Below are positions 1-64,000 of a stretch of DNA of 64,000 nucleotides, one piece after another; within the stretch, counting starts at the first letter, position 1, and every line of letters begins with the position of its first letter. A model generated the notes under the pieces. The model searched no databases. It saw only the letters and a program-made list of their open reading frames with translations, and had not been told where the DNA came from. The stretch is from the sequence record HE978309; one strand, 5' to 3'. A program made the position numbers and the translations under genes. The stretch comes from Enterobacteria phage GEC-3S.

Positions 1-70
1 CTGCTTTGAATGCTTCGAACATTGCCTTTTTCATTGCTACGTGGTTTTTACGGAATTTCATAATTAGTCA
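1..70 (-). CDS. hypothetical protein, N-terminal part only (gene runs out of window start)
   Basis: ATG near 68-70 preceded by AGAGGTGA RBS; reads MKFRKNHVAMKKAMFEAFKA leftwards. Confidence 0.35.
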
Positions 71-107
71 CCTCTATTGATTAGTTATTCAGAATATTAA
101 TTACAAA

Positions 108-383
108 TCAGGACATTGCCCTTTTGAATGCGTCCATTATAACAGTGTTATTTGGCTTGTCAACACGTTTTTGAACTTTATTTTTAAATTTTTTGTTGAT
201 GTGGTGTTTACGATAAACAACCTTTTCACGGTTGGCGTAAGCCTCGCGTGCGTCTTTTACCATCAACCATGCCTTAGCCGCATCTTGTCCGCTGATCCCG
301 CCAATCTTCTTAGCAATATCAACAAAATTAAGACCGTGGTCTTCGCGTAGCATGTAAACCATTAACGCTGTTTTCTTGTCCAT
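108..383 (-). CDS. hypothetical protein (~91 aa)
   Basis: ORF track 108..491; probable start is the internal ATG at 381-383, overlapping the stop of the upstream ORF (TGATG coupling). Confidence 0.45.
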   Translation of the reverse strand: MDKKTALMVYMLREDHGLNFVDIAKKIGGISGQDAAKAWLMVKDAREAYANREKVVYRKHHINKKFKNKVQKRVDKPNNTVIMDAFKRAMS

Positions 384-580
384 CACTTCGCCCCATTGAC
401 GATTAACAGGATAGTGATTAGCACCGGAAACTGGATCATGATAGTGCCAATAAACCGGATAAATGCATTTTCTGACTTCCACACATGACATGCGACTAGC
501 TGATAGACCATTGTTGAAACCAGAACTAGGATATAAACCGAAAGCGGTGTAACTTCGATTAGTCGGGAAATCTCATTCAT
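383..580 (-). CDS. small hydrophobic membrane protein (65 aa)
   Basis: ORF track; GAGGTGA RBS before ATG; two hydrophobic segments. Confidence 0.45.
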   Translation of the reverse strand: MNEISRLIEVTPLSVYILVLVSTMVYQLVACHVWKSENAFIRFIGTIMIQFPVLITILLIVNGAK

Positions 581-738
581 ACTTCACCTCATACATTCAT
601 AAACACAACAACGAATAATACAGTAACAGTTATCAACGCCATTTTCAACCCCATATTCATAATATGTTCTTCGCCTCACTATGGACAGTAGCATGTCGAT
701 GCGTGCCATTATAGACATCTAAATCGCTCTGTCAAGCA

Positions 739-770
739 CAAAAACAAAAAAGCCACCCCGAAGGATGGCT
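739..770 (-). terminator. rho-independent terminator downstream of hoc
   Basis: minus-strand hairpin AGCCATCC-UUCG-GGGUGGCU followed by a U-run. Confidence 0.5.
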
Positions 771-781
771 GATAGATTTCA

Positions 782-1996
782 TTAAGCAGGATGCGTTTCA
801 CGAATGCGTAGAACTCGCTCTAACGTATCTCGGTCCAGTTTATGTAACTCTTTGGAATGATACATGAAACCATTGCGAGATTCCATGCAAGTGCAATCAC
901 TATATTTTTCTTCCGCTGCCGCGATTGTCTCCAGATCTTTGGCGTACTTGCTGGTTGAATAAACTTCTCGATCACGCCACTCTAACCCAGACTCATTGAA
1001 TTTAACAATCTCGTCAAATACCCACCATCCAATGTAGATAAATGAAGTTTTGCGCCACGGGATCGGATGTACGTAACGAAACATTTTAACAACTTCCATT
1101 GAACATTTTCGGCTTGTACTTGCTGCAACTTCTACTGTTTCATCTTCGATCTGTTGATATAGTTTAGCAACACACCAGAATTTGGCTGTGTCATCGTAAG
1201 TAGCACTCTCTTTGAACAGATGACCGTCTGGAGTGATAGAAAATCCTTCCAGTGCTTCGCCGACCTCACTACCGATCAGAGTCGGTGACATTTGCCCTTC
1301 GCGCTGCAAATACCAGTTATATTTGATCGTCAAATTAGGCATACCGCTAGAATCGCCTACAATGTTCTCTGACACAACATAATTAAGTAAGATCTCATTA
1401 CCTAGTGCCACGGTCTTTGATTCCACCACATCCTGATCTACGTTCATTGTTGCCAGCATTATTTTAGTCGATGCGCTAGCGGCTGAATCTTCCGACTCGC
1501 CCCACACTTTTACAGTATACACGCCGTTTTTATCTGCTGTAAATTCTTGGATCGTAATATCCTTTTTTGTGTCTATAACGTCATCGCCCTTACTCCAACT
1601 ATAATGTAGTTCATAGTTGTCTGCTGGAGTCTTCCCACCAGAAAAATTTACTGTTGCATGTAATTCTACGTCTTTTTGTGATGATACGTAGAAATGCTGC
1701 GGTTCGGTGATATTTACGATTAATTCAGCTTCTTCCATGAGGAAAACTTCAGATTCTACTGATGTCATCGTATCGGTATCTTGTACCGTTACTTTATAGC
1801 TACCCGCATTTTCACTTGTTGCGTCTGCTACAGTTAGCGTAGCTGTGCTATTTTCATGCGGTTGGTCGTCTTTTGTCCATGTATATGTCAAATTGCTGGG
1901 TAATGGTTCGTCACCCGCTACAGTCGCCGTTAAGGTGAAACCATCTCCAGCAAGAAAACATCTTTTGTTAGATTGTATTGATACTGTGAAAGCCAT
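782..1996 (-). CDS. hoc: Hoc, Ig-like-domain outer capsid decoration protein
   Basis: 404 aa; C-terminal YVHPIPWR...WWVFDEI...ESRNGFMYH matches my recollection of the T4 Hoc capsid-binding region; position upstream of inh/uvsW. Confidence 0.85.
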   Translation of the reverse strand: MAFTVSIQSNKRCFLAGDGFTLTATVAGDEPLPSNLTYTWTKDDQPHENSTATLTVADATSENAGSYKVTVQDTDTMTSVESEVFLMEEAELIVNITEPQHFYVSSQKDVELHATVNFSGGKTPADNYELHYSWSKGDDVIDTKKDITIQEFTADKNGVYTVKVWGESEDSAASASTKIMLATMNVDQDVVESKTVALGNEILLNYVVSENIVGDSSGMPNLTIKYNWYLQREGQMSPTLIGSEVGEALEGFSITPDGHLFKESATYDDTAKFWCVAKLYQQIEDETVEVAASTSRKCSMEVVKMFRYVHPIPWRKTSFIYIGWWVFDEIVKFNESGLEWRDREVYSTSKYAKDLETIAAAEEKYSDCTCMESRNGFMYHSKELHKLDRDTLERVLRIRETHPA

Positions 1997-2091
1997 ATAA
2001 AGCCACTCCCATCGAAAATCCGAATTTAATTAATTGAAATAGTTGATTGTCATCAACCAGATAACCATTGCGAGATTCCAATACATGAGTA

Positions 2092-2256
2092 TTAGAATAG
2101 TGATGCAACGAGGCCGAAATAGTATCGATCTCGTCTGGGTATTTGTTCTGCTATAAAGTCTGCTGTACTAACAACAATCTTTAACAGAAGTGGATGACCA
2201 ACGGAGCCATAAACCGGATCTTCTGTTTGATGTAATACATTGATTTTGTTAGACAT
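2092..2256 (-). CDS. hypothetical small protein (54 aa)
   Basis: ORF track 2092..2280; second ATG has AAAGAGGAT RBS, first does not. Confidence 0.35.
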   Translation of the reverse strand: MSNKINVLHQTEDPVYGSVGHPLLLKIVVSTADFIAEQIPRRDRYYFGLVASLF

Positions 2257-2336
2257 GTAGTATCCTCTTTTTAATTGCATAACGGAACTACAATTAAAAT
2301 TATAACAAATATTTCACAACTTTTATCACCCAAAAA

Positions 2337-3062
2337 TTACTTGAGTGTGTGGAATTGGCTATGTTTAGTCTCTCGCACCTTGACAGACCCATCGCGTTTG
2401 ATATAATAGATCAGTGACTTGAGGGTGTCGTGTACATACGCGTGCGGGAAACGCTCTGGATACTTCTTCCAATCTGGAGTATTAACGATCCAGTCGAAAA
2501 TCCACCACGGGCAGGAGTAGTAACCACGACCGCCACCGATCAAACAAATGGTCGGACGGAAACCAGTAAGATCGCAAAATGAATCAGTGTCATGTGCAGG
2601 AGAACGATGCTCTGCTTCGTCAGAGAAAATGTTTGCTACCGGAGATTTCACTTTAACTTCCGGTGCTTCTTCAACATCTGACTTAACTTCTTCGACCACT
2701 GGTTCAACTGCTGGAGATTCTTCTTTTGTTTCTTCAATGACGATCTCAGGTTCTTTCATTGCTTCAACCAGAGACGGATCAACTTCGTCGAATACTACTT
2801 TATCATCTGCGGTATCTGCTGCCAGAATAAGATCGTTAATACTGGTTCCTTCTGCCGGAGTTTCTTCTTCCATTTCGGAAGCCAGTTTAGTTAATTCGGT
2901 TTCTACGAACTCGATCATGTTCTCTAACGAGAGCGTCTTTTTGACCTTTATATCAAATTGTTTTGCGTAGTCCGCTAATTCTGTTTTAGCGGTTTTCTGT
3001 GCTTCTTTGTCGTCGGACGCCGCAATAGCGCGGAGTTCTTCGAAATATTCTTTATCAAACAT
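2337..3062 (-). CDS. acidic protein, possibly Inh (prohead protease inhibitor) by position
   Basis: 241 aa, Glu-rich centre, Cys-rich C-terminus; lies between hoc and uvsW as inh does in T4; no motif-level confirmation. Confidence 0.4.
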   Translation of the reverse strand: MFDKEYFEELRAIAASDDKEAQKTAKTELADYAKQFDIKVKKTLSLENMIEFVETELTKLASEMEEETPAEGTSINDLILAADTADDKVVFDEVDPSLVEAMKEPEIVIEETKEESPAVEPVVEEVKSDVEEAPEVKVKSPVANIFSDEAEHRSPAHDTDSFCDLTGFRPTICLIGGGRGYYSCPWWIFDWIVNTPDWKKYPERFPHAYVHDTLKSLIYYIKRDGSVKVRETKHSQFHTLK

Positions 3063-3088
3063 GTTATTCTCCTGATTGGGGGTGTTTG

Positions 3089-3096
3089 TATAAATA
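3089..3096 (+). promoter_or_regulatory. T4-type late promoter (TATAAATA) for uvsW
   Basis: exact TATAAATA about 35 nt upstream of the uvsW ATG. Confidence 0.5.
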
Positions 3097-3132
3097 TTTG
3101 TATACTGTATTTATTGAGTGAGGCTATTCGCT

Positions 3133-4635
3133 ATGCAAGATATTAAAATTCACTTTCTGAACTACTCCCATGTTCAAATTGAATGTAGCGATTCAATTTT
3201 ATTAGAAATGCGAGATTATTTTAGTTTTGAAGTCGAGGGAGCAAGATTTCAAAAAAGATTTAAGTATGGTGGATGGGATGGGCGTATTCGTCTTTTAGAT
3301 TACAACGGAAAGCTGCCAATCGGTCTAACTAAAACCGTGGGAATCTTCGCTAAAAATATGGGCTATAGCGTATGGGTAGATCCTCGCTTATTCGAAAAAG
3401 AACAAGTTACAGAAGAAGAAATTACAAAATGGTGTAATGACTTAGAATTATATTCCGGTGCTAACAGGATCACCCCTCATTGGTATCAATCAAAGGCCGT
3501 CTTTGAAGGTATTCATCATAAACGCCGTATGTTAGTTTTGCCTACGTCCGCTGGTAAATCTGCGATTGCTTGTATGTTGTCTCGTTGGTACTTAGAGAAT
3601 TACGAAGGGAAAGTGTTGATCATCGTTCCTACCACGTCGCTAGTGCTGCAAATGCGTGATGACTTTGTTGATTATCGCCAGTTTCCTTATGAAGCAATTC
3701 ATACTATCATGAGCGGTACTAGTAAACACGTAGGTGATCGCCTGATCGTTGTTAGTACGTGGCAATCTGCATGTAAACAACCTAGTGAGTGGTTCCAACA
3801 ATTCGGGATGGTTATTGTTGACGAATGTCACAAGGCTACTGCTAAAAACCTGCTAAACATCGTTACTGATATGGATCATTGCCAATTTAAGATCGGCATG
3901 ACTGGTTCCCCTCGTGACGGGAAAGCTAACATGATGCAGTATGTCGGGCTTTTTGGTGATATTTCTAAGATCGTGAGTATTGACCGCCTGATGGAAGAAG
4001 GTCAAGTGACAAAACTGAAAATTAACTGCCTTTTCCTTCGTTATACCGATGAGGAATGTAGCGCGGTTAAGGGGCGAGAATATGCGGAAGAGATCAAGTA
4101 TATTACATCTAACCCACGACGAAATAAGTTTGCTTGCAATTTGGCGCTAAAACTCGCTAAGAAGGGCGAAAACGTATTCCTGATGTTCCGCAATACTAAG
4201 CACGGAAAACTTATGTATGATGCGTTACAGAAGGTACACGACAAGGTTTATTATATTGACGGTGGAGTTAAGACAGAAGAACGTGATGAATTTAAGAAAA
4301 TGGCGGAGGGTGACACCGGGATCATTTGTGTTGCGTCTTATGGTGTGTTCTCTACTGGTGTTTCAATTAAGAATTTGCACCATGTTATTTTCGGTCATCC
4401 AGTGAAGGAATCAACTATCGTTCGTCAGAGTATCGGTCGTGCATTGCGTAAACATGGTTCGAAAGACATTGCAACGGTCTGGGATCTTATAGATCATCTG
4501 GCGGTGAAGACAAAGAGCAAGAATGCTAAGAAACAGTTTAGTCACCTTAATTATGCTCTTAAACATGCCCTTGAAAGAATAAAAATTTACAATACCGACC
4601 GATTCGAATATGTCACGAAAACCATCGAGATTTAA
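3133..4635 (+). CDS. uvsW: UvsW DNA/RNA helicase
   Basis: ORF track 3118..4635 starts at GTG; the ATG at 3133 gives MQDIKIHF..., matching T4 UvsW as I recall it; Walker A LPTSAGKS and helicase motifs. Confidence 0.93.
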   Translation: MQDIKIHFLNYSHVQIECSDSILLEMRDYFSFEVEGARFQKRFKYGGWDGRIRLLDYNGKLPIGLTKTVGIFAKNMGYSVWVDPRLFEKEQVTEEEITKWCNDLELYSGANRITPHWYQSKAVFEGIHHKRRMLVLPTSAGKSAIACMLSRWYLENYEGKVLIIVPTTSLVLQMRDDFVDYRQFPYEAIHTIMSGTSKHVGDRLIVVSTWQSACKQPSEWFQQFGMVIVDECHKATAKNLLNIVTDMDHCQFKIGMTGSPRDGKANMMQYVGLFGDISKIVSIDRLMEEGQVTKLKINCLFLRYTDEECSAVKGREYAEEIKYITSNPRRNKFACNLALKLAKKGENVFLMFRNTKHGKLMYDALQKVHDKVYYIDGGVKTEERDEFKKMAEGDTGIICVASYGVFSTGVSIKNLHHVIFGHPVKESTIVRQSIGRALRKHGSKDIATVWDLIDHLAVKTKSKNAKKQFSHLNYALKHALERIKIYNTDRFEYVTKTIEI

Positions 4636-4678
4636 TAAATAGGGGATTTAATGCCCCTTTATTCTACGGAGATTAAAA

Positions 4679-4915
4679 ATGATTAGCTTTAAACGTTTTT
4701 TGGTTGAGGCCGCTATTGACGGTTTCATGCGTAAGATTTATTCTTGTAATACTATCGAGGGATTAAATGAACTTGAGGCATATTATGAGAAGCGCAAGAA
4801 AGAAACAGAATTGAAACCTGCTGATGATATTTCGATCCGTGATGCCATCGCTGGACGCCGTAAGCAATTGGAAGCGGACAACGAGCCAGAAGAGGAGCCG
4901 GAAGAGGATTTTTAA
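4679..4915 (+). CDS. UvsW.1-like small protein
   Basis: 78-aa ORF directly downstream of uvsW, same size and position as T4 uvsW.1. Confidence 0.55.
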   Translation: MISFKRFLVEAAIDGFMRKIYSCNTIEGLNELEAYYEKRKKETELKPADDISIRDAIAGRRKQLEADNEPEEEPEEDF

Positions 4916-4916
4916 G

Positions 4917-4945
4917 ATATAAAAAAGCCCCATCAATGATGGGGC
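4917..4945 (-). terminator. rho-independent terminator (minus strand)
   Basis: hairpin GCCCCATC...GATGGGGC with a minus-strand U-run, between convergent genes. Confidence 0.45.
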
Positions 4946-4978
4946 AAAATAAACCAATTAAAATCGGTTATCAACAAA

Positions 4979-5155
4979 TTACATTAACAGCATTGTTTGC
5001 TCTACGAGTTGTTCTTGTTCTTCGCCGTTCGCATCTTCACTAATCGAACGTTCTGTTACTAGCTGTAAGCAGTAGCCAGTGTGAACAACGCCGTTTTCTG
5101 TCTGGACTGATAACGCATCCTCGACAGGTTGTTTACAACAAATACAGATTTTCAT
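4979..5155 (-). CDS. small Cys-rich protein downstream of uvsY (58 aa)
   Basis: sub-60-aa ORF MKICICCKQP...; AGGAGG RBS 6 nt before ATG. Confidence 0.4.
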   Translation of the reverse strand: MKICICCKQPVEDALSVQTENGVVHTGYCLQLVTERSISEDANGEEQEQLVEQTMLLM

Positions 5156-5176
5156 AAAAATTCCTCCTGCATGTAT

Positions 5177-5584
5177 TTAGCGACCAGATTCCAGCATACG
5201 CAATTCTATAGCATTCTTGATCGCAAATCCACGAGATTTAACGATATCAAGTGCGCGACCAGCAAAATCCATTACCATCTGGTAATATGCAATTTTCGTA
5301 TCAAGCGGTAAGATCTCGTCGTCTGCTGCCATGACAACTTTCAATTCTGATTTCTCATATTCAGCACGACACCAGTCATCACTACGGTTAGTGTAAAAGT
5401 CAAGACGATTTTTCATAGCCTTTTTCTTTTTAGCCTCAAGAGCAATCGTCTCTCTTTTCGCCTCGCTGTAAATCCTTAACCACTTTGAGTATACTACCGG
5501 ATTATTCAGCGCCTCCCATTGCAACTTAGTCGCATCGATCTTCATGTCAGCTTCTAATTGTTCTTTCAAATCGTTTAGGTCCAT
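5177..5584 (-). CDS. uvsY: UvsY recombination mediator
   Basis: 135 aa; LQWEALNNPVVYSKWL...KSRGFAIKN resembles T4 UvsY as I recall it. Confidence 0.9.
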   Translation of the reverse strand: MDLNDLKEQLEADMKIDATKLQWEALNNPVVYSKWLRIYSEAKRETIALEAKKKKAMKNRLDFYTNRSDDWCRAEYEKSELKVVMAADDEILPLDTKIAYYQMVMDFAGRALDIVKSRGFAIKNAIELRMLESGR

Positions 5585-5631
5585 AATATCCCCTTATTCA
5601 CACTAAGACCTATATCATATCACACACAAAA

Positions 5632-6030
5632 TCACTTTGCAAGTCTTATGCGTAGTTGTTCAAGATCATCTGGGTTATCTATTACTGAAAAGTAGATTGA
5701 TACTATGATTGAGTTATCGTCGTACTGCGGGGTTACTTCTACTGTCAGGTTTCGGACCCGTGGTTCATAGTTTCGGATCGCCTCATTGATGTTTTTTGAT
5801 AAGGTATCCACTGTCAGTGGGTTCATGTTCTCAAACAGTGATTTATTGAGATCGCATCCAAACAGTGGATCAAATGGACGAGATCCCTTGCGAGTAGTCA
5901 CGATCAGTAGAATAGAATCTTTAACCGCTTTAATCCCTATGTTCTTTTTAACGTCGTTATTCCACGATCTGGATATATTGAGATCCAAATCAGTATACAT
6001 CTGATTAATAGTTGCCATGTTATACCTCAA
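5632..6030 (-). CDS. 25: gp25 baseplate wedge protein
   Basis: 132 aa; TTRKGSRPFDPLFGCDL...NYEPRV...FSVIDNPDD matches T4 gp25. Confidence 0.9.
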   Translation of the reverse strand: MRYNMATINQMYTDLDLNISRSWNNDVKKNIGIKAVKDSILLIVTTRKGSRPFDPLFGCDLNKSLFENMNPLTVDTLSKNINEAIRNYEPRVRNLTVEVTPQYDDNSIIVSIYFSVIDNPDDLEQLRIRLAK

Positions 6031-6656
6031 AGAATTTTAAGGAAACTGGATAGACCTGATAATGAATATACACCAGATTCCCCGCATTCGCACTTGATCG
6101 GTACTGCCAGCGTGATTTGATTTCTTGTTAGCTCGTCGATCACTTCTTCCACTTTATCCGTGGTAAGCATATCCAGCACGCGGTCAAAGTCCTGTGCGTT
6201 CAGGTCGTCTATATTGAATTGCTGATCGCCGATCACGATATATTCGATACATGCAATTACCATCTGCATAATATCAACATCTTCTGTAAACTTAGGTTGA
6301 CGAAACTTGATTTTTACTTGTCCTAAGTCCAGAATATACGGTTCAACTTCTGGTATCTGTGTGCGTGAAACATCAAGAGAGTATACTTTCTCTTTATTGC
6401 ATACACCACACACCCAAGTAGCATCAATTTTCATCTTATTGAGGCTGTGACACCATAAGAGAAGAAAAATATATTCTGCTTCGCATTTCTCTAGCTCTAA
6501 TGCATTGACCCCCGTACATTCATGTATGATCTCTATAACAACCTCTGACAGCTTGCCAGTCTCTTTTGCTGCTACCAGTTTTTGAAATTCGCCGAAGGTG
6601 AAAGCACGGGCGTGTATCAACTTTTCGCCTAATTGGATCTTGAAAAAGTATTGCAT
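6027..6656 (-). CDS. 26: gp26 baseplate hub protein
   Basis: 209 aa; position between 25 and the divergent gene 51, start overlaps gene 25. Confidence 0.7.
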   Translation of the reverse strand: MQYFFKIQLGEKLIHARAFTFGEFQKLVAAKETGKLSEVVIEIIHECTGVNALELEKCEAEYIFLLLWCHSLNKMKIDATWVCGVCNKEKVYSLDVSRTQIPEVEPYILDLGQVKIKFRQPKFTEDVDIMQMVIACIEYIVIGDQQFNIDDLNAQDFDRVLDMLTTDKVEEVIDELTRNQITLAVPIKCECGESGVYSLSGLSSFLKIL

Positions 6657-6698
6657 AATAAAACACCCTTTATAAACACATAGAATTATTTAGTATTT

Positions 6699-6706
6699 TA
6701 TAAATA
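6699..6706 (+). promoter_or_regulatory. T4-type late promoter (TATAAATA) for the 51-27-28-29-48-54 block
   Basis: exact TATAAATA about 20 nt upstream of the gene 51 start. Confidence 0.55.
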
Positions 6707-6726
6707 CCCGAAAGGGGGATTATACC

Positions 6727-7497
6727 ATGAATATTATCAGAATAAAACTACCGGAAGGTGTGCAGAGATTTAAACCATTCACGGTAAAAGATTATAGAGA
6801 TTTCCTTCTGGTGTCAACTGAAATTAAGATGAATCCAGAAGAAGAACAAACGATTCTTGATGAGCTATTAGAAGAAATATATCCAGACGTAGATCCGGCA
6901 TTTCGTGAATATATTTTCCTGAATGTCTTTACTAGTTCAATTGGTAAAACTAAGATACCGCTTTGTTTTACTTGCCCGACTTGCAACAAAGAAAGAAAAA
7001 TGTTGCTTAACTTACAGATTGAAGCACTAAAACCAATCGTTCTAGAGGCCGCAGGGCTTAAAATAACTTTCCGGTATGTTAAACCATCAACCGACTATGC
7101 AAAAACGTTTCTGGATGCGATAGAGCGTGTATCTGATGGTATTAATGATTATCTATGGACTGAATTACCGGAAGAAGTTAGAGAACAGGTTATCGATTCA
7201 ATCTCATTTGCTGAATTTGAAGAAGTTGTCAAGCAGATGCACACAATCAAGATCGAACAAAAGATATCTTGTTGTGAAAGTCATGACCTGAAATACATAG
7301 GTCTTCTTCCATTATTCAAATTGTTGTTGAATCCAGATGAGTTATTCATCTTTTATCGAATAAACCATCTATTGGCAAAATCAAATTATTCTATCAGTGA
7401 TCTTATGGATATGTTACCGGTCGAGAGAAACATTGCACTGACACTGGTCGAGAAAGACGTAAAAGAGGCAAATAATGCAAAGAACGGGGTTTCCTAA
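6727..7497 (+). CDS. 51: gp51 baseplate hub assembly protein
   Basis: 256 aa; synteny, divergent from 26; CxxC...C motif. Confidence 0.7.
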   Translation: MNIIRIKLPEGVQRFKPFTVKDYRDFLLVSTEIKMNPEEEQTILDELLEEIYPDVDPAFREYIFLNVFTSSIGKTKIPLCFTCPTCNKERKMLLNLQIEALKPIVLEAAGLKITFRYVKPSTDYAKTFLDAIERVSDGINDYLWTELPEEVREQVIDSISFAEFEEVVKQMHTIKIEQKISCCESHDLKYIGLLPLFKLLLNPDELFIFYRINHLLAKSNYSISDLMDMLPVERNIALTLVEKDVKEANNAKNGVS

Positions 7498-8257
7498 TGT
7501 CTCAATAAAACTTTATGCTGTTAATAACGTAACTAGCATGATTGATGCCATCTATAAGGAAGTTCCTTTATGGAAACCTACTATAAAGGGTGATAACGTT
7601 GTTATTCCTCGTTGTCCGTGGGTTAGTACCATAAATGACTATATGGATTTTGTGAGGGCATACGGGCAAAGCGTAGAAACAGAGTCTTTCGTGTATTGCT
7701 GGGAAGATTTTGATGGTATAACGATAGCTGGACACGATACAATATTAAAAAATGAGCCAATACCAGCTATAATCTGTGAGCCTAGACTCATGGGGCAATT
7801 TATTGATATGTCGCCTAATCTGATGGTTTTTAATTTCGAGTGGCAGACTAAGAGCAATGCTAAAGTTAAAAATTCATTTAGCAATGTGACATACACAACT
7901 ATTGATTTTGTTACTAAGCAGTATAATAAAATTATTGTTGGTAATGGGGATAACATTGCACACTTTGTTCATGGTGGCGCTTATGGCGATTTAACTTATA
8001 AGAATGCGTTTTTGGAAGGTTCTAAACTTGCCACAATAGAACAATATGATTCATATGCTACCGCCGTGTGTCACGGTAATTTTTCGTTGCGCCCCGGTAT
8101 GGTTATTCGATTCTTTGATGAGAAGCAACAAGCACGCAATGATTTTATTGTTGACGAAGTGGTGCATGAAATTAGCCGAGAGCAATCATTAACTCACCTG
8201 TATATGATCGGTAACAGCGAAGAATTACAGGAAGTCAAATTTGAAGGTAAGATATAA
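7475..8257 (+). CDS. 27: gp27 baseplate hub protein (short form, 260 aa)
   Basis: N- and C-terminal similarity to T4 gp27 (PNVSIKL..., ...VDEVVHEIS...THLYM); synteny between 51 and 28. Confidence 0.7.
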   Translation: MQRTGFPNVSIKLYAVNNVTSMIDAIYKEVPLWKPTIKGDNVVIPRCPWVSTINDYMDFVRAYGQSVETESFVYCWEDFDGITIAGHDTILKNEPIPAIICEPRLMGQFIDMSPNLMVFNFEWQTKSNAKVKNSFSNVTYTTIDFVTKQYNKIIVGNGDNIAHFVHGGAYGDLTYKNAFLEGSKLATIEQYDSYATAVCHGNFSLRPGMVIRFFDEKQQARNDFIVDEVVHEISREQSLTHLYMIGNSEELQEVKFEGKI

Positions 8258-8775
8258 TGACAGAAACTAAACCTATGTTAAAATTTGTTGTTCCTGTAAA
8301 AAAATTAGATATAAACGGGAAACATATCAAGATCCCAAAAATGGGGATTAAGCAACATCGATTATTAAAAGATGTTCGTAGCTGTGATGAAACATTAAAG
8401 ATTCTTCTTGATTCAATCTGTCCTGGGTTAAACGCTGCCGAGTCTGAATTGGTTATGCTTAACCTTTGTGCGTTTAATGGTAAGTGTCTGGAAGAAAAGG
8501 ATGGTCTTAAGCTGTCTGATGTGTATATTTGTACAGAGACTGAATTTACTTTAAATGGTAAAGTCTTTAAATTTAAAAATCCAATGTATACTTCTGACCC
8601 CATTATCGATGACGCTGATTTCTTGAGTCATCATTATCACGATCCTAGTGTAGACTTCCATGATTTCCCAGCTTTTATTATGGATTGGGCTACAGGATTA
8701 AGAAAAACTATTGCACTGGATACACCGGAAGGTACTATCTATGGTGGAATTAACATATTGGATCGCCTATCATGA
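8257..8775 (+). CDS. 28: gp28 baseplate hub distal subunit
   Basis: 172 aa, synteny, translationally coupled to 27 and 29. Confidence 0.7.
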   Translation: MTETKPMLKFVVPVKKLDINGKHIKIPKMGIKQHRLLKDVRSCDETLKILLDSICPGLNAAESELVMLNLCAFNGKCLEEKDGLKLSDVYICTETEFTLNGKVFKFKNPMYTSDPIIDDADFLSHHYHDPSVDFHDFPAFIMDWATGLRKTIALDTPEGTIYGGINILDRLS

Positions 8776-10505
8776 ATGACGCATTAACATCATTTCGCGG
8801 GATGCGCAAGGAAGCGGAAGAAAACCCGATTGATAAACTTAACAAATTAGATAAACTTGATTCTATTGATAATTTGCAAGCCGCTACCGAATTGGTGGCG
8901 GAGACAGTAGAACAAAAATCTAATGAAGTTGTTGGTGCGGTAGAGGATAACACCGCAGCCAATGAATTGACGGCAGAAAATACACAATCTACCGCTGGCA
9001 ATACCAAAAAAACTTATGAAGAATTGCAAAAACTCAATAATTTCTCTTCTCAGATGAATGAGAAATTACGTGGTTTTGGTGTTATGATGGAACGTAGATT
9101 TGGTGTTGTCAGTAAAATGGCTAGCGGTATTGGTGCGATTGAAGAAGCACTGAAAAAACCGGAACAACCGCAAACAATGCCATCACCTCAGCCAGTTTTG
9201 CCTACTGTGCCGGAACAGCCTAATAATGACAACTATCAAGGTCTTCCAAAGAAAAAACCAGATGTTGAGGAACGGAAGAAAAAGAACGCCACAGATAAGC
9301 GTAATGCCGATTCTATGGAAAATCTTCTTAAAGTTGTTCGTGGAGGATTTAAAGAAACCATAGGTATCTCTAATAAGGTCTTAGGGATGTTATTTAAGAT
9401 CACCTTGACCGCTATGGCAGAAGCCGCAAAATGGGGCGCTATTTTGATGGGTATTGTTTTTGCCATTGATACCCTTATGATTCATTTCAGATATTGGAGT
9501 GATTTATTCGAAACAAAATTTGATGAATTTATGGATAAAGCCGGAGAATGGGCTGGACCAATTAGTGATATTCTAACAACTATTCGTCAAGTTCGAGATT
9601 ATTGGTCTAAAGGCGAATATGGAGAGTTAATTAAATCTCTTGTTATGGGTATTGGTGATGCATTCTATAAAACCTTTATCCAACTTGATCGAATTATCAC
9701 TACTGGTATTGCTAAAATTCTTCGCATGATCCCTGGTATGGGTGATTATGCCGATAAGTTAGAATACGGTGCTTTAAAGTCTGCTGTCGCTCAAGGCTAT
9801 ACTCCAAATGAAAGAGAACTCGAATTAATGGATAAGGTCGAGTCTGAACATGAAGAAGACAAATATGGAGAGCGTACTGGTTGGACCGGAAAAGCCCGTG
9901 ATATTGGCGAAGCTATTGGGGATTCTATTAAGGATAAAGTTAACGAAGGTCTTGTTAGTCTGGGCTGGCGAGATCAAAAGGATGTTGACGCAGAGAAACG
10001 ACAAGAAGAATTAAAACGCGGGGAATATAAGTCTGTTTCTGCTGAACAACGATCTGCTAGTCGTAAACTTAGAATTAAAAGCGAGGGCGCGATCAATAAT
10101 ATTAATGAAGTTATGGAGAATTTGAGCGGTGACTATGACAAAGAAAGAATGGGAGAGTTGAAAAAGGATATTGATGTTTACCGTGAGCAAGTTCAAGATC
10201 CTACATTAGTTGAAAGTGATCGTTCTCAGTTAGAGCGTCTTATTGAAAAATTTGATGAGATGTATGCTGATAAAACTAAGGGTGCGGTTCCAACTAATCC
10301 TGTTCCTGCAACTGAAACGGAAACAGCAAAACAAGCGGAACGTACTGAACAAATGCAGAAACAAGCTGCAATCCAGCAACAAACGACAAATCAGACCTCA
10401 AACGTAAATAATACACAAATTGTAACAAACAATAGAACTGTTAAACAGGGTGCACCAACAACTAGAATTGATGCCCCCGGTACAATTAATATGGGGAACT
10501 TTTAA
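8772..10505 (+). CDS. 29: gp29 baseplate hub / tail-length determinant
   Basis: 577 aa, synteny, size close to T4 gp29 (590 aa). Confidence 0.8.
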   Translation: MNDALTSFRGMRKEAEENPIDKLNKLDKLDSIDNLQAATELVAETVEQKSNEVVGAVEDNTAANELTAENTQSTAGNTKKTYEELQKLNNFSSQMNEKLRGFGVMMERRFGVVSKMASGIGAIEEALKKPEQPQTMPSPQPVLPTVPEQPNNDNYQGLPKKKPDVEERKKKNATDKRNADSMENLLKVVRGGFKETIGISNKVLGMLFKITLTAMAEAAKWGAILMGIVFAIDTLMIHFRYWSDLFETKFDEFMDKAGEWAGPISDILTTIRQVRDYWSKGEYGELIKSLVMGIGDAFYKTFIQLDRIITTGIAKILRMIPGMGDYADKLEYGALKSAVAQGYTPNERELELMDKVESEHEEDKYGERTGWTGKARDIGEAIGDSIKDKVNEGLVSLGWRDQKDVDAEKRQEELKRGEYKSVSAEQRSASRKLRIKSEGAINNINEVMENLSGDYDKERMGELKKDIDVYREQVQDPTLVESDRSQLERLIEKFDEMYADKTKGAVPTNPVPATETETAKQAERTEQMQKQAAIQQQTTNQTSNVNNTQIVTNNRTVKQGAPTTRIDAPGTINMGNF

Positions 10506-11563
10506 TGAAAATTAGTGTTATCAATGATGCCGTTGATAGCTTTAAAGCGGGGGTTAAAACCTCCGCTGGTTTTACCTCAAAAAATAAAGGAAAAACATTA
10601 ACCGCTCAATTCCCCGCTGAACGTGCTAGCGGTAATGATGCTAGCGGTTATTATATCAACGACTTATATAATAATGGTCTGTTATTCACTGCATACGATT
10701 ATACATCTCGTACTACTGGATCGTTGCGTGATTTCAGGAAAAAGAAAAATGTTGCTAGCGGTTTTGGCGGTAGCGTTAATATCGCTGGTTTTGATTTAAA
10801 TTTGGGAGGGAGAAATGCTGCATTTGACCGCGAGGCAATTGCTAATATTCTTCTTCCTCGTAGTCAATCTGACGTTGACGCTGCTAGCCATAAGTTTAAT
10901 GATGTTGGTGAATCTGTCATTTCTCGCGGCGGTGGTACTTTAGGCGGTGCTCTTTCTAATATGGCATCTACTGCCGTTTTTGGTGGTATCGAAAGTATTA
11001 CTGGTGGATACCTTGCCGATCACGGTGAACAGATTTATAATACTGCGCGAAGCATGTATGCGGGTGCTGACGCACGAACTAAAAACTACGTATGGCATTT
11101 AACCCCACGTAGTATTGAAGACCTTCGCAATATTCTGATCATATACGAAACGTTTTTAGAATTGTCTTATGGATCTAGTGGTATTTCCAGCACCGCAAAA
11201 GAATTAAAAGCGGAAGTTGATGCGTGGTATAAAAATACACTATTGAGAAAATCCACCCCAGAGGAAGCGAAGAGAAATGATACTCTGTTTGAAGGGATCA
11301 CCGATTTTCTATCAAACGCAATTACTGTATCTAACCCGACAATATGGATGATCTCTAACTTCGGTAAGCGTACATCGTTTGAAGGGCGTAGCGATGCATT
11401 TGGTCCCGCTCAGATCTCAAGTGTACGTCTGGACAAGTCGCCGGATGGTAAGTTTAATGGCCTTGCTATTTCTCCTAACTTGCCGAGTACCTTTGTTCTG
11501 GAAGTATCATTTAGAGAGATCTTGACACTTTCCCGTGGTACTATATTTGGGAGTGCGGTATAA
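10505..11563 (+). CDS. 48: gp48 baseplate tail-tube cap
   Basis: 352 aa, synteny. Confidence 0.8.
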   Translation: MKISVINDAVDSFKAGVKTSAGFTSKNKGKTLTAQFPAERASGNDASGYYINDLYNNGLLFTAYDYTSRTTGSLRDFRKKKNVASGFGGSVNIAGFDLNLGGRNAAFDREAIANILLPRSQSDVDAASHKFNDVGESVISRGGGTLGGALSNMASTAVFGGIESITGGYLADHGEQIYNTARSMYAGADARTKNYVWHLTPRSIEDLRNILIIYETFLELSYGSSGISSTAKELKAEVDAWYKNTLLRKSTPEEAKRNDTLFEGITDFLSNAITVSNPTIWMISNFGKRTSFEGRSDAFGPAQISSVRLDKSPDGKFNGLAISPNLPSTFVLEVSFREILTLSRGTIFGSAV

Positions 11564-12495
11564 TGTTTGATTTAAATGATTTTAACGAACAAGCCGCTAA
11601 CCTTGACTTTCAGCGATCCAACTTATTCAGCGTGGCATTTGCCACCACTCCAAGTAATAAGACACAAGCGATCCTAGAAAGTATGGGCGGTGCGGTATAT
11701 GATATTATACCAAATGCATTAAATGACTATTTCGGGATTACTCGTGGTGATTATACTGACGCATTAACAAATCTTGCTGTACAGGGTGTTAGGCGTGCTG
11801 TTGATTCATCCGGTGTCAAAAAGTATCTTTTAGGTGCAATGTCATCCCGCGTAGTTCAATCTCTTCTGGGGCAATTTGATGTTGGTACATATGCGCTTGA
11901 CTGGTTCAATATGGCATATAAGACAAGCGGTCTTCTGGTGTATGCTGTTAAGGTTCCAGAAAACAGATTGAATTATGAAATGGACCGTAACCACAATGCG
12001 CCAAACATTCGAATTACCGGACGTGATTTTGATCCGCTTGTGTTGAGCTTTAGAATGGACTCTAGCGCATCAAACTATAGAGCAATGCAGGATTGGGTTA
12101 ACTCAGTAGAAGACCCCGTCACAGGGCTTCGTGCGCTTCCTGTTGACGTTGAAGCGGATATTCAGGTCAACTTACATAACCGAATGGGAGTCCCTCACAC
12201 GATTATGATGTTTAATGGTTGTGTTCCTGTTGGTGTGAGTGCACCGGAATTAACCTATGAAAACAACAACGAAATTACAACATTCGATGTTACTTTCGCA
12301 TATCGTTCTATGCAAACTGGTGCTGTAGGAGAGCAAGCCGCGCGAGAATGGATTGAGGATAAGGCAATAAACGCAATAACAAACACTTTCGGCAATAATT
12401 TACTTGATAGTGGGTTATCTGCTGCTGGTAATGCTTTATCGCGTCTAAATGGCGTTGGTGGGCGTGTGGTGAATACTGTCACTAACTGGTTCTGA
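11563..12495 (+). CDS. 54: gp54 baseplate tail-tube initiator
   Basis: 310 aa, synteny. Confidence 0.8.
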   Translation: MFDLNDFNEQAANLDFQRSNLFSVAFATTPSNKTQAILESMGGAVYDIIPNALNDYFGITRGDYTDALTNLAVQGVRRAVDSSGVKKYLLGAMSSRVVQSLLGQFDVGTYALDWFNMAYKTSGLLVYAVKVPENRLNYEMDRNHNAPNIRITGRDFDPLVLSFRMDSSASNYRAMQDWVNSVEDPVTGLRALPVDVEADIQVNLHNRMGVPHTIMMFNGCVPVGVSAPELTYENNNEITTFDVTFAYRSMQTGAVGEQAAREWIEDKAINAITNTFGNNLLDSGLSAAGNALSRLNGVGGRVVNTVTNWF

Positions 12496-12504
12496 TAAGC
12501 GAAA

Positions 12505-12533
12505 GGCGGGGATTATCCCCGCCTTTTTATTTT
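12505..12533 (+). terminator. rho-independent terminator after gene 54
   Basis: hairpin GGCGGGGAT-TATCCCCGCC followed by TTTTTATTTT. Confidence 0.6.
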
Positions 12534-13012
12534 GCTAAATCATTGCAATATTTTAGTGCCTTAGTTTGAAATTCTGCGCTGTTAAGTTCTTCATAACGGT
12601 CATAATCACCGTTTAATGCTGCCTTTCTTGCTTCTTGCTCTATCTGCATGTCAGACATGATAATACAGCGATCCCGTGCTTTCATCTTCTCAAGTTGTTT
12701 AGACTCTTCTTTCTGCTTGCGCAATTCTTCTTGACGCTTCTTTTCTTCTTGTTCTTTCTCTTCCCGCGCTTCTTTGATTGCATCCTTGAACATCTGCGTT
12801 TGTGGTGCTAAACCAACTTTAACGCGATCCACGTCTCGACGTTCCATTTTAGAAATAAAGCATGATTCGATCTGGTCATCACTTGCATATGCTGCTTTAC
12901 ATTCACGAAGCAAGAAAACCGGATCTGATTTAGCATTCATCATAGCTTCCATGTTGGTACAACCAGTAAGCATGAATGCAGCCGCAAGACCAATCAGTTT
13001 AATCATTTTCAT
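12527..13012 (-). CDS. phage lipoprotein with coiled-coil region
   Basis: 161 aa; signal peptide ending in lipobox LTGC; Lys/Glu-rich repeat region. Confidence 0.6.
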   Translation of the reverse strand: MKMIKLIGLAAAFMLTGCTNMEAMMNAKSDPVFLLRECKAAYASDDQIESCFISKMERRDVDRVKVGLAPQTQMFKDAIKEAREEKEQEEKKRQEELRKQKEESKQLEKMKARDRCIIMSDMQIEQEARKAALNGDYDRYEELNSAEFQTKALKYCNDLAK

Positions 13013-13833
13013 TTAGTCACCTCACCGAAAATTGTAAATTGTCTACGATTCTCATCGCCGAAAGATTCTACTACGTCGTTTACCTTGACGCAAGTCCCGC
13101 GCGGTAAAATTACTTCACATTCGCAAGGGTTCCATGCAATTGATCCAACAACAAAACCTTTATGATCTTTTACGTCAATTACCCATGATACATTACAAGA
13201 ATGTTGCATCTTTCCGGTCATGGATTCATATCGATTCTCACAATAAAGGCTAGTGCTATTTGAAAGCCAGCCTCCAAAGATGATTGGTGTCATGCTGGTC
13301 GATACAAAGTTTTTAAAGGTAAACTCCTTATCTTCAATAATACGCTCTATTGTCTGAATGTCAAGATGTTGACCGCGATAAAGAGTACCGTTTAACTTTT
13401 CGGTTTTATCCATGACACAATCCATCAAATCAACAATCTCTGATATCTCATCGGTCATGTCTTCTTCCCCTAAGAGAGCACCATTTACCCATTCGTATTG
13501 TTCAGACACATAATCACAGATTGCATTATATTCTGCTGGGGTTATGTTGTTATGTTTGTAATGTTTGAATACATTATCTCCAAAGTCTTCGGAGTGTACT
13601 TCATACATCACATTAATGATTTTCTTGACAAATCCATAATCTTGTGTCTCGCGCTCAAGGAAGCGGATAACCTTCACATAATCATCAAAGTTAATCTGAT
13701 CGCTGATCATCTCAGTGATCATGTAACCATTAATCCCCTCAATGTCATATGTTTCGATGTAATTATCCATACGTTCCATCATTGATTCGCGTGATTCTTC
13801 TGAAAGACGAAAATCCTGTAATTTCTTGAACAT
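13009..13833 (-). CDS. ADP-ribosyltransferase, short Alt/Mod-like paralog
   Basis: 274 aa; R (LYRG), STS (FVSTSM) and ExE (CECEV) ART motifs aligned with the Alt C-terminus. Confidence 0.7.
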   Translation of the reverse strand: MFKKLQDFRLSEESRESMMERMDNYIETYDIEGINGYMITEMISDQINFDDYVKVIRFLERETQDYGFVKKIINVMYEVHSEDFGDNVFKHYKHNNITPAEYNAICDYVSEQYEWVNGALLGEEDMTDEISEIVDLMDCVMDKTEKLNGTLYRGQHLDIQTIERIIEDKEFTFKNFVSTSMTPIIFGGWLSNSTSLYCENRYESMTGKMQHSCNVSWVIDVKDHKGFVVGSIAWNPCECEVILPRGTCVKVNDVVESFGDENRRQFTIFGEVTK

Positions 13834-13862
13834 TTTAAACCTCCCATATAACAGAAAACGGG

Positions 13863-13904
13863 GCTAGTATAAAACTAGTCCCCGTTTGAGTCAACCATTA
13901 TTTC
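13863..13904 (-). promoter_or_regulatory. terminator-promoter cassette between alt and the alt-like gene
   Basis: minus strand TTGACT, 17-nt spacer, TATACT; 11-bp stem-loop spanning spacer and -10. Confidence 0.4.
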
Positions 13905-13911
13905 TTAAAAA

Positions 13912-15963
13912 TTACATTTTAAATTTATCTGGCATTGCGTCTACAGATACCAGATCAGCGATAAGCTGACGTAGAGTTGCCTTATCTGCTTTCTTACGTT
14001 CGGTTTTAGCTTCGCTAATGAAGCTGGAGAAAGACAGGTCAGAAGCAGGTTTAACAACACCCTCACGGATGAATGCATCACCGTCCGCGATCATCTCGCC
14101 AGATTCTTGTAATGCTGCCAGTTCACTTTTGTTCATAATATGTGCCTCAATGTAATAAGTTTCTTGTGAATCCGTAGATGCCGTAGCACGAGTTACCGTA
14201 TCAAAGGATAACACAACACCGCGAGGAAGTAAAATCTCGCATTCTTTGTAAGCAAATGCTTTGTTACCTACTGGCAATACAGGGATGTTTTCCGCGCCAG
14301 CAATGGAGAAAGCAACATTAGCGCCACCTTCACCGCGAGATCCAGCCATAGAATCTACCCCAGCAACGGCACTAGCCACGTTTGCATTCCAGCCGCCAAA
14401 AATGTTAGGTGCAAGGGAAGTGCTCACGTAGTTTTTAAAGTAAAACGCTTTTTGCTTACGTGCAGTTTCCCACATTTGAGACCGGAAGTCCATACCACGA
14501 TACAGAATAGTACCCGGATCAAGTTTAACGCCATAGTTAGAGAAGGCATTATCCAGTGCATCGCACATCTTGACCAATTCTTCTGGATCTGCGATTCCCT
14601 CAAACTCTTCCAGCTTGCGATCAGTTAGGAAGTTGTTCATATTGATGTATGCTGCATCGGCATATTCGCTCAACACAAAACCTTCCGCGCCCGGCAGATC
14701 AAGATCAATATCTGCCATCATTTCACCCATGTTGCTAGCAATTGCTTCAAACATACCGGAAGCAACATTACGAAGGGCATCGGTTTTAATCTGGGTGATA
14801 TGACTACGCAGCATTTCAGCTTTTACATCTGCTGGCATAGACTGGTCTACTCGATCCATTGCCAGGGCGGTGATCTTGTTTTCGAATACTTCCTCGCTCA
14901 TGATTTCTTTTAAGCGTTTGATTGATGCTGCGATAACTTCCGCAGACAACGGATCATATTGATCCTGAACTTTTACCAGTTCGCTTACTGCGTATTTTGC
15001 ATCGGCTTCGCTTTCAAAAATAGTACGCATGAAACCATAGCGAGTGATAATATCACTTGTCCAGTCATTCAGAGAACGGGCGGTTGAACGTTCTAAGGCT
15101 TGACGGTCAATCAGAGTATTAAACTGTTTCTTAGGTTCTGCTTCGGTGATATCTTCTTCCGGTTTAAGATTAATTTTTTCTGGATGATTCACATAGTCGC
15201 TGTTATAGGTCGCTTGAGTTTTCAGCATTTCTTCTTTAGTCAAACGAGATTTAGCCGCTACGCGTTGTTCTGCTTCCGCGTTTCGTTCTTCTTCTGACAC
15301 AAGACTAGCCGCATATGCCTCATCTTTAGTCAGAGATTCACCAGTAGCCTTAGATACCCAGCGATCACCTAAATCACTTTCTACTTTAGTGAACAAGGAT
15401 TCATCAAGTTTAATCCCTTTAATCTTATCAATCGCCATCCCGCGACGCTTGACAACAACTAAAGCGATCTTTTTGCTGGTCATTACTTCCTGCTGGAATA
15501 CTTCAAACTTCGGTGTACGACGCACCAAACGCTCTATAACGCGCTTAACCAGTTCGGTCTTACCTTTCATGCGGGATACGTTAAAACGGAACATAACAGC
15601 GTCTAATTGCGCTTTACGGGCTGTTTCCATAACCACATCAAACGCACTTGCCATAACTGCAATCGGGTTATCGCCTAGACCATTTTTAAGCTGTACAATA
15701 CGACCGCTTTTGTTCATTTCGCACAGTACAACATGTGCGGTCTTGTCGCCCATACGAATGATTTTAGGTGTTTTGTTGGTGAAGTTACAAAGACGGACAA
15801 TCACATCTTTATCGCGTGTCTGTACTGCAAAAAGCTGTTTAGGATTCTGCTTAGGCTTTAAGCACTGTACCGGAGCAATACTGCCAAAGTTTTCTTCCTC
15901 TTCCGTCAACAGCCATTTCTCGAAAGATTCAATCATTAGATCGTCGATTTCTAAGTTAAACAT
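13912..15963 (-). CDS. alt: Alt ADP-ribosyltransferase
   Basis: 683 aa (T4 Alt is 682 aa by my recollection); ART motifs ILYRG, YVSTSL, KECEIL; position after gene 54. Confidence 0.85.
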   Translation of the reverse strand: MFNLEIDDLMIESFEKWLLTEEEENFGSIAPVQCLKPKQNPKQLFAVQTRDKDVIVRLCNFTNKTPKIIRMGDKTAHVVLCEMNKSGRIVQLKNGLGDNPIAVMASAFDVVMETARKAQLDAVMFRFNVSRMKGKTELVKRVIERLVRRTPKFEVFQQEVMTSKKIALVVVKRRGMAIDKIKGIKLDESLFTKVESDLGDRWVSKATGESLTKDEAYAASLVSEEERNAEAEQRVAAKSRLTKEEMLKTQATYNSDYVNHPEKINLKPEEDITEAEPKKQFNTLIDRQALERSTARSLNDWTSDIITRYGFMRTIFESEADAKYAVSELVKVQDQYDPLSAEVIAASIKRLKEIMSEEVFENKITALAMDRVDQSMPADVKAEMLRSHITQIKTDALRNVASGMFEAIASNMGEMMADIDLDLPGAEGFVLSEYADAAYINMNNFLTDRKLEEFEGIADPEELVKMCDALDNAFSNYGVKLDPGTILYRGMDFRSQMWETARKQKAFYFKNYVSTSLAPNIFGGWNANVASAVAGVDSMAGSRGEGGANVAFSIAGAENIPVLPVGNKAFAYKECEILLPRGVVLSFDTVTRATASTDSQETYYIEAHIMNKSELAALQESGEMIADGDAFIREGVVKPASDLSFSSFISEAKTERKKADKATLRQLIADLVSVDAMPDKFKM

Positions 15964-16004
15964 TTTATATCCTCTAGTTGATAACCTATAAACCTATATT
16001 TATG

Positions 16005-16030
16005 AAAAAGGGGCTTAACGCCCCCTTTTA
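16005..16030 (-). terminator. rho-independent terminator
   Basis: hairpin GGGGC-GTTAAG-GCCCC(U) then U-run on minus strand. Confidence 0.45.
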
Positions 16031-16243
16031 TTATAATGCACCATCGAGCAATTGCTCTAAGGTGTATCCTGAATAGTCTTTTTCAATCAGGGTATATTTT
16101 CCTACTCGTTTAATACAACCGCGCATTTCCACGTATTCTGTGTAGTTGATGGTACGAGTTGTTCCATCTTCCAGTAATGCAGTACCGATTTCGTTAATGC
16201 GGTCATAAGTTACGTCGGTAATGATGATTTCGATGTTAGCCAT
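16031..16243 (-). CDS. hypothetical early protein (70 aa)
   Basis: ORF track; GGAGTATCAA RBS; promoter cassette upstream. Confidence 0.5.
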   Translation of the reverse strand: MANIEIIITDVTYDRINEIGTALLEDGTTRTINYTEYVEMRGCIKRVGKYTLIEKDYSGYTLEQLLDGAL

Positions 16244-16277
16244 TTGATACTCCTTAGTAGTTCGTTTCGGTATGGGT

Positions 16278-16318
16278 GTATTATGATATACACCCTCTGT
16301 TATGTCAACAACTTTTTA
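16278..16318 (-). promoter_or_regulatory. early promoter cassette (PeSL-like)
   Basis: minus strand TTGACA, 17 nt, CATAAT; stem-loop GGGTGTAT...ATACACCC. Confidence 0.55.
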
Positions 16319-16495
16319 GAACATTTTTGAAATTAATTTTGCTTTGATTTCGCAGAGAACACCTAAAGATTTCTCGTCACCCGCTTTTGCTGCTTCTGAT
16401 TGCATTTTTGAAATGGCTTCAATGTCAGTGCAATTATAAGCCGCTTGAACTTTAGCGATTGCGATGATTGCCGATTCGATGGTTAAGTGTTTCAT
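16316..16495 (-). CDS. hypothetical small protein (59 aa)
   Basis: sub-60-aa ORF MKHLTIESAIIAIAK...; GGAGAATCAAAC RBS; own promoter cassette. Confidence 0.45.
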   Translation of the reverse strand: MKHLTIESAIIAIAKVQAAYNCTDIEAISKMQSEAAKAGDEKSLGVLCEIKAKLISKMF

Positions 16496-16524
16496 GTTTG
16501 ATTCTCCTTTCGTTTCGGTATGTG

Positions 16525-16566
16525 TGCATTATAGGGGATCACCGATCCCCTGTCAACAACTTTTTA
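16525..16566 (-). promoter_or_regulatory. early promoter cassette (PeSL-like)
   Basis: TTGACA, spacer GGGGATCGGTGATCCCC (17-nt palindrome), TATAAT. Confidence 0.6.
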
Positions 16567-17082
16567 GTTATTTTTTAATTGCTCATCTTGCAATAGGGAA
16601 ATCACATGCTGGCGATGTTCTTCCGATTGAGGAACACCGAAAAAGTTTGTTTTGTAGAAATACTCTAATCGGTCTTCTCGTGTGCTCTCTTCCATCATGA
16701 TCGCGGGTAGTCCGAGATTTCGGAAACGTCGCTTTTCTGCTGGCGTAAAATCACTGTAATACAACATAGAATCATCATTACCCGCAATGCTAAATTCATC
16801 CTTCATAAAGGAGAATATTGCGTTTAAACGCTGTTTACCGTCCACGATTTCGATCTCATAGCGAGATCCATCATCAATCTTAGCCATTGCGATAGCACCA
16901 ACCGGAAAATCATTAATCAGGTTTTCGATAAACATACGTTTGTTTTCGGTGTCCCATACCAAAGGACGCTGATAATCTGGGTTCATGTTGATATAGCCAT
17001 CTTCTAACCACGCCTCATAAACAGAGATGACAAAGTTTTTAGTATTGGTATAGTAACGGCGTTTAGGCGTTAAACGGTTCAT
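16564..17082 (-). CDS. DUF262 (ParB/GmrS N-terminal-like) domain protein
   Basis: ORF track 16564..17118; start ATG coupled to upstream stop (TAACATG) with AGGAGA RBS; motifs PDYQRPLVWD and IVDGKQRL. Confidence 0.6.
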   Translation of the reverse strand: MNRLTPKRRYYTNTKNFVISVYEAWLEDGYINMNPDYQRPLVWDTENKRMFIENLINDFPVGAIAMAKIDDGSRYEIEIVDGKQRLNAIFSFMKDEFSIAGNDDSMLYYSDFTPAEKRRFRNLGLPAIMMEESTREDRLEYFYKTNFFGVPQSEEHRQHVISLLQDEQLKNN

Positions 17083-17083
17083 G

Positions 17084-17416
17084 TTATAGTCTCCTGAATG
17101 GATCATCACGTAAATCAATATCTTTTAAGAACTCATCCCATGAATGGCGGATATTGTTCTTAATTCTCCAGATAAGCGCAGGGATTGAACGCTCTCCCAT
17201 CTGGAAGTAGGGATCATATGATCCGTATGCCCAATATGCTACTACAATTCCACAATCAGCGCAATAGTATTCTATTTCACTTGCTGGCGACCAAATTCCA
17301 TCAATATGATCGGTGATCCTGCTTTCGATGTTATGGCTATGGCAATCAGGGCAACGGATGCAATGACCTTGTTTATCGTAATTTGACGTTAGCGAATACT
17401 TAAACAATCTCATCAT
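17084..17416 (-). CDS. zinc-ribbon protein (two CxxC pairs)
   Basis: 110 aa; CIRCPDC...CADCG. Confidence 0.5.
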   Translation of the reverse strand: MMRLFKYSLTSNYDKQGHCIRCPDCHSHNIESRITDHIDGIWSPASEIEYYCADCGIVVAYWAYGSYDPYFQMGERSIPALIWRIKNNIRHSWDEFLKDIDLRDDPFRRL

Positions 17417-18129
17417 AGATCCTTATTGGCTTCAAATACTGCCTTTGCGAATCCTCGCGGGGTAAGTGACCTGATAGTCTTTGTTCTGGTTCCTTTCCCG
17501 CCTAGCTTAGAATGCTGTTTACTGTACCCTTTATTAATATGCAACGGTTTCTTTTCTGGCATTATAAAGCCTTGTCCGGTCCATAAGCAAGTCTTTTTCG
17601 GGTACATATCACGGGCGGCGATATACTCAGGAAACGTAGGATGTTTATCATCTTCCGGCAAATAACCGCCATATTCCCACGGATGGAACATGTAATCAGG
17701 CTTACGCCACATACTAGAGATAACGCTTACAGGATTCTCTATCATGTAGGGAACTCCTAGCCATTCACCCAAATAAGCGGTTATTTTAGCTGCCCGTACA
17801 TCATGAACTTGAATCAACGGTCCTTGTTCTCGTTTCTTTCGTTCAAAGTGTGCAGCGCCACTAACAGCTAAATTGGTACACGGTGGGAATGCAAAGATAA
17901 TATCCGGTTTCCCCCATTCAAGGTCCATTGCTCTTTCCAGCCAGTTCAAATCAATCCAGGTGTTTACATAGGTAATGTTTGGATGTTCAAATCTGGTATT
18001 ATACTTTTTGTATGTACCGTGGTCGGCGTCATCCGCATTAAAGCAGACTACCTTATGACCTGCTTTAGCCCATTCTAGACCCATTATCCCCGATCCATCA
18101 AAGTTGCAGAATATTAATTTTTGTTTCAT
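17413..18129 (-). CDS. C5-cytosine methyltransferase-like SAM-dependent enzyme (compact, no obvious target-recognition domain)
   Basis: 238 aa; motif I-like FCNFDGSGIMG, PC motif FPPCTNLAVSG, ENV-like MIENPVS, C-terminal RSLTPRGFAKAV. Confidence 0.5.
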   Translation of the reverse strand: MKQKLIFCNFDGSGIMGLEWAKAGHKVVCFNADDADHGTYKKYNTRFEHPNITYVNTWIDLNWLERAMDLEWGKPDIIFAFPPCTNLAVSGAAHFERKKREQGPLIQVHDVRAAKITAYLGEWLGVPYMIENPVSVISSMWRKPDYMFHPWEYGGYLPEDDKHPTFPEYIAARDMYPKKTCLWTGQGFIMPEKKPLHINKGYSKQHSKLGGKGTRTKTIRSLTPRGFAKAVFEANKDL

Positions 18130-18371
18130 ATACGACCCTTTAACCCAGCACAGATTTTAGTCGGTTCTTTACCGTGCCACATTAAGTAAAGTCCGTTAAT
18201 GCGACCTTGTTTTGTGTGTGATTCTTTTCTGATCTTCTTATAGTGTCGTGCTTCCTCAACTGATTGTTTAGAATACCAATCATAAAGGAAGAGGCACAAA
18301 GGCCAACCATTAGCGGCCTTAATGCAGTTATTAAGAAATTCCTTATTGCGTTTAATTAATTTTCTTTTCAC
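18126..18371 (-). CDS. hypothetical early protein (81 aa)
   Basis: ORF track; overlapping start/stop with neighbours. Confidence 0.5.
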   Translation of the reverse strand: MKRKLIKRNKEFLNNCIKAANGWPLCLFLYDWYSKQSVEEARHYKKIRKESHTKQGRINGLYLMWHGKEPTKICAGLKGRI

Positions 18372-18619
18372 GCTGCCCCCGTTGGTTTGATAGTAACAGA
18401 ATCTAAAAGACCTTTGTTAGCCAGTTCGCGGCAAGTTTTCAGATCCGCAACTTCCCAGCCAGCCGCAATCAGGTTATCAATCAGGCTGTTAGCAACTTCT
18501 TCGCTCATGAAAGAGCACTGTTTGCCGATGGTGTAGCGTACACGCTGTAATTTCAGTTTACGGAAGCCTTTAACGTTCAGGTCTTTAGCGATTTTCTTTG
18601 CGGTTTCGATGTTAGCCAT
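18368..18619 (-). CDS. hypothetical early protein (83 aa)
   Basis: ORF track; first gene after a promoter cassette; GGAGAATCAAAC RBS. Confidence 0.5.
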   Translation of the reverse strand: MANIETAKKIAKDLNVKGFRKLKLQRVRYTIGKQCSFMSEEVANSLIDNLIAAGWEVADLKTCRELANKGLLDSVTIKPTGAA

Positions 18620-18656
18620 TGTTTGATTCTCCTAAGTGGTATCTCGTCTTGATGGT

Positions 18657-18698
18657 TGTATTGTAGGGGAGTTATCCTCCCCTGTCAACACTTTTTAT
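18657..18698 (-). promoter_or_regulatory. early promoter cassette (PeSL-like)
   Basis: TTGACA, spacer GGGGAGGATAACTCCCC palindrome, TACAAT. Confidence 0.55.
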
Positions 18699-18702
18699 AA
18701 AA

Positions 18703-18870
18703 TTATTTGTTAATTTCTGGTGCGTTGCTAGGATAGTAACCTTCTTTAACTCCGAGGTATTTCGCAACCATCCCTACAATCTTCTGTGCTACTACAATGT
18801 CAAATTTCAGATAATCTTCGCCGTAGGTTTCAATGATATATGCTTCACATGCTGCTTTAGTCTCGAACAT
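18703..18870 (-). CDS. small protein, copy A of a duplicated gene (55 aa)
   Basis: MFETKAACEAYIIETYGEDYLKFDIVVAQKIVGMVAKYLGVKEGYYPSNAPEINK; about 85% nt identity to 21979..22146. Confidence 0.5.
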   Translation of the reverse strand: MFETKAACEAYIIETYGEDYLKFDIVVAQKIVGMVAKYLGVKEGYYPSNAPEINK

Positions 18871-18902
18871 TTTGATTCTCCTATATTTCGTTTCGGTATG
18901 GG

Positions 18903-18944
18903 TGTATTATAGGGGATCTCCCGATCCCCGTCAACAACTTTTTT
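18903..18944 (-). promoter_or_regulatory. early promoter cassette (PeSL-like)
   Basis: TTGACG, spacer GGGATCGGGAGATCCCC, TATAAT, conserved leader. Confidence 0.6.
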
Positions 18945-18948
18945 AAAA

Positions 18949-19230
18949 TTATTCGTGATTAGTTTCGATGTTGTGCATTTTGCACCAGTTCAGCCAATCG
19001 ACCAGGTCTTGATAGTTGATGCTTTTATCTGCTGCCATCGTTTTTGTCTTGATACCCATATGTGCGTTATGAGTAAGCATTTTTACAGTGAACTCAATTT
19101 TATCGCCTTTAGCTTTAACATCAACCAGTTTGGTCCACTGGCTACCAGCGCCGCGAATGTTCATGCCAACGATGTTTCCGATGTATGCTTCTTTGTTTTT
19201 CAGGATTTCGGTTGCTTTGATGAATTTCAT
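18949..19230 (-). CDS. hypothetical early protein (93 aa)
   Basis: ORF track; GGAGAATCAAA RBS. Confidence 0.5.
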   Translation of the reverse strand: MKFIKATEILKNKEAYIGNIVGMNIRGAGSQWTKLVDVKAKGDKIEFTVKMLTHNAHMGIKTKTMAADKSINYQDLVDWLNWCKMHNIETNHE

Positions 19231-19261
19231 TTTTGATTCTCCAGTTCGTTTCGGTATGGGT

Positions 19262-19303
19262 GTATTATGCTATGTTCTTACTTTGGTGTCAACAACTTTT
19301 TTA
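19262..19303 (-). promoter_or_regulatory. early promoter cassette (PeSL-like)
   Basis: TTGACA, 17-18 nt, CATAAT, conserved leader ACACCCATACCGAAACGAAC. Confidence 0.55.
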
Positions 19304-19570
19304 GATATTTTCAGAAATAAATTTTAAAACTTGACGTAAATGTTTCTCATCTTTGATAGTCGCCGGAAGTTCTTCTTTTACTTCCTGTGCAAGATAGATA
19401 TTTCCGTTCCAAGTGAAAGATCCGTCTTCGTTTACGCGATAGCTGAACATCCACTCGCAATCATTTTCGATTTCATATACACATAGAAGAGTATAATCTT
19501 CAAAGCTATTGATTTCAAGGTCGAAGCCGTGACGTTTTGCAAAGTTGGTAGTGGTTTTAGTCAGTGCCAT
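19301..19570 (-). CDS. hypothetical early protein (89 aa)
   Basis: ORF track; GGAGAATCAAAC RBS. Confidence 0.5.
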   Translation of the reverse strand: MALTKTTTNFAKRHGFDLEINSFEDYTLLCVYEIENDCEWMFSYRVNEDGSFTWNGNIYLAQEVKEELPATIKDEKHLRQVLKFISENI

Positions 19571-19606
19571 TGTTTGATTCTCCTAAGTGGTATCTCGTTT
19601 CGATGG

Positions 19607-19648
19607 GTGTATTATGCTATAGGCGTGATCTGGTGTCAATTCTTTTTT
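19607..19648 (-). promoter_or_regulatory. early promoter cassette (PeSL-like)
   Basis: TTGACA then CATAAT-like -10, conserved leader variant. Confidence 0.5.
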
Positions 19649-19659
19649 TAAATTTTATG

Positions 19660-19687
19660 CAATAAAAAAGCCGACGCTATGGTCGGC
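19660..19687 (-). terminator. rho-independent terminator
   Basis: hairpin AGCCGACC-AUAGC-GUCGGCU then UUUUUUAUU. Confidence 0.5.
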
Positions 19688-19695
19688 TAATAAAA

Positions 19696-20004
19696 TCATT
19701 TAGACAAATAATCATTCAGTGCAATCCGGTCGGCGTATGCTGGTGTTACGTCAATCGCAATCACTTTAACGCGTGCTTTCTTGCGACCTGGGTTTTCACG
19801 TAACCAGTGCTCATGACCGTGAACATTTTTATACTGCGATGCTTCTTCGAAGGTACGGATCGGACCTGGGTAATCAGCGTAAAGGATCTCTAGATCTTCG
19901 GTGATGTAAAAATATACATCGTAATTGCTGTTCTCTAGCTTAAGCAGAGACTTTCGGAACATTGGGAGATTTTCGCGGGTAAATTCAAAGATATTATCTT
20001 TCAT
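19696..20004 (-). CDS. HxHW-family small protein, paralog 1
   Basis: 102 aa; YDVYFYITEDLEILY...HGHEHW...VIAIDV. Confidence 0.55.
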   Translation of the reverse strand: MKDNIFEFTRENLPMFRKSLLKLENSNYDVYFYITEDLEILYADYPGPIRTFEEASQYKNVHGHEHWLRENPGRKKARVKVIAIDVTPAYADRIALNDYLSK

Positions 20005-20026
20005 AGTATTATCCTCAATAGTTGGA

Positions 20027-20049
20027 TGAAAAGGGGCGTTAACGCCCCC
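20027..20049 (-). terminator. hairpin, weak terminator
   Basis: GGGGCG-TTAA-CGCCCC with a short U-run; near-copy of the 16005 hairpin. Confidence 0.3.
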
Positions 20050-20054
20050 ATATA

Positions 20055-20342
20055 TTAAAACAGTCCTTCCTGTACACCGTAGTAGAGTTCGTCGCTGATA
20101 ATTTCATTAATGCGACGGTGTGCATATTCCTGATTTGCGAAGTTGTCAGCAAGTTCTATTTTAGTTTCGCCGTCATGAGTCCATTTAGTGATAACTTTAC
20201 CATCTGCAAATTTGAAGTTGAACTCTTTAGCTACTGCATCGCGTACCAGACGTGCAAACTTATTGTTGCGGATTGCATTGTCGGTTTCGTGTGCAGCGTG
20301 AGCAAATTTGTTAACTTTCAGAGTGATAGTGATGTATGCCAT
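20055..20342 (-). CDS. hypothetical early protein (95 aa), related to 23382..23693
   Basis: ORF track; shared segment ...RNNKFARLVRDAVAKEFNFKF vs ...LIREVRKALAKEFNTKI. Confidence 0.5.
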   Translation of the reverse strand: MAYITITLKVNKFAHAAHETDNAIRNNKFARLVRDAVAKEFNFKFADGKVITKWTHDGETKIELADNFANQEYAHRRINEIISDELYYGVQEGLF

Positions 20343-20385
20343 AATTTGATTCTCCTAGTTAGAAAGTGTATCTCGTTTCGATGGG

Positions 20386-20427
20386 GATATTATGCTATAT
20401 CCCCGATCCGGTGTCAACACTTTTTAT
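20386..20427 (-). promoter_or_regulatory. early promoter cassette (PeSL-like)
   Basis: TTGACA; -10 CATAAT lies inside hairpin GGGGATAT...ATATCCCC. Confidence 0.5.
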
Positions 20428-20702
20428 AAAATAATTTTTTGATATTTTTCTATGATGTTCGTGTAAGTCACATCAACCGCTAGCACTGTTGCTTCGAATC
20501 CACCGTTTAGCCAATGGCTATGATCATGGTCGTGAAAGAAACCTAGACCAGTACGAAGACCTTCTTTATATTCTGCGCGTACATTCAGTTTGTCGTCGAT
20601 AAACAGATAAAACCATGAATTTTTACTAGGATTGATGATACAACCTTTCAGATTAGGGAGAATATCACGACTAAGAATAAACTTATCACCTACTTTGAAC
20701 AT
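20424..20702 (-). CDS. HxHW-family small protein, paralog 2
   Basis: ORF track 20424..20717; start ATG with GAGGA RBS; WFYLFIDDKLNV...HDHDHSHW...VLAVDV. Confidence 0.55.
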   Translation of the reverse strand: MFKVGDKFILSRDILPNLKGCIINPSKNSWFYLFIDDKLNVRAEYKEGLRTGLGFFHDHDHSHWLNGGFEATVLAVDVTYTNIIEKYQKIIL

Positions 20703-20706
20703 AATA

Positions 20707-21027
20707 TTAGTCCTCACTTATAAGGTCAAACCAATTGTTTTTCGCATAATGCTTAATGCGTGCTTGATCTGCTTCCGCTGGTGATAGATTCCATGCAACC
20801 ACTACAACTTCTGACGCATCGTCATCAGTTTCCGATACCCAATGATTGTGATTCATACAGTTATTTGCTATCGAGTGAGCAAATGATTTCATCACTGGAG
20901 ACGTATAATCATAGTAACGGATTTTCAGATTTTCATCAACATACAAATAGATCGTATAAGGTTTATATTCAGTAACAAGTAACAGACAGTTACGCAATTC
21001 TGGGAAAATCTTTTTAGTTAATTTCAT
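20707..21027 (-). CDS. HxHW-family small protein, paralog 3
   Basis: 106 aa; YTIYLYVDENLKIRY...NHNHW...VVVAWNL. Confidence 0.55.
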   Translation of the reverse strand: MKLTKKIFPELRNCLLLVTEYKPYTIYLYVDENLKIRYYDYTSPVMKSFAHSIANNCMNHNHWVSETDDDASEVVVVAWNLSPAEADQARIKHYAKNNWFDLISED

Positions 21028-21229
21028 ATTCTAGTTCTCCGTAATACACGGTAATCCATTTTTCTTCATATTTTGTATCTTTCCAGCACACAATACCGTT
21101 TACTGTGCAATCTTTGGAATTGACGAATGATTCATATTGTTCCGCATCTTCCATCATTTCATGAGCGGTCTTTTCATCGAATATATCGCAGATCGCTTTA
21201 TATGCTCGATAATCTTTAAATTTGCTCAT
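21014..21229 (-). CDS. small protein, tandem duplicate (copy 1)
   Basis: MSKFKDYRAYKAICDIFDEKTAHEMMEDAEQYESF..., paralog of the adjacent upstream gene. Confidence 0.5.
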   Translation of the reverse strand: MSKFKDYRAYKAICDIFDEKTAHEMMEDAEQYESFVNSKDCTVNGIVCWKDTKYEEKWITVYYGELEYEIN

Positions 21230-21231
21230 AA

Positions 21232-21441
21232 TTAACACCACTCAAGAGTTTTTGAAAACACATCTATCCATTGTTGAGTATATGCGGTTTCTTTCCATGA
21301 TACAATACCAGTCGAATAATGGTTTTTGTTTCCAGAAAAGGACGGGCATTTTGATGCATCTTCCATCATCTTTTCGGCGAACTCTGGTTCGTATACTCGC
21401 AAGATCTGTTGATATGCTTTATAATCTTTAAACTTACTCAT
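21232..21441 (-). CDS. small protein, tandem duplicate (copy 2)
   Basis: MSKFKDYKAYQQILRVYEPEFAEKMMEDASKCPSF... Confidence 0.5.
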   Translation of the reverse strand: MSKFKDYKAYQQILRVYEPEFAEKMMEDASKCPSFSGNKNHYSTGIVSWKETAYTQQWIDVFSKTLEWC

Positions 21442-21722
21442 AACAACACCACCGATACATCGTAATCATTCGCGACCTTATCGGCTTCTTCAACCGACAT
21501 AATACCTTCTGCGACAATTGGCATAGGGTGATCGTGATTCCACCAATGGTCATGTATATCAATTTCAGTTTTGCCGGAAAATGAATCATGTTTGACGTTT
21601 TTCACTTTATACCCGATGTGACCGTCGTGGTCAATAAAGATATAGTTTCCGAAAATCGGTGTCTGTAAAATCATACCGAAAAATTTTTCTTTGTTGTTCG
21701 GGTCGAGTGTAATCATTTTCAT
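21438..21722 (-). CDS. HxHW-family small protein, paralog 4
   Basis: 94 aa; NYIFIDHDGHIGY...HDHWWNHDH. Confidence 0.5.
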   Translation of the reverse strand: MKMITLDPNNKEKFFGMILQTPIFGNYIFIDHDGHIGYKVKNVKHDSFSGKTEIDIHDHWWNHDHPMPIVAEGIMSVEEADKVANDYDVSVVLL

Positions 21723-21734
21723 AATATATTCCTC

Positions 21735-21914
21735 TTAGAAAGGGATGGTCATTTCTTGAGCTTGTACATTCTCGTTAGGATTAAACTTCATCCAACCGAT
21801 ATTGTCTACCAGCATATGCACATTTTTATCATATCCTACGTGAGTAGTCAACACTAAATGTGCTTTACATTCAACGATGATTTCCATGTACTTCTGAACT
21901 TCGATAGCTTTCAT
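21735..21914 (-). CDS. hypothetical small protein (59 aa)
   Basis: sub-60-aa ORF MKAIEVQKYMEIIVECKAHL...; GGAGAATCAAA RBS; promoter cassette upstream. Confidence 0.4.
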   Translation of the reverse strand: MKAIEVQKYMEIIVECKAHLVLTTHVGYDKNVHMLVDNIGWMKFNPNENVQAQEMTIPF

Positions 21915-21943
21915 TTTGATTCTCCGTTTGTTGTCTTGATGGG

Positions 21944-21985
21944 AGTATCTTACTACTCCCTTTAATCATTGTCAACGATTATTTG
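21944..21985 (-). promoter_or_regulatory. early promoter cassette (PeSL-like)
   Basis: TTGACA, spacer containing GGGAGTAGTAAGATACTCCC hairpin, weak -10. Confidence 0.45.
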
Positions 21986-22146
21986 TTAATTTCTGGTGCG
22001 TTGCTCGGATAGTAACCTTCTTTAACACCCAGATATTTTGCAACCATTCCGGTGATCTTCTGTGCTACTACGATATCGAATTTCAGGTAGTCTTCACCGT
22101 GGTTTGCTACAATGTATGCTTCGCATTCTGCTTTAGTCTGGAACAT
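21979..22146 (-). CDS. small protein, copy B of a duplicated gene (55 aa)
   Basis: ORF track 21979..22212; start at MFQTKAECEAY... with GGAGAATCAAAA RBS; duplicate of 18703..18870. Confidence 0.5.
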   Translation of the reverse strand: MFQTKAECEAYIVANHGEDYLKFDIVVAQKITGMVAKYLGVKEGYYPSNAPEINK

Positions 22147-22177
22147 TTTTGATTCTCCTATATCTCGTTGGTATGTG

Positions 22178-22219
22178 TGTAGTATAGGGGATCGGTGATC
22201 CCCTGTCAACAACTTTTTT
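22178..22219 (-). promoter_or_regulatory. early promoter cassette (PeSL-like)
   Basis: TTGACA, spacer GGGGATCACCGATCCCC, TATACT. Confidence 0.55.
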
Positions 22220-22526
22220 ATTCTTCATCTTCATTTTTATCTTTATATGCGTACTTCATAAATTTGTCTGCTACTTTGTCCGCGTTTTCAGGTTCTACGT
22301 CTGACGCTAGGACAACAGCTAGTTCGGTTTTGTCGTTTCCGTCATACCAATGATTATGAGTGTCGTTTTCTTCGATATAAAACGAATCATTTGGAGTTGT
22401 TCGACAATATACGTCTAAATTCCCATCGATATAAAAGATCCAATCCGAATACAAAATGATTGCTTTAGCCAGATTTTTATTGTCTCTTACAAAAGGTTCC
22501 GCGACAAATAGCTTAGTTTGTTCCAT
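22218..22526 (-). CDS. HxHW-family small protein, paralog 5
   Basis: ORF track 22218..22583; start at MEQTKLF... with GAGGAAAA RBS; WIFYIDGNLDVY...HNHW...AVVLASDV. Confidence 0.55.
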   Translation of the reverse strand: MEQTKLFVAEPFVRDNKNLAKAIILYSDWIFYIDGNLDVYCRTTPNDSFYIEENDTHNHWYDGNDKTELAVVLASDVEPENADKVADKFMKYAYKDKNEDEE

Positions 22527-22542
22527 AATATTTTCCTCAAAA

Positions 22543-22734
22543 TTATACAGCTTCGTAAACTTCCCAATGTTCAGCGCCAACACGCTTAACGAAAAGGTTT
22601 TCTTTGATGTTATTCATAAACGTCTGGATAGATTTAATGCGGTTGGAAGGTTTCCAGTCTTCGTTGGCATTGCGGCGATACATAATAACATTACCAGTTC
22701 GCTTATATTCAGCAACCATTTTAAGATCACACAT
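22543..22734 (-). CDS. hypothetical early protein (63 aa)
   Basis: ORF track; GAGGATAAT RBS. Confidence 0.45.
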   Translation of the reverse strand: MCDLKMVAEYKRTGNVIMYRRNANEDWKPSNRIKSIQTFMNNIKENLFVKRVGAEHWEVYEAV

Positions 22735-22779
22735 AATATTATCCTCAATTTGTGGGAGAGTATTACCCCTCCCAATGAT

Positions 22780-22821
22780 TGTTATGTTATATCACACAAA
22801 ATGGCGTGTCAATGCTTCTTT
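22780..22821 (-). promoter_or_regulatory. early promoter (sigma70-like)
   Basis: TTGACA, 17 nt, TAACAT; overlaps the 3' end of the upstream ORF. Confidence 0.4.
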
Positions 22822-23112
22822 TGCGGTTCCGCTAAGACTTTCGATCTCGCCTGGCATAACATCAACCGCCAGAACTTCGACAACATCCTCGGACCCTAAC
22901 CAGTGAGTATGGCCTTTGTAGAACTTGATAACCAGACTACCTTCCTCATCCCATTTAACGCTATCGCTAGCCCACCACACATCACCGTCGATAAAGTTGA
23001 TGTAAAGCACACTACGCCACATTGAATTAATTACTTTCAATACTGCGCCTTTCATCTCTTCCACGGTATGGTCTTCCATTTTGAAGACCTCACCTACCTG
23101 AACTTTTGCCAT
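22792..23112 (-). CDS. HxHW-family small protein, paralog 6
   Basis: 106 aa; VLYINFIDGDVWW...HTHW...VLAVDV. Confidence 0.55.
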   Translation of the reverse strand: MAKVQVGEVFKMEDHTVEEMKGAVLKVINSMWRSVLYINFIDGDVWWASDSVKWDEEGSLVIKFYKGHTHWLGSEDVVEVLAVDVMPGEIESLSGTAKEALTRHFV

Positions 23113-23129
23113 TTAGTCACCTCTCTTTA

Positions 23130-23309
23130 TTACATAACAATCACGCCAGCCGTTGAAAGTTGATGTTTCAACTGAGCATTTTCTGCTACCGTCAAATCAA
23201 TGATTTCTTGTGACGCTGCAATCATATATCCATTGGTGATATTGTTTTGCATCAGTTCAATGGTTTCTTCGTTGTAGCGGATTTTAGCGATGATTTCGTT
23301 GAAGTTCAT
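23130..23309 (-). CDS. hypothetical small protein (59 aa)
   Basis: sub-60-aa ORF MNFNEIIAKIRYNEETIELMQ...; GGAGAATCAATC RBS. Confidence 0.4.
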   Translation of the reverse strand: MNFNEIIAKIRYNEETIELMQNNITNGYMIAASQEIIDLTVAENAQLKHQLSTAGVIVM

Positions 23310-23341
23310 GATTGATTCTCCTAGTTCGTTTCGGTATGTGT

Positions 23342-23383
23342 GTATTATAGGGGATCTCCCGATCCCCTGTCAACAACTTTTTT
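23342..23383 (-). promoter_or_regulatory. early promoter cassette (PeSL-like)
   Basis: TTGACA, spacer GGGGATCGGGAGATCCCC, TATAAT, conserved leader. Confidence 0.6.
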
Positions 23384-23693
23384 AAAGTTTTTCCATGATA
23401 ACGGTCATAATTACATCTTCTGCGCGAGCGGTCAGATTATCAGCGTCAGCATGTGGGCGGTTGGTTGTTACAGAGATAGCACCGTTGCGCACTGGTTTGA
23501 TATTGATATCAAGATGATCCGCGAAACGTTCGCCAGTTACAGAATGAATTTTGGTGTTAAATTCTTTTGCCAGTGCCTTGCGAACTTCACGAATCAGGGT
23601 AGCGTTTTTCAGTTGGTTCTCCGCGCTCATGGTCTTCTGGGTGTTCATGGTTCCGTCGAAGTCAATCATTGGCAGCGTTACGATGTATTTCAT
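23382..23693 (-). CDS. hypothetical early protein (103 aa), related to 20055..20342
   Basis: ORF track; GGAGAATCAAAA RBS. Confidence 0.5.
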   Translation of the reverse strand: MKYIVTLPMIDFDGTMNTQKTMSAENQLKNATLIREVRKALAKEFNTKIHSVTGERFADHLDINIKPVRNGAISVTTNRPHADADNLTARAEDVIMTVIMEKL

Positions 23694-23736
23694 TTTTGAT
23701 TCTCCGTTTAAGAAAGTGTGTTTCGTTTTGATGTGT

Positions 23737-23778
23737 GTATTATAAGGGGATCACCGATCCCCTGTCAACAACTTTTTG
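23737..23778 (-). promoter_or_regulatory. early promoter cassette (PeSL-like)
   Basis: TTGACA, spacer GGGGATCGGTGATCCCC, TATAAT. Confidence 0.6.
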
Positions 23779-23780
23779 AA

Positions 23781-24257
23781 TTATTTTTCTTGATGCTCGC
23801 GCTCGTACTTTTCGAAATAAAATTCTACTGGCTGATCGTGGATTGAAAGCAAGCCAAAGCGTTTAGCCGCTCGCAATCCCATATTGCGCTGAATGTACTT
23901 CTGGAAGTTCTCGCGTATACACTTACGCCAGTATTCTAAGCCCATACAGCTTTTATAAAGATTGCATTGCACACACGCCGGATTCATGTTATCAAGTATA
24001 TCATGTTCCGGTTTATGCATTCCTACAACCTTATACTTCCACGATCCATCATCATTACGGGCAATTCGTCCATTTTCATCATAGACTACCTTTGAGCGTC
24101 GCAATACTGGTTTGATATGGTCTGCGTGCCAGCGATCCCCTAGTTCCTCGCCACAATAGGCACAACGCCCACCGTATTTCATTTTCAGGATCTGGCGTTG
24201 CTCTTTCTTTGACAATTTTTTAGGTTTAGGGGCTTTCGCCCCTTCATTATCACACAT
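23781..24257 (-). CDS. HNH endonuclease (free-standing, homing-endonuclease-like)
   Basis: 158 aa; CAYCG...HADHIKP...N...ACVQCN HNH motif; start overlaps ligase stop. Confidence 0.65.
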   Translation of the reverse strand: MCDNEGAKAPKPKKLSKKEQRQILKMKYGGRCAYCGEELGDRWHADHIKPVLRRSKVVYDENGRIARNDDGSWKYKVVGMHKPEHDILDNMNPACVQCNLYKSCMGLEYWRKCIRENFQKYIQRNMGLRAAKRFGLLSIHDQPVEFYFEKYEREHQEK

Positions 24258-25752
24258 CGAATACCTCTTTTACTGTATTTGCCGTGGTCTTGTCGTAGCG
24301 AATACGTTTGATGATCGGGAGAAATAAAGAGAACTCCGGTTCATCTTCTTTACGTGATTTGCTGCGAATGTACCCGTTGCATGTCATCTCAATGACTTTT
24401 CCGACCAGGTTATGCCGTTCAGCCCATAACATTTCTCGGTCAAGTTCATTTCGACGATCGAACGGAATTACACGTTCAGTACCATCATCACCTTTTTCGG
24501 TTGTAGTGTCGGTTAATCCCGATCCGGTGTTAGTCATCATTCGTCCGCACGCACTACGGACAGTAAAACCGCCTACCTTATTGGGGTCTTTACTATGCGG
24601 ATATACATCAACAATTTCCGCGTCGAAGTCAATAACTTCTTTAAATTTAACCTGATCTTTACTGCGACGATCTTCAAATACACCATGTAAATTTTTAAGG
24701 ATAATACCTTCTAAGCCCATGTTTACATAGCGATGATATACTTCGCGAGCTTCATCGATATTGTTAACTACGGTATTTTCGATTATCTGAACACGAGGAT
24801 CGTTAAGTTCTTCAACAATCTGTTTTAGTTCTTCGAATCGATCTTTATATTGCTTCGTTGCTTTCTCGTTTCCGTAATACACATCACGGTCGATAACATC
24901 CCAGACAGTGTAAACAATACATTGGGCTTCTTCTTTTGGAATAGTTCCTTTCAGTGATTTGTTGAGGATACCATTTCCGGTCTGACGATCTGCAACAACG
25001 GATTCTTTCACCGCTTCCGCTACTGGCGTTAATGGCATTTCCTCTTCTTCAAATATCCATGACAGAGTACCATCATAAACGCTCTCAACGAAGTTCTGCG
25101 CTGGTGTTTGCGAAAGGGTAGGCATATATACCAATTCGCCATCTAGAACAATTCCACGGCCTCGTAGACGCTCTAAAACCGCAAACAAATCATCAAGCCC
25201 TTGATAGGTATTACCTGAGCGGGTATAGATTGCTAATGTTTCCCCGTCAATATCAGCCATACCACGAGCGCCATCGCTTTTAAGTTGTGCATACGCCGGA
25301 TACTTGATATTAGAAATAGTCTTATCAGAACATGACGATGCAAGGTGGCACGGTTGCTGAGGGATCAGTTTCTTCCATACCTTGTTTGCAGTGGTAGCGG
25401 AACAACCGCATTCCAGGTCACGATTCAGGACCATCATTGCAACTTTAGCATCATCCTCTGACAAGCAAGTCAGAGTATCGGTAACTAGCTGTAATGCTGC
25501 GTTGCCAGTTACTTGACGCGTGGCAAGTTTATTTTTAAAGACCTGTAATGCACCGGATAAAGACAATACAGACGAATAGCGAGATGGTTTATCGTATTTC
25601 TTTACGCCAAACGTAACCTGTTTGCAATATGCCAGATAAAAGCATTCTTTCAGCGTTTCATTGCTCGCGGATTCTTTCAGAATCTTTTCTTTCAGCGATG
25701 TTTTGTCTGTTGCTGCAAGCTGATTAATGATATTAAGAATTGACATTTTCAC
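24250..25752 (-). CDS. 30: ATP-dependent DNA ligase
   Basis: 500 aa; KSDGARG adenylation motif and flanking similarity to T4 gp30. Confidence 0.9.
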   Translation of the reverse strand: MKMSILNIINQLAATDKTSLKEKILKESASNETLKECFYLAYCKQVTFGVKKYDKPSRYSSVLSLSGALQVFKNKLATRQVTGNAALQLVTDTLTCLSEDDAKVAMMVLNRDLECGCSATTANKVWKKLIPQQPCHLASSCSDKTISNIKYPAYAQLKSDGARGMADIDGETLAIYTRSGNTYQGLDDLFAVLERLRGRGIVLDGELVYMPTLSQTPAQNFVESVYDGTLSWIFEEEEMPLTPVAEAVKESVVADRQTGNGILNKSLKGTIPKEEAQCIVYTVWDVIDRDVYYGNEKATKQYKDRFEELKQIVEELNDPRVQIIENTVVNNIDEAREVYHRYVNMGLEGIILKNLHGVFEDRRSKDQVKFKEVIDFDAEIVDVYPHSKDPNKVGGFTVRSACGRMMTNTGSGLTDTTTEKGDDGTERVIPFDRRNELDREMLWAERHNLVGKVIEMTCNGYIRSKSRKEDEPEFSLFLPIIKRIRYDKTTANTVKEVFDV

Positions 25753-26212
25753 CTCGTTTTGTTAAACGTTCACGAATATCATTGAGGATACTACAAAATT
25801 CCGATTCAGTCAATATAGTCTTTAACGGATCTGTTCCACCTATACTATGACGCAATTTCTTATTTCCGGTAGCGAGTAATGCTTTACAAAATTCTGGGTT
25901 ATTCCGTGCCATCGTAACAAATGCCAGATGTACCAGTCTGTAATAATGCTCACTCATTCGATGAATCGGGCGACCCTGAAAATATAGCATGTGATTCTCT
26001 ATCTTTTCAGTCCTTCCGGTTCTTTTTGCTTTGCCACCGTGCATCAAAAAGATTTCTCTTTGTCTCTGGGGGTTCTTGAATCTTAATCCCTGTAAAAATC
26101 CTTCTGTGCTGTTAATATCGCAACCAAATAGACGGAATGGTCTTTTATTGAAATTACTCAATTCACCCGATGGATAAGGTCCACCCGCATAGATATCAAT
26201 TTCATAAGTCAT
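25733..26212 (-). CDS. NADAR (DUF1768, YbiA-like) domain protein
   Basis: 159 aa; IDIYAGG...LSNF...F..G...STEGFLQGLRF...ALLATGNKKL pattern of NADAR proteins. Confidence 0.55.
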   Translation of the reverse strand: MTYEIDIYAGGPYPSGELSNFNKRPFRLFGCDINSTEGFLQGLRFKNPQRQREIFLMHGGKAKRTGRTEKIENHMLYFQGRPIHRMSEHYYRLVHLAFVTMARNNPEFCKALLATGNKKLRHSIGGTDPLKTILTESEFCSILNDIRERLTKRGENVNS

Positions 26213-26366
26213 TGAAACTAATCTCGCTAATCAGAGAGAACGGATCATAATCGTCATTAGGAATATCGATAGTAATCGAATGAGGATTTACCCATACACC
26301 AAACTGGTCTTCTTCGGTGAATACTTCGGTATGGATTTCGTGGATGTTTACATTCATAGTTTTCAT
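26202..26366 (-). CDS. hypothetical small protein (54 aa)
   Basis: sub-60-aa ORF MKTMNVNIHEIHTEVF...; AAGGAA RBS; stop overlaps the NADAR start. Confidence 0.35.
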   Translation of the reverse strand: MKTMNVNIHEIHTEVFTEEDQFGVWVNPHSITIDIPNDDYDPFSLISEISFNDL

Positions 26367-26408
26367 AATAAAATTCCTTAATAATCAATAACTTACAAAA
26401 TCATATAG

Positions 26409-26437
26409 CCAAAATATAGGCGGGATTATTTCCCGCC
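26409..26437 (-). terminator. rho-independent terminator after gene 31
   Basis: hairpin GGCGGGAAAUAAUCCCGCC then UAUAUUUUG. Confidence 0.45.
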
Positions 26438-26449
26438 GTTTAAAAATCA

Positions 26450-26773
26450 TTAACCGTAAACTACCACAATATTCTGTTTGTGCGTTACAGTCCATTTCAG
26501 GTCGATCTCTTCTTCCTTCTTAACGCCGTTAATAACGTCTGGATGAGGAACTTTATTCATCTTTCCGTGTGGCAGTAGAACAGTTTTACCCAGCAATTCT
26601 TTATCTACAGTTTCACCAATATCAATAATCTTACCTACCAGCGGAATCTCGCCCATAGTGCGCTTTTGCTCAATAATGATCCCCATAGAGCTTTTTACTT
26701 CGGTCCCTGCGCTTTCTGCTTTAGCTTCGATAATTACATAATCACCAAGTGCTTTAGGAGTTTTAACGGTCAT
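26450..26773 (-). CDS. 31: gp31 co-chaperonin (GroES-like)
   Basis: 107 aa; LGDYVIIEAKAESAGTEV...NKVPHP... similar to T4 gp31. Confidence 0.8.
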   Translation of the reverse strand: MTVKTPKALGDYVIIEAKAESAGTEVKSSMGIIIEQKRTMGEIPLVGKIIDIGETVDKELLGKTVLLPHGKMNKVPHPDVINGVKKEEEIDLKWTVTHKQNIVVVYG

Positions 26774-26814
26774 AATTTTATTACCTCTTCAAATCAATAC
26801 AGTTTAATGATGAA

Positions 26815-27135
26815 TTATTTATAAATTTCGACGATCTGTGCTGGAGTCAGCCCGTCTACATTAATCAGACTATCAAGCCCAAAACTACGGAAACCTTCAA
26901 CTGCAATTTCATATACGGGCAAAGATGTTTCTGATTCTTTACGCGGTTTTTCTACATTAGGAACTAACCACTTTTCGTATGTTTCAAACGGCATCAGTGC
27001 CGGATCTCGCGTGGCGATCATCTCGCGGACAGTACCATCTTTCTTAGTAAACTGCAAAGAGTGAGTACCGACCGAAAACATTTTCTTTAGTGCTTCACGA
27101 ATTGCGATATTATCAATTTGTTCAGTCATTATCAA
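26815..27135 (-). CDS. hypothetical protein (106 aa)
   Basis: ORF track; between cd and 31. Confidence 0.5.
   Translation of the reverse strand: MIMTEQIDNIAIREALKKMFSVGTHSLQFTKKDGTVREMIATRDPALMPFETYEKWLVPNVEKPRKESETSLPVYEIAVEGFRSFGLDSLINVDGLTPAQIVEIYK
26816..26823 (-). promoter_or_regulatory. T4-type late promoter (TATAAATA on minus strand) upstream of gene 31
   Basis: plus-strand TATTTATA about 43 nt upstream of the gp31 ATG, overlapping the stop region of the preceding ORF. Confidence 0.4.
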
Positions 27136-27628
27136 TACCCTTCAAATCAGTCAATAATGCTTTTGGAATACGCGTAACCGTAATGTCGGCTTTATCCAAA
27201 ATATCAGCCCAATCACGCCCACCATTTCGATCATATGTGTCGCAATAATATAGATGTTTAATTCCACTGTTTGCAATTGCTTTAGCGCAATCTGGACATG
27301 GTGAAGCAGTACACCACATACTAGCGCCTTCAATCGATACACCGCTACGGGCAGCAAACAAAATAGCATTTAATTCAGCGTGGATCTCGTTTTTCTGTGA
27401 CCATGCACTATGCTCTGACCGTTTTTCAGGGATCATTTTACCTTCATCATCCAGCCAACCGCTTTTATGTGCATGACAGCTACAATTTACTTGCCCTGCT
27501 GGAGTTCCATTAAATCCAGTAGAAATGATTCGCCCGTCTTTTTCAATTAGTGCGCCTACCTTCCACGAAACGCATTTAGAGTTCTTTGCGATTAGATAGG
27601 CGATCTGCATGTAAGTTTGTGACAACAT
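27122..27628 (-). CDS. cd: dCMP deaminase
   Basis: 168 aa; HAELNAI and CTASPCPDCAKAI zinc-binding CDA motifs. Confidence 0.9.
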   Translation of the reverse strand: MLSQTYMQIAYLIAKNSKCVSWKVGALIEKDGRIISTGFNGTPAGQVNCSCHAHKSGWLDDEGKMIPEKRSEHSAWSQKNEIHAELNAILFAARSGVSIEGASMWCTASPCPDCAKAIANSGIKHLYYCDTYDRNGGRDWADILDKADITVTRIPKALLTDLKGIDND

Positions 27629-27649
27629 AATATAATCCTCACATATTAA

Positions 27650-27853
27650 TTAACCGTATACGCGAAAGTATTCTACTGATCCGTCGCTATACTGTTTTAC
27701 ATTGAATGTATTCACACCATGATTATTGCTCATAATGACATATACACTACGACGCTCATCGCTAAACGGGTTAACTGGTGCGGGTTCAATTTCAACATTA
27801 AAACCACGTTTAGCAAGTGCTTCGCCTAATTGCTTGAGTTTATCGGTAAACAT
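27650..27853 (-). CDS. hypothetical protein (67 aa)
   Basis: ORF track. Confidence 0.45.
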   Translation of the reverse strand: MFTDKLKQLGEALAKRGFNVEIEPAPVNPFSDERRSVYVIMSNNHGVNTFNVKQYSDGSVEYFRVYG

Positions 27854-28731
27854 TAAAAGTCTCCGTAGTTAACCTGAAAACATTCTACACCAATTGCGCG
27901 GTACATGTCAACCACTTGATCACGGTCATCTACTGCCAACACAACATGATAACGCGGTGCAATTTCAGAGAAGAAAATCTCTTTCTTCACTTCATGGTCA
28001 GGACGACGATCATTAGTTTCACGTTGAAAGTGATCACTAGGTTCAATACCCTGTTCACGCAGCCATTGCAGAGTATCTTCTTCGCAAACATCCTCACGCC
28101 CTGAGCATGTAATGATACGATAACCATTATCACGATACAGTTTAAGCATTTCGATCACTTGCGGACGCGGTTTATCTTCTTTGACCTTTGTCCAGTCAAA
28201 CGGATGACGACCGCCCTTATCCGCTAATGTCCCATCAATATCAAAGATCACTGCTTTCGGCAGCATGGTATTCGGTTTGTATACTTCTTGACCCATATAT
28301 TCCTGCATCAGATAAAATTGGTTGCGCAAATGAGAAAGTGGAATTGCTTTCTCTCCGCGATAGAAATTACGTTTCTTTAGTGTCTCAAATGATTCATTGA
28401 ACACTTGTTCAGTATACACCGCGTTAAATTCTTTTGCAAGTTTTTTGTAGAATACACGATGTTTTTCTTTCAGGTTAGTATCAGAGATAATGATACTTAA
28501 TCCGCGTGATAGAGTCTCACGAGCAATCATTCTCTGAATAGACTCTACCAGCTTTTCTTTTTCCTTAGTATACTTGTATTTCAAATGTGAGTCAACACCA
28601 AACAACATAAGACGAAGGTCATCACGATTCACATTACGATAATTACTAAACCGTTTACATGTCTCCATAGCCCATGTAGTTTTACCGGACCCAGAACAAC
28701 CAACGGTTAAAATCACTTCACATTTCGGCAT
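27853..28731 (-). CDS. pseT: polynucleotide 5'-kinase/3'-phosphatase
   Basis: ORF track 27853..28752; P-loop GCSGSGKTT near N-terminus and HAD motif FDIDGT in C-terminal half. Confidence 0.85.
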   Translation of the reverse strand: MPKCEVILTVGCSGSGKTTWAMETCKRFSNYRNVNRDDLRLMLFGVDSHLKYKYTKEKEKLVESIQRMIARETLSRGLSIIISDTNLKEKHRVFYKKLAKEFNAVYTEQVFNESFETLKKRNFYRGEKAIPLSHLRNQFYLMQEYMGQEVYKPNTMLPKAVIFDIDGTLADKGGRHPFDWTKVKEDKPRPQVIEMLKLYRDNGYRIITCSGREDVCEEDTLQWLREQGIEPSDHFQRETNDRRPDHEVKKEIFFSEIAPRYHVVLAVDDRDQVVDMYRAIGVECFQVNYGDF

Positions 28732-29183
28732 TATTTCTCCTTCGGTTTGCACCGTTCCTCATTAAGTTCTTTGCGATAATAACACATGATCAACTTACTT
28801 TCAAGTGTATATCTCTTAATATCCGCAAGCCAGACTCTGAATTTTTGGGAGTCCTCCCACGACATAGAAACTCTAGGTTTACCGTCTATTGTATCCACTT
28901 TCAGGTCAATGTCAACTTTTTCTATTGGTGCTGGTAGTGGAGGATGTAATTTCGGTTCTTGTGAATAATGGTCCATTGTACACGAAGAAAGCACAAATAC
29001 AATAGGCACAGCGAAGACATGGATTATGGAGGTCTGAAAATTCTTGTGTACTTTCTTAAACATCCAGTGTATCACGAAAATTGAAAACACCATCAGAATA
29101 ATAATGCTTGCACCTATCCACAAATAATCAACCAGATTAAAATTGCTTATCTGCTCTTGCGTAGGCAATATTTCTATGCTCAT
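28731..29183 (-). CDS. o-spanin (outer-membrane lipoprotein), start uncertain
   Basis: lipobox VFVLSSC after a hydrophobic segment, Pro-rich mature region; probable start near 29063 (MFKKVHK...); adjacent to pseT as T4 pseT.2. Confidence 0.55.
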   Translation of the reverse strand: MSIEILPTQEQISNFNLVDYLWIGASIIILMVFSIFVIHWMFKKVHKNFQTSIIHVFAVPIVFVLSSCTMDHYSQEPKLHPPLPAPIEKVDIDLKVDTIDGKPRVSMSWEDSQKFRVWLADIKRYTLESKLIMCYYRKELNEERCKPKEK

Positions 29184-29503
29184 TTAGTAGCCTCCTTTAA
29201 TTCTTCGGTAAACTCCTTAAATGAGTCATTAAGCTGTTTCTCTACCAACTTGGGTTTTTGTGCTACTACATAGCCTCGTGTAGCGTCTTTCATTGCTTTG
29301 TTTTGTTCTTCTGCAAACTTAGTTCTTATTCCGTACATCTCCTTTTGCAGCGAGTCTACAATCTTCATCTTTTCATCTGTCTTTTTCTTATACTCTGTAA
29401 ATTCCTGATTCAGTCGATCTACCTCCTTTTTATTTTCCCACCACATATTTCCACCTACCCCCAGCAACACAGAGATGATAACAATGTATATCAGCTTTGA
29501 CAT
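29180..29503 (-). CDS. i-spanin (N-terminal TM plus coiled coil)
   Basis: ORF track 29180..29554; start MSKLIYIVIISVLLGV with GGGGGT RBS; position as T4 pseT.3. Confidence 0.55.
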   Translation of the reverse strand: MSKLIYIVIISVLLGVGGNMWWENKKEVDRLNQEFTEYKKKTDEKMKIVDSLQKEMYGIRTKFAEEQNKAMKDATRGYVVAQKPKLVEKQLNDSFKEFTEELKEATK

Positions 29504-29513
29504 ATTACCCCCA

Positions 29514-29541
29514 ACGACAAAAGGCGGGGAACTAGCCCCGC
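29514..29541 (-). terminator. rho-independent terminator after rnlA
   Basis: hairpin GCGGGGCUAGUUCCCCGC then CUUUUGUCG. Confidence 0.4.
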
Positions 29542-29547
29542 TTATTA

Positions 29548-30717
29548 TTACCAATCAATCTTATCTGCCGGAATCAGTTTCTTATAATTCCGTAGATAGT
29601 AAGTTTTCATTGAATCCAGAATACGGTCATAATCAAGACCATCGAATGCAATCATCAGACACATGAAAATATATGCTTGTGCATCACCATGTTTACGCGA
29701 TTCGATAGTCGCATTGGATGCATATGTCTTTCTGTCTTCTCCCGCGTGTTCGTTATAAAACTCTGTTGCTGTCGTAAAGGCATTGCGAAGAATAGACCTG
29801 AATGCTTCCTCGAATAACTCGATTCGTTCCAGTGCTTCCGGTTCGCCTTCATATGCAGCACGCAAATCATCGGTTTCGCTTTCTACGACATAGTAGATCA
29901 GGTTATTAGGAAACATCGATGTGTTTTTAATGTTATGCACACCAATATACCATTCACTCTTCACTTTGAACAGTTGACCGTCTTTAGTGCGTGCAACAAT
30001 TCCTTCGATACCTTCTGCGGTCCGAACTTCATCAAGAATATTGCTAAAACGCGCTGAATCAACCTGTAACGCATTTACCAGATGAGGACGTAGGATTGAA
30101 TCGGCGAATAGCATTTGATGCGGTACATACTCTCCTGTGACGTTATGGCGTACATTCAGAAGTGTTAGCGACGGTTCAGAATATTCTACAACAATTCGGT
30201 TGCTGGGTGCTGTATATTCAAAGTTGAAAGTATAATCAGACCCAATATCGGCGATCTTAGCGCGTAGATCCGCATACTTCTCGGAATACAGAAGACCGTT
30301 TGCTCTCTCTGCCTGGCTTGAGTATAAGGCCGCTTTAGACTTCAACTGAACATAGCCGTTATCAATGTATGTGCTTACTAGACTACCGTCCATTTTGTCC
30401 ATGACCATTTCCACATCTTCCGGCTTAAAGCGAGCGCGATCATTCTCACCTAAATTAAAAAACTTCTCCATAGGACGAGATGCAATGCGGACCGGACTAC
30501 CTTTATCGTCAATTTCAAACATGATCCCGCGACACTCTAACGCATCTGGTTTATTCCACATTTCCGGTTTGCTCAAGTACAGATAACTAAAAATGCGCAT
30601 ACGGGTTTGCATCGCCGTAATTTCATCTTTGTAATAGAACGTATCAGATCCGTCACATAGTGCCATCAGATTTTTGAACAATGCTAAAACTTTTTTGTTG
30701 TTTTCTTTTGTTGACAT
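29548..30717 (-). CDS. rnlA: RNA ligase 1
   Basis: 389 aa; LECRGIMFE...VRIASRPMEKFFNL matches T4 gp63/Rnl1. Confidence 0.9.
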   Translation of the reverse strand: MSTKENNKKVLALFKNLMALCDGSDTFYYKDEITAMQTRMRIFSYLYLSKPEMWNKPDALECRGIMFEIDDKGSPVRIASRPMEKFFNLGENDRARFKPEDVEMVMDKMDGSLVSTYIDNGYVQLKSKAALYSSQAERANGLLYSEKYADLRAKIADIGSDYTFNFEYTAPSNRIVVEYSEPSLTLLNVRHNVTGEYVPHQMLFADSILRPHLVNALQVDSARFSNILDEVRTAEGIEGIVARTKDGQLFKVKSEWYIGVHNIKNTSMFPNNLIYYVVESETDDLRAAYEGEPEALERIELFEEAFRSILRNAFTTATEFYNEHAGEDRKTYASNATIESRKHGDAQAYIFMCLMIAFDGLDYDRILDSMKTYYLRNYKKLIPADKIDW

Positions 30718-31114
30718 AATTTGTGTTCCATTCTGGTTTAAATTTGGTGATCAAAACAGGTTCTTCGATATCGGCAGTGCTTATAATATCCTTACCCGTT
30801 GGATTCTCAATATATAACTCAAAGCACTGGCGGTAATAGAATGTTACTGTCTTACCTTCCTCTAGCGCCTTATGAATATTCTTACTCTTGCGAGTATCCG
30901 CTGTTGGTGTTTGTCTGTTAATGCTAGTCCGGTAATAATTGATCCGCTTTCTGAGATTGACAGTCTGACCAATGTATACCAGTTCATTATCAACCGCAAT
31001 AGCGTAAAGAACATTTAAACGGTTCTTCTGAGGCGGTAGAATAACGTCACCATCTTTACACTCTAAACATGAATATTTAACGAATCCATAGTTTTCTATT
31101 AGCTCATTAATCAT
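30653..31114 (-). CDS. denA: endonuclease II (GIY-YIG)
   Basis: 153 aa; VLYAIAVDNELVYIGQTVNLRKRINYYR matches T4 DenA. Confidence 0.85.
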   Translation of the reverse strand: MINELIENYGFVKYSCLECKDGDVILPPQKNRLNVLYAIAVDNELVYIGQTVNLRKRINYYRTSINRQTPTADTRKSKNIHKALEEGKTVTFYYRQCFELYIENPTGKDIISTADIEEPVLITKFKPEWNTNYVNKRKQQKSFSIVQKSDGTM

Positions 31115-31129
31115 TATCCTTTCCTCACG

Positions 31130-31157
31130 TCACAACAAAGGCGGGATTTCTCCCGCC
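31130..31157 (-). terminator. rho-independent terminator
   Basis: hairpin GGCGGGA-GAAA-UCCCGCC (GNRA loop) then UUUGUUGU. Confidence 0.45.
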
Positions 31158-31164
31158 CACCTTA

Positions 31165-31563
31165 TTAACTTTCCAGAATATCGCGAGCTTCGTTACGCTC
31201 CTTGATGATTTTCAGGACAAATTCCAGTTTTTCTTTGTTTAGTGTTCCGTTTTCCATTGCTTCTTTGACGGTAAACACTCCGCCACCTTGCCCGTATACA
31301 GTGACAGTGATTTCACCTAACATCGTGGTATGAAAACCGCCAATTTTCGGTGATTCGAAAGAAACAATTACCTCGCGGACAGTATTACCGTCGTTGATTT
31401 CTGAGAGGGTAATGTCGTTTTTGTAGGCGGTTGCTTTAACCATACGGATCAGCATAGTCTGATCTGGGGAGATGGTCATTTTGTCCATTGCATGTTGCAA
31501 TGCAGCGTAACCGAAAACTTTAACGAAGTCCAGAACGTCTTTGCGAGTTTGAAATTTAATCAT
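31165..31563 (-). CDS. hypothetical protein (132 aa)
   Basis: ORF track; own promoter cassette. Confidence 0.5.
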   Translation of the reverse strand: MIKFQTRKDVLDFVKVFGYAALQHAMDKMTISPDQTMLIRMVKATAYKNDITLSEINDGNTVREVIVSFESPKIGGFHTTMLGEITVTVYGQGGGVFTVKEAMENGTLNKEKLEFVLKIIKERNEARDILES

Positions 31564-31593
31564 CTTGATACTCCTTAGTTGTTTTAGTATTGG

Positions 31594-31635
31594 AGTATCT
31601 TACTACTCCCGTGATATGCTGTCAACTGCTTTTTT
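31594..31635 (-). promoter_or_regulatory. early promoter cassette (PeSL-like)
   Basis: TTGACA, spacer with GGGAGTAGTAAGATACTCC hairpin. Confidence 0.5.
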
Positions 31636-31783
31636 ATGCAACCGCAAACATCAACATTTGAACATTCTTGGCTGTCTGGCTTTCAAAGTTCTGACATTCT
31701 TTGATAATGTCCTCTACTTTCTCTCCGGAGATCTCCGCGTAAGTTTCGATTGCCATTTTCAGTACCGCGTCAAAGTTGTTCAT
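31634..31783 (-). CDS. hypothetical small protein (49 aa)
   Basis: sub-60-aa ORF MNNFDAVLKMAIETYAEISGEK...; AAGGAGAATCAA RBS. Confidence 0.4.
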   Translation of the reverse strand: MNNFDAVLKMAIETYAEISGEKVEDIIKECQNFESQTAKNVQMLMFAVA

Positions 31784-31818
31784 TTGATTCTCCTTAAAGT
31801 GTATTTCGTTTCGATGGG

Positions 31819-31860
31819 GGTATATTAATACCCCCGTTATTCAGTGTCAACTACTTTTTA
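31819..31860 (-). promoter_or_regulatory. early promoter cassette (PeSL-like)
   Basis: TTGACA; hairpin GGGGGTAT-TAAT-ATACCCCC over the -10 region. Confidence 0.5.
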
Positions 31861-32069
31861 ATGACAAGTTCGAATTTTGCTACCTTGCGTCCGCGTTTAT
31901 TGAAAGCAACCCACGGACGGTTTTCAATGTAGAACAATTCTTCGCCAATAATGAATACTGGCTGATTGTAAAGTCGACCCATCAGGTCACGTTGACGAAT
32001 AGTAGTAGATTCGTATACTTCGCCCACTACAAAGTGTTTGTTGATAGAGTCGGTGCAAATAAATTTCAT
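31851..32069 (-). CDS. hypothetical protein (72 aa)
   Basis: ORF track; AGGAGAATCAAA RBS. Confidence 0.5.
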   Translation of the reverse strand: MKFICTDSINKHFVVGEVYESTTIRQRDLMGRLYNQPVFIIGEELFYIENRPWVAFNKRGRKVAKFELVIKK

Positions 32070-32096
32070 TTTGATTCTCCTTTGTTTCTTGGTGGG

Positions 32097-32138
32097 GTAT
32101 ATTACTACCCCCGTTATTCAGTGTAAACTACTTTTTAC
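32097..32138 (-). promoter_or_regulatory. early promoter cassette (PeSL-like)
   Basis: GTTTACA -35 (T4-type), hairpin GGGGGTAGTAATATACCCC. Confidence 0.5.
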
Positions 32139-32353
32139 TTGTTGTATTCATTCCACCATTGGGTGAGCTTATCAATTATTTTTGTGTTTCTATCCAACTT
32201 ATCCCACCGTTTTCGAGGGTTTATCAACCGGAATAGGTAAGGTGTACTTGTTAAGTGAACTCGGTCAATATAGTGATTGATGTACTGCTTTTCGATTCTA
32301 AGTTTCATCTTTTTACGATGAAAATATGCAATAACTTGTTCTTCTGTTTCCAT
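32135..32353 (-). CDS. hypothetical protein (72 aa)
   Basis: ORF track; GGAGGAACAT RBS. Confidence 0.5.
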   Translation of the reverse strand: METEEQVIAYFHRKKMKLRIEKQYINHYIDRVHLTSTPYLFRLINPRKRWDKLDRNTKIIDKLTQWWNEYNK

Positions 32354-32374
32354 ATGTTCCTCCGTCTCGATGTG

Positions 32375-32416
32375 CGTATTATGCTATGGTAAGATCCGAT
32401 TGTCAACACCCAATAA
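32375..32416 (-). promoter_or_regulatory. early promoter (sigma70-like)
   Basis: TTGACA, about 17 nt, CATAAT; immediately follows a terminator hairpin. Confidence 0.5.
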
Positions 32417-32442
32417 CAAAAAAGTCGCCACTATGGGCGACT
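32412..32442 (-). terminator. rho-independent terminator
   Basis: hairpin AGUCGCCC-AUAGU-GGCGACU then UUUUUUGUUAUU. Confidence 0.5.
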
Positions 32443-32453
32443 TTGAACAAACA

Positions 32454-32930
32454 TTAATCATGACCGTGATTTGCAATATCCGCTCGCGTCTTATCTTTGT
32501 GATTTCCTACGTCAAAAACACGATAACCATTTTCACGCAAAACTTTAATCACTTCTGGGTTATCCTCAAAGACTCCGACAACTTCATCTTTATCAAAGGA
32601 TTTAATTACCTCTAATTTGATGTGATAGTCTTTACGGGAGTCTGTGCGGCCTCTCATAAAGATTTTATCAAAACACACCCCGTTAGAAATTAACCAATCA
32701 ATTGTTTCCATGTAAGCATGTGAACTTCGTCCGGTGAGGATGTAAATCAAATGCCCGTTATCGGAAAGAGCATTAATAACACGAATTACATCGTAAATGG
32801 GGGAATCTCCCCCACATGCCTTGTTATATTCGATCCATGACTCAACTTTATCAAGATTTTCGGTTGGCATCTTTGTTAGTCGATGTGTTGGATCTGTGAT
32901 CGTAAAATCTAAATCGACAAAATATATCAT
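32454..32930 (-). CDS. HAD-superfamily phosphatase (possible deoxynucleotidase)
   Basis: 158 aa; motif I FVDLDFT, motif II ILTGR, acidic motif FEDNPE. Confidence 0.5.
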   Translation of the reverse strand: MIYFVDLDFTITDPTHRLTKMPTENLDKVESWIEYNKACGGDSPIYDVIRVINALSDNGHLIYILTGRSSHAYMETIDWLISNGVCFDKIFMRGRTDSRKDYHIKLEVIKSFDKDEVVGVFEDNPEVIKVLRENGYRVFDVGNHKDKTRADIANHGHD

Positions 32931-34087
32931 AGATATTTCCCGAATCGGTTGTAGTCATCGTCTGTTAAATCGGTATTAACCTGAGATACCAGATACATAA
33001 TCTCTACTTCCTGCGCTGCATTCTGTACTTCGTCAGAGTTCAACCATTTACGCATCCACGGTAACGGATGACGACGAACACTAAACGGGCTTTTCAGTCC
33101 GGCAGCACGCATACGGGAATCTGCCAGGTATTCTACATAGGTTTTCAGAATTTCCGGTGACAGGTTAGGAATTGCCCCCATTGCGAATAGGTGGTCTACC
33201 CATTCTTTTTCTTGCTCGACAACATCCAGAAAGATTTTCGTTGCTTCGCCTTCAAGTTCTTCCGCAATCTGTTTCCACTCATCACCATCAACCCCCGTTT
33301 GCCATTGACGAATAATGTATTGTGTGCCTTTTAAGTGAAGTTGTTCATCACGCGCAATAAATTTCATGATCTTCGCGTTACCTTCCAGTAAACCACGTTC
33401 GGCAAAGCTGAAAGTACATGCAAAGGACACATAAAAACGAATTGCTTCCAGTGCATTGACGCAGTGTGCACACAGATAAATCGAAGCCATCAGATCTCGT
33501 TTTGTATCTTCAAAAAATCTTCTTGCATCATCTAATGCTGTCTGGTCGTCTCGTTCTTCCCAATAGCGGAGATCTTCTTTTGCATTCTCATACTTACGAA
33601 TCCAATAAAGAACATCATCATAATATTTCCCGATAGATTCCGCTCGCTTCATGATAGCAGGGTTATCGATGATCTGGTCGAACTCACTAGCCGGATCAAT
33701 GAAACAGTTACGCATAATGTGTGTATAGCTTCGGCTATGAATCGTTTCGCTGAATGTCCATGTTTGCAACCATGTATCGAGAGTTGGATCAGATACAATT
33801 GGACCAAATGCTGCGGACGGTGCGCGTCCTTGAATAGAATCAAGTAATGTCTGATACTTCAAATTTTCGGTAAAGAAACGCTTTTCAACGTCACCCATAT
33901 TAAGATATTGAATGCGGTCGGTTGCAAGTGAAATTTCTTCGGGGCGCCAAAAAAATGACAATTGCTTTTCGATCAGTTCTTCAAATACTTGATGACGCTG
34001 AATATCATAGCGAGCGATACCCAACCCACTACCCAGAAACATTGGTTCGTTCATAATATCAACATGTTCGCGGTTAAATACGCTCAT
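32927..34087 (-). CDS. nrdB: ribonucleotide reductase small subunit
   Basis: 386 aa; ferritin-like di-iron motifs; uninterrupted ORF. Confidence 0.9.
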   Translation of the reverse strand: MSVFNREHVDIMNEPMFLGSGLGIARYDIQRHQVFEELIEKQLSFFWRPEEISLATDRIQYLNMGDVEKRFFTENLKYQTLLDSIQGRAPSAAFGPIVSDPTLDTWLQTWTFSETIHSRSYTHIMRNCFIDPASEFDQIIDNPAIMKRAESIGKYYDDVLYWIRKYENAKEDLRYWEERDDQTALDDARRFFEDTKRDLMASIYLCAHCVNALEAIRFYVSFACTFSFAERGLLEGNAKIMKFIARDEQLHLKGTQYIIRQWQTGVDGDEWKQIAEELEGEATKIFLDVVEQEKEWVDHLFAMGAIPNLSPEILKTYVEYLADSRMRAAGLKSPFSVRRHPLPWMRKWLNSDEVQNAAQEVEIMYLVSQVNTDLTDDDYNRFGKYL

Positions 34088-34102
34088 TAATTCACCTCAC
34101 TA

Positions 34103-34270
34103 TCACTTTTTAACACAAAAGAACTTAGTATTTCTGTTAACTTCGCTATCCTGCTGCAATTCCTGCACAGCTTCAAAACAATTTTGATATGATGAAAACT
34201 CTACGCTGGTAACAGTTCCTTTATTATATACGCCTACGCTAACGGAAAGCAATAACCATAATGTAGCCAT
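34103..34270 (-). CDS. small hydrophobic N-terminus protein, tandem paralog 1 (55 aa)
   Basis: MATLWLLLSVSVGVYNKG...; AAGGTGA RBS; TAATG stop-start overlap with paralog 2. Confidence 0.4.
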   Translation of the reverse strand: MATLWLLLSVSVGVYNKGTVTSVEFSSYQNCFEAVQELQQDSEVNRNTKFFCVKK

Positions 34271-34443
34271 TAGTTCACCTTTTGTTTTTCAACGCAATAT
34301 AGATTCATAAAGCGTTTATTGTCTTCGCGGATAATCTCGCGAGCTTTAACGCAATCCTGCTTTGTTGCAAATTCAATGCTTGACATATTTCCGTAATTAT
34401 ACATTGAATTGCTGATTGCAATCAATAACCATACAGTAGCCAT
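34270..34443 (-). CDS. small hydrophobic N-terminus protein, tandem paralog 2 (57 aa)
   Basis: MATVWLLIAISNSMYNYG...; TAATG stop-start overlap with upstream ORF. Confidence 0.4.
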   Translation of the reverse strand: MATVWLLIAISNSMYNYGNMSSIEFATKQDCVKAREIIREDNKRFMNLYCVEKQKVN

Positions 34444-34631
34444 TATTCGACAACCTCAAAGCATTTATCATCAGGAAGAATAGCCCATTCTATGCCGTAT
34501 TCATCCTCAACGTAGTAGCAAGCCCCATCATGTCGAGCATCATATTCATCACGTCGAGCATCATATACATCACCGACAACAAAGCTATCAGCTAGCTCAA
34601 AATCTACAGCAACACATTTTAATTTGGTCAT
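34443..34631 (-). CDS. hypothetical acidic protein (62 aa)
   Basis: ORF track 34443..34694; start MTKLKCVAV with GTGAGGAT RBS. Confidence 0.45.
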   Translation of the reverse strand: MTKLKCVAVDFELADSFVVGDVYDARRDEYDARHDGACYYVEDEYGIEWAILPDDKCFEVVE

Positions 34632-34659
34632 AATAAAATCCTCACTTGTTTTTGATGGT

Positions 34660-34701
34660 TGAATTATAGCGGGGATTTCTCCCCGCGTCAACACTTATTT
34701 T
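34660..34701 (-). promoter_or_regulatory. promoter with palindromic spacer, just downstream of nrdA
   Basis: TTGACG, spacer CGGGGAGAAATCCCCGC, TATAAT. Confidence 0.5.
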
Positions 34702-36943
34702 ACAGCTTGCAAGATGAGCACTCGCTAGAGTCTTCCGTACCATCTGCACCGTCGCGAACGTTCGCATAATACAGGGTTTTCAGACCGTAATATTGAGCAA
34801 ACAACATATCATCTAAAACATCAGCAATATCGACTTTACCCGTCTTATAAGTGCTTGGGTCGTAGGATGTATTGGAACTAATCGCCTGGTCTACAAACTT
34901 CTGCATGATCGCTGCCAGTGTCAGATAAGGCTTGTTACCTTTCTTGATCAGTGTCCAAAGCAGGTCAATAACATCAGCATTATTCTCTACGTTCGGAATA
35001 ACCTGATTAAATTGCCCTTCTTTCGATCCTTTAACCGATACAATCCCGCGAGGCGGTTCAATACCGTTTGTGCTGTTAGACACCTGAGAAGACGACTCAC
35101 AAGGCATCAGCGCCGAAAGCGTACTGTTACGAATGCCATATTTTTTCAGGTCTTCGCGCAGTTCTTCCCAATCCATCTCATACACCGGATCAACCAGTTC
35201 ATCTACTGTCTTTTTGTACCAGTCGATAGGAAGTTCACCGCGACCATAGCGTGTTTCGTGCATCAGTTCGCAAGCACCCTTCTCTTTTGCTAGCTGCACA
35301 CTAGCTTTAATCAGAGCATATTGCAAGCGTTCAAACGTTTTATGCGTAAACTCGTTAGCGTCTTCATATGTGAAGAAATTATCTGCTAGATATGATGCAA
35401 AGTTAGTCACACCAACACCCAGAGAGCGACGTTTTTTGGCTGTCAGAGCTTGTTCTACAGGATAATCCTGGTAATCTAACAGGTTGTCAAGTGCACGCAC
35501 CATAACCATAGCAATGCGTTCTACTTCTTCCATATTTTCGATATCAAAGTTTCCTAAAACATATGCTGCCAAAGTGCATAGGCTGATCTCTGAATCATCA
35601 CGACCCATCGGTTTTGTAGGCAGAGCAATTTCACAACACAGGTTGGATTGTTTAATCGGTGCTACATTACGAATAAACGCCCCGTGATTGTTCATGTTGT
35701 CTGTGAACGTTGGGTAGATTCGACCAGTGTTAAAACGTTCAATTGCCACCGCTAAAAACAGGTCTTCGGCTTTAACACGAGTTTTACGAACACTCGGATC
35801 TTTTTCCAGTTTTTCGTAAAGCTGGCGGAAACCTTCCTCATCTCGGAAGTATAGATCCCACAACAAGCCACCTGCAACATCTGGACTAAACAGAGTAATG
35901 TAATCCCGTTTAAGGAATCGCTCTACCATCAGGTTATTAATCTGTACGCCGTAGTCAAGATGGCGAATGCGGTTATCTTCCACGCCCTTATTGTTCTTTA
36001 ACACAATCAGACTTTCAAACTCTAAATGCCACATTGGGTAATAGAGAGTCGCCGCCCCGCCACGAATACCGCCTTGTGAGCATGACTTAACGGCAGTCTG
36101 AAAATGTTTCCAGAATGGGATAACGCCAGTATGACGAACTTCACCATGCCCGATCTTAGATCCTTCCGCGCGAATCATGCCAGCGTTGATACCGATACCC
36201 GCACGCTTGCTAATATACTTGATGATTGCATTTGCTGTTTCGTTGATGCCCTGCAATGAGTCATCACTTTCAATCACCACACACGAACTAAATTGGCGTG
36301 TTGGGGTACGCACACCAGCCATAATCGGAGTAGGCAGAGAGATTTGCTTATTCGAAACAGCATTATAAAAATCAATCACATGTTCAAGTCGATTTTCTGT
36401 CTCTTCTTGATGCAAGCACATACCGATCAGCATATACGCAAATTGCGGTGTTTCGATGATTTTCTTAGTGCTGCGATCCTGAACAAGATATTTCTCTTTT
36501 AACTGCATCGCACCAGCATAGGTCATTTTAAAATCAAGTTTATGGTCGATGAATTTCTCCAGATATTCCACTTCTTCACGGGAATACTTTTGCAGAATTT
36601 CACGATCATATTTTCCGGTTGCAATATTACGCTCAATATGGCTGTAAAAATCAATCGGTTGGAATTGACCGTATACTGATTTGCGAAGCGCGAACATTGC
36701 AAGGTTACTTGCTACATATTGATAATCGGGTGTTTCTACAGTAATGTTATCTGCTGCGACCTTAATCAATACTTTCTGGATATCATTGGTAGACATACCT
36801 TCTGTCAGAAGTGGTTCAACCATATCAAACAATTCATATGGATCAACGTTATGACCTTCGGCTGCCGCTTCCAGAATTTTCATTACTTTTTCTTTTTCAA
36901 ACGGAACAGTCAGACCGGAAGACTTAACAACATTTTTAATCAT
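34700..36943 (-). CDS. nrdA: ribonucleotide reductase large subunit
   Basis: 747 aa; class Ia RNR alpha features, synteny with nrdB. Confidence 0.9.
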   Translation of the reverse strand: MIKNVVKSSGLTVPFEKEKVMKILEAAAEGHNVDPYELFDMVEPLLTEGMSTNDIQKVLIKVAADNITVETPDYQYVASNLAMFALRKSVYGQFQPIDFYSHIERNIATGKYDREILQKYSREEVEYLEKFIDHKLDFKMTYAGAMQLKEKYLVQDRSTKKIIETPQFAYMLIGMCLHQEETENRLEHVIDFYNAVSNKQISLPTPIMAGVRTPTRQFSSCVVIESDDSLQGINETANAIIKYISKRAGIGINAGMIRAEGSKIGHGEVRHTGVIPFWKHFQTAVKSCSQGGIRGGAATLYYPMWHLEFESLIVLKNNKGVEDNRIRHLDYGVQINNLMVERFLKRDYITLFSPDVAGGLLWDLYFRDEEGFRQLYEKLEKDPSVRKTRVKAEDLFLAVAIERFNTGRIYPTFTDNMNNHGAFIRNVAPIKQSNLCCEIALPTKPMGRDDSEISLCTLAAYVLGNFDIENMEEVERIAMVMVRALDNLLDYQDYPVEQALTAKKRRSLGVGVTNFASYLADNFFTYEDANEFTHKTFERLQYALIKASVQLAKEKGACELMHETRYGRGELPIDWYKKTVDELVDPVYEMDWEELREDLKKYGIRNSTLSALMPCESSSQVSNSTNGIEPPRGIVSVKGSKEGQFNQVIPNVENNADVIDLLWTLIKKGNKPYLTLAAIMQKFVDQAISSNTSYDPSTYKTGKVDIADVLDDMLFAQYYGLKTLYYANVRDGADGTEDSSECSSCKL

Positions 36944-37011
36944 ATTACCTCACTTCATATTTTAGCAGGAACAAGTTTATCCTCCATATTGGGGGCTTTC
37001 GCCCCCTTTGT

Positions 37012-38235
37012 TTATACTGCCATTTGAGCGGTGATCGCTGGATGGCTTTGATAGTTGTGAATTTTAAAATCTTTCGGAGTCTTTGTCAATACCTCATCTA
37101 AAGATTTAAATTCCGGCAACTCAATTGTTGGTTTATCAAACGGAACACGGCTTAACTGTTCCATAACTTGATCAAAATGGTTTTTGTAAATGTGGCAATC
37201 CCCACACTGATAAACCAGTTCGCCAACTTCTAACCCGCAAATCTTCGCGATGATATGCGTTAACAGTGCATAGCTCGCTACGTTGAACGGATTCCCTAAA
37301 AAGAGATCATTCGAACGCATGAAAAATAAACAACTCAATTTGTTGTCGTTGGAAACATAAAACTGTACCATCGGATGACATACACCTAACACAGCATTAT
37401 GCGTTTCCTGTACGTTCCATGAATCAATGATAATACGACGACTATACGGATCATTCTTGATCATGTCAATAACTTTTTGTAACTGGTCTTCCCAAATCTT
37501 CGGGCGATAGACATATTCTTCATCGTCTTTAGTGCTTGATGTGTCTACGTCCATACTAACAAACATCGTGGTATCCGGTGCTATAATATCCCCACCCAGA
37601 TAATCACTATCAAGCAGATAACCGAAATAACCATCATCTACCCATTCCTGGAATCCCCACAAGCAATATGCATCATTAACAAAATTAGATTGAGTCTTCC
37701 AGTGGTCTGCTACCAGAATATAATCAAACTCTTCATAACGCATACCACGCCAGATAGCACATAAACGGTCTTCTGTGTCATTGGTTGGCGTAAAGTCTTC
37801 TACCCACGGGTGCTTAAATGTATGTGTATATTTGCTCTTAACGCGCTTAATTTTGATTTCACCATGTGGATGAATCGGTTTGCGTCGCCACGCCATACCA
37901 TACATATTGCCGACATTATAACCATTGAATCGCAAGGGATTCTTTTCTTTCATATCAAGACAGTTGCCGCGCCAAATATCAAAGGCTTCCTCGTCAAACT
38001 TGCCGCGTGTAATTTCCTGTAAGCGACGGCGGTCAAGTGATCCCTCCATAAACCATAGCAATTCGCCAATCACAGAGGCTGTAGCCATCTTTTTAGTGGT
38101 CAGTAATGGGAAACCCTTGCTTAAATCAATTCGCATCTCTGCGCCGAATTTAGAGAGCGTACCTACCCCCGTGCGGTCTTCACGAGGACAGCCATTATCA
38201 AGAACATCACGCAACAGTTTCAAATATTCTTTCAT
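37012..38235 (-). CDS. td: thymidylate synthase with a large internal insertion
   Basis: 407 aa; conserved DRTGVGT, catalytic CHPMVQFYV, SNDLFLGNPFNVASYALL; roughly 120 extra residues between YGMAWRR and DPYSRRII; no intron. Confidence 0.85.
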   Translation of the reverse strand: MKEYLKLLRDVLDNGCPREDRTGVGTLSKFGAEMRIDLSKGFPLLTTKKMATASVIGELLWFMEGSLDRRRLQEITRGKFDEEAFDIWRGNCLDMKEKNPLRFNGYNVGNMYGMAWRRKPIHPHGEIKIKRVKSKYTHTFKHPWVEDFTPTNDTEDRLCAIWRGMRYEEFDYILVADHWKTQSNFVNDAYCLWGFQEWVDDGYFGYLLDSDYLGGDIIAPDTTMFVSMDVDTSSTKDDEEYVYRPKIWEDQLQKVIDMIKNDPYSRRIIIDSWNVQETHNAVLGVCHPMVQFYVSNDNKLSCLFFMRSNDLFLGNPFNVASYALLTHIIAKICGLEVGELVYQCGDCHIYKNHFDQVMEQLSRVPFDKPTIELPEFKSLDEVLTKTPKDFKIHNYQSHPAITAQMAV

Positions 38236-38476
38236 CCCACATCACCTTTTTCTTGTTGATTGCTTTCTTACGCAGTTTTGCTACTGTCTCGTCAATATCG
38301 ATAAAGACAACGCCACGGTCGAATATAGTAGCAGGTCTTGAGATATCGCTATTTTCTTGCACAGGAAGCCATGATGCGCTCGCTTCATCATAGAGATATT
38401 GTAAACCGTAATAATCTACGGCTACTGCGTAGTTTTCACTGGTAGCCGTCCATAATTGAATAATACCGACTTTCAT
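38207..38476 (-). CDS. hypothetical protein (89 aa)
   Basis: ORF track 38207..38503; start MKVGIIQLW coupled (TAATG) to the upstream mini-ORF. Confidence 0.45.
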   Translation of the reverse strand: MKVGIIQLWTATSENYAVAVDYYGLQYLYDEASASWLPVQENSDISRPATIFDRGVVFIDIDETVAKLRKKAINKKKVMWDERIFETVA

Positions 38477-38568
38477 TATTGTTCCCGTCCGCAATGTAAG
38501 CACCGACTACCAGCAAACATCAAAGATTCACCACAATGTTTGCACTCATAATCTGTAAGAATTTTCAT
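38476..38568 (-). CDS. zinc-ribbon mini-protein (30 aa)
   Basis: MKILTDYECKHCGESLMFAGSRCLHCGREQ; AAGAAGGCG RBS; coupled to the frd stop. Confidence 0.35.
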   Translation of the reverse strand: MKILTDYECKHCGESLMFAGSRCLHCGREQ

Positions 38569-38569
38569 G

Positions 38570-39139
38570 TTACGCCTTCTTACGTTCTAAAATTTGTTCG
38601 CTGATCAGGTAATTATCAAGGAAGTAATTATGTTCTTCTTTGGTTACAAAGTCAAAATACAATTCCTGAATCATTTCCTTAGAGATACCAACATCATATT
38701 CAAATGGATCGTTGATCCCTGAACGTTGAACATACGTTAACACAATACGGTCCGCAAAGTCAACCGCTTTTTCAATCAGGGAAGGTCCGCCGATAACACT
38801 TACCAAACCTTGCGTTTTCTCCAGGACTTTTAACAGATCCTTTAATTCAATTCCAGTATACACATTAGGCTGGTCGCCGTTTTTGGCTTTCGGTGTCGGC
38901 TTGCTGGCATCGGTACTAATAACCACATTAAGACGACCTTCCAGTGCTTTAGGGAGACTTTCAAAGGTATTACGTCCCATTACAACCGCCGCAAGATCAA
39001 CATCTCCCATAGTGCGCATTTTAAAGTTTTCCATGTCCTTTTTAATTGGACGCCCCCACGGTAAACCGCCTTTAAAACCAAAAGACCATTTTTCATCTGA
39101 CATTTTAGTGTCACCAATAGCAAATACACATTGAATCAT
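38570..39139 (-). CDS. frd: dihydrofolate reductase
   Basis: 189 aa; GLPWGRPIKKDMENF...VVMGRNTFESLP DHFR motifs. Confidence 0.85.
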   Translation of the reverse strand: MIQCVFAIGDTKMSDEKWSFGFKGGLPWGRPIKKDMENFKMRTMGDVDLAAVVMGRNTFESLPKALEGRLNVVISTDASKPTPKAKNGDQPNVYTGIELKDLLKVLEKTQGLVSVIGGPSLIEKAVDFADRIVLTYVQRSGINDPFEYDVGISKEMIQELYFDFVTKEEHNYFLDNYLISEQILERKKA

Positions 39140-39154
39140 AATATAAATCTCCCA

Positions 39155-39484
39155 TCAAATCAGTTTGAAATAGTTTTCGTTTACATTTTCTTCTGTGATT
39201 GCTGTCTTAAATTCTTGACCGTTATCCGGTGTGATGAAATAACGGTCAGAATAATCACGAAAACGTTTTAAGTGAGATACCCCAACATTAACACCATTTT
39301 CCCAAAAACGAAAGGTAATCATTTTTGGTTCATATCGATAGTCGCTGGTTAACACAGTACCATCACCGCGACGGGCTTCATAAACCGTAATACATTCACG
39401 ATTAGCGGCTTTAAGGCATTCTTCAATAGTGCCGCATGAGATAATACTTACTTTTTCATCTACGATTTGTTCTACAGTCCACAT
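39155..39484 (-). CDS. hypothetical protein (~109 aa)
   Basis: ORF track 39155..39517; the first ATG lies inside the promoter -10; second ATG has GAGAGGAT RBS. Confidence 0.45.
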   Translation of the reverse strand: MWTVEQIVDEKVSIISCGTIEECLKAANRECITVYEARRGDGTVLTSDYRYEPKMITFRFWENGVNVGVSHLKRFRDYSDRYFITPDNGQEFKTAITEENVNENYFKLI

Positions 39485-39512
39485 AATATAATCCTCTCTT
39501 TGTTTCGATATG

Positions 39513-39554
39513 TGCATTATACACTATTGCGTTACGCTGTCAACTCTTTTTCAA
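39513..39554 (-). promoter_or_regulatory. early promoter (sigma70-like)
   Basis: TTGACA, about 16 nt, TATAAT. Confidence 0.5.
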
Positions 39555-40710
39555 AAGATTTTACGATATACATGATGGTGCTCAATTCGGACGGCGCTAC
39601 TGTCTCTGTGTAGCCATCCGGCATATCTTCTTTCGAGATATAGGAAGTTTTACCTTTCATTGCTTCCTTGATTTTGTTCTCTAATTCTAAGATCTTTTGA
39701 CCGTCTTGTAAAGTCAATTCATAAAAGATCTCATGATCGAACTTTGAAACACGAGATTGGTTTCTCATGCGCTCATGTGTTTCTTTGTTTGTTATTCCAA
39801 ATTTCACGCCAACAAAGGAATCATTGTTGGTTAATTTCTGTATATAAAGAGTTCCTGTCTTTAATGCCTGATAACCATGCTTAGAACACAACGGGCAGCG
39901 TGTTCCGCGATTAACAAAATTATCAATAGTTACATCCCATTCATGGTTACGTTCGCATGTCAGAAGTATTCTTGTTAATGCACCTTTCCACTTTCCTGAA
40001 ATCCCAATAAATTTTAGTCTGTTGGTTTCGCATATTTTTTCAATTTGTTTTAATCGGTCACTTTTTGTTATTGGTGCTGTTCCGCTACATTTGCGACACC
40101 GACGACCTAGTTTGAACTTATCATAACTTTGTTCGTAAATGTGATTATTAGGACACTCAAATTTAAGTTTAGTTTTTGTTCCTCTCCATTCCCCAATTAT
40201 ACCCAAAAATTTATAATCTCCTTTATTTTCATTTATATAAGATAAGGAATCTTCTTTATCATGCATCTTGCCCCCGTTACATAAAGGACATCTTGTTTTT
40301 TGATGAATGAAATCTGTATATGTTGGTTGGTATGTGTGTCCGTTTGTACAGTTCATAATGAGTCTTGTTCTGCTATTTTTATACTCCCCACCAACAAAAC
40401 CAACAAATACATCGTTTGTTTCTTGTTTTATTCTTTCTATCACATTGTTTGGGTTTAATCTTTGAGAATCAACCACACATTTCTTACACGAAACTTTTTT
40501 CCTGATATTTGCTAGAGTTGATGTGTATTCATGCTTGTTATTACATAATATAAGAGCTTTTGTTTTGAGACCAGACCATTCTCCAACAAACCCCATGAAA
40601 GAATAACCAACTTCCAAACATGATTTTTTTACAACATTTTCCCAATAGAAGGGAGTTTTCGTGTTTCCTTTTATTTCTATACGAATCTCATGTGCTTGAC
40701 GTACTAACAT
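39532..40710 (-). CDS. protein with four zinc-ribbon repeats and a C-terminal T5orf172/GIY-YIG-like domain
   Basis: ORF track 39532..40755; start MLVRQAHEIR with GGAGGA RBS; four repeats of G..G.W.G..TK....C...H.Y...(F)....RC..C; C-terminal GTLYIQKL...VGVKFGITN. Confidence 0.55.
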   Translation of the reverse strand: MLVRQAHEIRIEIKGNTKTPFYWENVVKKSCLEVGYSFMGFVGEWSGLKTKALILCNNKHEYTSTLANIRKKVSCKKCVVDSQRLNPNNVIERIKQETNDVFVGFVGGEYKNSRTRLIMNCTNGHTYQPTYTDFIHQKTRCPLCNGGKMHDKEDSLSYINENKGDYKFLGIIGEWRGTKTKLKFECPNNHIYEQSYDKFKLGRRCRKCSGTAPITKSDRLKQIEKICETNRLKFIGISGKWKGALTRILLTCERNHEWDVTIDNFVNRGTRCPLCSKHGYQALKTGTLYIQKLTNNDSFVGVKFGITNKETHERMRNQSRVSKFDHEIFYELTLQDGQKILELENKIKEAMKGKTSYISKEDMPDGYTETVAPSELSTIMYIVKSFEKELTA

Positions 40711-40737
40711 ATTTTTATCCTCCGTTGTTTCGATGAT

Positions 40738-40779
40738 TGTATTATACATTACCACATCAGCATGTCAATACATTTTCAT
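40738..40779 (-). promoter_or_regulatory. early promoter (sigma70-like)
   Basis: TTGACA, 16-17 nt, TATAAT, directly after the gp32 terminator. Confidence 0.5.
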
Positions 40780-40789
40780 AAAATTTTAG

Positions 40790-40820
40790 GCAATAAAAAA
40801 GCCTTCCCGAAGGAAGGCTT
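40790..40820 (-). terminator. rho-independent terminator after gene 32
   Basis: hairpin AAGCCUUCC-UUCG-GGAAGGCUU then UUUUUUAU. Confidence 0.55.
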
Positions 40821-40829
40821 TAAAATTCA

Positions 40830-41804
40830 TTACATCGCTAACAGAGAGTCAAGGTCATCCAGATCAGAAGCGGAGGAAGTACCGCCACCCAGGTCCAGAG
40901 ATGCCATCAGGTCATCAGCGGAAGAATCTAACGCCGTGCTAGCTGCGTTAATACCAACTACAGTGCTAGCTGCGGTAATACCAGAGTCGAATGCATTCAT
41001 CTGTGCGTCAAAATCGTCAAGCTGACTGTTAATCGCTGCCGCAGCACTGGAAGCCGCAGCACCCGCTACCATAGAAACGCCCATAGTTTTCTTAAATTTG
41101 GTTTCCAGTTCATCGAACGGTTTAAACTGGCTAGGCGCTACAATCTCACTCAGATCAACCATGTTTTCCATCAGATATTTCTGATATGCTTCGTCTTCAA
41201 TCTTCGGAAGCTGTGATTGCTGCATGAAACGAGAATCATCATAGTTCTGGTGTTTATCAACCTTCTTAGCTTTCAGGAGGAAGTTAGCACCGGAGAACAC
41301 ACAAGTTACATCTACCGGAACTTCGCCCATGTCGGTATTCACGTTCACCATTGCAACGATCTTATCATAAATTTTCTGACCGAATCGGAATTTGAATACT
41401 TTACCTTCATTTTCTGGTGCTTGAGGATCTTTCAGTACAAGAATGTTTGCGTAGTAAGACGCTTTACGCTTAATCAGTTGCCATTCGGTTTTATCGGTAT
41501 TGTATAGGTCTTTTTCGTTAATATATTTGCACACAGGGCAAGAATCAAAATCACCGTGGGTGCTGGAGCAGTTTTCCCAATACCATTTACCATTAACTTT
41601 GAAGGAATGGTTTACCAGTTTCACAATCGGCAGACCGTCTTCTGTCTTAGACGGCAGGAAGCGAATCAGGGCTTCACCGTTACCTGCTGCATCAGTCTTA
41701 ATCTTCCACTCTTTCGGATCTTCTTTTGAGAAACCGTTGCCACCTTTCAGTGCGGCCAGTTGAGCTTGCAGTTTGGAAGAATCTTGGCGTTTAAACATAT
41801 TCAC
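40830..41804 (-). CDS. 32: gp32 single-stranded DNA-binding protein
   Basis: 324 aa; zinc-binding C/H cluster and acidic Ser/Asp-rich C-terminal tail as in T4 gp32; synteny. Confidence 0.9.
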
Positions 41805-41858
41805 TATTCCTTCTTTTGATTAATTTACTAGACTATTATACAGATTTAAATTTACTTG

Positions 41859-42539
41859 TCAACTATTTGTTTCGGCTTTTAATTGAGATATTTCTTTACA
41901 CTCTTTAACTACTTTAACAAATAATGCTCTTGCTTTTGCGGCGTCAATAACAAGTAGTTTCTTGTACGCCTTCATTTTAACACTATAAGTTTGCCAAATC
42001 AAGTCTTTGGCTACCTTGTCGTGTTCGTCGATTATATTTAGAAAGCTATCTAACAACATAAACGACTCAAACGATATAATCCGATTTTGCAGTAGTTTAA
42101 AGATACCGCTAGTTTCGGTTGCGGGATTGTATGTAATTAGCTCTTTAAGAGTAACCCCGCGTTTCTCGGAGAAGTATACCAGACTTTTAATGTCATCGTC
42201 AAATCTTGTTGCTGCATCGGTTATCTTTCCTATGTATTCCATATAAAAGCCGTATGCGTCAACATCAGTGATTTCACCTACCCATGCATCGGTATTAGCT
42301 ACCAGATTGCTTAGGAATAAGAAGTATAATTCTCTTAGATTGTACTTTTCCGCTAATTTTGCGAAATAATACTTATCTCTGCGTTTATTGAATGCGGCAT
42401 CAGACAACCGCATCCTCCAATTGTATTTTACGCAATCATAACGCCCGTTCATATGAGCTTTCATCATGCAATATAACATATACACAGATTTAGCATTAAT
42501 TCGCATATCTGGATCTGGAGGAAGACGGTTTCTGATCAT
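41859..42539 (-). CDS. 59: gp59 helicase loader
   Basis: 226 aa; KSVYMLYCMMKAHMNGRYD...YNWRMRLSDAAFNKRRDKYYF matches T4 gp59. Confidence 0.9.
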   Translation of the reverse strand: MIRNRLPPDPDMRINAKSVYMLYCMMKAHMNGRYDCVKYNWRMRLSDAAFNKRRDKYYFAKLAEKYNLRELYFLFLSNLVANTDAWVGEITDVDAYGFYMEYIGKITDAATRFDDDIKSLVYFSEKRGVTLKELITYNPATETSGIFKLLQNRIISFESFMLLDSFLNIIDEHDKVAKDLIWQTYSVKMKAYKKLLVIDAAKARALFVKVVKECKEISQLKAETNS

Positions 42540-42548
42540 ACATACCCC

Positions 42549-42803
42549 TTAAATATCGAGAGTGTTGGTCGGTTCGTCGATCACTCCCTTCCTGAGCGTT
42601 CTATTTACTATACATTCTTGTGTGATCTTGTCAATAATGGACACCGGAATATACTTCTGATAGTGACCATATTCTATAGAGTTTTCCTCGACAAACTGAG
42701 TTGTCGCTTCAAGATAAGTCAATCCCTCTTCAACAACCAGTTTTTCGATTGCAAGACCGTTTGCTGTTTTATTCGCGGCTTTTACCGCATGTTCATTAAG
42801 CAT
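42549..42803 (-). CDS. 33: gp33 late transcription co-activator
   Basis: ORF track 42549..42818; IEKLVVEEGLTYLEATTQFVEENSI...PTNTLD matches T4 gp33. Confidence 0.8.
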   Translation of the reverse strand: MLNEHAVKAANKTANGLAIEKLVVEEGLTYLEATTQFVEENSIEYGHYQKYIPVSIIDKITQECIVNRTLRKGVIDEPTNTLDI

Positions 42804-43071
42804 TGAACACCCGATCATAGAGTTCTACCGCTTCATCGCGTTCTGCTTCGAAGGTTTCGCGCTGTTGCTGGTGATACAGTTTAAACAGAATGCCCCACAT
42901 TTTACCATCTACACCTAATTCTTCTTTAGCACGCTGTTTGATCTCTTTGATCTTATCGCCATATGCTTCTTGAATGGTTTTCTGATCGCTGGCTTCTTTA
43001 ATCAGTTGTGCCAGGGTATTTCCGTGCGCTGCTTCGTCAAATACTACTTTTTCTTTTTTCTGTTCAGTCAT
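42796..43071 (-). CDS. small protein in the DsbA (dsDNA-binding) position
   Basis: 91 aa, size and position as T4 dsbA; no motif confirmation. Confidence 0.4.
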   Translation of the reverse strand: MTEQKKEKVVFDEAAHGNTLAQLIKEASDQKTIQEAYGDKIKEIKQRAKEELGVDGKMWGILFKLYHQQQRETFEAERDEAVELYDRVFNA

Positions 43072-43075
43072 AATA

Positions 43076-43672
43076 TTAACCCTCTTTCGTCATTAATTGA
43101 AAACCACGTTCAGCTTTTGAAATTTCGCTAGGACTTAAATCGTCACCCACATATTCTAGCATCATTTCTCGGATAATGTCAAGTGCTTTTTCATCGCCTG
43201 ATTTTAACTCAAACTCAAGTTCATAGTGAGCATCTCCCATTACTTCGCCGACTTTGCAATAATAGAAAGTGTCTCTGCACATTTCCACTATACCACAACC
43301 CATATCTAGAGTCAATGACTTGCGGTATGTCATTACTTGAAGTAAAGGAACGATAAGGTCGGAGTTTACGCCTAGACTATCAACATAGTGATAGAAATCA
43401 TCCATTGTTGAAAAAGTAATTTCTTCTCGGTTGAATAGTCCAGATTCACCATCACCTATTTTGACCATGATCAATGATCTATTAACGTCAAGTCGTGCAT
43501 AAATTCCTTTTTGACGTAGAGCATGATCTTTGGTATCATAATAAAATTCGTGTTTTATAATGTTATCTCGGTCTACGAGATTGTACCCGTCATACATTGC
43601 TACCCACAAATCACAGATTGTTTCGACGCCAATTTGTGAGTGTGCATAGTATTTTAATTCAAGTTCTTTCAT
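43076..43672 (-). CDS. CYTH-domain (triphosphate tunnel metalloenzyme-like) protein
   Basis: 198 aa; N-terminal ELELKYY (ExExK), EFYYDTKDHALRQKGIYARLD, YELEFELK. Confidence 0.5.
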   Translation of the reverse strand: MKELELKYYAHSQIGVETICDLWVAMYDGYNLVDRDNIIKHEFYYDTKDHALRQKGIYARLDVNRSLIMVKIGDGESGLFNREEITFSTMDDFYHYVDSLGVNSDLIVPLLQVMTYRKSLTLDMGCGIVEMCRDTFYYCKVGEVMGDAHYELEFELKSGDEKALDIIREMMLEYVGDDLSPSEISKAERGFQLMTKEG

Positions 43673-43682
43673 GTGTCAACCC

Positions 43683-44630
43683 TTAGAACTCACCAATTTT
43701 CTGCAACATTTTAACTAACGCATTTGTTACAAAATAGTTATAAATTTTACCGCGTGGTGCTGGTTTAGATTTTTCCCATGACTCCAGAATCTGAGTCTTA
43801 ATATTGTCTGGGATGTAATCGAAATCAATAAGTTCGCGGTTTTCGTCAAAGCGTCGTGCTTCTTCCTCTGTCATTAAAGACTTTGGATCTTCGGCATCGA
43901 AAATTTGCTCTAACCATTTGGTTGCAACCGGTTTAGCTCGTTCCCCTTCCAGTCGAGAGATAATGAAATCACTACGACACTTGACAGAAGCCACACCGTC
44001 TTTTGCGTCACCCTTAACACATTTTACCATAAGGTCTTTGTAAGGGCTACCATATTTGCATTTCTTCCATGCTTTCTGTACTGGCGCCCACTGTTTCACG
44101 TTTTTGTATTTGTGCAACTGCGTGTAGTCACCATCACCGGAGTTGATCAGCACCTGGCGACCTTCTACAGAAAACTTTTTAGTTAATACAGCGATTATAT
44201 CATCCGCTTCAACTTTGTCAACCTTAATAACGTGATAAGGCATATTCTCTTTAAACTCTTCGGTGATCTTATTGATCGCAGCAAAGATCATCTCCCAATC
44301 ACGCGGATCTGCGTCTCGCTTTTCCTTACGGTTGCGTTTATAGTAAGGGGCGATATCACGTCGCCAGTAACCTTTGCTTGAATCAAAAGCAAGTACCGTA
44401 ATAGGGTATTGCTCTTTGAATTTTGTCATATTATAACGCATGGTGTCAAGAATAAGATGACGGATCATGCCTTCATTAATAGGATCTTCCGGTTTAAATG
44501 TATGCGAGATAGTAGCAATCATAAGCTGTGACATATCAATCAAATGCACACCTTCCGGCAGTTTATCTTCTGGATCATCGAAGAAATCATTAAGTGTAGC
44601 GGTAGTTTTTGTAAACGGGTTATATGTCAT
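43683..44630 (-). CDS. rnh: RNase H (5'-3' exonuclease / flap endonuclease)
   Basis: 315 aa; SKGYWRRDIAPYYKRNR, INSGDGDYTQLHKY, DFDYIPDNI match T4 RNase H. Confidence 0.9.
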   Translation of the reverse strand: MTYNPFTKTTATLNDFFDDPEDKLPEGVHLIDMSQLMIATISHTFKPEDPINEGMIRHLILDTMRYNMTKFKEQYPITVLAFDSSKGYWRRDIAPYYKRNRKEKRDADPRDWEMIFAAINKITEEFKENMPYHVIKVDKVEADDIIAVLTKKFSVEGRQVLINSGDGDYTQLHKYKNVKQWAPVQKAWKKCKYGSPYKDLMVKCVKGDAKDGVASVKCRSDFIISRLEGERAKPVATKWLEQIFDAEDPKSLMTEEEARRFDENRELIDFDYIPDNIKTQILESWEKSKPAPRGKIYNYFVTNALVKMLQKIGEF

Positions 44631-44632
44631 AA

Positions 44633-44818
44633 TTAAGTTCTCTCCACTCTCACAACAACATATTCGCCAAACGAGTTAGATACTTCACGATCATAACCGT
44701 ACTTCTCCATAACTCGCAGAATTGCATTGTTTAATTCGGCGCGGAAATAATTGTAATCCTTATCAGGGATTCTGTCAACTACCCATTTTGCACCGTCTGA
44801 CAAATCAACTTTAACCAT
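44633..44818 (-). CDS. hypothetical protein (61 aa)
   Basis: ORF track; coupled to rnh. Confidence 0.45.
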   Translation of the reverse strand: MVKVDLSDGAKWVVDRIPDKDYNYFRAELNNAILRVMEKYGYDREVSNSFGEYVVVRVERT

Positions 44819-44856
44819 AATATATCATCCTCTTTTGTTTCTATCAAGCCTTATTT

Positions 44857-44864
44857 TATAAATA
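44857..44864 (+). promoter_or_regulatory. T4-type late promoter (TATAAATA) for gene 34
   Basis: exact TATAAATA about 29 nt upstream of the gp34 ATG; AAAGGAGA RBS. Confidence 0.6.
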
Positions 44865-44892
44865 TGATCATACTATAAAAGGAGACCCAATA

Positions 44893-47800
44893 ATGGCAGA
44901 TTTTTCTCAACATTTCAAGGCCACATTTGGCTTTGACGCTGGTAATGAAAAGGTCGTCAATGTAGCATTGGCTGATAAGAATGTCAACACCGATGCGGTC
45001 AACGTTGAATTTTTCAATTACCATAATGGTATTACTCAGTATGACACAACTCGCGGTTATGATCAATACGGAACTACAATCTATCAAAACCGTCCGTATT
45101 ATGCAAAAGAAGATATCACAAAACCAGCAGGTGATTTTGACCCGACTAAATGGCAAGCACTGCGCACGGACCCACGTTGGGATTATATTGCAGCAACTTC
45201 CGGTGATACTCCTTTACAGTCTGGTGATTATATCGCAGCAGATGGTCAATTTGCAAACTTGACTTTCTCTATGCCAACTAAACCAGCAGAGGGAGACACT
45301 ATAACAGTAAAAGATATCGGTGGCAAGTGTGGTGTTAACGAATTATCGTTCTTGAGTTCAGGACATGAGTTTTACCATAACGGTAATGTGTATAACCGAA
45401 AATGGTATTGCACTACCCCGTATGCAATGAACTATTTCATCTTTGTTCGTAATCGTTGGCATGTTTATCAGACAGGAACAGAGCCACGCGGTGTGTACGC
45501 ACAGCCAGCGATTGATGCTATTCAAATGCAGAATGGTGATCAGGTCTTTCGTCGTAGTTCGTTGGGTAATATTACCTTAGTGCTTCCTAAGTTTGCCAAC
45601 AATGGCGACATGATCCAGACTACAGACCTTGACGGATTAACCGCAACCAACCACGTTACGGTTAAAGTTCATGAGCACGCAGAAGAACAATCAATTGGCA
45701 CGTCCGGTCTAAAAGAGATTATCGGTAAGCGTAGCGGTCATGGTGTATTCATCTTTGACAAGACGGAAAACTTATGGCGTTTGTGGGATGGTGATCAGTC
45801 TGTTCGTCTTAAACCGATCATCGATGACACTCGCTTGCAACCTAATAGCTATGTTGCCGTATTTGGTGATCGTGATGTTACTCTGACGCTGCCGACCAAT
45901 GTCGAGCCGGGTGATCGTATTCAAGTTTCTATGCAGTATATGCACGGAAACCAGAATTGCCGTATTATCACCGCCACAGAGGATACAAAAATCCTTATGC
46001 AGAAAAACATGGTTCAGTTTCCTAAGCGTAGCGAGTACCCATTCAATGGGACCGATACATGGACGGGAGTTTCTGAATTGTCTTTCAACGCTGCAAATGA
46101 TTATGTACCTTATCTGGAGTTCTCTTATTCAGAAGGTGATGATGGTAAGAAATACTGGTTGGTGGCACATGCTCACCCGATTGTAGAACGAGTAGATCCG
46201 ACTCGTAAAGACCGTGTTGGTGTAATTGCACTGGCTACCCAGGATGAAACAAACAAAAACCATGAAGATAATCCTAGCGACGAAGTTGCGGTGACTCCAA
46301 AGGTTCTGGCTAATAAAACAGCCAACGAAACTCGACGCGGTATTGCTCGCATTGCGACTCAAGCGGAAACGCATCAAGATACTGGTTCTAACTTCCTGGA
46401 TGATGTTATCGTTACGCCTAAAAAGTTAAATGACTGTGTTGCTACCGAAGCCCGTCGTGGTGTGATGGAAATTGCAACCCAGCACGAAACCAATGAAGGT
46501 TTAGACGATACCCGCGCTATTACTCCTAAGAAATTAGAAGAACGTCGCGCTTCCGAAGATCTCGCTGGTATTGCTGAAATTGTTCAGGTTGGCGGTAGTG
46601 CTGCCGCTCGACGTGGCGAAGCTGGTACAGGGATCTATAACATCAATGACCATGCTAAAATTGTTACGCCAAAAAACATCAACGAAGTCAAGGCGACCGA
46701 AACTTCCCGTGGTGTTGGCTATCTGGCAACTGACGCGGAAGTGCAAGGGGCTACAGAATCAACCCCGCAAGATGCTTTACTAATCACTACTCGCACGCTA
46801 ACTAAACGTACTGCTACCGAATCGCGCACTGGTATCGCTGAAATTGCAACTCAGGAAGAAACAAACTTAGGTCAAAGTGATAACCATATCATCACGCCTA
46901 AAAAGCTGCATACTCGCCGCGCAACGGAAACTTTACATGGTTTAGCAGAAATTGCAACTCAACCGGAGTTTGACGCAGGTCTTGACGATGCTCGCATTTC
47001 TACCCCATTGAAGATTAAAACCTTCTTTGAGAATGCACAGCGTTTGAAAGTAGATCCGACTCAGGGGCTTAACCTTACTGGTGATTTGTGGCAAGGTATC
47101 ATGATCAGCGGTCTGGATGCAACCGAAGACACAAAAGGTGTCGCTAAAGTTGCTACTACTCAGCTTACGGATGCTGGTCAAGATGATACTACAATCATCA
47201 CGCCTAAAAAGCTGCAAGGCAAAAAAGCCACCGAAGGTAAAGAAGGTATTATCCGCGTTGGTACTCAAGCCGAAACCGTGGCTGGTACACTGGCTAATGT
47301 AGCAATTTCTCCGAAGAACTTCAAATATGTTGTTCAGACAGAGGATACATGGAAAGCAACCGAAGCGCGTCGTGGATTCTTGAAAGTTGCTACTCAGGAA
47401 AACTGTTTTGTTGGTGACAATCTGCAAGGTTCTACTCAAGAACTAGGAAACTACCAGCATGACGGAATTGCTGTTACCCCGAAAGGATTAAACTATGCAC
47501 TTGCTAATTTCTTACCTAAGATGGCAACCGCTCAGAATAGTTTGAAATTGGGTAACGTAGAGGCCGCTAAATGGGCGCGTAGAGACATTGACCAGACCAT
47601 AGAGAGCAATTACACGTTTAATAAAAACGTTAACGTGAAGGGCGATTTAGGGTGCTTAAAATCTGGTTCCTTTGAAACTCTTTCTGTGACTAAGAACTCT
47701 ACTGATGTTCCGAGTAATGGTCATCTGGTGTTGGGTAAGCGTGGAGTTGACGGTCACACCGGAATTACTCTGCATGGTACAACCGCATCGGAAGGCATGA

Positions 47801-48633
47801 AAAACTCGTGGTCTATTATCGTTGGTGGTACTGGAACAGCGCAAGTTGTTGATAGTGATGCTATCGCTTTCGGTCAAATCAATGATGGTGGAGTCGTCGA
47901 GCATTACGCCTTTGCTGTGGAACACAATGGCGACGCGACAGCATATAGAGACTTTATTGCAGGTCGTAACCTGTATGCGAAACAAGGCGGTTTATACATT
48001 GTTGACCAGTCTAATCCGGCAATGACTCGTTCCCAAGATGGTATGCTGAATATCGGTCACGGTGGAAGTGTTAACATCAAGGCAGGTTCTCAAAAGTTAA
48101 CTACAGAGATCGCCGGACAGAAATATCAGATCGTACACGCAGGAAACGCCGACGAAGTTCTTAACCGTCAGTTTGTTAAGAATGCTGGCGATACAATGGT
48201 CGGTAAGCTGACTATGGATAATGCGCCTATTGTTTCTGTTAAGCATGAAGCTAGCGCGGCAACCGCTCCGGCAATCGGTAACATCGGTTTCTGGAATATG
48301 CGAGTTACTACCCAGAACATCAAAGAAACTTATCCAGAGAAGAAAAACGGTACTCTGATGCAATGGGGTACTGACGCGGACGGGCTTACCCAGCTTTGGT
48401 CCCCTGATGGTACTCATAAACATTATATCCGTTCCGGTACTGGTGGTCAATGGACCGCATGGGGTGAAATTTACACCAAACAGAATAAGCCTACCGCTCA
48501 GGAAATCGGGGCAGTAGTTGCAGAAGGTGGTTTAATGAACTCTATGACGGTTCGTGATTGGATCAAAGTTGGTAATGTTAAAATCATCGCCAATAATCTG
48601 ACTCGTACCGTAGACTTTATCTGGGAAGACTAA
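44893..48633 (+). CDS. 34: gp34 long tail fibre proximal subunit
   Basis: 1246 aa; N-terminus similar to T4 gp34; synteny after rnh. Confidence 0.9.
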   Translation: MADFSQHFKATFGFDAGNEKVVNVALADKNVNTDAVNVEFFNYHNGITQYDTTRGYDQYGTTIYQNRPYYAKEDITKPAGDFDPTKWQALRTDPRWDYIAATSGDTPLQSGDYIAADGQFANLTFSMPTKPAEGDTITVKDIGGKCGVNELSFLSSGHEFYHNGNVYNRKWYCTTPYAMNYFIFVRNRWHVYQTGTEPRGVYAQPAIDAIQMQNGDQVFRRSSLGNITLVLPKFANNGDMIQTTDLDGLTATNHVTVKVHEHAEEQSIGTSGLKEIIGKRSGHGVFIFDKTENLWRLWDGDQSVRLKPIIDDTRLQPNSYVAVFGDRDVTLTLPTNVEPGDRIQVSMQYMHGNQNCRIITATEDTKILMQKNMVQFPKRSEYPFNGTDTWTGVSELSFNAANDYVPYLEFSYSEGDDGKKYWLVAHAHPIVERVDPTRKDRVGVIALATQDETNKNHEDNPSDEVAVTPKVLANKTANETRRGIARIATQAETHQDTGSNFLDDVIVTPKKLNDCVATEARRGVMEIATQHETNEGLDDTRAITPKKLEERRASEDLAGIAEIVQVGGSAAARRGEAGTGIYNINDHAKIVTPKNINEVKATETSRGVGYLATDAEVQGATESTPQDALLITTRTLTKRTATESRTGIAEIATQEETNLGQSDNHIITPKKLHTRRATETLHGLAEIATQPEFDAGLDDARISTPLKIKTFFENAQRLKVDPTQGLNLTGDLWQGIMISGLDATEDTKGVAKVATTQLTDAGQDDTTIITPKKLQGKKATEGKEGIIRVGTQAETVAGTLANVAISPKNFKYVVQTEDTWKATEARRGFLKVATQENCFVGDNLQGSTQELGNYQHDGIAVTPKGLNYALANFLPKMATAQNSLKLGNVEAAKWARRDIDQTIESNYTFNKNVNVKGDLGCLKSGSFETLSVTKNSTDVPSNGHLVLGKRGVDGHTGITLHGTTASEGMKNSWSIIVGGTGTAQVVDSDAIAFGQINDGGVVEHYAFAVEHNGDATAYRDFIAGRNLYAKQGGLYIVDQSNPAMTRSQDGMLNIGHGGSVNIKAGSQKLTTEIAGQKYQIVHAGNADEVLNRQFVKNAGDTMVGKLTMDNAPIVSVKHEASAATAPAIGNIGFWNMRVTTQNIKETYPEKKNGTLMQWGTDADGLTQLWSPDGTHKHYIRSGTGGQWTAWGEIYTKQNKPTAQEIGAVVAEGGLMNSMTVRDWIKVGNVKIIANNLTRTVDFIWED

Positions 48634-48666
48634 TTAAAGGGGGCGAAAGCCCCCTATGGGGTTATT

Positions 48667-49806
48667 ATGACACAAGAGATAGAATTACGCAACACTGGAA
48701 TTAGGTTTGCGCATTTCGACGAAGACTCTGCGACATTTACCAGCATTTCAGAAAATAACTCTGTGATGTATAAGCTGGAAGTGCGCGGATCTAATGCGGA
48801 TTCTACCAAACCAGCAAGGATTAGATTTAATGGAGTGGAGATCGTTGGCACTGGCTATGAAAATGGCCTAAATTTTAAAGTTCTTACTCCAACTGGACAA
48901 TTACACGAAGAAAAGGTATTCTATGGTCGCGGTGCTGTTTTGGCAATGCGTGATTATCTTTCTTTGCTGAAAGGTGACTATATCATTGCGATGGCAACGC
49001 ATGGAGAATTGTTTGCAGATCCGGTAAGTGATGTTGTATTTTCTAAGCTGGGATCTGTATCATTCCCGAATCACATTTTGTTACAGCAAATGCCTCGTGT
49101 ATCATATGCAGCAATTTATTCTACGAAAATGGGTAAAATTGTGTGCGAAGGGATGCAAGCAACTCACGGGGAAGGACAAGATTCATCTATACAAATTGAG
49201 AAAGTCTATGATACTATAGATGATCTTGCTATAACAGGAACACCGCAACGATTTTTAGATTATCCGGTTGAGTATGTTAGCGAAGATGCCGAACATTTCG
49301 AGCTAATACAATGGCCTCACGATGAGATCAGCGCCCCACTTGAGGATTTTAACATAAAGGCAGGTGACAAACTATCAATATCCTTTGAATTGTTCCGTGA
49401 TAGTGCCGCAGCCGCAGCCAACGTAACAGCGCGTTTCTATCACAACTACTTCACCGATGGACAATATCAAACTGGTGTTCGATACAATGCCAGCAAAAAA
49501 GATCAATGGGAAAAGTTTGAAGCAGTCTATACCGTACCGGAAGGTGTCGATAGTGTAGTAACTGGTTGTATCAGATATCCAACCAACTCAAGTGAAGGTA
49601 TTGTTAAAATTAGAAACATACTAATAACGCCGATCAGTGGAGTCGTCAAAACTACTGGTCCTACTTCATTTGGTGTTAATGGTGTTAGAACAACTCATAT
49701 TCAGGATAACGGTGATTTTACTAACCCTGTAATGAGTCTTCTTAAGCTGCCTAGAGACAATAAACATATCACATCCAACAACTTTAAAGAGTTCGATGTT
49801 GATTAA
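48667..49806 (+). CDS. 35: gp35 long tail fibre hinge
   Basis: 379 aa (T4 gp35 is 372 aa by my recollection), synteny. Confidence 0.8.
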   Translation: MTQEIELRNTGIRFAHFDEDSATFTSISENNSVMYKLEVRGSNADSTKPARIRFNGVEIVGTGYENGLNFKVLTPTGQLHEEKVFYGRGAVLAMRDYLSLLKGDYIIAMATHGELFADPVSDVVFSKLGSVSFPNHILLQQMPRVSYAAIYSTKMGKIVCEGMQATHGEGQDSSIQIEKVYDTIDDLAITGTPQRFLDYPVEYVSEDAEHFELIQWPHDEISAPLEDFNIKAGDKLSISFELFRDSAAAAANVTARFYHNYFTDGQYQTGVRYNASKKDQWEKFEAVYTVPEGVDSVVTGCIRYPTNSSEGIVKIRNILITPISGVVKTTGPTSFGVNGVRTTHIQDNGDFTNPVMSLLKLPRDNKHITSNNFKEFDVD

Positions 49807-49816
49807 CATTTTTAAC

Positions 49817-49848
49817 AAGCCGATCCATGTGGTCGGCTTTATTTTTAT
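49817..49848 (+). terminator. rho-independent terminator after gene 35
   Basis: hairpin AAGCCGA...UCGGCUU then UAUUUUUAU. Confidence 0.55.
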
Positions 49849-49968
49849 ACAGTTGGTTAAAATGTAACCAAAACGAAGAAAGATCTTTAGAATAATAGAA
49901 AATTTGTTTCGGTTAAAAATTAGTCAGTGCCTCCGGCACGTCGCGAAGCGATATTTTTGTTAACATTC

Positions 49969-49976
49969 TATAAATA
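49969..49976 (+). promoter_or_regulatory. T4-type late promoter (TATAAATA) for gene 36
   Basis: exact TATAAATA about 34 nt upstream of the gp36 ATG. Confidence 0.6.
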
Positions 49977-50009
49977 CTCGGAACTATAACTAATTTTTGA
50001 GGTTACTTT

Positions 50010-51500
50010 ATGGCAGATTTGAAATATGGATCTACTGTAGGTGGATCTCCCATTTGGACGCAAGGAAACTTGACGATCCAGCCAGCGGGGGATCAGCTTT
50101 TCTACAAAGGTCATAAAATCTATACCGCTTTTGATAGACCTTCGGCTACCGATTTTGATGCTGTTAGTGCATCCGAAGGTGGCACATTTCAAAAGCAAGT
50201 TCATTTCGAGGAAGGTTTAAGCGTAGGTAGCGCATCGGCTGGAGAAACTAAAAAGAATGGTATCTTTAAAGGTCAGAGTGACGCTGCTAATTTTGACGGT
50301 GTAAGCTGGGGTTTGCATTCATGGAAGTCAATCGGCTTTGTTAATGCCCGTGATGGCGTTATTATGGCGTATATTGACACCACAACTGGCGAATTTAAGT
50401 CTAAAGGGACTATCGAAGGGACAACCATTAAAGACACAGGTCAACGCGTCTATAGCCCTGTTAATAAACCAACGAATAATGATTTAGATTTGGTGTCTCG
50501 TCGCGGTGATACTCTCACAGGAACATATAATTTAAACACCGTCACTGTTAAACTATCGGTTGATTCGAAATTAATTGCAAGGGAACGTGATTTAATTAAT
50601 TTTGATGCGACTAAGATCTATTATGGTAACGTTCTTGATACGTTGGTCTTCCGAAGTAAAGATGAGCCTACCATTTTTGTTAATGGCAAAGAAGGTCGTT
50701 TTTATCACACCAACAATAAACCAACTAAAGCCGATGTTGGACTAGGCAATGTCACCAATGATGCACAGGTTAAACGTGCTGGTGATATTATGGAAGGTAA
50801 CTTGCAAGCGCCTAGAATGTTGGCGACAAACGATCCTGCTGGTCCTAATGAATTGGTTCGTTTGAGCTACTTTGAGAGAAAATCAATGGTAGCAAATCCA
50901 ACCATCATTGGAAACGTTGATTGGAACACTCTTATTAATCGCGGTATCTATCGTGTGGAAAATGCTGGATCAGGTACTAATAAACCGTCTGATAGCTATT
51001 ATAACGGCGTTTTGATGGTATATCGCCCAGAAGATGCGGTCGGTACTCGTCGAATTGTTCAGGTGTATTATCCTGAATCTATTGACCATCCGATGTGCTG
51101 GCGTTCTTGTTCTAATGAATCATGGACTGCATGGAACTATGTAGATCACCGTAAATTAGCCGATATTCGCTATGTTAACGTAACTGGCGATACCATGACA
51201 GGACCGTTAACTGTTCCGGCTGCAAACGGTGTTAGAACAGCTAAAACTAACTATAACGGGGATAACTGTTATGCGGCGTTAAGCGGTGCTGATGGTACTG
51301 CTATGATTCACCGCATTAGTGATATTAAAGGGACCGAAAAGCTGGGGATCACCCACGACTCAAAGGTCGTGTTTTTCCGTTCTAGAAACAATACTCAAAC
51401 CGTGGATCGCTATCAGCTTTATCATGAAGGTAATAAACCTACTCCGGCTGATGTTGGAGCGGTTCCACTTAATGCGGTGATTGATTTTGGTACTTTCTAA
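50010..51500 (+). CDS. 36: gp36 long tail fibre distal connector (expanded, 496 aa)
   Basis: N-terminus MADLKYGSTVGGSPIWTQGN similar to T4 gp36; more than twice the T4 length. Confidence 0.8.
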   Translation: MADLKYGSTVGGSPIWTQGNLTIQPAGDQLFYKGHKIYTAFDRPSATDFDAVSASEGGTFQKQVHFEEGLSVGSASAGETKKNGIFKGQSDAANFDGVSWGLHSWKSIGFVNARDGVIMAYIDTTTGEFKSKGTIEGTTIKDTGQRVYSPVNKPTNNDLDLVSRRGDTLTGTYNLNTVTVKLSVDSKLIARERDLINFDATKIYYGNVLDTLVFRSKDEPTIFVNGKEGRFYHTNNKPTKADVGLGNVTNDAQVKRAGDIMEGNLQAPRMLATNDPAGPNELVRLSYFERKSMVANPTIIGNVDWNTLINRGIYRVENAGSGTNKPSDSYYNGVLMVYRPEDAVGTRRIVQVYYPESIDHPMCWRSCSNESWTAWNYVDHRKLADIRYVNVTGDTMTGPLTVPAANGVRTAKTNYNGDNCYAALSGADGTAMIHRISDIKGTEKLGITHDSKVVFFRSRNNTQTVDRYQLYHEGNKPTPADVGAVPLNAVIDFGTF

Positions 51501-51504
51501 TTTT

Positions 51505-51529
51505 AGCGGGGATTATCTCCCCGCTTTTC
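51505..51529 (+). terminator. hairpin, weak terminator after gene 36
   Basis: AGCGGGGA-UUAUC-UCCCCGCU then UUUC. Confidence 0.4.
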
Positions 51530-51570
51530 TAAATAATATTATTCTAATAACCGTTTAAGGATTTTATAAA

Positions 51571-54339
51571 ATGGCAGATTTAAGCAGAATCCAATTTAAA
51601 CGCACTAGCACTAAAGGTCGTAAACCTGATGCTAGTACGATGAATCCGGGGGAATTGGCAATCAACCTTGCGGATCAATATCTTCTTACTAAAAATGATT
51701 CCGGTGCTATTATCAATTTAAGTTGCCCTCCGGTGTATGACCGTGATGTTACAATGGCGGGTAAGGTTAAAGGTAATAATTATATCTTAGGTAAAACCGC
51801 CAACTATCTGGAAGATCAGACAGCGCGAGATCTTAACTACTTTGGTGCTTTCCGTACCAATGGTCTTGATGGTTTTCTCGAACTCACGCTAAACGTTCCT
51901 CATTCTTCTGGTGTTCAGCATGGTCGAGGATTTACTTTCCAGTATGGACACACAGGAAACCGTGTAGAAACTTATGGTTATAATAAAGAAGGACAAAAAG
52001 CATTTAGCTATAAAATGTATCACGAAGGTGATAAACCAACACCCTCAGAATTGAACGTTTACAGCAAACAAGAAGTTGACCGTATGTTTGTTAAAAACGT
52101 TAAACTTGCTACAGTTCCTGGTGATATAGTTGACGGTTATTTTAAATTAGCAACTGCAATGATTCCGCAAAGCGGTCGTAGTGTATTTTTCCGTATTCAT
52201 GGTGGTAACGGATATAACGTTACTGCATACGATCAAGTTGATATTGTAGAAATTGTTATTCGCAGTGGAAATAATCGTCCTAAAGGTGTTAACGTTATTG
52301 CATATCGCCGAAATACAAACAAAGCATTTGATGTTTTGGCTGTTAATACTTCTGGTGATAACTATGATATCTACGTGAAATATCAGCGTTATACTGATAA
52401 CGTTATTGTTGAATTTGGTAAAAGTGTTGATGTTAATCTGGTAGTCCATGACGTTCCAGACTTTGTTGTTGATCGTCCTGCTGGCGATAATGTTATTGGC
52501 GGTCGCGCGGTAACTCTTTTTAACACCGAAAACAAACGAGGTGTGTTGAGTTTTGACGATAACACACAAAATAGTTATGATATTGTTCACTTGAGTAATG
52601 ATAGGGGTACTGGACGAAAATATATTCGTAAATTCCGTAGTAACTATAATGAAATGATCTGGCACGAGACGGTTCAAGGCGCCAGCTATCGTCTGGCTAC
52701 TGGTGCAACTGATGTTCAGGAGATTCTAACCGTTGAATCTGTTAGCTCAATTGCTGGAACTCATAAAGGTAATATTACTTCTGGCCGTATGCTGTTAAAT
52801 GGTGGTAGTAATGTTATTACCTTGCGGCGTCCTGCTGGTCAATCCAACCATATTGCGTTTCAAGATAATCGTACTGGAGATATTACCCGTCAAGGATGGA
52901 TCGGTTATGCCAATGCTGATACTAACGTTTTTGAATGGTATAGTGATGTAGGTGGCAGTTCTATTCGTCAACATATCGACGGACAGATCGAATTTCAGAC
53001 AGGTAGCATGAAGCGAGTTTATACTAACGGACAATTCATTTCATTATATGCCGATGGCTTCCGTACAGTATATGGAAACTATGGTTCATGGTGGCGAAAT
53101 GACGGTAGTAACGTTTATCTGATGAGCACAAAATCAGGCGACACTATGGGTCCGTGGAATACCTTTAGGCCGTTCATATACAGTCTCGCCAATGGAAACG
53201 TTACTCTAGGTGGTAGCGATGCTGGCAACCATTTAATGCGTCTCAATAATGAAAATCGTCAAGTAGAAATAAATGCAACAACACATTTAGGGTCTCGATT
53301 ATATTGGGAACGTAGCGAAGGATCGGCATCTAGATTTTTTATTAAGAATTGGGGTAATGGATCTTCTCGCGCTCAAGTGTGGGAACTTGCTGACGAGACA
53401 GGTTATCATGTATATTCTCAGCGAAACGACGCGGGTGTTCTTCAATTCCGTACTGCTGGTAATTTTGAGACTGGTGGTGATGCTCAAGTAAACGGGACTT
53501 TACGTGTCACCAATGTTCTTCGAACAGATAACCAAATTCAGATTTATCGCGATAACAACAAAGAACTCTGGTTTAAGGATGCTAATGGTACTAACCGTGG
53601 TGTTATCTGGGGTGATAGCACAGGTCAAATGCGCATTCGAAACTATAACAGCGGAGAATTTGACCATGTTTTCCAGACTGGTATGATTCGCTTAGAACGT
53701 GGGTATGCAAACGGTAGCGACCGTGGTTTGATTCGCGGAGAAGTACAAGGTGGTGCTTGGTCAGAATGGAAAACTCGCGCTGCTGGCTTATTGGTTGACT
53801 GTCCAGCTGCTCAAACTTCCGCATATAACGTATGGAAAGCGACCAAATGGGGTTTAGACCACATCGCGGCAATGGGCGTTCATGTTCCTAGTGGCGTTAT
53901 TACTAATGCTATGGCACGTCTTCATATTCATACCACAAACTTTGACTTTAACGCCTCCGGTGATTTCCAAGCAGGTCGTAACGGTAATTTTAACGATGTG
54001 TATATTCGTTCTGATGCTCGCCTTAAAATCAATAAGGAAGAGTATAAGGAGAATGCCACCGATAAAGTTAATCGCTTGACGGTATACACCTATGACAAGG
54101 TTAAATCTTTAACCGACCGTACTGTCATTGCTCATGAAGTTGGTATTATTGCTCAGGATCTTGAGAAAGAATTGCCGGAAGCCGTAACAACTTCTAAGGT
54201 CGGCGATCCTGATAAGCCAGAAGAGATCTTAACAATTTCTAACTCTGCTGTCAACGCTCTTTTAATTAAGGCGTTTCAGGAAATGAGCGAAGAACTTAAA
54301 GCCGTTAAAGCTGAACTAGCGGAACTTAAAAAGAATTAA
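51571..54339 (+). CDS. 37: gp37 long tail fibre distal subunit with C-terminal intramolecular chaperone (peptidase S74-like) domain
   Basis: 922 aa; N-terminus MADLSRIQFKRTSTKGRKP similar to T4 gp37; C-terminal about 110 aa begins SDARLKINKE. Confidence 0.8.
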   Translation: MADLSRIQFKRTSTKGRKPDASTMNPGELAINLADQYLLTKNDSGAIINLSCPPVYDRDVTMAGKVKGNNYILGKTANYLEDQTARDLNYFGAFRTNGLDGFLELTLNVPHSSGVQHGRGFTFQYGHTGNRVETYGYNKEGQKAFSYKMYHEGDKPTPSELNVYSKQEVDRMFVKNVKLATVPGDIVDGYFKLATAMIPQSGRSVFFRIHGGNGYNVTAYDQVDIVEIVIRSGNNRPKGVNVIAYRRNTNKAFDVLAVNTSGDNYDIYVKYQRYTDNVIVEFGKSVDVNLVVHDVPDFVVDRPAGDNVIGGRAVTLFNTENKRGVLSFDDNTQNSYDIVHLSNDRGTGRKYIRKFRSNYNEMIWHETVQGASYRLATGATDVQEILTVESVSSIAGTHKGNITSGRMLLNGGSNVITLRRPAGQSNHIAFQDNRTGDITRQGWIGYANADTNVFEWYSDVGGSSIRQHIDGQIEFQTGSMKRVYTNGQFISLYADGFRTVYGNYGSWWRNDGSNVYLMSTKSGDTMGPWNTFRPFIYSLANGNVTLGGSDAGNHLMRLNNENRQVEINATTHLGSRLYWERSEGSASRFFIKNWGNGSSRAQVWELADETGYHVYSQRNDAGVLQFRTAGNFETGGDAQVNGTLRVTNVLRTDNQIQIYRDNNKELWFKDANGTNRGVIWGDSTGQMRIRNYNSGEFDHVFQTGMIRLERGYANGSDRGLIRGEVQGGAWSEWKTRAAGLLVDCPAAQTSAYNVWKATKWGLDHIAAMGVHVPSGVITNAMARLHIHTTNFDFNASGDFQAGRNGNFNDVYIRSDARLKINKEEYKENATDKVNRLTVYTYDKVKSLTDRTVIAHEVGIIAQDLEKELPEAVTTSKVGDPDKPEEILTISNSAVNALLIKAFQEMSEELKAVKAELAELKKN

Positions 54340-54381
54340 GGAAAACTCCCAGGGAAGGGAAACTACTAAGGAGAAACGGCT

Positions 54382-54621
54382 ATGGTCTATAATATCGTCA
54401 TTGGTGCTTTGTCTAGTTTCGGAATGAAATTATTGTCAAAGTTAATTAGTGAAAAGATGCTCACTAAAATTTTCTTCTATTGCGCTCGTCGTCTTGCGGC
54501 TTATACCAATACGCCAATTGATGATCGTTTTGTGGAAGAACTTTATAAGGAGTTTAATAAAGATCAGTCAGAAGATAGTAACGAGCAAGAGAAACCTAGT
54601 GATAGTCAACTACCTAAATAA
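54382..54621 (+). CDS. small protein with N-terminal hydrophobic helix (79 aa)
   Basis: ORF track; AAGGAGAAACGGCT RBS; sits where gp38 lies in T4 but shows no resemblance. Confidence 0.45.
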   Translation: MVYNIVIGALSSFGMKLLSKLISEKMLTKIFFYCARRLAAYTNTPIDDRFVEELYKEFNKDQSEDSNEQEKPSDSQLPK

Positions 54622-54654
54622 GAGTACACTGTCATAGTTATCTTAGGGCATTAT

Positions 54655-55311
54655 ATGCAAGTTTCTGAAAAAGGGAAAGACTTTGCTATCTCAAATGTCC
54701 TGCGCGCTATTTTCACAACTAAAAGCACGGAGTTGCTCGTACTTCGTGTTTTTGCTGCCGTCGTGTTGTCCATATTGGCATTTGTCGTTTATAGTAAAAA
54801 CGAGTTGTTTGCGCTTTATAAAGAGACTCGTTATGAGACTTATGCTCACATTCTCCAGGTAGAGAAAGACCGCAATTTTGATAATGCAGCACAGGAGCAG
54901 TTACAGATAGTTCATGTGTCGGCTGATGCCGATTTTTCTGCTGTTTTTAGTTTTCGTCCGAAAAACCTAAACTATTTTGTTGATTTGGTGGCATATGAAG
55001 GAAAGTTGCCGCATACAATCGATGAAAAAAATTTAGGCGGATTCCCTATCAATAAAACGAGTGAAGAATATCGTAGGCATCTTTTAGGTAAATCATATTT
55101 TACCGATAAAGATTTCCAGTATATTCCATCAAGAGAAAAGAAATTAGAGAATATCGATATAGGTTTCATGTATTCTTGTCCTATATTCAATCTCGATAAT
55201 GTCTATTCTGGTAGTATCGCCATTTCATGGAAGAATAAACCGGATATTGACATTGAGAATTTAGATACTCTTTGCAATCAATCTGCCAGAATCCTCGGAA
55301 GGATTAGATAA
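54655..55311 (+). CDS. t: holin
   Basis: 218 aa; ETRYETYAHILQVEKDR...LQIVHVSADADFSAVFSFRPKNLNYFVDLVAYEGKLP...SARILGR matches T4 holin T. Confidence 0.9.
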   Translation: MQVSEKGKDFAISNVLRAIFTTKSTELLVLRVFAAVVLSILAFVVYSKNELFALYKETRYETYAHILQVEKDRNFDNAAQEQLQIVHVSADADFSAVFSFRPKNLNYFVDLVAYEGKLPHTIDEKNLGGFPINKTSEEYRRHLLGKSYFTDKDFQYIPSREKKLENIDIGFMYSCPIFNLDNVYSGSIAISWKNKPDIDIENLDTLCNQSARILGRIR

Positions 55312-55315
55312 CTTA

Positions 55316-55347
55316 AAGGGGAAGCCTTTCGGCCTCCCCTTCTTTTT
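55316..55347. terminator. terminator between convergent genes
   Basis: hairpin with UUUC/GAAA loop followed by TTCTTTTTATT. Confidence 0.55.
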
Positions 55348-55594
55348 ATTGGCGCATAGAAGCCCCTGAATCACATTTTGACGCTGTATGATGAAAACAG
55401 GTAGCGTACCAGTCATCGGCTTGTTTGTCTTCGTCAGAAAACGCGTAATTGCGTTGTATGCCGTTTTCTACTTTGACCAGTGCAATAGCTGTTTCTGGAA
55501 GATCAATCAATCGGACAAAATCACCATCTTCCCACTCTACACGAGCAATATCATAGCCCATCTCAAAGTATACAATCGCTTGTTCTAATTTCAT
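55346..55594 (-). CDS. DUF2829-like small protein, candidate Tad2-type anti-defence sponge
   Basis: 82 aa; pattern ...YDIARVEW...DKQADDWY resembles DUF2829/Tad2 as I recall it. Confidence 0.4.
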   Translation of the reverse strand: MKLEQAIVYFEMGYDIARVEWEDGDFVRLIDLPETAIALVKVENGIQRNYAFSDEDKQADDWYATCFHHTASKCDSGASMRQ

Positions 55595-55914
55595 TCTGGA
55601 AACTTCCCGTAAACATTCTCTGCCAGCTTACGTGCATCTTTTACAATATCTTTCATGTAGTGACTATAATTTTTAGCTAGATCAATGATGCAATCAACAA
55701 AGAAGTAATAGCGTCGCAGTGCTACCAGCTCAACATCTTCAAGATGACCATTTTCTCCAATCGCTGAAATATGTTTAAATTCCTTTCGGATCGCATCCAT
55801 CGCTACATTAACTTCTTTTATAATATCTTTCGTATTATATGCACCTCGACTAATCAAAATTTTGGTTAGGTCTTCTGCTTTTTCGTGAAAGTTGTCAATT
55901 TCAAACTCGATCAT
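55591..55914 (-). CDS. hypothetical protein, paralog pair member 1
   Basis: ORF track 55591..55920 starts at GTG; ATG with GAGAGGTGA RBS; C-terminus ...ENVYGKF. Confidence 0.45.
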   Translation of the reverse strand: MIEFEIDNFHEKAEDLTKILISRGAYNTKDIIKEVNVAMDAIRKEFKHISAIGENGHLEDVELVALRRYYFFVDCIIDLAKNYSHYMKDIVKDARKLAENVYGKFPE

Positions 55915-56028
55915 AATCACCTCTCATAATTTCACGCTGTTGTTTCAACATTTTTTCGTGGTTTGCTAATTCTATACCTTGTAATAGCATAACCAGTGCA
56001 ATTTTCAATGATTCATCATCTTTCATAA

Positions 56029-56361
56029 TCAAAATTTACCGAAAATATTCTCTGTCATAATTCTTGCTTCGTCGATTATTTTCGTCATGTTCATGGTGTA
56101 GTTATGATCATTTAATGCCTTAATGACAACGAGCAAGGAATCTAAAAACACTCGATACCGGGTATATTCTACGCTATTTGTGAATACCGATGTTTTCTCT
56201 ACTTTATCGATCAGATAGCCTAAAACCGATAGCGCCTCGTTTACTTCCCTTGTTACTTTATCGGCGCTAAACAACACCGGATAAAGACGCGGTGTGATTA
56301 ACCGCGCTGCCTCTTTCAATTCGGTCGCTTTCCATGATTCATATTTGTCATAGTTAAACAA
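56029..56361 (-). CDS. hypothetical protein, paralog pair member 2
   Basis: 110 aa; C-terminus ...ENIFGKF. Confidence 0.45.
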   Translation of the reverse strand: MFNYDKYESWKATELKEAARLITPRLYPVLFSADKVTREVNEALSVLGYLIDKVEKTSVFTNSVEYTRYRVFLDSLLVVIKALNDHNYTMNMTKIIDEARIMTENIFGKF

Positions 56362-56373
56362 TGTATAATCTCC

Positions 56374-56706
56374 TTACAGATGAAAACCTGTTACAATCAC
56401 CGCATCGATCATACCGCTAGGAATAAACGGTTCGCCCTCTTTTATTTCAACTTTGAATTGATGCCATTTCGCTAATACTTCTTCCGGTACACCCAGCGAT
56501 TCGGCGTCTGCTTTAGTTTCATCCATAATCCAACTAGGCTGCATGAGAGCATAGTTTACATAGTCCATTTCTGGGGTCATGTCATCAATGTTAATATATT
56601 TGCAGTTGACGCGTTTCAGAATTTCAAATTCTTTATTGTCAACCTGTACCATGTATAATTCAGTAGTTTCTGGAATCAGTTCCCACACAATCAGTACATT
56701 TTTCAT
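56374..56706 (-). CDS. hypothetical protein (110 aa)
   Basis: ORF track. Confidence 0.45.
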   Translation of the reverse strand: MKNVLIVWELIPETTELYMVQVDNKEFEILKRVNCKYINIDDMTPEMDYVNYALMQPSWIMDETKADAESLGVPEEVLAKWHQFKVEIKEGEPFIPSGMIDAVIVTGFHL

Positions 56707-56714
56707 AGTTCACC

Positions 56715-57083
56715 TCACTTAACAAAGATTTTCTTTAATGCTTTCAGGATCGTTGCTTCCGGCGCTTCTTCCGGTGGAGGAAGCAATTCTACCACTTCCT
56801 CTTCCAACTCGATATAGTCTACCAGATATTCTACATAGAATGCAAGTGCTTCCATGAAATTAGATGCTACATCCGATTCGCCACACGCGCCCACATGCAT
56901 TGTATAAACATCACTGCGATCAAGTTTGTGGATGCTCCCCAGATAGTTTCGGTTATACCAGACTTCCCACACTTTCAACTTTCCGGTTTTGGTTGCTGTT
57001 TTATAATCGGTTTCGTAATGATGCAATTGACGTTGCAGATCATTGATAATAACACATTTTTCGTAATTGTTTTGAATTTCCAT
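56715..57083 (-). CDS. hypothetical protein (122 aa)
   Basis: ORF track. Confidence 0.45.
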   Translation of the reverse strand: MEIQNNYEKCVIINDLQRQLHHYETDYKTATKTGKLKVWEVWYNRNYLGSIHKLDRSDVYTMHVGACGESDVASNFMEALAFYVEYLVDYIELEEEVVELLPPPEEAPEATILKALKKIFVK

Positions 57084-57093
57084 GATGTAATCC

Positions 57094-57285
57094 TCACTTA
57101 TCGTTAAGAAGTTCTAAAACTTTCTGTCGTACTTTGTCAATATTAGTTGATTCAAAAACTGTACGGTATCCCCAACCTTGACCGTATGATCGCGAGCAAT
57201 CCCCATATCCCCATTGTTCAACCTGATAGTATTCAAGGAATTGGTGCTGCCGAACTATGATACCATCGCGATTAAAAATTACCAT
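57094..57285 (-). CDS. hypothetical protein (63 aa)
   Basis: ORF track. Confidence 0.4.
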   Translation of the reverse strand: MVIFNRDGIIVRQHQFLEYYQVEQWGYGDCSRSYGQGWGYRTVFESTNIDKVRQKVLELLNDK

Positions 57286-57308
57286 AATATAATCCTCACG
57301 TCAACAAC

Positions 57309-57590
57309 TTATTTTCGGTTGTAATTCTGCCACTTTCGGTAATACTGCTTGTAATATTGTTTAATGTTTGGTGGTTCGTCACTATACATGTTATCAACCA
57401 TCATGTCAATAAGACCTTCCGGTGTTTGATAGTTACCCGCTCGAATGAGTTCCTTAATCAAAAGATCTTGTGTCGCTTTATACTTGACAATAACAACTGT
57501 CTTTTCTGCCTTTCCAATTCCGATCCGGTCGTTAGCTCTCATAGCATCCCACCAATCTTTTTTAAACTTCATGTTGTTAAATTTCATCAT
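57309..57590 (-). CDS. hypothetical protein (93 aa)
   Basis: ORF track. Confidence 0.4.
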   Translation of the reverse strand: MMKFNNMKFKKDWWDAMRANDRIGIGKAEKTVVIVKYKATQDLLIKELIRAGNYQTPEGLIDMMVDNMYSDEPPNIKQYYKQYYRKWQNYNRK

Positions 57591-58391
57591 TTAACCCTTC
57601 TTATATTCGCAAACATATTGAGTACCATAATCATAGCTAATGCGACCTTTCTCGATGACTTCAAAGCGGATTTCATCGTTTTCCCCTACCCACATTTTGT
57701 ACTCGTTGAAGTATCCTGCTACATCCGGTTTGCTCATACCAACAACCATATTTTTATATTGTTTGCTGCGTGTCAGATTTGATTTAAACACTTCGCGCTC
57801 ATCAACATATACGAAAGAAGACAATTCACCTTCGGTCATGGTCATTTTCAGCTTGCCGCCCTTGTTGCCATAAGTAGAGTTGCCATACAATGGATCTTTG
57901 CGGCTGTCTGTTTCAATACCATCAATGATTTTCCATGTAAATTTTGCAATGCACTGATAAGTGATAGATCCAGAGATTTTCTCTTCTTTCTTCTGTTCTT
58001 CCACCACTTTTTCTTCCTGTTTCGGCTGTTCTTCTTCAACCTTCACGGAAGTCTCTGAATCGATTTCTGACGCGGTTTCTTCTTTAGGTAATACATTCAT
58101 CAAGTTTTGGATTTGAGCGTTATATACAGCCTCCAGTGGCTGGATCTGCCCGATATTGATCATTGTATCACGAACAGTTTTATTCCAGTTGCGTTGCTCT
58201 TGTTTAAGAGACGGATCAATCTTAACAGCCTTAACATATACTTCATGAAGTTTCGAATCCAGTGCGGAGATTGACTCATTAGCACAAATAAACTTCTCTG
58301 ATTTGGTAGTAGCTTTAGCGCAATCAAAGGACGCAGCATTAGCACCGAAAGCAGTAGCAGAAAGAACGATAGCAGCGATAATGTTTTTCAT
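57591..58391 (-). CDS. secreted protein with DUF1311 (LprI-like) N-terminal domain
   Basis: 266 aa; signal peptide MKNIIAAIVLSATAFGANA; FDCAKATTKSEKFIC...LDSKLHEVY. Confidence 0.5.
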   Translation of the reverse strand: MKNIIAAIVLSATAFGANAASFDCAKATTKSEKFICANESISALDSKLHEVYVKAVKIDPSLKQEQRNWNKTVRDTMINIGQIQPLEAVYNAQIQNLMNVLPKEETASEIDSETSVKVEEEQPKQEEKVVEEQKKEEKISGSITYQCIAKFTWKIIDGIETDSRKDPLYGNSTYGNKGGKLKMTMTEGELSSFVYVDEREVFKSNLTRSKQYKNMVVGMSKPDVAGYFNEYKMWVGENDEIRFEVIEKGRISYDYGTQYVCEYKKG

Positions 58392-58421
58392 AATATATTC
58401 CTCAATGTTTTTCTTGATGGG

Positions 58422-58463
58422 AGTATCTTACTACTCCCTTAATCCGGTGTCAACTACTTTTTA
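58422..58463 (-). promoter_or_regulatory. early promoter cassette (PeSL-like)
   Basis: TTGACA with GGGAGTAGTAAGATACTCCC hairpin. Confidence 0.5.
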
Positions 58464-58673
58464 ATTTTTACCCACTCGTGCATTAATGCGCATTTTCTGC
58501 ATAGCCATGATCTGGTTTACTGCTTCTTCTTTACGTTCTTGCGTGATAACGTGACCAGATTCCGCAAACTCTCCAGCAACTTCTTCTACGATCTCGCGAA
58601 CTTGAGAACGTCCAAAGATGCGGTTTCCTTCGTAGCTCATAAATTCAGTCACTACTTGCTCAATAGATTTCAT
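58461..58673 (-). CDS. hypothetical protein (70 aa)
   Basis: ORF track; GGAGAATCACATG RBS. Confidence 0.5.
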   Translation of the reverse strand: MKSIEQVVTEFMSYEGNRIFGRSQVREIVEEVAGEFAESGHVITQERKEEAVNQIMAMQKMRINARVGKN

Positions 58674-58703
58674 GTGATTCTCCTTCTTTCGTTTCGGTGT
58701 GGT

Positions 58704-58745
58704 AGTATGTTAATACTCCCATTTCTTTACGTCAACCAGTTTTTA
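58704..58745 (-). promoter_or_regulatory. early promoter cassette (PeSL-like)
   Basis: TTGACG then TAACAT-like -10, conserved leader. Confidence 0.45.
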
Positions 58746-58985
58746 GAAATTTTTCGCTTCTTCTTCGGTCATCATCACCGCGCATTCGTGCATAACTTTG
58801 AAAACCGGGTCAATCATATCGAATGCTTCGCGGGACAGTTTACGAGAAGCGATTTTGACTGCTTCAACGTCTTCTACTACAGGAACAAAAACAGTTTTCA
58901 GTTCGTCGAGCATGGCAGCTTCTTTTTCATTCAGGAAGATTCCAGCGTCGTACAATGCAACTTCGATAACATTAACTTTAACCAT
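58743..58985 (-). CDS. hypothetical protein (~80 aa)
   Basis: ORF track 58743..59048; start MVKVNVIE with GGAGGAAATAAAA RBS. Confidence 0.45.
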   Translation of the reverse strand: MVKVNVIEVALYDAGIFLNEKEAAMLDELKTVFVPVVEDVEAVKIASRKLSREAFDMIDPVFKVMHECAVMMTEEEAKNF

Positions 58986-59016
58986 TTTTATTTCCTCCAG
59001 TTCGTTTCGGTATGGG

Positions 59017-59058
59017 AGTATAATACTACCGATGACCTTTGGCGTCAACTAGTTTTTG
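59017..59058 (-). promoter_or_regulatory. early promoter cassette (PeSL-like)
   Basis: TTGACG, 17 nt, TATTAT-like, conserved leader ACTCCCATACCGAAACGAAC. Confidence 0.5.
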
Positions 59059-59249
59059 TTATTTTCGTGAAAATTTTTCGTCGCCTCATGTGCTTTTCTC
59101 TGGGCTTCTTGTTGTGCTTGCTGGCGTGCTGCCTCTTGCGATGTCATAACGGAAGCATTTGCAGCAGTTACAGCCGCGACCATCGCTGCGGTATTAGCAT
59201 TTACAGTACATGCACTAGCCAGCAAAGCAATTGCAATCATTTTCTTCAT
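59049..59249 (-). CDS. small secreted/periplasmic protein (66 aa)
   Basis: signal peptide MKKMIAIALLASACTVNA; Gln/Ala-rich mature part. Confidence 0.45.
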   Translation of the reverse strand: MKKMIAIALLASACTVNANTAAMVAAVTAANASVMTSQEAARQQAQQEAQRKAHEATKNFHENNKN

Positions 59250-59416
59250 AGTTTCCCCTTTAGGTTATCTTCGACCTTCATCCATTCCGCGTATTCTTGC
59301 GCGGCTACTTTCGGATTTAGTCCGTCTTCGTACATTGCTTCAAGTAATTCTTCGTCGGTGGGCTTATACCCTAGATAAGCCTCCACCTGATTTTTCCAAA
59401 TTTTATACCAGTTCAT
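59246..59416 (-). CDS. hypothetical small protein (56 aa)
   Basis: ORF track 59246..59485; start MNWYKIWKNQ with GGTGATAAT RBS. Confidence 0.4.
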   Translation of the reverse strand: MNWYKIWKNQVEAYLGYKPTDEELLEAMYEDGLNPKVAAQEYAEWMKVEDNLKGKL

Positions 59417-59420
59417 ATTA

Positions 59421-59693
59421 TCACCAGTCAAGAGCGCGTGTCTCTGCGTCTTCCCATGCTTGATCCATAACAGCCTTGAAAACATATTCTAAAGTATCAT
59501 CTTTAGAGAATCCGAAGACCTTAGACGGGATATCTTCAATTGCTACTCCCGCAACTTCTGCATTACGCGCTTGGCAATAATGCAACTCTAAGTTATCGAG
59601 ATAGCGACCGCCTAATTTCTCCATATCATCCCAGCATTTCCAGTAACCTACTTTATCTGCAATTGCTAACACTTTGCTGTTTTTGTTGCTCAT
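59421..59693 (-). CDS. hypothetical protein (90 aa)
   Basis: ORF track 59421..59783; start MSNKNSK with AAAAGGAGAATCAAAG RBS. Confidence 0.45.
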   Translation of the reverse strand: MSNKNSKVLAIADKVGYWKCWDDMEKLGGRYLDNLELHYCQARNAEVAGVAIEDIPSKVFGFSKDDTLEYVFKAVMDQAWEDAETRALDW

Positions 59694-59721
59694 CTTTGAT
59701 TCTCCTTTTGTTTGGTATGGG

Positions 59722-59763
59722 TGTATTATGCAATGCTGGATTTGTGAAGTCAACAACTTTTTA
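59722..59763 (-). promoter_or_regulatory. early promoter cassette (PeSL-like)
   Basis: TTGACT, 17 nt, CATAAT, conserved leader ACACCCATACCAAACAAAAGGAGAATCAAAG. Confidence 0.55.
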
Positions 59764-59793
59764 AAATAAAAAAAGCCGACCACAAGGATCGGC
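59764..59793 (-). terminator. rho-independent terminator
   Basis: hairpin AGCCGAUCC-UUGU-GGUCGGCU then UUUUUUUAUUUU. Confidence 0.55.
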
Positions 59794-59804
59794 TTAATAA
59801 TCAG

Positions 59805-60200
59805 TTACTTACTAAATTTCTTTTTGGCTTCGTCTACTGCATGAGATGCCAGTACCGCAGCCGCATGTGCACTTTTATCTGTGTTGCAGAGAACACCCAG
59901 ATAAACATCACGCCAAAGTTTAATCATCTCGTAGATCATATCAATATCATTTTCTTGTTTGTTGGCGATGCTATTCGTCGTTATCTGGTAAGGCAACGGC
60001 TTGATCTGTACTGGTTCCGCCATCGGGCTAATCGGTTTCGGATCAGTCATAATAGGTGCTGTTGTGGGCGGTGTTTTCCATACGCCATTATTCCACGGTT
60101 TAATTGTTGTATCGTAAAGTTTATAAGGGTTTTTGTCTGGGTCAACCATCCATGCATGATGAGTACCCAAACCATTTGAAGTGATGCGTCGTTCAGTCAT
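59805..60200 (-). CDS. hypothetical Pro-rich protein (131 aa)
   Basis: ORF track. Confidence 0.45.
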   Translation of the reverse strand: MTERRITSNGLGTHHAWMVDPDKNPYKLYDTTIKPWNNGVWKTPPTTAPIMTDPKPISPMAEPVQIKPLPYQITTNSIANKQENDIDMIYEMIKLWRDVYLGVLCNTDKSAHAAAVLASHAVDEAKKKFSK

Positions 60201-60215
60201 AATTTATTTCCCCTC

Positions 60216-60407
60216 TTAAAATTCTTTCATCAAGCTATCGATCTTTGCTCTGTGTTCTGGCGTGTTTGTCATCTCTGCTAATTTGCTCAGAGATTCACTG
60301 GTGATCCGGTTGGATTCTTCCAGTGTTTCAACGACCATTGGCACAATCTTTTTATTGTTGTACAGAAATGCAATATAACCGCCTTCTGGATATTCTTTCA
60401 TAATCAA
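60216..60407 (-). CDS. hypothetical protein (63 aa)
   Basis: ORF track; overlaps gene 52 stop. Confidence 0.45.
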   Translation of the reverse strand: MIMKEYPEGGYIAFLYNNKKIVPMVVETLEESNRITSESLSKLAEMTNTPEHRAKIDSLMKEF

Positions 60408-61765
60408 CCCTTCTTAAGTTCTTTAAGATCTTTCTTATATTCCTTCATTGCGGTCGTCTTTGTCCAATACTCATATTCACTATGATGTTTATCGGCATCT
60501 TTGACCAGTCGATCATACTCTTCTTGAGTAACGCTATACAATGGCATAGAAACTAGCTTATCGGCGTATGAACGTAGTTTTTCATGTCCATTGATGGATT
60601 GCATTACCTCGGCCTTTTTCTTGCCCTGTAGCTCGATTTCGCCCTTAATTACGCGATCGATAAATTCGGCTTTAGCCATTGCATAATTGTATGCTTCCAG
60701 CGTTTCCGCTTGCATCAATTCAATGCGTTTATCGACATACCCTAATCGGATTTCGACGAATCGACGGATCAGATCGCTCGCTTTCTCGAATACTTCTACT
60801 AAACCACGTTCGTTAACTACCACGATATTCTGGGCTACTAACTGCGTTAGTTTAAAATCCTTCATGATTTGCTCGTGTCGAGCGGATTCATCTTCGCTTT
60901 TGAAATAATCGCGTTTCAGTGTTACTTCAAATCTGAATCCGTCCTTAGAGCAACGGTCATTATATGAGACAATCAGATCTTTTTCTTCCAGTGCATCCAG
61001 TACCGCTACATATTCTTCACGATCGAACTTATAAGGAACTTCTGATATTGTTAGTTTAGTCTTGCCGTTTAGTTCATATGTACCCTCAAGGATCACCCCA
61101 TCGCGATCATCTCGCGGGATAACTTTACCCGTGAATTTCGGGAATTGAACACTAGGTTCTTTATCCAGTTTTCCGGCAAGTGCTAGCTCTGTGCATTCAA
61201 TGAGGCTTTCCAGTGAATGCGGTAAAATGTCAGTTTTATACCCTGTAGCAATACCACTAATACCATTAGCCAATACCATCGGCACAACTGGCAAGTAGAA
61301 CGCTGGCGGGATGTGTTCCAGATCTTCGTGCTTAGGTGCGCAATTCATATCTTTATAGATTTTAAAGAAGTTTTCATGCACACGAGCAAAAATATAACGT
61401 GCTGCACCTGCTTTCTGGACTAAACGCGATCCGAAGTTACCTTGACCGTCAAGCAGTGGAGTATTATTGCTCCATGTATTCGCCATGAGTGATCCGGCTT
61501 CTACGGCATTAGTTTCGCCGTGGTGATACCCCAACTCAGCAACACCAGATCCAATATCTGCCATCTTACGGAATTTCTTACGGTCGCCTTTACTCTTTTG
61601 CAAAGCACATTCCATAACAAAGCGTTGCACTGGTTTAAGCCCATCCACTAATTGAGGAATCCCGCGTTCCTCGGCAGAATAGATCGCATATTCCTTAGCT
61701 TCATTATGTACAATGCTTTCAAGGCTACGGTAAGTAACTGATTTATTCATCTTCACCTCATACAC
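60404..61765 (-). CDS. 52: gp52 DNA topoisomerase II medium subunit
   Basis: 453 aa; GyrA-like N-terminus LVDGLKPVQRFV, active-site region AARYIFAR. Confidence 0.9.
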   Translation of the reverse strand: MYEVKMNKSVTYRSLESIVHNEAKEYAIYSAEERGIPQLVDGLKPVQRFVMECALQKSKGDRKKFRKMADIGSGVAELGYHHGETNAVEAGSLMANTWSNNTPLLDGQGNFGSRLVQKAGAARYIFARVHENFFKIYKDMNCAPKHEDLEHIPPAFYLPVVPMVLANGISGIATGYKTDILPHSLESLIECTELALAGKLDKEPSVQFPKFTGKVIPRDDRDGVILEGTYELNGKTKLTISEVPYKFDREEYVAVLDALEEKDLIVSYNDRCSKDGFRFEVTLKRDYFKSEDESARHEQIMKDFKLTQLVAQNIVVVNERGLVEVFEKASDLIRRFVEIRLGYVDKRIELMQAETLEAYNYAMAKAEFIDRVIKGEIELQGKKKAEVMQSINGHEKLRSYADKLVSMPLYSVTQEEYDRLVKDADKHHSEYEYWTKTTAMKEYKKDLKELKKG

Positions 61766-62120
61766 GCTTACAAATCACATTCTTTACTTTATCAGATTTA
61801 TCAGCCCAATCCAATAGCCATTTTAACGGAAGGATTGAAACAATAAACGGGGCAGCAATCAAAGCAAACATGATACATCGGATAATCAGGAAAGCGCAAG
61901 TAACAAAGCTAGCGATAGCGATCCCGACAAAACAAAATACCATAGAAAACAGAGTAATGATATAGAAAGGCCAGAATACCCACTCCCGCATCTTAACGCC
62001 TTTGTATTCTCTGAATTGCTTAAAATCTACAAACAACTCTCGGATAGACGCGTACAGGACCGAAAAATCATCTTTCATTGCTCTGAATGAGCAATCTTCT
62101 ATTTTAGAATGACCTAGCAT
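61758..62120 (-). CDS. membrane protein (120 aa)
   Basis: ORF track; two to three hydrophobic helices. Confidence 0.45.
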   Translation of the reverse strand: MLGHSKIEDCSFRAMKDDFSVLYASIRELFVDFKQFREYKGVKMREWVFWPFYIITLFSMVFCFVGIAIASFVTCAFLIIRCIMFALIAAPFIVSILPLKWLLDWADKSDKVKNVICKRV

Positions 62121-62122
62121 TA

Positions 62123-62416
62123 TTAACCGCCTTTCATCATTGATACTGGAATTGTTTTCTGATTTGTGTATAATTGGCCTACTTCAATTTTTTCTTGAAT
62201 CACCACGACGTTACAATATCCACTGTCTTTAAGTTTTCTGATAATAACTCGCTTTTGTTCGTCGGTGATAGGATTGACTGTTCTCACCAATTCACCACAA
62301 ATAATAGCACCATCTTTACAATTACCAGTAACTTTCATGCTACGACCGTGAACAACAACCACATCACCGCAAATCACATTTTCGTCGTCGTATTTGGTAA
62401 TAACCGTGACCGTCAT
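62123..62416 (-). CDS. hypothetical protein (97 aa)
   Basis: ORF track. Confidence 0.4.
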   Translation of the reverse strand: MTVTVITKYDDENVICGDVVVVHGRSMKVTGNCKDGAIICGELVRTVNPITDEQKRVIIRKLKDSGYCNVVVIQEKIEVGQLYTNQKTIPVSMMKGG

Positions 62417-62461
62417 AATGTATTCCCTCTAAGAAAGGCCGCGCAAAGCGGCCTATGTTGA

Positions 62462-62788
62462 TTATTGTTCTACAGTATAACCGTTGTTTTCAAGCCATGC
62501 AATAACAATCTTCTCACCAATTTCATCGAGCATTTCATCAGCGCCATATTCTTTGATGAAAATCGATGGATCATTATTGCTTACTACGTGCTGGATCACA
62601 ACATGTTCAGGAATTGCGTCTAGCAGTTCGCTATGATCATACTCATTAACGATATCTTCAACACTAACATTATTAACCAAATCAACATCATCCATAGTCA
62701 CAGTAACGCGACCGGACGGACGCAATGAATATTGGCTACTTTCAACTTCAACATGTGCACTTTCGCAAGTAACTTTCATATCAACCAT
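62462..62788 (-). CDS. hypothetical acidic protein (108 aa)
   Basis: ORF track. Confidence 0.4.
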   Translation of the reverse strand: MVDMKVTCESAHVEVESSQYSLRPSGRVTVTMDDVDLVNNVSVEDIVNEYDHSELLDAIPEHVVIQHVVSNNDPSIFIKEYGADEMLDEIGEKIVIAWLENNGYTVEQ

Positions 62789-62802
62789 AATTAATTCCTC
62801 TG

Positions 62803-63804
62803 TTAGTAATGGCTAAAACCTTCGGTTACATCTTCAACCACATAGTAACGATGACAGCGCATTTTGGCATTCGCATAATCTTTCGGGATACTTACAACGT
62901 GACGCGGATCAACTTTGCATTTAATGATTCGGCCTCGCCCACCGCCATAGTGCGGAATATAGTGTTTCGCTGCAACATGGAGGCCATTAGAGCAAGTGCG
63001 ATCATCATCTGGGTCCACGTCTTTACGCTTCATTTTAACCGTGCGCCCTGGGCTATTATCAAACGTATGCGTAAAGAAATCTTTATAATCAACATCAACA
63101 CGTTTCCATGCATAGAAACAACCATCTTCCCCGATCTCAATGTCGTTGTGTTCTAAGAAGTCAAACAGACGATCTACGGCCTTACGGCTAGGGTTTTTCT
63201 TGCACTTCTCAAAGAAGTTCAGATAGTGCGTATATGGCTTATTCTCTTTAATAGACTCAACAACTCGACGAGTCAGATTATTATCAAGAACAATATTATG
63301 ATAATACACAATACCATTTTCGATACGGAAAGCGCCGTGATAATATACTTCAACCGCTTTCTTAATGTCAATCAGCGTAATTGCTTTAATAAAATCATTC
63401 TGCTTAACTGCTTCCAGTGCTTCATTAAAGTTGACATGTGATGGATCAGCAGTATAAACAATGTCACCACATGTAATAGTAATAAACTTAGTTGAGGCTA
63501 TGGCTACGATTTTTGAGGAAGTAGTCACGGGCTTTTTTGCGCGTTCACCGCCTTTTCCTTTACTGGTTTTACGGCGTGCTTTACGTTTTTCTAGTGCCTT
63601 GCGGCCTTCCGCTACTGCGTCTTTCTGGATCAGTAATACACGGGAGGCAGTACGACGAGATACCCCAAATGCTGCCGCAAGTGCTTCGCGGGTAGTAAAC
63701 TTACCTTCGCCCCACTGTTTAGCCAGTTTGATTTGTTTTTCAGAATCCAGGCATTGAACGTTACGGTCAGAGACGGTGATTTTTGCTTTAGTCATAGTAT
63801 TCAT
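62803..63804 (-). CDS. hypothetical protein with N-terminal helix-turn-helix-like segment (333 aa)
   Basis: ORF track; TTREALAAAFGVSRRTASRVL HTH-like; basic linker. Confidence 0.45.
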   Translation of the reverse strand: MNTMTKAKITVSDRNVQCLDSEKQIKLAKQWGEGKFTTREALAAAFGVSRRTASRVLLIQKDAVAEGRKALEKRKARRKTSKGKGGERAKKPVTTSSKIVAIASTKFITITCGDIVYTADPSHVNFNEALEAVKQNDFIKAITLIDIKKAVEVYYHGAFRIENGIVYYHNIVLDNNLTRRVVESIKENKPYTHYLNFFEKCKKNPSRKAVDRLFDFLEHNDIEIGEDGCFYAWKRVDVDYKDFFTHTFDNSPGRTVKMKRKDVDPDDDRTCSNGLHVAAKHYIPHYGGGRGRIIKCKVDPRHVVSIPKDYANAKMRCHRYYVVEDVTEGFSHY

Positions 63805-63857
63805 TCCTCTATTAGTTGGGCGACTATCGCCGCCCGATTCACATCATTATACCAGAA

Positions 63858-63989
63858 TTATTTTGCTTCGACAACCTTGCGGATTGTGCGGTCTGATACA
63901 TTATAGATTCGTGCCAGTTCGCCTTTAGTCAAGCCGCGAGCGTATTGTTTACGGATGGTTTCTTTCTGGATAGCGGTCAGTTTAGTCAT
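63858..63989 (-). CDS. small HTH protein (~43 aa), coordinates approximate
   Basis: MTKLTAIQKETIRKQYARGLTKGELARIYNVSDRTIRKVVEAK read from the reverse complement; lies at the window edge. Confidence 0.3.
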   Translation of the reverse strand: MTKLTAIQKETIRKQYARGLTKGELARIYNVSDRTIRKVVEAK

Positions 63990-64000
63990 AATATCACCTC

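Follow-up and report, generated by a model that had tools for sequence, protein, structure and literature searches.

The window analysed here is a stretch of 64,000 nucleotides of Enterobacteria phage GEC-3S DNA (HE978309), and the gene 30.3 region was evaluated within it. According to the ORF listing of the window, a 159-aa ORF ran from ATG to stop on the minus strand at exactly 25733..26212, which confirmed the coordinates given in an earlier sequence-only reading. The gene order on the minus strand was 31, 31.-1, 30.3, and 30 (Table 1). The ORF had been described as lying immediately downstream of DNA ligase; both genes are on the minus strand, so 30.3 is directly upstream of the ligase in the direction of transcription. 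The ligase was 41% identical to T4 gp30. Its ATG (25746) was located 14 nt inside the 3' end of 30.3 and was preceded by the ribosome binding site GAGGTG. A 54-aa ORF was located directly upstream of 30.3, and its stop codon overlapped the 30.3 start (ATGA), an arrangement that suggests translational coupling. The Pfam search with this 54-aa ORF returned no match. Directly past the ligase, an HNH endonuclease ORF overlapped the ligase end by 8 nt. The equivalent position in T4 is occupied by alt.1 and alt; hence, the HNH ORF appears to be an insertion of the homing-endonuclease type that is particular to RB49-like phages.

The transcriptional signals around the block were also explored. Right after gene 31, a hairpin on the minus strand (GGCGGGAAATAATCCCGCC then TATATTTT) is plausible as an intrinsic terminator parting gene 31 from the 31.-1/30.3/30/HNH block, and such sites occurred at background frequency in the terminator scan as a whole. 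The same scan found no terminator between the 30.3 ORF and the ligase, and the promoter scan upstream of the gene block gave nothing above background. The small ORF 31.-1, gene 30.3, and the DNA ligase probably share a transcription unit, as deduced entirely from the gene overlaps and the absent terminator.

Table 1. Positions of the genes, residues, and signals of the gene 30.3 region in the window.
Feature	Position	Strand	Basis or description
HNH endonuclease ORF, 158 aa	23781..24257	-	PF01844; phrog_2118, E 8e-55
Gene 30, ATP-dependent DNA ligase	24250..25746	-	PF01068, E 2.8e-22; phrog_114, E 4.5e-141; RB49 annotation
Gene 30.3 (adfN orthologue)	25733..26212	-	159 aa; phage-type NADAR domain without extensions
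C-terminal alpha-helix, residues 136-157	25742..25807	-	DSSP of AlphaFold2 model
His122, codon CAT, last beta-strand	25847..25849	-	Profile alignment to 8bau
Arg44, codon AGA	26081..26083	-	Alignments to T4 and 8bau
Glu37, codon GAA	26102..26104	-	BLASTP with T4; profile alignment to 8bau
54-aa ORF, gp31.-1 in RB49	26202..26366	-	phrog_15277, E 4.6e-42; RB49 annotation
Terminator-like GC hairpin and T-run after gene 31	26419..26437	-	Consensus match only

The 3-kb region shared 98% DNA identity with RB49, Phi1, and some 55 further Krischvirus phages that infect E. coli and Shigella, and the window was assigned at the nucleotide level to an RB49-like Krischvirus. The records of RB49 and Phi1 annotate the ORF as "gp30.3 conserved hypothetical protein". 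The ORF differed from the RB49 reference copy by 12 synonymous changes and 1 non-synonymous change, corresponding to an omega (dN/dS) of ~0.02. Hence, gene 30.3 of the window is judged to be a real, functional gene under strong purifying selection.

The 31-to-30 order of the window was also present in T4 and in the Acinetobacter phage AB-Navy97, with additional genes in between. In T4, 30.2 and 30.1 sit between 30.3 and the ligase, whereas the window 30.3 overlaps the ligase directly; 30.4-30.9 and rIII are located upstream of the T4 30.3. The order in AB-Navy97 was cd, 31, rIII, 30.3, ligase, and ADP-ribosyltransferase, as in the T4-like coliphages. T4 30.1, 30.2, 30.4-30.9, rIII, and alt.1 had no homologue in the 64-kb window at E<=1e-3. 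The linkage of 30.3 with the ligase held in T4, RB49, and an Acinetobacter phage, but it failed in Vibrio, Rhizobium, and Klebsiella phages. By this distribution, the linkage looks like inherited synteny rather than functional coupling. Elsewhere in the window, tblastn with T4 Alt gave a full-length match on the minus strand (13921..15873, 27% identity, E 2e-58) and a second, shorter match just beyond it (13063..13542, minus strand, 31% identity, E 3e-20). The T4 annotation describes old partial duplications of the alt start (alt.-1 and alt.-2).

In the family assignment of the protein, Pfam PF08010 (Phage_30_3) was matched over profile positions 2-138 of 138 with 132.5 bits (E 1e-38, gathering score 36), and phrog_652 was matched with an E of 4.5e-45. 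In BLASTP, residues 4-150 aligned with residues 3-152 of T4 gp30.3 (38% identity, E 8e-30), and the ORF is identified by these comparisons as the orthologue, in an RB49-type Krischvirus, of T4 gene 30.3/adfN. An exhaustive phmmer search of 1.84 billion representative proteins gave 973 homologues at E<=1e-3. Moreover, 1508 phage records contained the gene by tblastn, most of them from T4-like phages infecting enterobacteria, Klebsiella, Aeromonas, Acinetobacter, and Vibrio.

Some members of the gp30.3 family were far longer than one domain. Four of them (P0019, P0070, P0120, and P0136) had ~290 aa, and others, including P0021, P0024, and P0041, had 350-540 aa; these lengths suggest fusion proteins. 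The four ~290-aa proteins matched the query in two stretches, and the catalytic Glu of the aligned copy was replaced by N, A, or Q, which points to two NADAR domains in tandem, one of them degenerate.

The sequence-only reading had placed the protein in the NADAR family on the motifs IDIYAGG, LSNF, EGFLQGLRF, and ALLATGNKKL, all of which are in the translation, the first within EIDIYAGG. The corresponding Pfam profile PF08719 was matched with only 15.5 bits (E 0.021), which was below its gathering score of 35.1, and the NCBIfam NADAR anti-phage model NF053876 was also sub-threshold (13.8 bits). These sub-threshold matches were set aside as evidence, and fold and family-profile tests were used in their place. 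AlphaFold2, supplied with 13 family sequences, produced a confident model, with a pLDDT of 93.7 and a pTM of 0.88. The sole meaningful Foldseek matches in the PDB were E. coli YbiA (E 4e-6) and the Phytophthora NADAR with ADP-ribose (E 2e-3). The YbiA/NADAR fold, a helical core with small flanking sheets, was present in the window protein. Furthermore, a profile of 73 family members found YbiA from sequence alone with an E of 9e-4. Hence, the fold comparison and the family-profile search, and not PF08719, place the modelled protein in the NADAR superfamily; the family claim stood by these two routes but failed in the search with PF08719.

The active-site positions were evaluated in 163 family sequences. 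Glu37 aligned with T4 AdfN E36, PnNADAR E43, and E. coli C7 NADAR E88 in the BLASTP alignment with T4 and the profile alignment to 8bau, and Glu was found at this position in 158 of the 163 sequences (97%). His122, in the motif LRHSIGG, was paired with PnNADAR E125, the residue that follows ...RLY in 8bau; 161 sequences (99%) had His there. According to published work, the Glu (PnNADAR E43, C7 E88) coordinates the distal ribose, and the Lys (PnNADAR K50, C7 K95) coordinates the diphosphate (PMC11543638, PMC11257639). A last-strand His is the signature of phage NADARs, the residue being Glu in YbiA and Asp in DarG1 (PMC11125620, PMC11543638). The C-terminal helix, which is lost in the inactive RB69 allele, is predicted to be intact in the window protein, and the alignment with T4 gp30.3 extended to the final residue of the latter.

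The position of the essential Lys, seven residues past the Glu (T4 K43, PnNADAR K50, C7 K95), was occupied by Arg44. The catalytic residues expected of a NADAR enzyme were thus partly retained: Glu37 and His122 were kept, but the essential Lys was replaced. As aligned, Arg44 is a natural K-to-R variant, a conservative change at the phosphate-binding position. Among the 163 sequences, Lys was found in 147, Arg in 11 (~7%), and other residues in 5. The Arg forms clustered; those of Krischvirus, the Acinetobacter phage AB-Navy97 (Lazarusvirus), and several metagenomic representatives were mutual nearest neighbours, and a few further, independent Arg occurrences were located outside this main subclade. 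The AB-Navy97 homologue (L004 2992..3474) has its Arg at the catalytic Lys position within STEGFLQGLRES. The effect of the same exchange has been reported for the E. coli C7 NADAR, in which K95A showed the Lys to be essential, and K95R retained G-ADPr hydrolysis in vitro but lost the rescue of DarT1 toxicity in cells (Schuller et al. 2023, PMC11543638). Hence, Arg appears compatible with catalysis, as C7 K95R still hydrolyses G-ADPr in vitro.

The function of the T4 orthologue has been established. T4 gp30.3 was renamed AdfN (anti-DarT factor NADAR) by Johannesman et al. (bioRxiv 2024 PMC11257639; Nat Commun 2025 PMC11825919), who found it to be a DNA ADP-ribosylglycohydrolase with specificity for guanine, both necessary and sufficient for overcoming DarTG1. 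Deletion of adfN in T4 or T2 lowered plaquing on DarTG1 hosts by about four logs. Ectopic AdfN rescued RB69 on these hosts, and the E36A and K43A substitutions abolished the rescue; purified AdfN stripped ADP-ribose off DarT1-modified DNA and did not bind DarT1 (PMC11257639 / PMC11825919). RB69 is DarTG1-sensitive because a frameshift in its gp30.3 removes the C-terminal helix (PMC11257639). T4 AdfN was fully effective only in T-even infections, possibly via a T-even partner (PMC11257639 / PMC11825919). The 2024 preprint (PMC11257639) held that AdfN needs hydroxymethyl-cytosine DNA; this was withdrawn in the published version, in which the unmodified T4-GT7 was still AdfN-dependent (PMC11825919). 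In an independent study, the T4 protein hydrolysed G-ADPr and not T-ADPr in vitro (PMC11125620). Work from 2026 placed phage NADARs among the removers of G-ADPr, and not of C-ADPr, from DNA and located the attachment of ADP-ribose at the guanine N2 (PMC12945103). According to transposon sequencing (HIDEN-SEQ), T4 30.3/adfN is essential only on DarTG1 and dispensable on E. coli K-12 without DarTG1 (bioRxiv 10.1101/2025.11.20.689424). The literature search found no study that had tested DarTG against RB49 or another Krischvirus. AdfA (T4 gp61.2), the other anti-DarT1 factor, was not found in the 64-kb window; in the phage collection it had 487 matches, all at least 60% identical to T4 and in T-even types only.

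A mechanism for the window protein was derived from T4 AdfN and the solved NADAR structures. Infection of a DarTG1-carrying host would unleash the DarT1 toxin, which would use NAD+ to put ADP-ribose on the N2 of guanines in phage DNA and thereby block replication. The phage enzyme would then bind the ADP-ribose, with Arg44 on the diphosphate in place of the usual Lys and Glu37 on the distal ribose. Together with the last-strand His122, these residues would allow hydrolysis of the ribose-guanine N-glycosidic bond, releasing unmodified DNA and free ADP-ribose. The enzyme would thus act catalytically on the DNA and not through toxin binding, in the manner of an orphan antitoxin. The sequence, fold, residue, and selection results make the window protein a gp30.3/AdfN orthologue and a minimal NADAR-fold "phage NADAR"; by analogy with T4, it is likely to counter DarT1 by guanine de-ADP-ribosylation. 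The sequence-only reading had proposed that a NADAR N-glycosidase reversing guanine ADP-ribosylation would counter DarT-type toxins, and this proposal gains support from the demonstration of that activity for T4 gp30.3 (PMC11257639 / PMC11825919).

Several findings count against an AdfN role. The identity to the tested T4 enzyme was only 38%, and the PF08719 score was below threshold. In the window protein, Arg stands where T4 has an essential Lys (the K43A mutant is dead), and the C7 DarG1 K95R, active in vitro, gave no in vivo rescue (PMC11543638). T4 AdfN is also fully effective only in the T-even context, and none of the T4 neighbours 30.1, 30.2, and 30.4-30.9 has a homologue in the window.

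Four other explanations were weighed, all of which are less likely than the AdfN-type role. The protein may be an active ADP-ribosyl-guanine hydrolase with a main in vivo target other than the E. coli C7-type DarT1, such as other guanine-specific toxins, DarT1 variants, or ADP-ribosylated RNA, in which case the K-to-R change would be an adjustment of how substrates are handled. NADARs have conserved activity in vitro yet strong specificity in vivo (PMC11125620), all NADAR families also take G-ADPr off RNA (PMC12945103), Arg44 marks a conserved subclade to which both Krischvirus and an Acinetobacter phage belong, and DarG1 K95R split in vitro activity from in vivo rescue (PMC11543638). However, every tested phage NADAR, from three independent lineages, countered DarTG1 (PMC11257639), no data point to another target, and Arg is conservative at a phosphate-binding position; this explanation is therefore considered unlikely. 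If the K-to-R change had instead left the protein catalytically weak or dead, it could have been kept for a non-enzymatic role, e.g., binding ADP-ribosylated DNA. The loss of function in T4 K43A and C7 K95A and the in vivo failure of C7 K95R (PMC11257639, PMC11543638) fit such a loss, but K95R was active in vitro (PMC11543638), Glu37 and His122 are strictly kept at an omega of 0.02, and the fixation of Arg across a multi-genus subclade fits a working active site. A weakened or dead enzyme is thus very improbable.

Clearance of collateral ADP-ribosylation by the phage's own Alt/Mod-type ADP-ribosyltransferases, rather than of host toxin damage, was given an equally slender chance. The Alt homologue at 13921..15873 (E 2e-58) is located ~8 kb further along the same strand, and alt adjoins the ligase/30.3 block in T4 and an Acinetobacter phage. 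T4 Alt, however, is annotated as an RNA polymerase ADP-ribosyltransferase, not a guanine-modifying one, 30.3 has other neighbours in Vibrio, Rhizobium, and Klebsiella phages, and T4 adfN insertions were lost only with DarTG1 present (HIDEN-SEQ, bioRxiv 10.1101/2025.11.20.689424). The sequence-only reading had offered, as its alternative, a metabolic N-glycosidase of the YbiA type with riboflavin-pathway intermediates or nucleotides as substrates; such a role is extremely improbable. The last-strand Glu that defines YbiA is His122 in the window protein, as in all phage NADARs; no riboflavin gene was present among the neighbours examined (23781..30717), and the phenotype of the T4 orthologue is DarTG1-specific.

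The AdfN-type interpretation is supported and concerns a known family, gp30.3/AdfN being an established and already published anti-DarTG1 factor. A blind reading of the sequence thus recovered a function that had been experimentally validated in the T4 orthologue, and this adds little new biology. The single useful lead concerns the Arg form: in RB49-like phages, and in some T4-like phages of Acinetobacter, Arg occurs naturally where T4 AdfN has its essential Lys. For studies of what sets NADAR specificity in vivo, such variants are already at hand. There is a small probability that the Arg44 form, fixed in Krischvirus and common to Acinetobacter Lazarusvirus and metagenomic relatives, marks a functionally distinct phage NADAR subclade in which the loss of Lys may retune efficiency or substrate range. 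If so, the change would not be neutral; it might, for example, favour other DarT1 variants or RNA G-ADPr, or make the enzyme independent of the putative T-even cofactor of T4 AdfN.

The window protein was compared with the known NADAR systems. DarG1, which serves as the DarTG1 antitoxin (E. coli C7; G. lovleyi, PDB 8bat), has a last-strand Asp, N-terminal extensions, and an adjacent darT1, whereas the window protein has His in that strand and lacks both extensions and a toxin partner, its neighbours being the 54-aa ORF and the DNA ligase. E. coli YbiA (PDB 2b3w) and the P. nicotianae NADAR (PDB 8bau) differ from it by a last-strand Glu and share ~20% identity with it; YbiA belongs to a LexA-controlled host operon and did not rescue DarT1 toxicity (PMC11125620). 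NADAR-Bas32 and NADAR-Bas60, like the window protein, are phage-encoded, and both counter DarTG1 (PMC11257639). Unlike the window protein, they represent other, independently acquired NADAR branches outside the gp30.3 family and neutralise DarT1 even without infection (PMC11257639). T4 AdfN was the closest counterpart with tested function. The window protein differs from it by Arg44 in place of Lys43 and by 9 additional C-terminal residues, and the internal out-of-frame ORF 30.3' of T4 has no counterpart of at least 40 aa in the window gene. Common to both proteins are PF08010 membership, a gene location on the ligase strand between genes 31 and 30, and a core-only NADAR domain of ~150-160 aa in which E36/E37, the last-strand His of phage NADARs, and the C-terminal helix are conserved.

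What the first reader, a model, noticed from the sequence alone, without database searches (positions are those of the whole stretch)
28731..31114. No alc gene between the spanins and rnlA although denA and cd are present
The block pseT, o-spanin, i-spanin, rnlA, denA is contiguous with overlapping genes and leaves no room for alc, which T4 places here. Alc and DenA both belong to the T4 strategy of discriminating cytosine DNA from modified DNA. The missing alc and the C5-MTase-like gene leave the nature of the cytosine modification in this phage open.
Basis: inference. Interest (0 to 1): 0.3.

Follow-up and report, generated by a model that had tools for sequence, protein, structure and literature searches.

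The report
RB49-type phage naturally lacks alc
The window comes from an RB49/Phi1-like (Krischvirus) T4 relative, a genus already known to package ordinary cytosine DNA and to lack alc with the rest of the T4 hydroxymethylcytosine gene set, so the missing gene is real but ordinary.

Summary
On the minus strand, pseT, pseT.2 (o-spanin), pseT.3 (i-spanin), rnlA and denA are packed with overlaps of 1, 4 and 65 nt. The only gap is 44 nt, where T4 has the 504-nt alc gene. The window is 96-99% identical to Krischvirus genomes (Phi1, RB49, JSE). tblastn and an Alc profile HMM find no alc in the window or in the complete Phi1 and RB49 genomes. tblastn also finds no gene 42, alpha/beta-gt, denB, ndd or arn there. 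denA, cd, gene 56 and dam are present. The same HMM finds alc at this locus in T4, Jiaodavirus, Dhakavirus, Gaprivervirus and an Aeromonas Tulanevirus. It finds none at this locus in Slopekvirus or KVP40. This pattern is published (Petrov 2010; Nikulin 2021; a 2025 review table). RB49 DNA is cut by HpaII and NheI, and TB34 DNA shows only canonical cytosine by HPLC/MS. Both carry the same C5-MTase-like gene. denA and cd are not hmC-specific markers. Residual questions are how an intact DenA spares the phage's own DNA, what the small C5-MTase-like protein does, and one unexplained report of a hypermodified Krischvirus (SAP). Novelty: already known. Interest: low.

The parts
27122..27628 (-). cd, dCMP deaminase (168 aa)
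   Evidence: 56% identical to T4 Cd, E 4e-60. Annotated cd in Phi1.
27853..28731 (-). pseT, polynucleotide 5'-kinase/3'-phosphatase (292 aa from the ATG at 28731)
   Evidence: 44% identical to T4 PseT, E 2e-68. Start as annotated in Phi1. Overlaps the pseT.2 stop by 1 nt.
28731..29183 (-). pseT.2, o-spanin (150 aa; lipobox LSSC with Cys68; about 45 extra N-terminal residues with a second hydrophobic segment)
   Evidence: phrog_812 Rz-like spanin, 1e-32, over residues 53-150. 48% identical to T4 PseT.2. Strong SD (AAGGAGG) before the ATG at 29183.
29180..29503 (-). pseT.3, i-spanin (107 aa; N-terminal transmembrane segment)
   Evidence: phrog_739 Rz-like spanin, 2e-26. 35% identical to T4 PseT.3. 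ATGA overlap with pseT.2.
29504..29547 (-). 44-nt spacer at the position where hmC-type relatives carry alc; holds a terminator-like hairpin (29541-29524, GCGGGG-N6-CCCCGC followed by CTTTTGT) and the pseT.3 Shine-Dalgarno sequence
   Evidence: Sequence read. Terminator-pattern scan. Fold -12.2 kcal/mol, not better than shuffles, so function is inferred only.
29548..30717 (-). rnlA, RNA ligase 1 (389 aa)
   Evidence: Pfam RNA_lig_T4_1 3e-20 and T4_Rnl1_C 6e-33. 42% identical to T4 RnlA.
30653..31114 (-). denA, endonuclease II (153 aa; GIY-YIG); overlaps the rnlA start by 65 nt
   Evidence: PDB 2WSH (T4 EndoII), E 4e-38. T4 residues K12, G49, R57, K76 and E118 are all conserved (residue roles from PMC2764454). 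Pfam GIY-YIG 6e-5.
   Evidence: No Pfam hit at E<=0.01. phrog_757 'DNA methyltransferase' 9e-91. Invariant FDGSG, PPCT, ENPV and RSLTPRGFA motifs in a family of >7,300 clusters. AF2 model pLDDT 89. Best structural matches are DNMT3B/3A catalytic domains, E 3.5e-6, TM 0.5. Present in RB49 and TB34.
37012..38235 (-). td, thymidylate synthase with an enlarged small-domain insertion (407 aa); the only gp42 paralogue in the window
   Evidence: Pfam Thymidylat_synt 2e-83 in two stretches. About 60% identical to solved TSs over the C-terminal 160 residues, including VCHP and PFNVASYALLTH. Only a weak paralogous hit to T4 gp42.

Best explanation
The window is the right-hand ~64 kb of a Krischvirus (RB49/Phi1/JSE-type 'pseudo-T-even') genome. 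This genus does not replace cytosine. It lacks the whole T4 module that makes and exploits hydroxymethylcytosine: gene 42, the glucosyltransferases, alc, denB, ndd and arn. In T4, Alc stops E. coli RNA polymerase elongating on cytosine-containing templates. A phage whose own DNA contains cytosine could not transcribe itself if it made Alc, so the gene is absent. rnlA is followed directly, after a 44-nt spacer with a terminator-like hairpin, by the spanin pair. DenA, Cd and (outside the window) gp56 are kept because they belong to the nucleotide-scavenging and dTTP-supply set shared by almost all T4 relatives whatever their DNA chemistry. The phage is ~40% G+C, so extra dTTP supply is useful regardless. 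Shown here: the gene order, the absence of alc and the rest of the module in the window and in complete genomes of close relatives, and the co-variation of alc with hmC-type lineages at this locus. Taken from the literature: canonical cytosine in RB49 and TB34. Inferred: that Alc would be self-toxic, and that DenA is tolerated as it is in cytosine-containing T4 mutants.
For: Genus assignment: 57 records at 95-99% identity, best Phi1 at 98.1%. The window is collinear with Phi1 99555-164270. Absence: T4 Alc, gp42, a-gt, b-gt, DenB, Ndd and Arn give no tblastn hit better than E~0.01 in the window, Phi1 or RB49, apart from gp42-td paralogy (window E 8.5e-5). In the same runs gp56, Dam, DenA, Cd, RnlA, PseT and the spanins are found in Phi1 and RB49; the window holds only DenA, Cd, RnlA, PseT and the spanins. 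A 17-sequence Alc profile HMM run with --max on all six-frame ORFs >=30 aa gives best E 0.39 (window+Phi1) and 0.28 (RB49). The same HMM scores alc at 4e-89 in T4, 2e-80 in Jiaodavirus, 2e-69 in Dhakavirus, 6e-91 in Gaprivervirus and 5e-32 in Aeromonas Tulanevirus. In each case alc lies between rnlA and pseT.3. The HMM finds nothing at the locus in Slopekvirus or KVP40. Literature: alc and denB have the 'same distribution as gene 42', and denA is in nearly all T4 relatives (PMC2993671). The Krischvirus row reads dCTPase+, hmC-, denB-, denA+, ndd-, alc- (PMC12115623). The RB43 and RB49 groups 'only have DenA and dCTPase-dUTPase homologs' (PMC8056088). RB49 DNA is cut by HpaII and NheI, so it has no hmC/ghmC (PMC4041780). 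TB34 has canonical cytosine by HPLC/MS (PMC13390438). As described in PMC12115623, T4GT7 carries 42-, 56-, alc- and a deletion of the rIIB-52 region that includes denB and ndd. denA is not among its listed mutations, so an intact denA appears compatible with cytosine DNA. No glycosyltransferase, TET or other DNA-modifying domain was found among the larger unassigned ORFs of the window.
Against: Only 64 kb of this isolate is available and no record is identical to it, so absence elsewhere in its own genome rests on relatives. DenA looks fully functional, with all five characterised residues conserved. T4 EndoII nicks unmodified DNA with low specificity, so how the phage spares its own DNA is unexplained. 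One paper reports a Krischvirus (SAP) with 5-hmdC and gentiobiosyl-hmdC and no known pathway. The function of the C5-MTase-like protein is untested. All 8 base differences between the SAP and TB34 records in their first 35 kb fall on CCSGG sites. That could reflect a site-specific modification.
Confidence: 0.93

Rival explanations
1. alc, and perhaps the hmC pathway, is present but relocated to the ~100 kb of the genome outside the window.
For: The window covers only about 39% of a ~164-kb genome. T4-type genomes contain hyperplastic regions.
Against: The complete Phi1 and RB49 genomes, 96-98% identical to the window, have no Alc, gp42, a-gt, b-gt or DenB by tblastn, and no Alc by profile HMM. 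Neither annotation lists them. A published genus-level table gives Krischvirus as alc-, hmC-, denB-. Wherever alc was found here, it sits at this same locus.
Confidence: 0.01
2. The phage does modify its cytosines, by a route that uses no gp42 or glucosyltransferase homologues. Candidates are the C5-MTase-like protein, or a cryptic pathway as reported for Krischvirus SAP. It would discriminate host DNA with a non-homologous Alc analogue or with DenA alone.
For: SAP was reported with about one-third 5-hmdC and two-thirds alpha-gentiobiosyl-mdC, and was sensitive to BrxU. A conserved C5-MTase-like gene with an intact catalytic PC motif is present. DenA is intact. The CCSGG-specific discrepancies between the TB34 and SAP assemblies hint at some site-specific mark.
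Against: RB49 and TB34 carry the same genes and have unmodified bulk cytosine. In the first 35 kb, SAP and TB34 differ only by homopolymer indels and CCSGG-to-CCWGG calls. TB34 is the outlier relative to Phi1 and RB49, and its essential genes are annotated as split, so there is no credible genetic difference to explain different chemistry. SAP's modification profile is the same as that of seven Tequatroviruses from the same collection, and BrxU cut its DNA least. My inference is that this fits a mixed or mislabelled stock. A DNA C5-methyltransferase cannot produce hmC-glucosides, and no glycosyltransferase or TET domain was found.
Confidence: 0.04
3. The absence is a secondary loss: a Krischvirus ancestor had the hmC module, including alc at this site, and deleted it. 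The alternative is that the module was inserted only in the Tevenvirinae-type lineages. This concerns history, not present function, and is compatible with the best explanation.
For: alc also occurs at this exact junction in an Aeromonas Tulanevirus outside Tevenvirinae, so the gene is old at this locus. gp56 and denA persist in Krischvirus.
Against: No remnant of alc is present: the spacer is 44 nt and there is no HMM signal. Every other module member is also missing. Slopekvirus and KVP40 also lack alc at the locus. No phylogeny was computed.
Confidence: 0.15

Closest known systems
Escherichia phages Phi1, RB49 and JSE (genus Krischvirus), pseT-denA locus
   Same: Identical gene order and junctions: cd, cd.2, pseT, pseT.2 (453 nt), pseT.3 (324 nt), rnlA (1170 nt) and denA (462 nt) overlapping rnlA. 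Identity is 97-98%. The same C5-MTase-like/DUF262 block and the same long td are present.
   Different: Only 2-4% nucleotide divergence, plus three short non-matching patches and one 327-nt indel elsewhere in the window. No deposited record is identical.
Phage T4 pseT-denA region (Tequatrovirus)
   Same: Same order and orientation of cd, pseT, the spanins, rnlA, denA, nrdB and nrdA. Proteins are 35-56% identical.
   Different: T4 has alc (504 nt) between pseT.3 and rnlA, pseT.1 between pseT and pseT.2, and cd.1 and cd.3-cd.5. None of these is present here. The o-spanin here is 150 aa against 99 aa in T4. denA and rnlA overlap by 65 nt here and are separate in T4.
T4GT7, the cytosine-DNA laboratory derivative of T4 (42-, 56-, denB deletion, alc-)
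   Same: It shows which T4 functions must go for a T4-type phage to live with cytosine DNA: gene 42, denB and alc. These are the genes missing from Krischvirus. denA is not among T4GT7's listed mutations (genotype as given in PMC12115623).
   Different: T4GT7 is a laboratory construct that also inactivates gene 56. Krischvirus keeps a gp56 homologue (49-51% identical to T4 gp56) whose substrate preference is unknown.
Slopekvirus (Klebsiella phage vB_KpnM_05F) and Schizotequatrovirus KVP40
   Same: rnlA is followed by small ORFs and then pseT, with no alc by annotation or by HMM.
   Different: These genera are distant (RnlA 33-38% identical). KVP40 lacks the adjacent denA, and its locus sits next to gene 43.

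Membership tests
Genus Krischvirus (RB49-like T4 relatives) | High nucleotide identity and collinearity with type members | tested here: met
   95-99% identity to 57 records over 5 kb. Collinear with Phi1 99555-164270 at 96-99%.
T4-type hmC discrimination module | alc (Pfam PF17527) present | tested here: not met
   tblastn best E 2.4 (window), 0.27 (Phi1), 0.24 (RB49). Profile HMM best E 0.39 and 0.28. Positive controls score 5e-32 to 6e-91.
T4-type hmC discrimination module | dCMP hydroxymethylase (gene 42) | tested here: not met
   The only hit is the paralogous thymidylate synthase (E 8.5e-5 in the window, 0.007-0.012 in Phi1 and RB49). That protein is ~60% identical to solved TSs and keeps the PFN Asn typical of dUMP-specific enzymes. 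The specificity rule is from established TS/gp42 biochemistry and was not tested here.
T4-type hmC discrimination module | DNA alpha/beta-glucosyltransferases, denB, ndd, arn | tested here: not met
   No tblastn hit better than E 0.016 in the window, Phi1 or RB49. These were tested by single-sequence search only, without profiles.
T4-type hmC discrimination module | gp56 dCTPase/dUTPase | tested here: met
   49-51% identical homologue in Phi1 and RB49. It lies outside the window. Substrate specificity is not testable here.
T4-type hmC discrimination module | Virion DNA with cytosine replaced by hmC or glucosyl-hmC | not testable with these tools
   Published for relatives only. RB49 is cut by HpaII and NheI. 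TB34 is canonical by HPLC/MS. SAP is reported as modified.
T4 endonuclease II (DenA, GIY-YIG) | GIY-YIG core and the residues shown to matter in T4 EndoII (K12, G49, R57, K76, E118) | tested here: met
   Alignment to 2WSH, E 4e-38, with all five positions conserved (residue roles).
T4 endonuclease II (DenA, GIY-YIG) | Nicks or cleaves cytosine DNA but not the phage's own DNA | not testable with these tools
Self-protection in a cytosine-DNA phage is an acknowledged open point.
DNA (cytosine-5) methyltransferases (Pfam PF00145) | Passes the family model's threshold | tested here: not met
   No Pfam hit at E<=0.01. A profile against PDB gives only M.HaeIII at E~1. A few homologues carry a precomputed PF00145 hit.
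DNA (cytosine-5) methyltransferases (Pfam PF00145) | Motif I (FxGxG), motif IV (catalytic PC), motif VI (ENV) | tested here: met
   FDGSG, PPCT and ENPV are invariant or nearly so across 20 homologues.
DNA (cytosine-5) methyltransferases (Pfam PF00145) | C5-MTase fold with a target-recognition domain | tested here: inconclusive
   AF2 model pLDDT 89. The top Foldseek hits are DNMT3B/3A catalytic domains, but TM is only 0.5 and rmsd is 8-9 A. At 238 aa there is little room for a target-recognition domain.
Two-component spanins (T4 PseT.3/PseT.2) | i-spanin with an N-terminal transmembrane segment, followed by an overlapping o-spanin with a lipobox Cys | tested here: met
   phrog_739 and phrog_812 hits. 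MSKLIYIVIISVLLGVGG transmembrane segment and LSSC lipobox read from the sequence. 4-nt overlap.

The most novel reading that the evidence does not exclude
Krischviruses, including this one, might be able to hypermodify cytosine (hmC or glycosyl-hmC, as reported once for phage SAP), or at least mark it site-specifically. This would use enzymes unrelated to gp42 and the T4 glucosyltransferases. They would then live without alc or denB because they must tolerate both DNA states. Candidate parts in the window would be the 238-aa C5-MTase-like protein and the insertion-bearing Td.
Probability: 0.04. Interest if true: 0.75.

Novelty: already known. Interest (0 to 1): 0.08.

Why it matters
As it stands, little. 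The finding re-derives from raw sequence a genus-level trait of RB49-like phages that has been in the literature for over a decade. It is a useful sanity check: alc and denB, not denA or cd, are the reliable genomic indicators of a cytosine-replacing T4 relative. Three small questions remain. How does a cytosine-DNA phage tolerate an apparently active EndoII? What does the very widespread ~230-aa C5-MTase-like phage family do? Is the single report of a hypermodified Krischvirus real?

Tried and rejected
1. A divergent or relocated alc. An Alc HMM was run with --max on every six-frame ORF >=30 aa of the window, Phi1 and RB49. Nothing scored above 8 bits, while controls scored strongly.
2. The weak gp42 hit at 37174-37383 as a hidden hydroxymethylase. 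Rejected: it is td, a bona fide thymidylate synthase with an enlarged small-domain insertion. The insertion alone has no Pfam hit.
3. The C5-MTase-like gene as a bulk cytosine modifier. Rejected, because RB49 and TB34 carry it and have unmodified bulk cytosine.
4. The SAP report as evidence for Krischvirus hypermodification. Given low weight after checking the SAP and TB34 records directly.
5. The hairpin in the 44-nt spacer. It matches the terminator pattern, but its folding energy is no better than shuffles, so it is only called terminator-like.
6. Other DNA-modification enzymes in the window. Pfam on the larger unassigned ORFs gave CYTH, LprI, CapR, ADP-ribosyltransferase, gp30.3 and DUF2774, with no glycosyltransferase or TET domain.
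7. Desplats 2002 (RB49 snapshot) and Carlson & Overvatn 1986 could not be retrieved.
8. A test for avoidance of EndoII sites in the phage genome was not run. The 16-bp consensus is not in the held text, and I would not rely on memory for it.
Full report
**What is at the coordinates.** Genes in 27-37 kb all read on the minus strand. With starts as annotated in the closest relative, pseT is 27853-28731, pseT.2 is 28731-29183, pseT.3 is 29180-29503, rnlA is 29548-30717 and denA is 30653-31114. All are intact ATG-to-stop ORFs. The junctions are overlaps of 1, 4 and 65 nt, plus one 44-nt gap between rnlA and pseT.3.

tblastn with the T4 proteins confirms the gene identities:
- RnlA 42% identical (E 1e-90)
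- DenA 49% (6e-42)
- PseT 44% (2e-68)
- Cd 56% (4e-60; gene at 27122-27628)
- PseT.2 48%
- PseT.3 35%

Pfam, PHROGs and PDB agree. T4 itself has pseT, pseT.1, pseT.2, pseT.3, alc (504 nt), rnlA, denA. The 44-nt spacer contains GCGGGGCTAGTTCCCCGC followed by CTTTTGT, then GGGGGTAAT before the pseT.3 ATG. That is a terminator-like hairpin plus a ribosome-binding site, although its folding energy is unremarkable.

**What the window is.** A 5-kb query matches 57 phage records at 95-99% identity. All named ones are RB49/Phi1/JSE-type coliphages of the genus Krischvirus. The window is collinear with Phi1 99555-164270, the right end of that record. No deposited genome is identical to it. The Phi1 annotation shows the same junctions and lists no alc, 42, a-gt, b-gt or denB. 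It does list 56, cd, denA, dam and two further 'DNA methyltransferase' genes.

**Is alc anywhere?** T4 Alc, gp42, alpha-gt, beta-gt, DenB, Ndd and Arn were run by tblastn against the window and the complete Phi1 and RB49 genomes. None gave a hit better than E~0.01, apart from the expected gp42-thymidylate synthase paralogy (window E 8.5e-5). In the same runs gp56 and Dam were found in Phi1 and RB49. DenA, Cd, RnlA, PseT and both spanins were found in all three targets.

A profile HMM was built from 17 Alc homologues of 49-78% identity and run without filters on all six-frame ORFs >=30 aa. Its best E-values were 0.39 (window plus Phi1) and 0.28 (RB49). As positive controls, the same HMM scored:
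- 4e-89 in T4
- 2e-80 in a Jiaodavirus
- 2e-69 in a Dhakavirus
- 6e-91 in a Gaprivervirus
- 5e-32 in an Aeromonas Tulanevirus

In every control, alc lies between rnlA and pseT.3. The HMM found nothing at the equivalent locus of a Slopekvirus or of KVP40. When alc exists it sits at this exact junction, and Krischvirus does not have it.

**What is already known.**
- Petrov et al. 2010 (PMC2993671, Table 4) state that alc and denB have the 'same distribution as gene 42'. They state that denA is in all T4 relatives except Acinetobacter phages and cyanophages, and gene 56 is in all but the giant Aeromonas and Vibrio phages.
- A 2025 comparative table lists Krischvirus as dCTPase+, hmC-, denB-, denA+, ndd-, alc- (PMC12115623).
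[quoted passage not shown] They note the C-5 cytosine methylase homologues and ask how these phages protect themselves from their own enzymes (PMC8056088).
- RB49 DNA is cut by HpaII and NheI, and the authors concluded it had neither hmC nor ghmC (PMC4041780).
- The Krischvirus TB34 showed only canonical cytosine by HPLC/MS (PMC13390438).

**How it most likely works.** Alc terminates host RNA polymerase on cytosine-containing templates (function as given in the T4 annotation). A phage with cytosine DNA would shut itself off, so alc, denB and gene 42 travel together and are jointly absent here.

DenA and Cd are not part of that linkage. They belong to the nucleotide-supply set shared across T4 relatives. 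A ~40% G+C phage on a higher-G+C E. coli host (about 51%, from general knowledge) benefits from dCMP deaminase and thymidylate synthase regardless of modification.

The T4GT7 genotype makes the same point. It carries 42-, 56-, alc- and a deletion of the rIIB-52 region that includes denB and ndd. denA is not among its listed mutations. A cytosine-DNA T4 therefore needs to lose alc and denB, but apparently not denA.

DenA here looks active. It aligns to T4 EndoII (2WSH) at E 4e-38 and keeps K12, G49, R57, K76 and the catalytic E118. How self-DNA is spared is not shown by anything I could compute.

**The C5-MTase-like gene.** The ORF at 17413-18129 (238 aa) has no Pfam hit and no PDB sequence hit. 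It matches phrog_757 'DNA methyltransferase' at 9e-91. It belongs to a very large family (>7,300 clusters) of ~230-aa, mostly phage-borne proteins with invariant FDGSG, PPCT, ENPV and RSLTPRGFA motifs. A confident AF2 model (pLDDT 89) is closest to DNMT3B/3A catalytic domains, but only at TM 0.5.

'C5-MTase-like' is therefore a fair label, and membership in PF00145 is not established. The gene and its DUF262 (GmrSD_N) and zinc-ribbon neighbours are present at 96-99% identity in essentially all Krischvirus records, including RB49 and TB34. It therefore cannot be a bulk cytosine modifier. Sparse site-specific methylation remains possible.

**The one contrary report.** The 2026 Durham Collection paper reports that Krischvirus SAP, 99.96% identical to TB34, contains 5-hmdC and alpha-gentiobiosyl-mdC. 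The authors call this unexplained.

I checked the deposited records. Over the first 35 kb, SAP and TB34 differ by 8 substitutions and 6 one-base indels.
- All 8 substitutions are on the central base of CCSGG in SAP, read as CCWGG in TB34. They affect 8 of the 16 CCSGG sites in that stretch.
- Phi1 and RB49 agree with SAP at 7 of the 8 positions.
- Five of the 6 indels are deletions in A/T homopolymers in TB34.
- The TB34 annotation shows uvsW, inh and gene 29 split.

The published variant table shows the same pattern genome-wide, including 'frameshifts' in DNA polymerase, the clamp and UvsX. The differences are therefore systematic errors in the TB34 assembly. There is no credible genetic difference to explain different DNA chemistry.

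SAP's modification profile also equals that of seven Tequatroviruses in the same collection, and BrxU cut SAP DNA least. My inference, not proven, is a mixed or mislabelled stock. I give the cryptic-pathway reading about 4%.

**Verdict.** The feature is an already known genus-level trait of RB49-like phages. Interest is low.

Noticed in passing
window 28731-29183 (-): The o-spanin ORF is 150 aa, against 99 aa in T4. The spanin profile covers only residues 53-150, and the lipobox Cys is residue 68. The first ~45 residues add an acidic N-terminus and a second hydrophobic segment (LWIGASIIILMVFSIFVIHW). The upstream ATG has a strong AAGGAGG ribosome-binding site, so the long form is probably translated. 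A lipoprotein precursor with two hydrophobic segments before the lipobox is unusual.
   Followed up: partly
window 37012-38235 (-): Thymidylate synthase is 407 aa (annotated as 406 aa in Phi1). The catalytic core is normal, but residues ~87-240 form a greatly enlarged 'small domain' insertion. The insertion is about 90 residues longer than in L. casei or S. aureus TS and has no Pfam match.
   Followed up: partly
window 16564-18129 (-): This is a conserved three-gene block. It comprises a stand-alone GmrSD_N/DUF262 domain protein (184 aa, Pfam 4.7e-20), a zinc-ribbon protein (110 aa) and the 238-aa C5-MTase-like protein. The MTase-like family has more than 7,300 clusters in the protein collection, mostly unnamed, and is also found in ~48-kb Salmonella phages.
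   Followed up: partly
L019 (SAP 1-35000) versus L020 (TB34 1-35000): All 8 substitutions between the two deposited Krischvirus records fall on the central base of CCSGG (SAP, Phi1 and RB49), which TB34 reads as CCWGG. They affect 8 of the 16 such sites. The indels are A/T homopolymer deletions in TB34. This looks like a nanopore-type systematic error. It may be a basecaller artefact, or a hint that Krischvirus DNA carries a modified base at CCSGG or CCNGG.
   Followed up: partly
window 39889-40710, 53121-53817, 58757-59258, and the 7516/7517 junction: These are the only stretches that do not align to Phi1. They lie inside a CapR-domain/zinc-finger ORF (39532-40755), in the distal part of tail-fibre gene 37, and in a small-ORF region. 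In addition, 327 nt of Phi1 (107072-107398, in the gene 51/27 region) are absent from the window.
   Followed up: no
window 32454-32930 (-): A second, stand-alone HAD phosphatase resembling the PNKP phosphatase domain (Pfam HAD_PNKP 3e-13) sits between nrdB and denA. It is in addition to the full-length pseT.
   Followed up: no
whole window, Phi1 and RB49: T4 MotA and AsiA have no homologue in the window or Phi1 (tblastn E>1; not checked in RB49), which suggests there is no T4-type middle-transcription machinery. Ndd and Arn are also absent from the window, Phi1 and RB49.
   Followed up: no

What the first reader, a model, noticed from the sequence alone, without database searches (positions are those of the whole stretch)
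34103..34694. Chain of three translationally coupled small ORFs between nrdA and nrdB, including a tandem paralog pair
Downstream of nrdA there is a promoter with palindromic spacer, then a 62-aa acidic ORF, then two paralogous 55-57-aa ORFs (MATVWLLIAISNSMYNYG... and MATLWLLLSVSVGVYNKG...) with hydrophobic N-termini. Each is joined to the next by a TAATG stop-start overlap. The paralogs fall below the 60-aa ORF cutoff.
Basis: seen in the sequence. Interest (0 to 1): 0.35.

Follow-up and report, generated by a model that had tools for sequence, protein, structure and literature searches.

The report
Three small genes between phage nrdA/nrdB
Three real but tiny protein genes sit between the two ribonucleotide-reductase genes of an RB49-type coliphage. 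They are driven by a known promoter/hairpin cassette, are already annotated as hypothetical proteins in over 50 related phages, and have no known function.

Summary
The window is an RB49-like coliphage (Krischvirus). On the minus strand, nrdA is followed by a TTGACG-N17-TATAAT promoter whose spacer is a 7-bp GC hairpin. Then come ORF-A (62 aa, pI 4.1), ORF-B (57 aa) and ORF-C (55 aa), joined by TAATG overlaps, and nrdB starts 15 nt later.

All three frames are under purifying selection (pN/pS 0.24, 0.05, 0.18). They are annotated as RB49p233-231.

The promoter is a PeSL, a promoter-early stem-loop cassette described in 2010.

B and C are true paralogs (38% identity, both phrog_5579). Their family has about 50 clusters of 50-70 aa phage proteins with two invariant cysteines. 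Its hydrophobic N-terminus is predicted to be a core beta-strand of a soluble beta-beta-alpha-beta fold, not a membrane or signal segment.

ORF-A is confined to the genus.

Natural relatives carry 0, 1 or 2 B/C copies, with homing endonucleases or a methyltransferase inserted nearby, so these are dispensable accessory genes in an insertion hotspot.

One lead stands out: B/C-family members lie next to RNR or thymidylate-synthase genes in 5 of about 16 unrelated phage lineages. Function remains unknown. This is an ordinary, already annotated feature.

The parts
34700..36943 (-). nrdA (RNR large subunit, 747 aa). Its stop codon lies 8 nt upstream of the -35 hexamer.
   Evidence: annotated as nrdA in RB49 and relatives
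34663..34691 (-). PeSL cassette: sigma-70-type early promoter TTGACG-N17-TATAAT with the stem-loop inside the spacer.
   Evidence: The sequence is invariant in window, FL04, AV108 and Phi1. The PeSL class is described in PMC2839356.
34669..34686 (-). Hairpin GCGGGGA-GAAA-TCCCCGC (7 bp, GAAA loop). It is present only on read-through transcripts from nrdA and is the presumed attenuator/terminator.
   Evidence: The homologous site is annotated 'terminator' in Ec_Makalu_003.
34443..34631 (-). ORF-A: 62 aa, acidic, 3 Cys, homolog of RB49p233 (phrog_16302), with SD GAGGA at 34643-34639. It is a genus-restricted ORFan with a predicted small all-beta (SH3-like) fold.
34526..34567 (-). 21-nt in-frame tandem duplication inside ORF-A (YDARRDE / YDARHDG). 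It lengthens the usual 55-aa protein to 62 aa.
   Evidence: The identical 62-aa protein occurs in phage GEC-3S (P0065).
34270..34443 (-). ORF-B: 57 aa, homolog of RB49p232, phrog_5579, with the start overlapping the ORF-A stop (TAATG).
34103..34270 (-). ORF-C: 55 aa, homolog of RB49p231, phrog_5579, tandem paralog of ORF-B, with the start overlapping the ORF-B stop (TAATG).
   Evidence: A 35-nt direct repeat (80% identical) lies at the 5' ends of B and C.
32927..34087 (-). nrdB (RNR small subunit, 386 aa). It starts 15 nt after the ORF-C stop and has SD GAGGTG. No promoter consensus lies between ORF-C and nrdB.

Best explanation
This is a PeSL-headed early gene cassette in the nrdA-nrdB spacer of an RB49-type (Krischvirus) phage.

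Shown:
- Three small reading frames are genuine protein-coding genes under purifying selection.
- B and C are tandem paralogs of a widespread small phage protein family, phrog_5579. Members are 50-70 aa, with two invariant Cys and W5/L7/F25 nearly invariant.
- The family is predicted to be a soluble beta-beta-alpha-beta domain, not a membrane protein.
- ORF-A is a Krischvirus-only acidic beta-rich ORFan.
- The cassette is dispensable and plastic. Relatives have 0, 1 or 2 B/C copies, with a methyltransferase or homing endonucleases inserted beside them.

Inferred:
- Transcripts reading out of nrdA meet the GC hairpin and are partly terminated.
- Host sigma-70 RNA polymerase re-initiates at the overlapping near-consensus promoter, at roughly position 34656, early in infection. 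This makes one mRNA carrying A, B, C and nrdB.
- The TAATG junctions, with Shine-Dalgarno sequences embedded in the preceding ORF, keep ribosomes flowing from A to B to C. The three proteins are therefore made in a fixed ratio.
- The proteins are small cytoplasmic binding modules, with B and C possibly forming a heterodimer through their exposed sheet. They act as non-essential accessory factors of the early/DNA-metabolism programme.

The biochemical target is unknown.
For: Identity of the region:
- 94-97% DNA identity to 57 Krischvirus records, where the ORFs are annotated as hypothetical proteins.

Coding status:
- pN/pS is 0.235, 0.050 and 0.177 for A, B and C, against 0.010 and 0.057 for the nrdA and nrdB flanks, with third-position bias.

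Family:
- phrog_5579 and phrog_16302 hits.
- 52 cluster representatives at E<=1e-3 among 1.8 billion proteins; all but four are 44-76 aa (three long repeat-containing proteins, two of them inspected and judged spurious, and one 113-aa protein), and the 45 aligned share C31 and C50.
- 39 of 45 hit phrog_5579 and none hits Pfam.

Fold:
- AF2 gives pLDDT 88.4, pTM 0.70, with strands 5-11, 20-25 and 46-52 and helix 28-41.
- There are no TM or signal features.

Promoter/hairpin:
-.
- PeSLs with the stem-loop between -35 and -10 are the commonest class in phi1/RB49. Tested examples were shown experimentally to act as a strong promoter and an effective terminator (PMC2839356).
- No promoter consensus or gap lies before nrdB.

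Plasticity:
- A methyltransferase is inserted upstream in Delraymugoa.
- A HEG follows ORF-C in phiS.
- G37-3 has a single B/C hybrid gene plus an HNH-AP2 HEG.
- AV108 has a frameshifted ORF-A and no B or C, replaced by a HEG.
Against: - No expression data were examined. Promoter activity, termination at this particular hairpin, and coupling are all inferred.
- The hairpin is followed by UAUAAUUC, not a classical U-tract, and the consensus terminator scan did not call it.
- 'Binding module' is a default reading of small phage early proteins, not a tested function.
- The recurrent position next to RNR genes (see the rival explanations) hints at a more specific role.
- The ORF-A model is only moderate (pLDDT 70, from 6 near-identical sequences).
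Confidence: 0.75

Rival explanations
1. B and C (phrog_5579) are dedicated accessory factors of phage deoxynucleotide synthesis. They could be a small dithiol or metal-binding partner of ribonucleotide reductase or the dNTP-synthetase complex, acting as a B/C heterodimer that contributes 2+2 cysteines.
For: Family members lie within a few genes of RNR, thymidylate synthase or DHFR in 5 of about 16 distinct lineages:
- Krischvirus.
- A second T4-like lineage, with a single member exactly between a HEG-split nrdA and nrdB (L029/L030).
- ThyX...member-131aa-RNR (L010/L011).
- ThyA-member-DHFR...glutaredoxin (L012).
- RNRlarge-HNH-RNRsmall-83-241-member (L031). These were tabulated.

Other support:
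- With a generous 10% background, 5 or more of 16 has a binomial p of about 0.02 (my calculation).
- Two Cys are invariant in all 45 aligned members.
- In the model one Cys sits in the first turn of the helix and the other in the parallel strand that follows.
- Tandem, overlapping paralogs suit a heterodimer.
Against: - Most lineages place the gene elsewhere: lambdoid replication/nin-type regions, a T7-like early region, and beside lysis genes.
- AV108 lacks both genes and G37-3 has one, yet both were isolated as phages on E. coli.
- There is no CxxC motif, no Pfam or PDB sequence hit, and no significant fold match to redoxins or ferredoxins.
- RNR neighbourhoods are known hotspots for homing endonucleases and mobile DNA (PMC2988022). 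HEGs are present in four of the five RNR-adjacent contexts, so adjacency may reflect insertion opportunity.
- The lineage count is small and not an unbiased sample.
Confidence: 0.12
2. B and C are small membrane-anchored or exported proteins, for example superinfection-exclusion or lysis-timing proteins. The hydrophobic N-terminus would act as a signal or anchor and the two Cys would form a periplasmic disulfide.
For: - The N-terminus MATVWLLIAIS is hydrophobic.
- Two invariant cysteines would suit an oxidising compartment.
- Many small T4-type early proteins are membrane proteins (general knowledge).
Against: - The apolar run has a median of 7 and a maximum of 9 residues.
- No member reaches the Kyte-Doolittle TM threshold.
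- 40 of 45 members lack any K/R n-region.
- W5 and L7 are among the best conserved positions of the family, unlike signal peptides.
- AF2 confidently builds residues 5-11 as a strand in the three-stranded sheet.
Confidence: 0.06
3. The ORFs are non-functional filler or decaying remnants. Only the PeSL and the spacing between nrdA and nrdB matter.
For: - ORF-A is frameshifted in AV108 and possibly in FL04.
- B/C are lost or fused in two phages.
- No function is known.
Against: - Purifying selection acts on all three frames, with B as constrained as nrdB.
- 55 of 57 Krischvirus records keep C.
- The B/C family is conserved across unrelated phage groups.
Confidence: 0.03

Closest known systems
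PeSL (promoter-early stem-loop) cassettes of RB49/phi1 (Arbiol et al. 2010, PMC2839356; Comeau et al. 2014, PMC4122927)
   Same: It has a near-consensus TTGACN-N17-TATAAT promoter, a G-run/C-run stem-loop between -35 and -10, and an A/T-rich stretch with the upstream stop codon just before -35. An SD and start codon of small ORFan genes follow just after. It lies in the same phage genus, and the neighbouring gene content varies between relatives.
   Different: It lies inside the conserved nucleotide-metabolism block rather than in a large hyperplastic region. This particular PeSL (nrdA/233) is not mentioned in the main text of either paper, and its activity is untested.
T4 nrdA-mobE-nrdB arrangement (Edgell et al. 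2010, PMC2988022)
   Same: The intergenic slot is the same. An inserted gene is joined by a UAAUG-type stop/start overlap, a terminator limits read-through from nrdA, and a separate promoter ahead of nrdB is proposed to balance NrdA and NrdB.
   Different: In T4 the insert is one HNH homing endonuclease and the nrdB promoter is a MotA-type middle promoter. Here the inserts are three small non-nuclease ORFs and the promoter is an early sigma-70 type placed before them. tblastn of A and C found no T4 sequence at E<=1.
PHROG families phrog_5579 (B, C) and phrog_16302 (A)
   Same: Strong full-length HMM matches: E about 7e-24 for B and C, and 5e-40 for A.
   Different: Both PHROGs are 'unknown function', so membership names the family but gives no mechanism.
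Small beta/alpha phage inhibitor proteins such as T4 Dmd antitoxin and phi29-type p56
   Same: Similar size (50-60 aa) and a sheet-plus-helix architecture. Both appear among weak Foldseek hits (TM about 0.5-0.56).
   Different: The E-values are 3.7-4.1, so they are not significant. There is no sequence similarity. This is a resemblance of size and class only.

Membership tests
PeSL (promoter-early stem-loop) | Near-consensus sigma-70 -35 and -10 hexamers with a 17-nt spacer | tested here: met
   TTGACG-N17-TATAAT matches 11 of 12 consensus positions.
PeSL (promoter-early stem-loop) | Stable stem-loop, typically G-run...C-run, within or next to the promoter | tested here: met
   GCGGGGA-GAAA-TCCCCGC lies in the spacer. 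The fold is -17.6 kcal/mol, z -2.9.
PeSL (promoter-early stem-loop) | Intergenic: upstream stop codon in an A/T-rich stretch, then SD and start of a small ORF(an) downstream | tested here: met
   The nrdA TAA sits within TGTAAAATAAGTG just before -35. GAGGA and the ATG of ORF-A lie 20-32 nt after -10.
PeSL (promoter-early stem-loop) | Promoter and terminator activity in vivo | not testable with these tools
   Activity was shown only for other PeSLs: 206/205 (promoter activity measured) and 211/210 (stem-loop as terminator); most clones of 193/192 and 206/205 carried -35/-10 point mutations (PMC2839356).
phrog_5579 small phage protein family (ORF-B, ORF-C) | Full-length match to the family HMM | tested here: met
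   E 6.8e-24 and 6.7e-24, covering profile positions 1-52 of 52.
phrog_16302 (ORF-A) | Full-length match to the family HMM | tested here: met
   E 5.1e-40. The match is split into two stretches by the 7-aa duplication.
Sec signal peptide / single-pass membrane anchor | Positively charged n-region plus an h-region of about 10-15 residues (signal), or an apolar helix of about 18 or more residues (anchor) | tested here: not met
   The apolar run is at most 9 residues, the highest KD-19 mean is 1.52 (below 1.6) in 45 of 45 members, and 40 of 45 have no K/R in residues 1-6. AF2 models this segment as a strand.
Translationally coupled operon | Stop codon of the upstream ORF overlapping or abutting the start codon of the downstream ORF | tested here: met
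   TAATG at both junctions.
Translationally coupled operon | Downstream translation depends on upstream translation | not testable with these tools
   This needs nonsense or fusion experiments. Each ORF also has its own SD.
Thioredoxin/glutaredoxin/NrdH-type RNR reductants | CxxC active site and the thioredoxin fold or family HMM | tested here: not met
   The cysteines are 19-21 residues apart. No Pfam hit appears in 45 members, and there is no significant PDB fold or sequence match.
T4 nrdA-nrdB spacer genes (mobE, and nrdA.1/nrdA.2 recalled from memory) | Detectable sequence homology | tested here: not met
   tblastn of A and C against 50,697 phage records at E<=1 returned no Tequatrovirus hit.

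The most novel reading that the evidence does not exclude
The phrog_5579 family (ORF-B/ORF-C) is a previously unrecognised mini-protein partner of phage ribonucleotide reductase or dNTP synthesis. It would use its two invariant cysteines for thiol exchange or for a shared metal or Fe-S site, as a homo- or heterodimer. This would explain why it recurs beside RNR, ThyA, ThyX and DHFR genes in unrelated phages.
Probability: 0.12. Interest if true: 0.6.

Novelty: already known. Interest (0 to 1): 0.25.

Why it matters
As it stands, the region confirms how RB49-type phages are already known to organise accessory genes. A published promoter/terminator cassette (PeSL) heads a string of compact, overlapping ORFan genes in a slot that also attracts homing endonucleases.

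Three points go modestly beyond the annotation:
- The two 'hydrophobic' paralogs are probably soluble beta-beta-alpha-beta mini-proteins, not membrane proteins.
- Their family extends well beyond T4-like phages and keeps two invariant cysteines.
- It repeatedly neighbours nucleotide-metabolism genes.

If that association reflects function, it would add a new small component to phage dNTP synthesis. If it reflects insertion opportunity, it illustrates how RNR loci act as landing pads for mobile DNA.

Tried and rejected
- **Word-indexed protein search with ORF-B alone:** it found only 4 near-identical proteins and not even ORF-C. The exhaustive profile search was needed.
- **The search for related loci with family alignments A2 and A3:** I replaced it with a degenerate DNA pattern for W-x-L-...-S-x-G-x-Y-N-x-G.
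  - It gave 15 viral loci, 65 metagenome loci and 68 genome loci.
  - After HMM filtering, 20 family ORFs in 18 of the 65 metagenome loci and 1 genome locus (an Enterobacter cloacae prophage) were real members.
  - I did not examine the Xanthomonas/Dyella matches individually; none contained an ORF that passed the family HMM.
- **tblastn of a consensus-like member (P0017) against cultured phages:** it added no lineage beyond Krischvirus and one Enterobacter phage.
- **Foldseek of the B model:** no significant PDB hit (best E 1.2). In BFVD it found only uncharacterised small phage proteins.
- **Foldseek of the ORF-A model:** weak SH3-like hits only, E >= 0.5.
- **PDB sequence profile search:** nothing.
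- **Pfam:** nothing for A, B, C or any of 45 family members.
- **Rfam on the region:** nothing meaningful.
- **Consensus terminator scan:** it did not call the PeSL hairpin.
- **Rejected readings:** the membrane/signal-peptide reading and the non-coding reading.
Full report
**What is there**

The genes of this part of the window lie on the minus strand. The order is as follows:
- td (38235..37012).
- nrdA (36943..34700).
- A 69-nt spacer.
- ORF-A (ATG 34631, stop 34445-34443, 62 aa).
- ORF-B (34443..34270, 57 aa).
- ORF-C (34270..34103, 55 aa).
- 15 nt later, nrdB (34087..32927).

The A/B and B/C junctions are both TAATG, so the last A of the stop codon is the first base of the ATG. Each small ORF also has its own Shine-Dalgarno sequence:
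- GAGGA, 7 nt before the ORF-A start.
- GAGG, 10 nt before the ORF-B start.
- AGGTG, 5 nt before the ORF-C start.

The last two are embedded in the preceding ORF. ORF-A is acidic, with pI 4.14 and 17 D+E against 6 K+R. The ORF listing entry of 83 aa from GTG 34694 would start inside the promoter, and relatives annotate the ATG form.

**Where the window comes from**

The 1-kb stretch around the finding is 94-97% identical to 57 phage records. All are RB49-like coliphages of the genus Krischvirus in Straboviridae: RB49, Phi1, JSE, GEC-3S types and others. In RB49 the three ORFs are RB49p233, p232 and p231. In Phi1 they are ORF233, ORF232 and ORF231. All are 'hypothetical protein'. They are short but not unannotated.

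**Are they genes?**

I compared the window with seven relatives: RB49, Delraymugoa, E26, Makalu_003, JK32, Phi1 and phiS.
- All three frames are intact.
- Nei-Gojobori pN/pS summed over pairs is 0.235 (A), 0.050 (B) and 0.177 (C). The adjacent nrdA and nrdB segments give 0.010 and 0.057.
- Variable columns fall mostly at third codon positions: 4/4/11, 3/0/9 and 9/5/19.
- No alternative ORF of 30 aa or more lies on the plus strand of 34103-34640, and Rfam finds nothing.

The three are therefore real protein-coding genes.

**The promoter**

TTGACG (34691-34686), a 17-nt spacer, and TATAAT (34668-34663) match 11 of 12 consensus positions. The spacer, together with the last G of the -35 hexamer, forms GCGGGGA-GAAA-TCCCCGC. 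The region folds at -17.6 kcal/mol with z -2.9.

The window contains other promoters of the same build:
- TTGACAGGGGATCGGTGATCCCCTATAAT at 16528-16556.
- Similar ones at 18660, 18906 and 22181.

This is the PeSL, or promoter-early stem-loop, described for phi1 and RB49 by Arbiol et al. 2010. That paper reports the following (PMC2839356):
- A near-perfect sigma-70 promoter and an A/T-rich upstream stretch holding the previous gene's stop codon.
- A G-run/C-run stem-loop, most commonly between -35 and -10.
- An SD and start codon of an ORFan downstream.
- One PeSL stem-loop terminated as well as rrnB T1, and PeSL promoters were very strong.
- PeSLs were proposed as recombination sites for shuffling ORFans.

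The nrdA/233 PeSL is not mentioned in the main text of either PeSL paper. The sequence is invariant in the window, FL04, AV108 and Phi1. The annotators of Ec_Makalu_003 labelled the site a terminator.

Because the hairpin lies upstream of the transcription start, only transcripts coming from nrdA contain it. There is no promoter consensus and almost no room between ORF-C and nrdB. I therefore infer two things:
- The hairpin attenuates nrdA read-through.
- The promoter launches an early A-B-C-nrdB message.

T4 uses the same logic at the same slot. There mobE overlaps the nrdA stop as UAAUGA, a terminator lies inside mobE, and a middle promoter precedes nrdB. This was proposed to balance NrdA and NrdB (PMC2988022). 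Stop/start overlaps are frequent on the coding strand of this window: 7 one-nt and 11 four-nt by a crude count. The TAATG junctions are therefore normal phage gene packing, and actual coupling is untested.

**ORF-B and ORF-C**

They are 38% identical (E 6e-16) and both match phrog_5579 end to end (E about 7e-24). A 35-nt direct repeat, 80% identical, marks their 5' ends.

An exhaustive profile search of 1.8 billion cluster representatives found 52 hits at E<=1e-3. All but four are 44-76 aa: three are long repeat-containing proteins, two of which I inspected and judged spurious, and one is a 113-aa protein. An alignment of 45 members shows these conserved features:
- C31 and C50 invariant.
- M1, W5, L7 and F25 at least 90% conserved.
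- The motif W-L-L-I-x-x-S-x-G-x-Y-N-x-G.

No member hits Pfam, and 39 of 45 hit phrog_5579. No source gives a name.

AlphaFold2 with this alignment gives a confident model, with pLDDT 88.4 and pTM 0.70:
- Strand 5-11.
- Strand 20-25.
- Helix 28-41.
- Strand 46-52.

In this model the hydrophobic N-terminus is a strand of the three-stranded sheet. Consistent with that:
- The apolar run has a median of 7 and a maximum of 9 residues.
- No member reaches a Kyte-Doolittle 19-residue mean of 1.6.
- 40 of 45 members have no K/R in the first six residues.

The most conserved residues of the family also lie in this segment, which is unlike a signal peptide. I therefore reject the membrane/export reading.

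Foldseek finds no significant PDB match (best E 1.2). In BFVD it finds only other uncharacterised small phage proteins. A PDB sequence profile search is empty.

**ORF-A**

It matches phrog_16302 (E 5e-40). Homologs occur only in Krischvirus, in 57 phage records plus a few metagenomic near-identical sequences.

The usual length is 55 aa. The window has a 21-nt in-frame tandem duplication at 34526-34567, GATGTATATGATGCTCGACGT | GATGAATATGATGCTCGACAT. This gives 62 aa, identical to the GEC-3S protein BN201_0235. The two repeat units differ at the V/E site, which is also polymorphic among relatives.

The AF2 model is moderate: pLDDT 70, five short strands, with the segment just before and into the first repeat unit at low confidence. 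Its Foldseek hits are weak SH3-like domains with E >= 0.5.

**Plasticity of the slot**

Relatives show five states:
1. A-B-C, in most.
2. A DNA methyltransferase gene inserted between nrdA and A, in Delraymugoa; Aragogtheria and KMB43 show the same ~0.9-kb insertion with a methyltransferase annotation in the search hits.
3. A homing endonuclease between C and nrdB, in phiS.
4. A single gene whose first residues are B-like and the rest C-like, followed by an HNH-AP2 endonuclease, in G37-3. This suggests recombination between the paralogs' similar 5' ends.
5. ORF-A frameshifted and B and C absent, replaced by a 224-aa endonuclease abutting nrdB, in AV108.

FL04 has an extra T in a T-run of ORF-A, which is either a frameshift or a sequencing error.

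By record counts, 57 Krischvirus records have A and about 55 have C. The genes are therefore usually kept, but they are not essential for plaque-forming phages.

**Context of the B/C family elsewhere**

I looked at every lineage for which I could get flanking DNA.

Five lineages place a member next to nucleotide-metabolism genes:
- Krischvirus.
- A second T4-like lineage: DHFR, a 412-aa thymidylate synthase, DUF4326, nrdA split by an I-HmuI-like endonuclease, the member, then nrdB (L029/L030).
- ThyX ... member, a 131-aa ORF, then RNR (L010/L011).
- ThyA, member, DHFR ... glutaredoxin, with a second divergent member 4 kb away (L012).
- RNR large, HNH, RNR small, two ORFs, then the member (L031).

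Eleven lineages show no RNR, thymidylate-synthase or DHFR gene in the flanking DNA held:
- An Autographiviridae early region (L002).
- A Drexlerviridae early region, three genes upstream of a dNMP kinase (L003).
- After a Lar-domain protein near lysis genes (L013).
- Lambdoid replication/nin-type regions with Ead/Ea22, ParB-HTH, DnaB, a DnaC-like ATPase or NinB (L021, L025, L027, L034/35).
- A 176-kb phage with two members about 260 nt apart (L026).
- Others: L024, L033, L066, L073.

One member is in an Enterobacter cloacae prophage.

Five of about 16 is more than a 10% background would give. The binomial p is about 0.02 by my own calculation. However, the sample is small and not independent. 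Four of the five RNR-adjacent contexts also carry homing endonucleases, and RNR loci are classical targets of mobile DNA (PMC2988022 and PMC3653736). The association is a lead, not a result.

**How it most likely works**

Shown:
- The genes are real.
- B and C are true paralogs.
- The B/C family is widespread.
- The predicted fold is soluble.
- The genes are dispensable.
- The promoter/hairpin has PeSL anatomy.

Inferred:
- Early sigma-70 transcription from the PeSL.
- Attenuation of nrdA read-through at the hairpin.
- Co-transcription with nrdB.
- Ribosome hand-over at the TAATG junctions.
- Small cytoplasmic binding proteins, with B and C perhaps pairing through their open sheet.

I put about 0.75 on this overall picture. 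Within it, the specific idea that B/C serve RNR or dNTP synthesis gets about 0.12, the membrane reading about 0.06, and the 'not functional' reading about 0.03.

**Novelty and verdict**

The ORFs are annotated in more than 50 GenBank records, both families are in PHROGs, and the promoter type was published in 2010.

What is new here is small:
- The soluble-fold reassignment of the hydrophobic N-terminus.
- The invariant Cys pair.
- The breadth of the family.
- The natural 0/1/2-copy variants.
- The recurrent RNR adjacency.

Interest is 0.25.

Noticed in passing
window 34526-34567 (-): A 21-nt in-frame tandem duplication in ORF-A gives 62 aa instead of 55 aa. It is shared with the GEC-3S protein BN201_0235 and absent from every relative I aligned or compared. 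The two units differ at the V/E codon, which is also polymorphic among relatives, so unequal recombination between alleles is possible.
   Followed up: partly
L103 (phage AV108, OR352938.1 47300-50300) and L104 (phage G37-3, MK327941.1 135300-137800): These are natural variants of the spacer. AV108 has a frameshifted ORF-A and no ORF-B or ORF-C, replaced by a 224-aa homing endonuclease abutting nrdB. G37-3 has one B/C hybrid gene followed by a 179-aa HNH-AP2 endonuclease.
   Followed up: yes
L004 (phage Delraymugoa 557-1396); also Aragogtheria and KMB43: An 840-nt DNA methyltransferase gene is inserted between nrdA and ORF-A in some Krischvirus phages, next to the PeSL. This fits PeSL-mediated cassette insertion.
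   Followed up: partly
window 37012-38235 (-): The thymidylate synthase here is 407 aa, about 120 aa longer than T4 Td (286 aa, from memory). It has an acidic, aromatic-rich insertion in the middle. A 412-aa thymidylate synthase also occurs in the unrelated T4-like metagenomic locus L029.
   Followed up: no
window 36991-37089 (-): There is a second PeSL-like element between td and nrdA. Its promoter, TTGACA-N17-TAAAAT, lies at 37089..37061, and the palindrome GGGGGCGAAAGCCCCC lies at 37006..36991, just upstream of the nrdA start.
   Followed up: no
window 16528-16556, 18660-18688, 18906-18934, 22181-22209 (-): A cluster of PeSLs has GGGG...CCCC hairpins in the promoter spacer. It presumably marks a hyperplastic region of small early ORFs.
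   Followed up: no
L012 6182-6358 and L026 9423-9605: Two unrelated phage contigs each carry a second, much more divergent member of the B/C family near the first (E 1e-5 and 3e-4). Duplication of this family is therefore not unique to Krischvirus.
   Followed up: partly
L029/L030 (ENA ERZ27235521 / ERZ27235406): A metagenomic T4-like phage has nrdA split into two genes by an I-HmuI-like endonuclease gene, as described for phage Aeh1. A single B/C-family gene lies between nrdA-b and nrdB.
   Followed up: partly
window 32927-32930 (-): The nrdB stop overlaps the start of the next gene (ATGA). That gene is a 158-aa protein annotated as polynucleotide kinase in RB49 and as 3'-phosphatase in AV108. 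The A-B-C-nrdB message therefore probably extends further.
   Followed up: no
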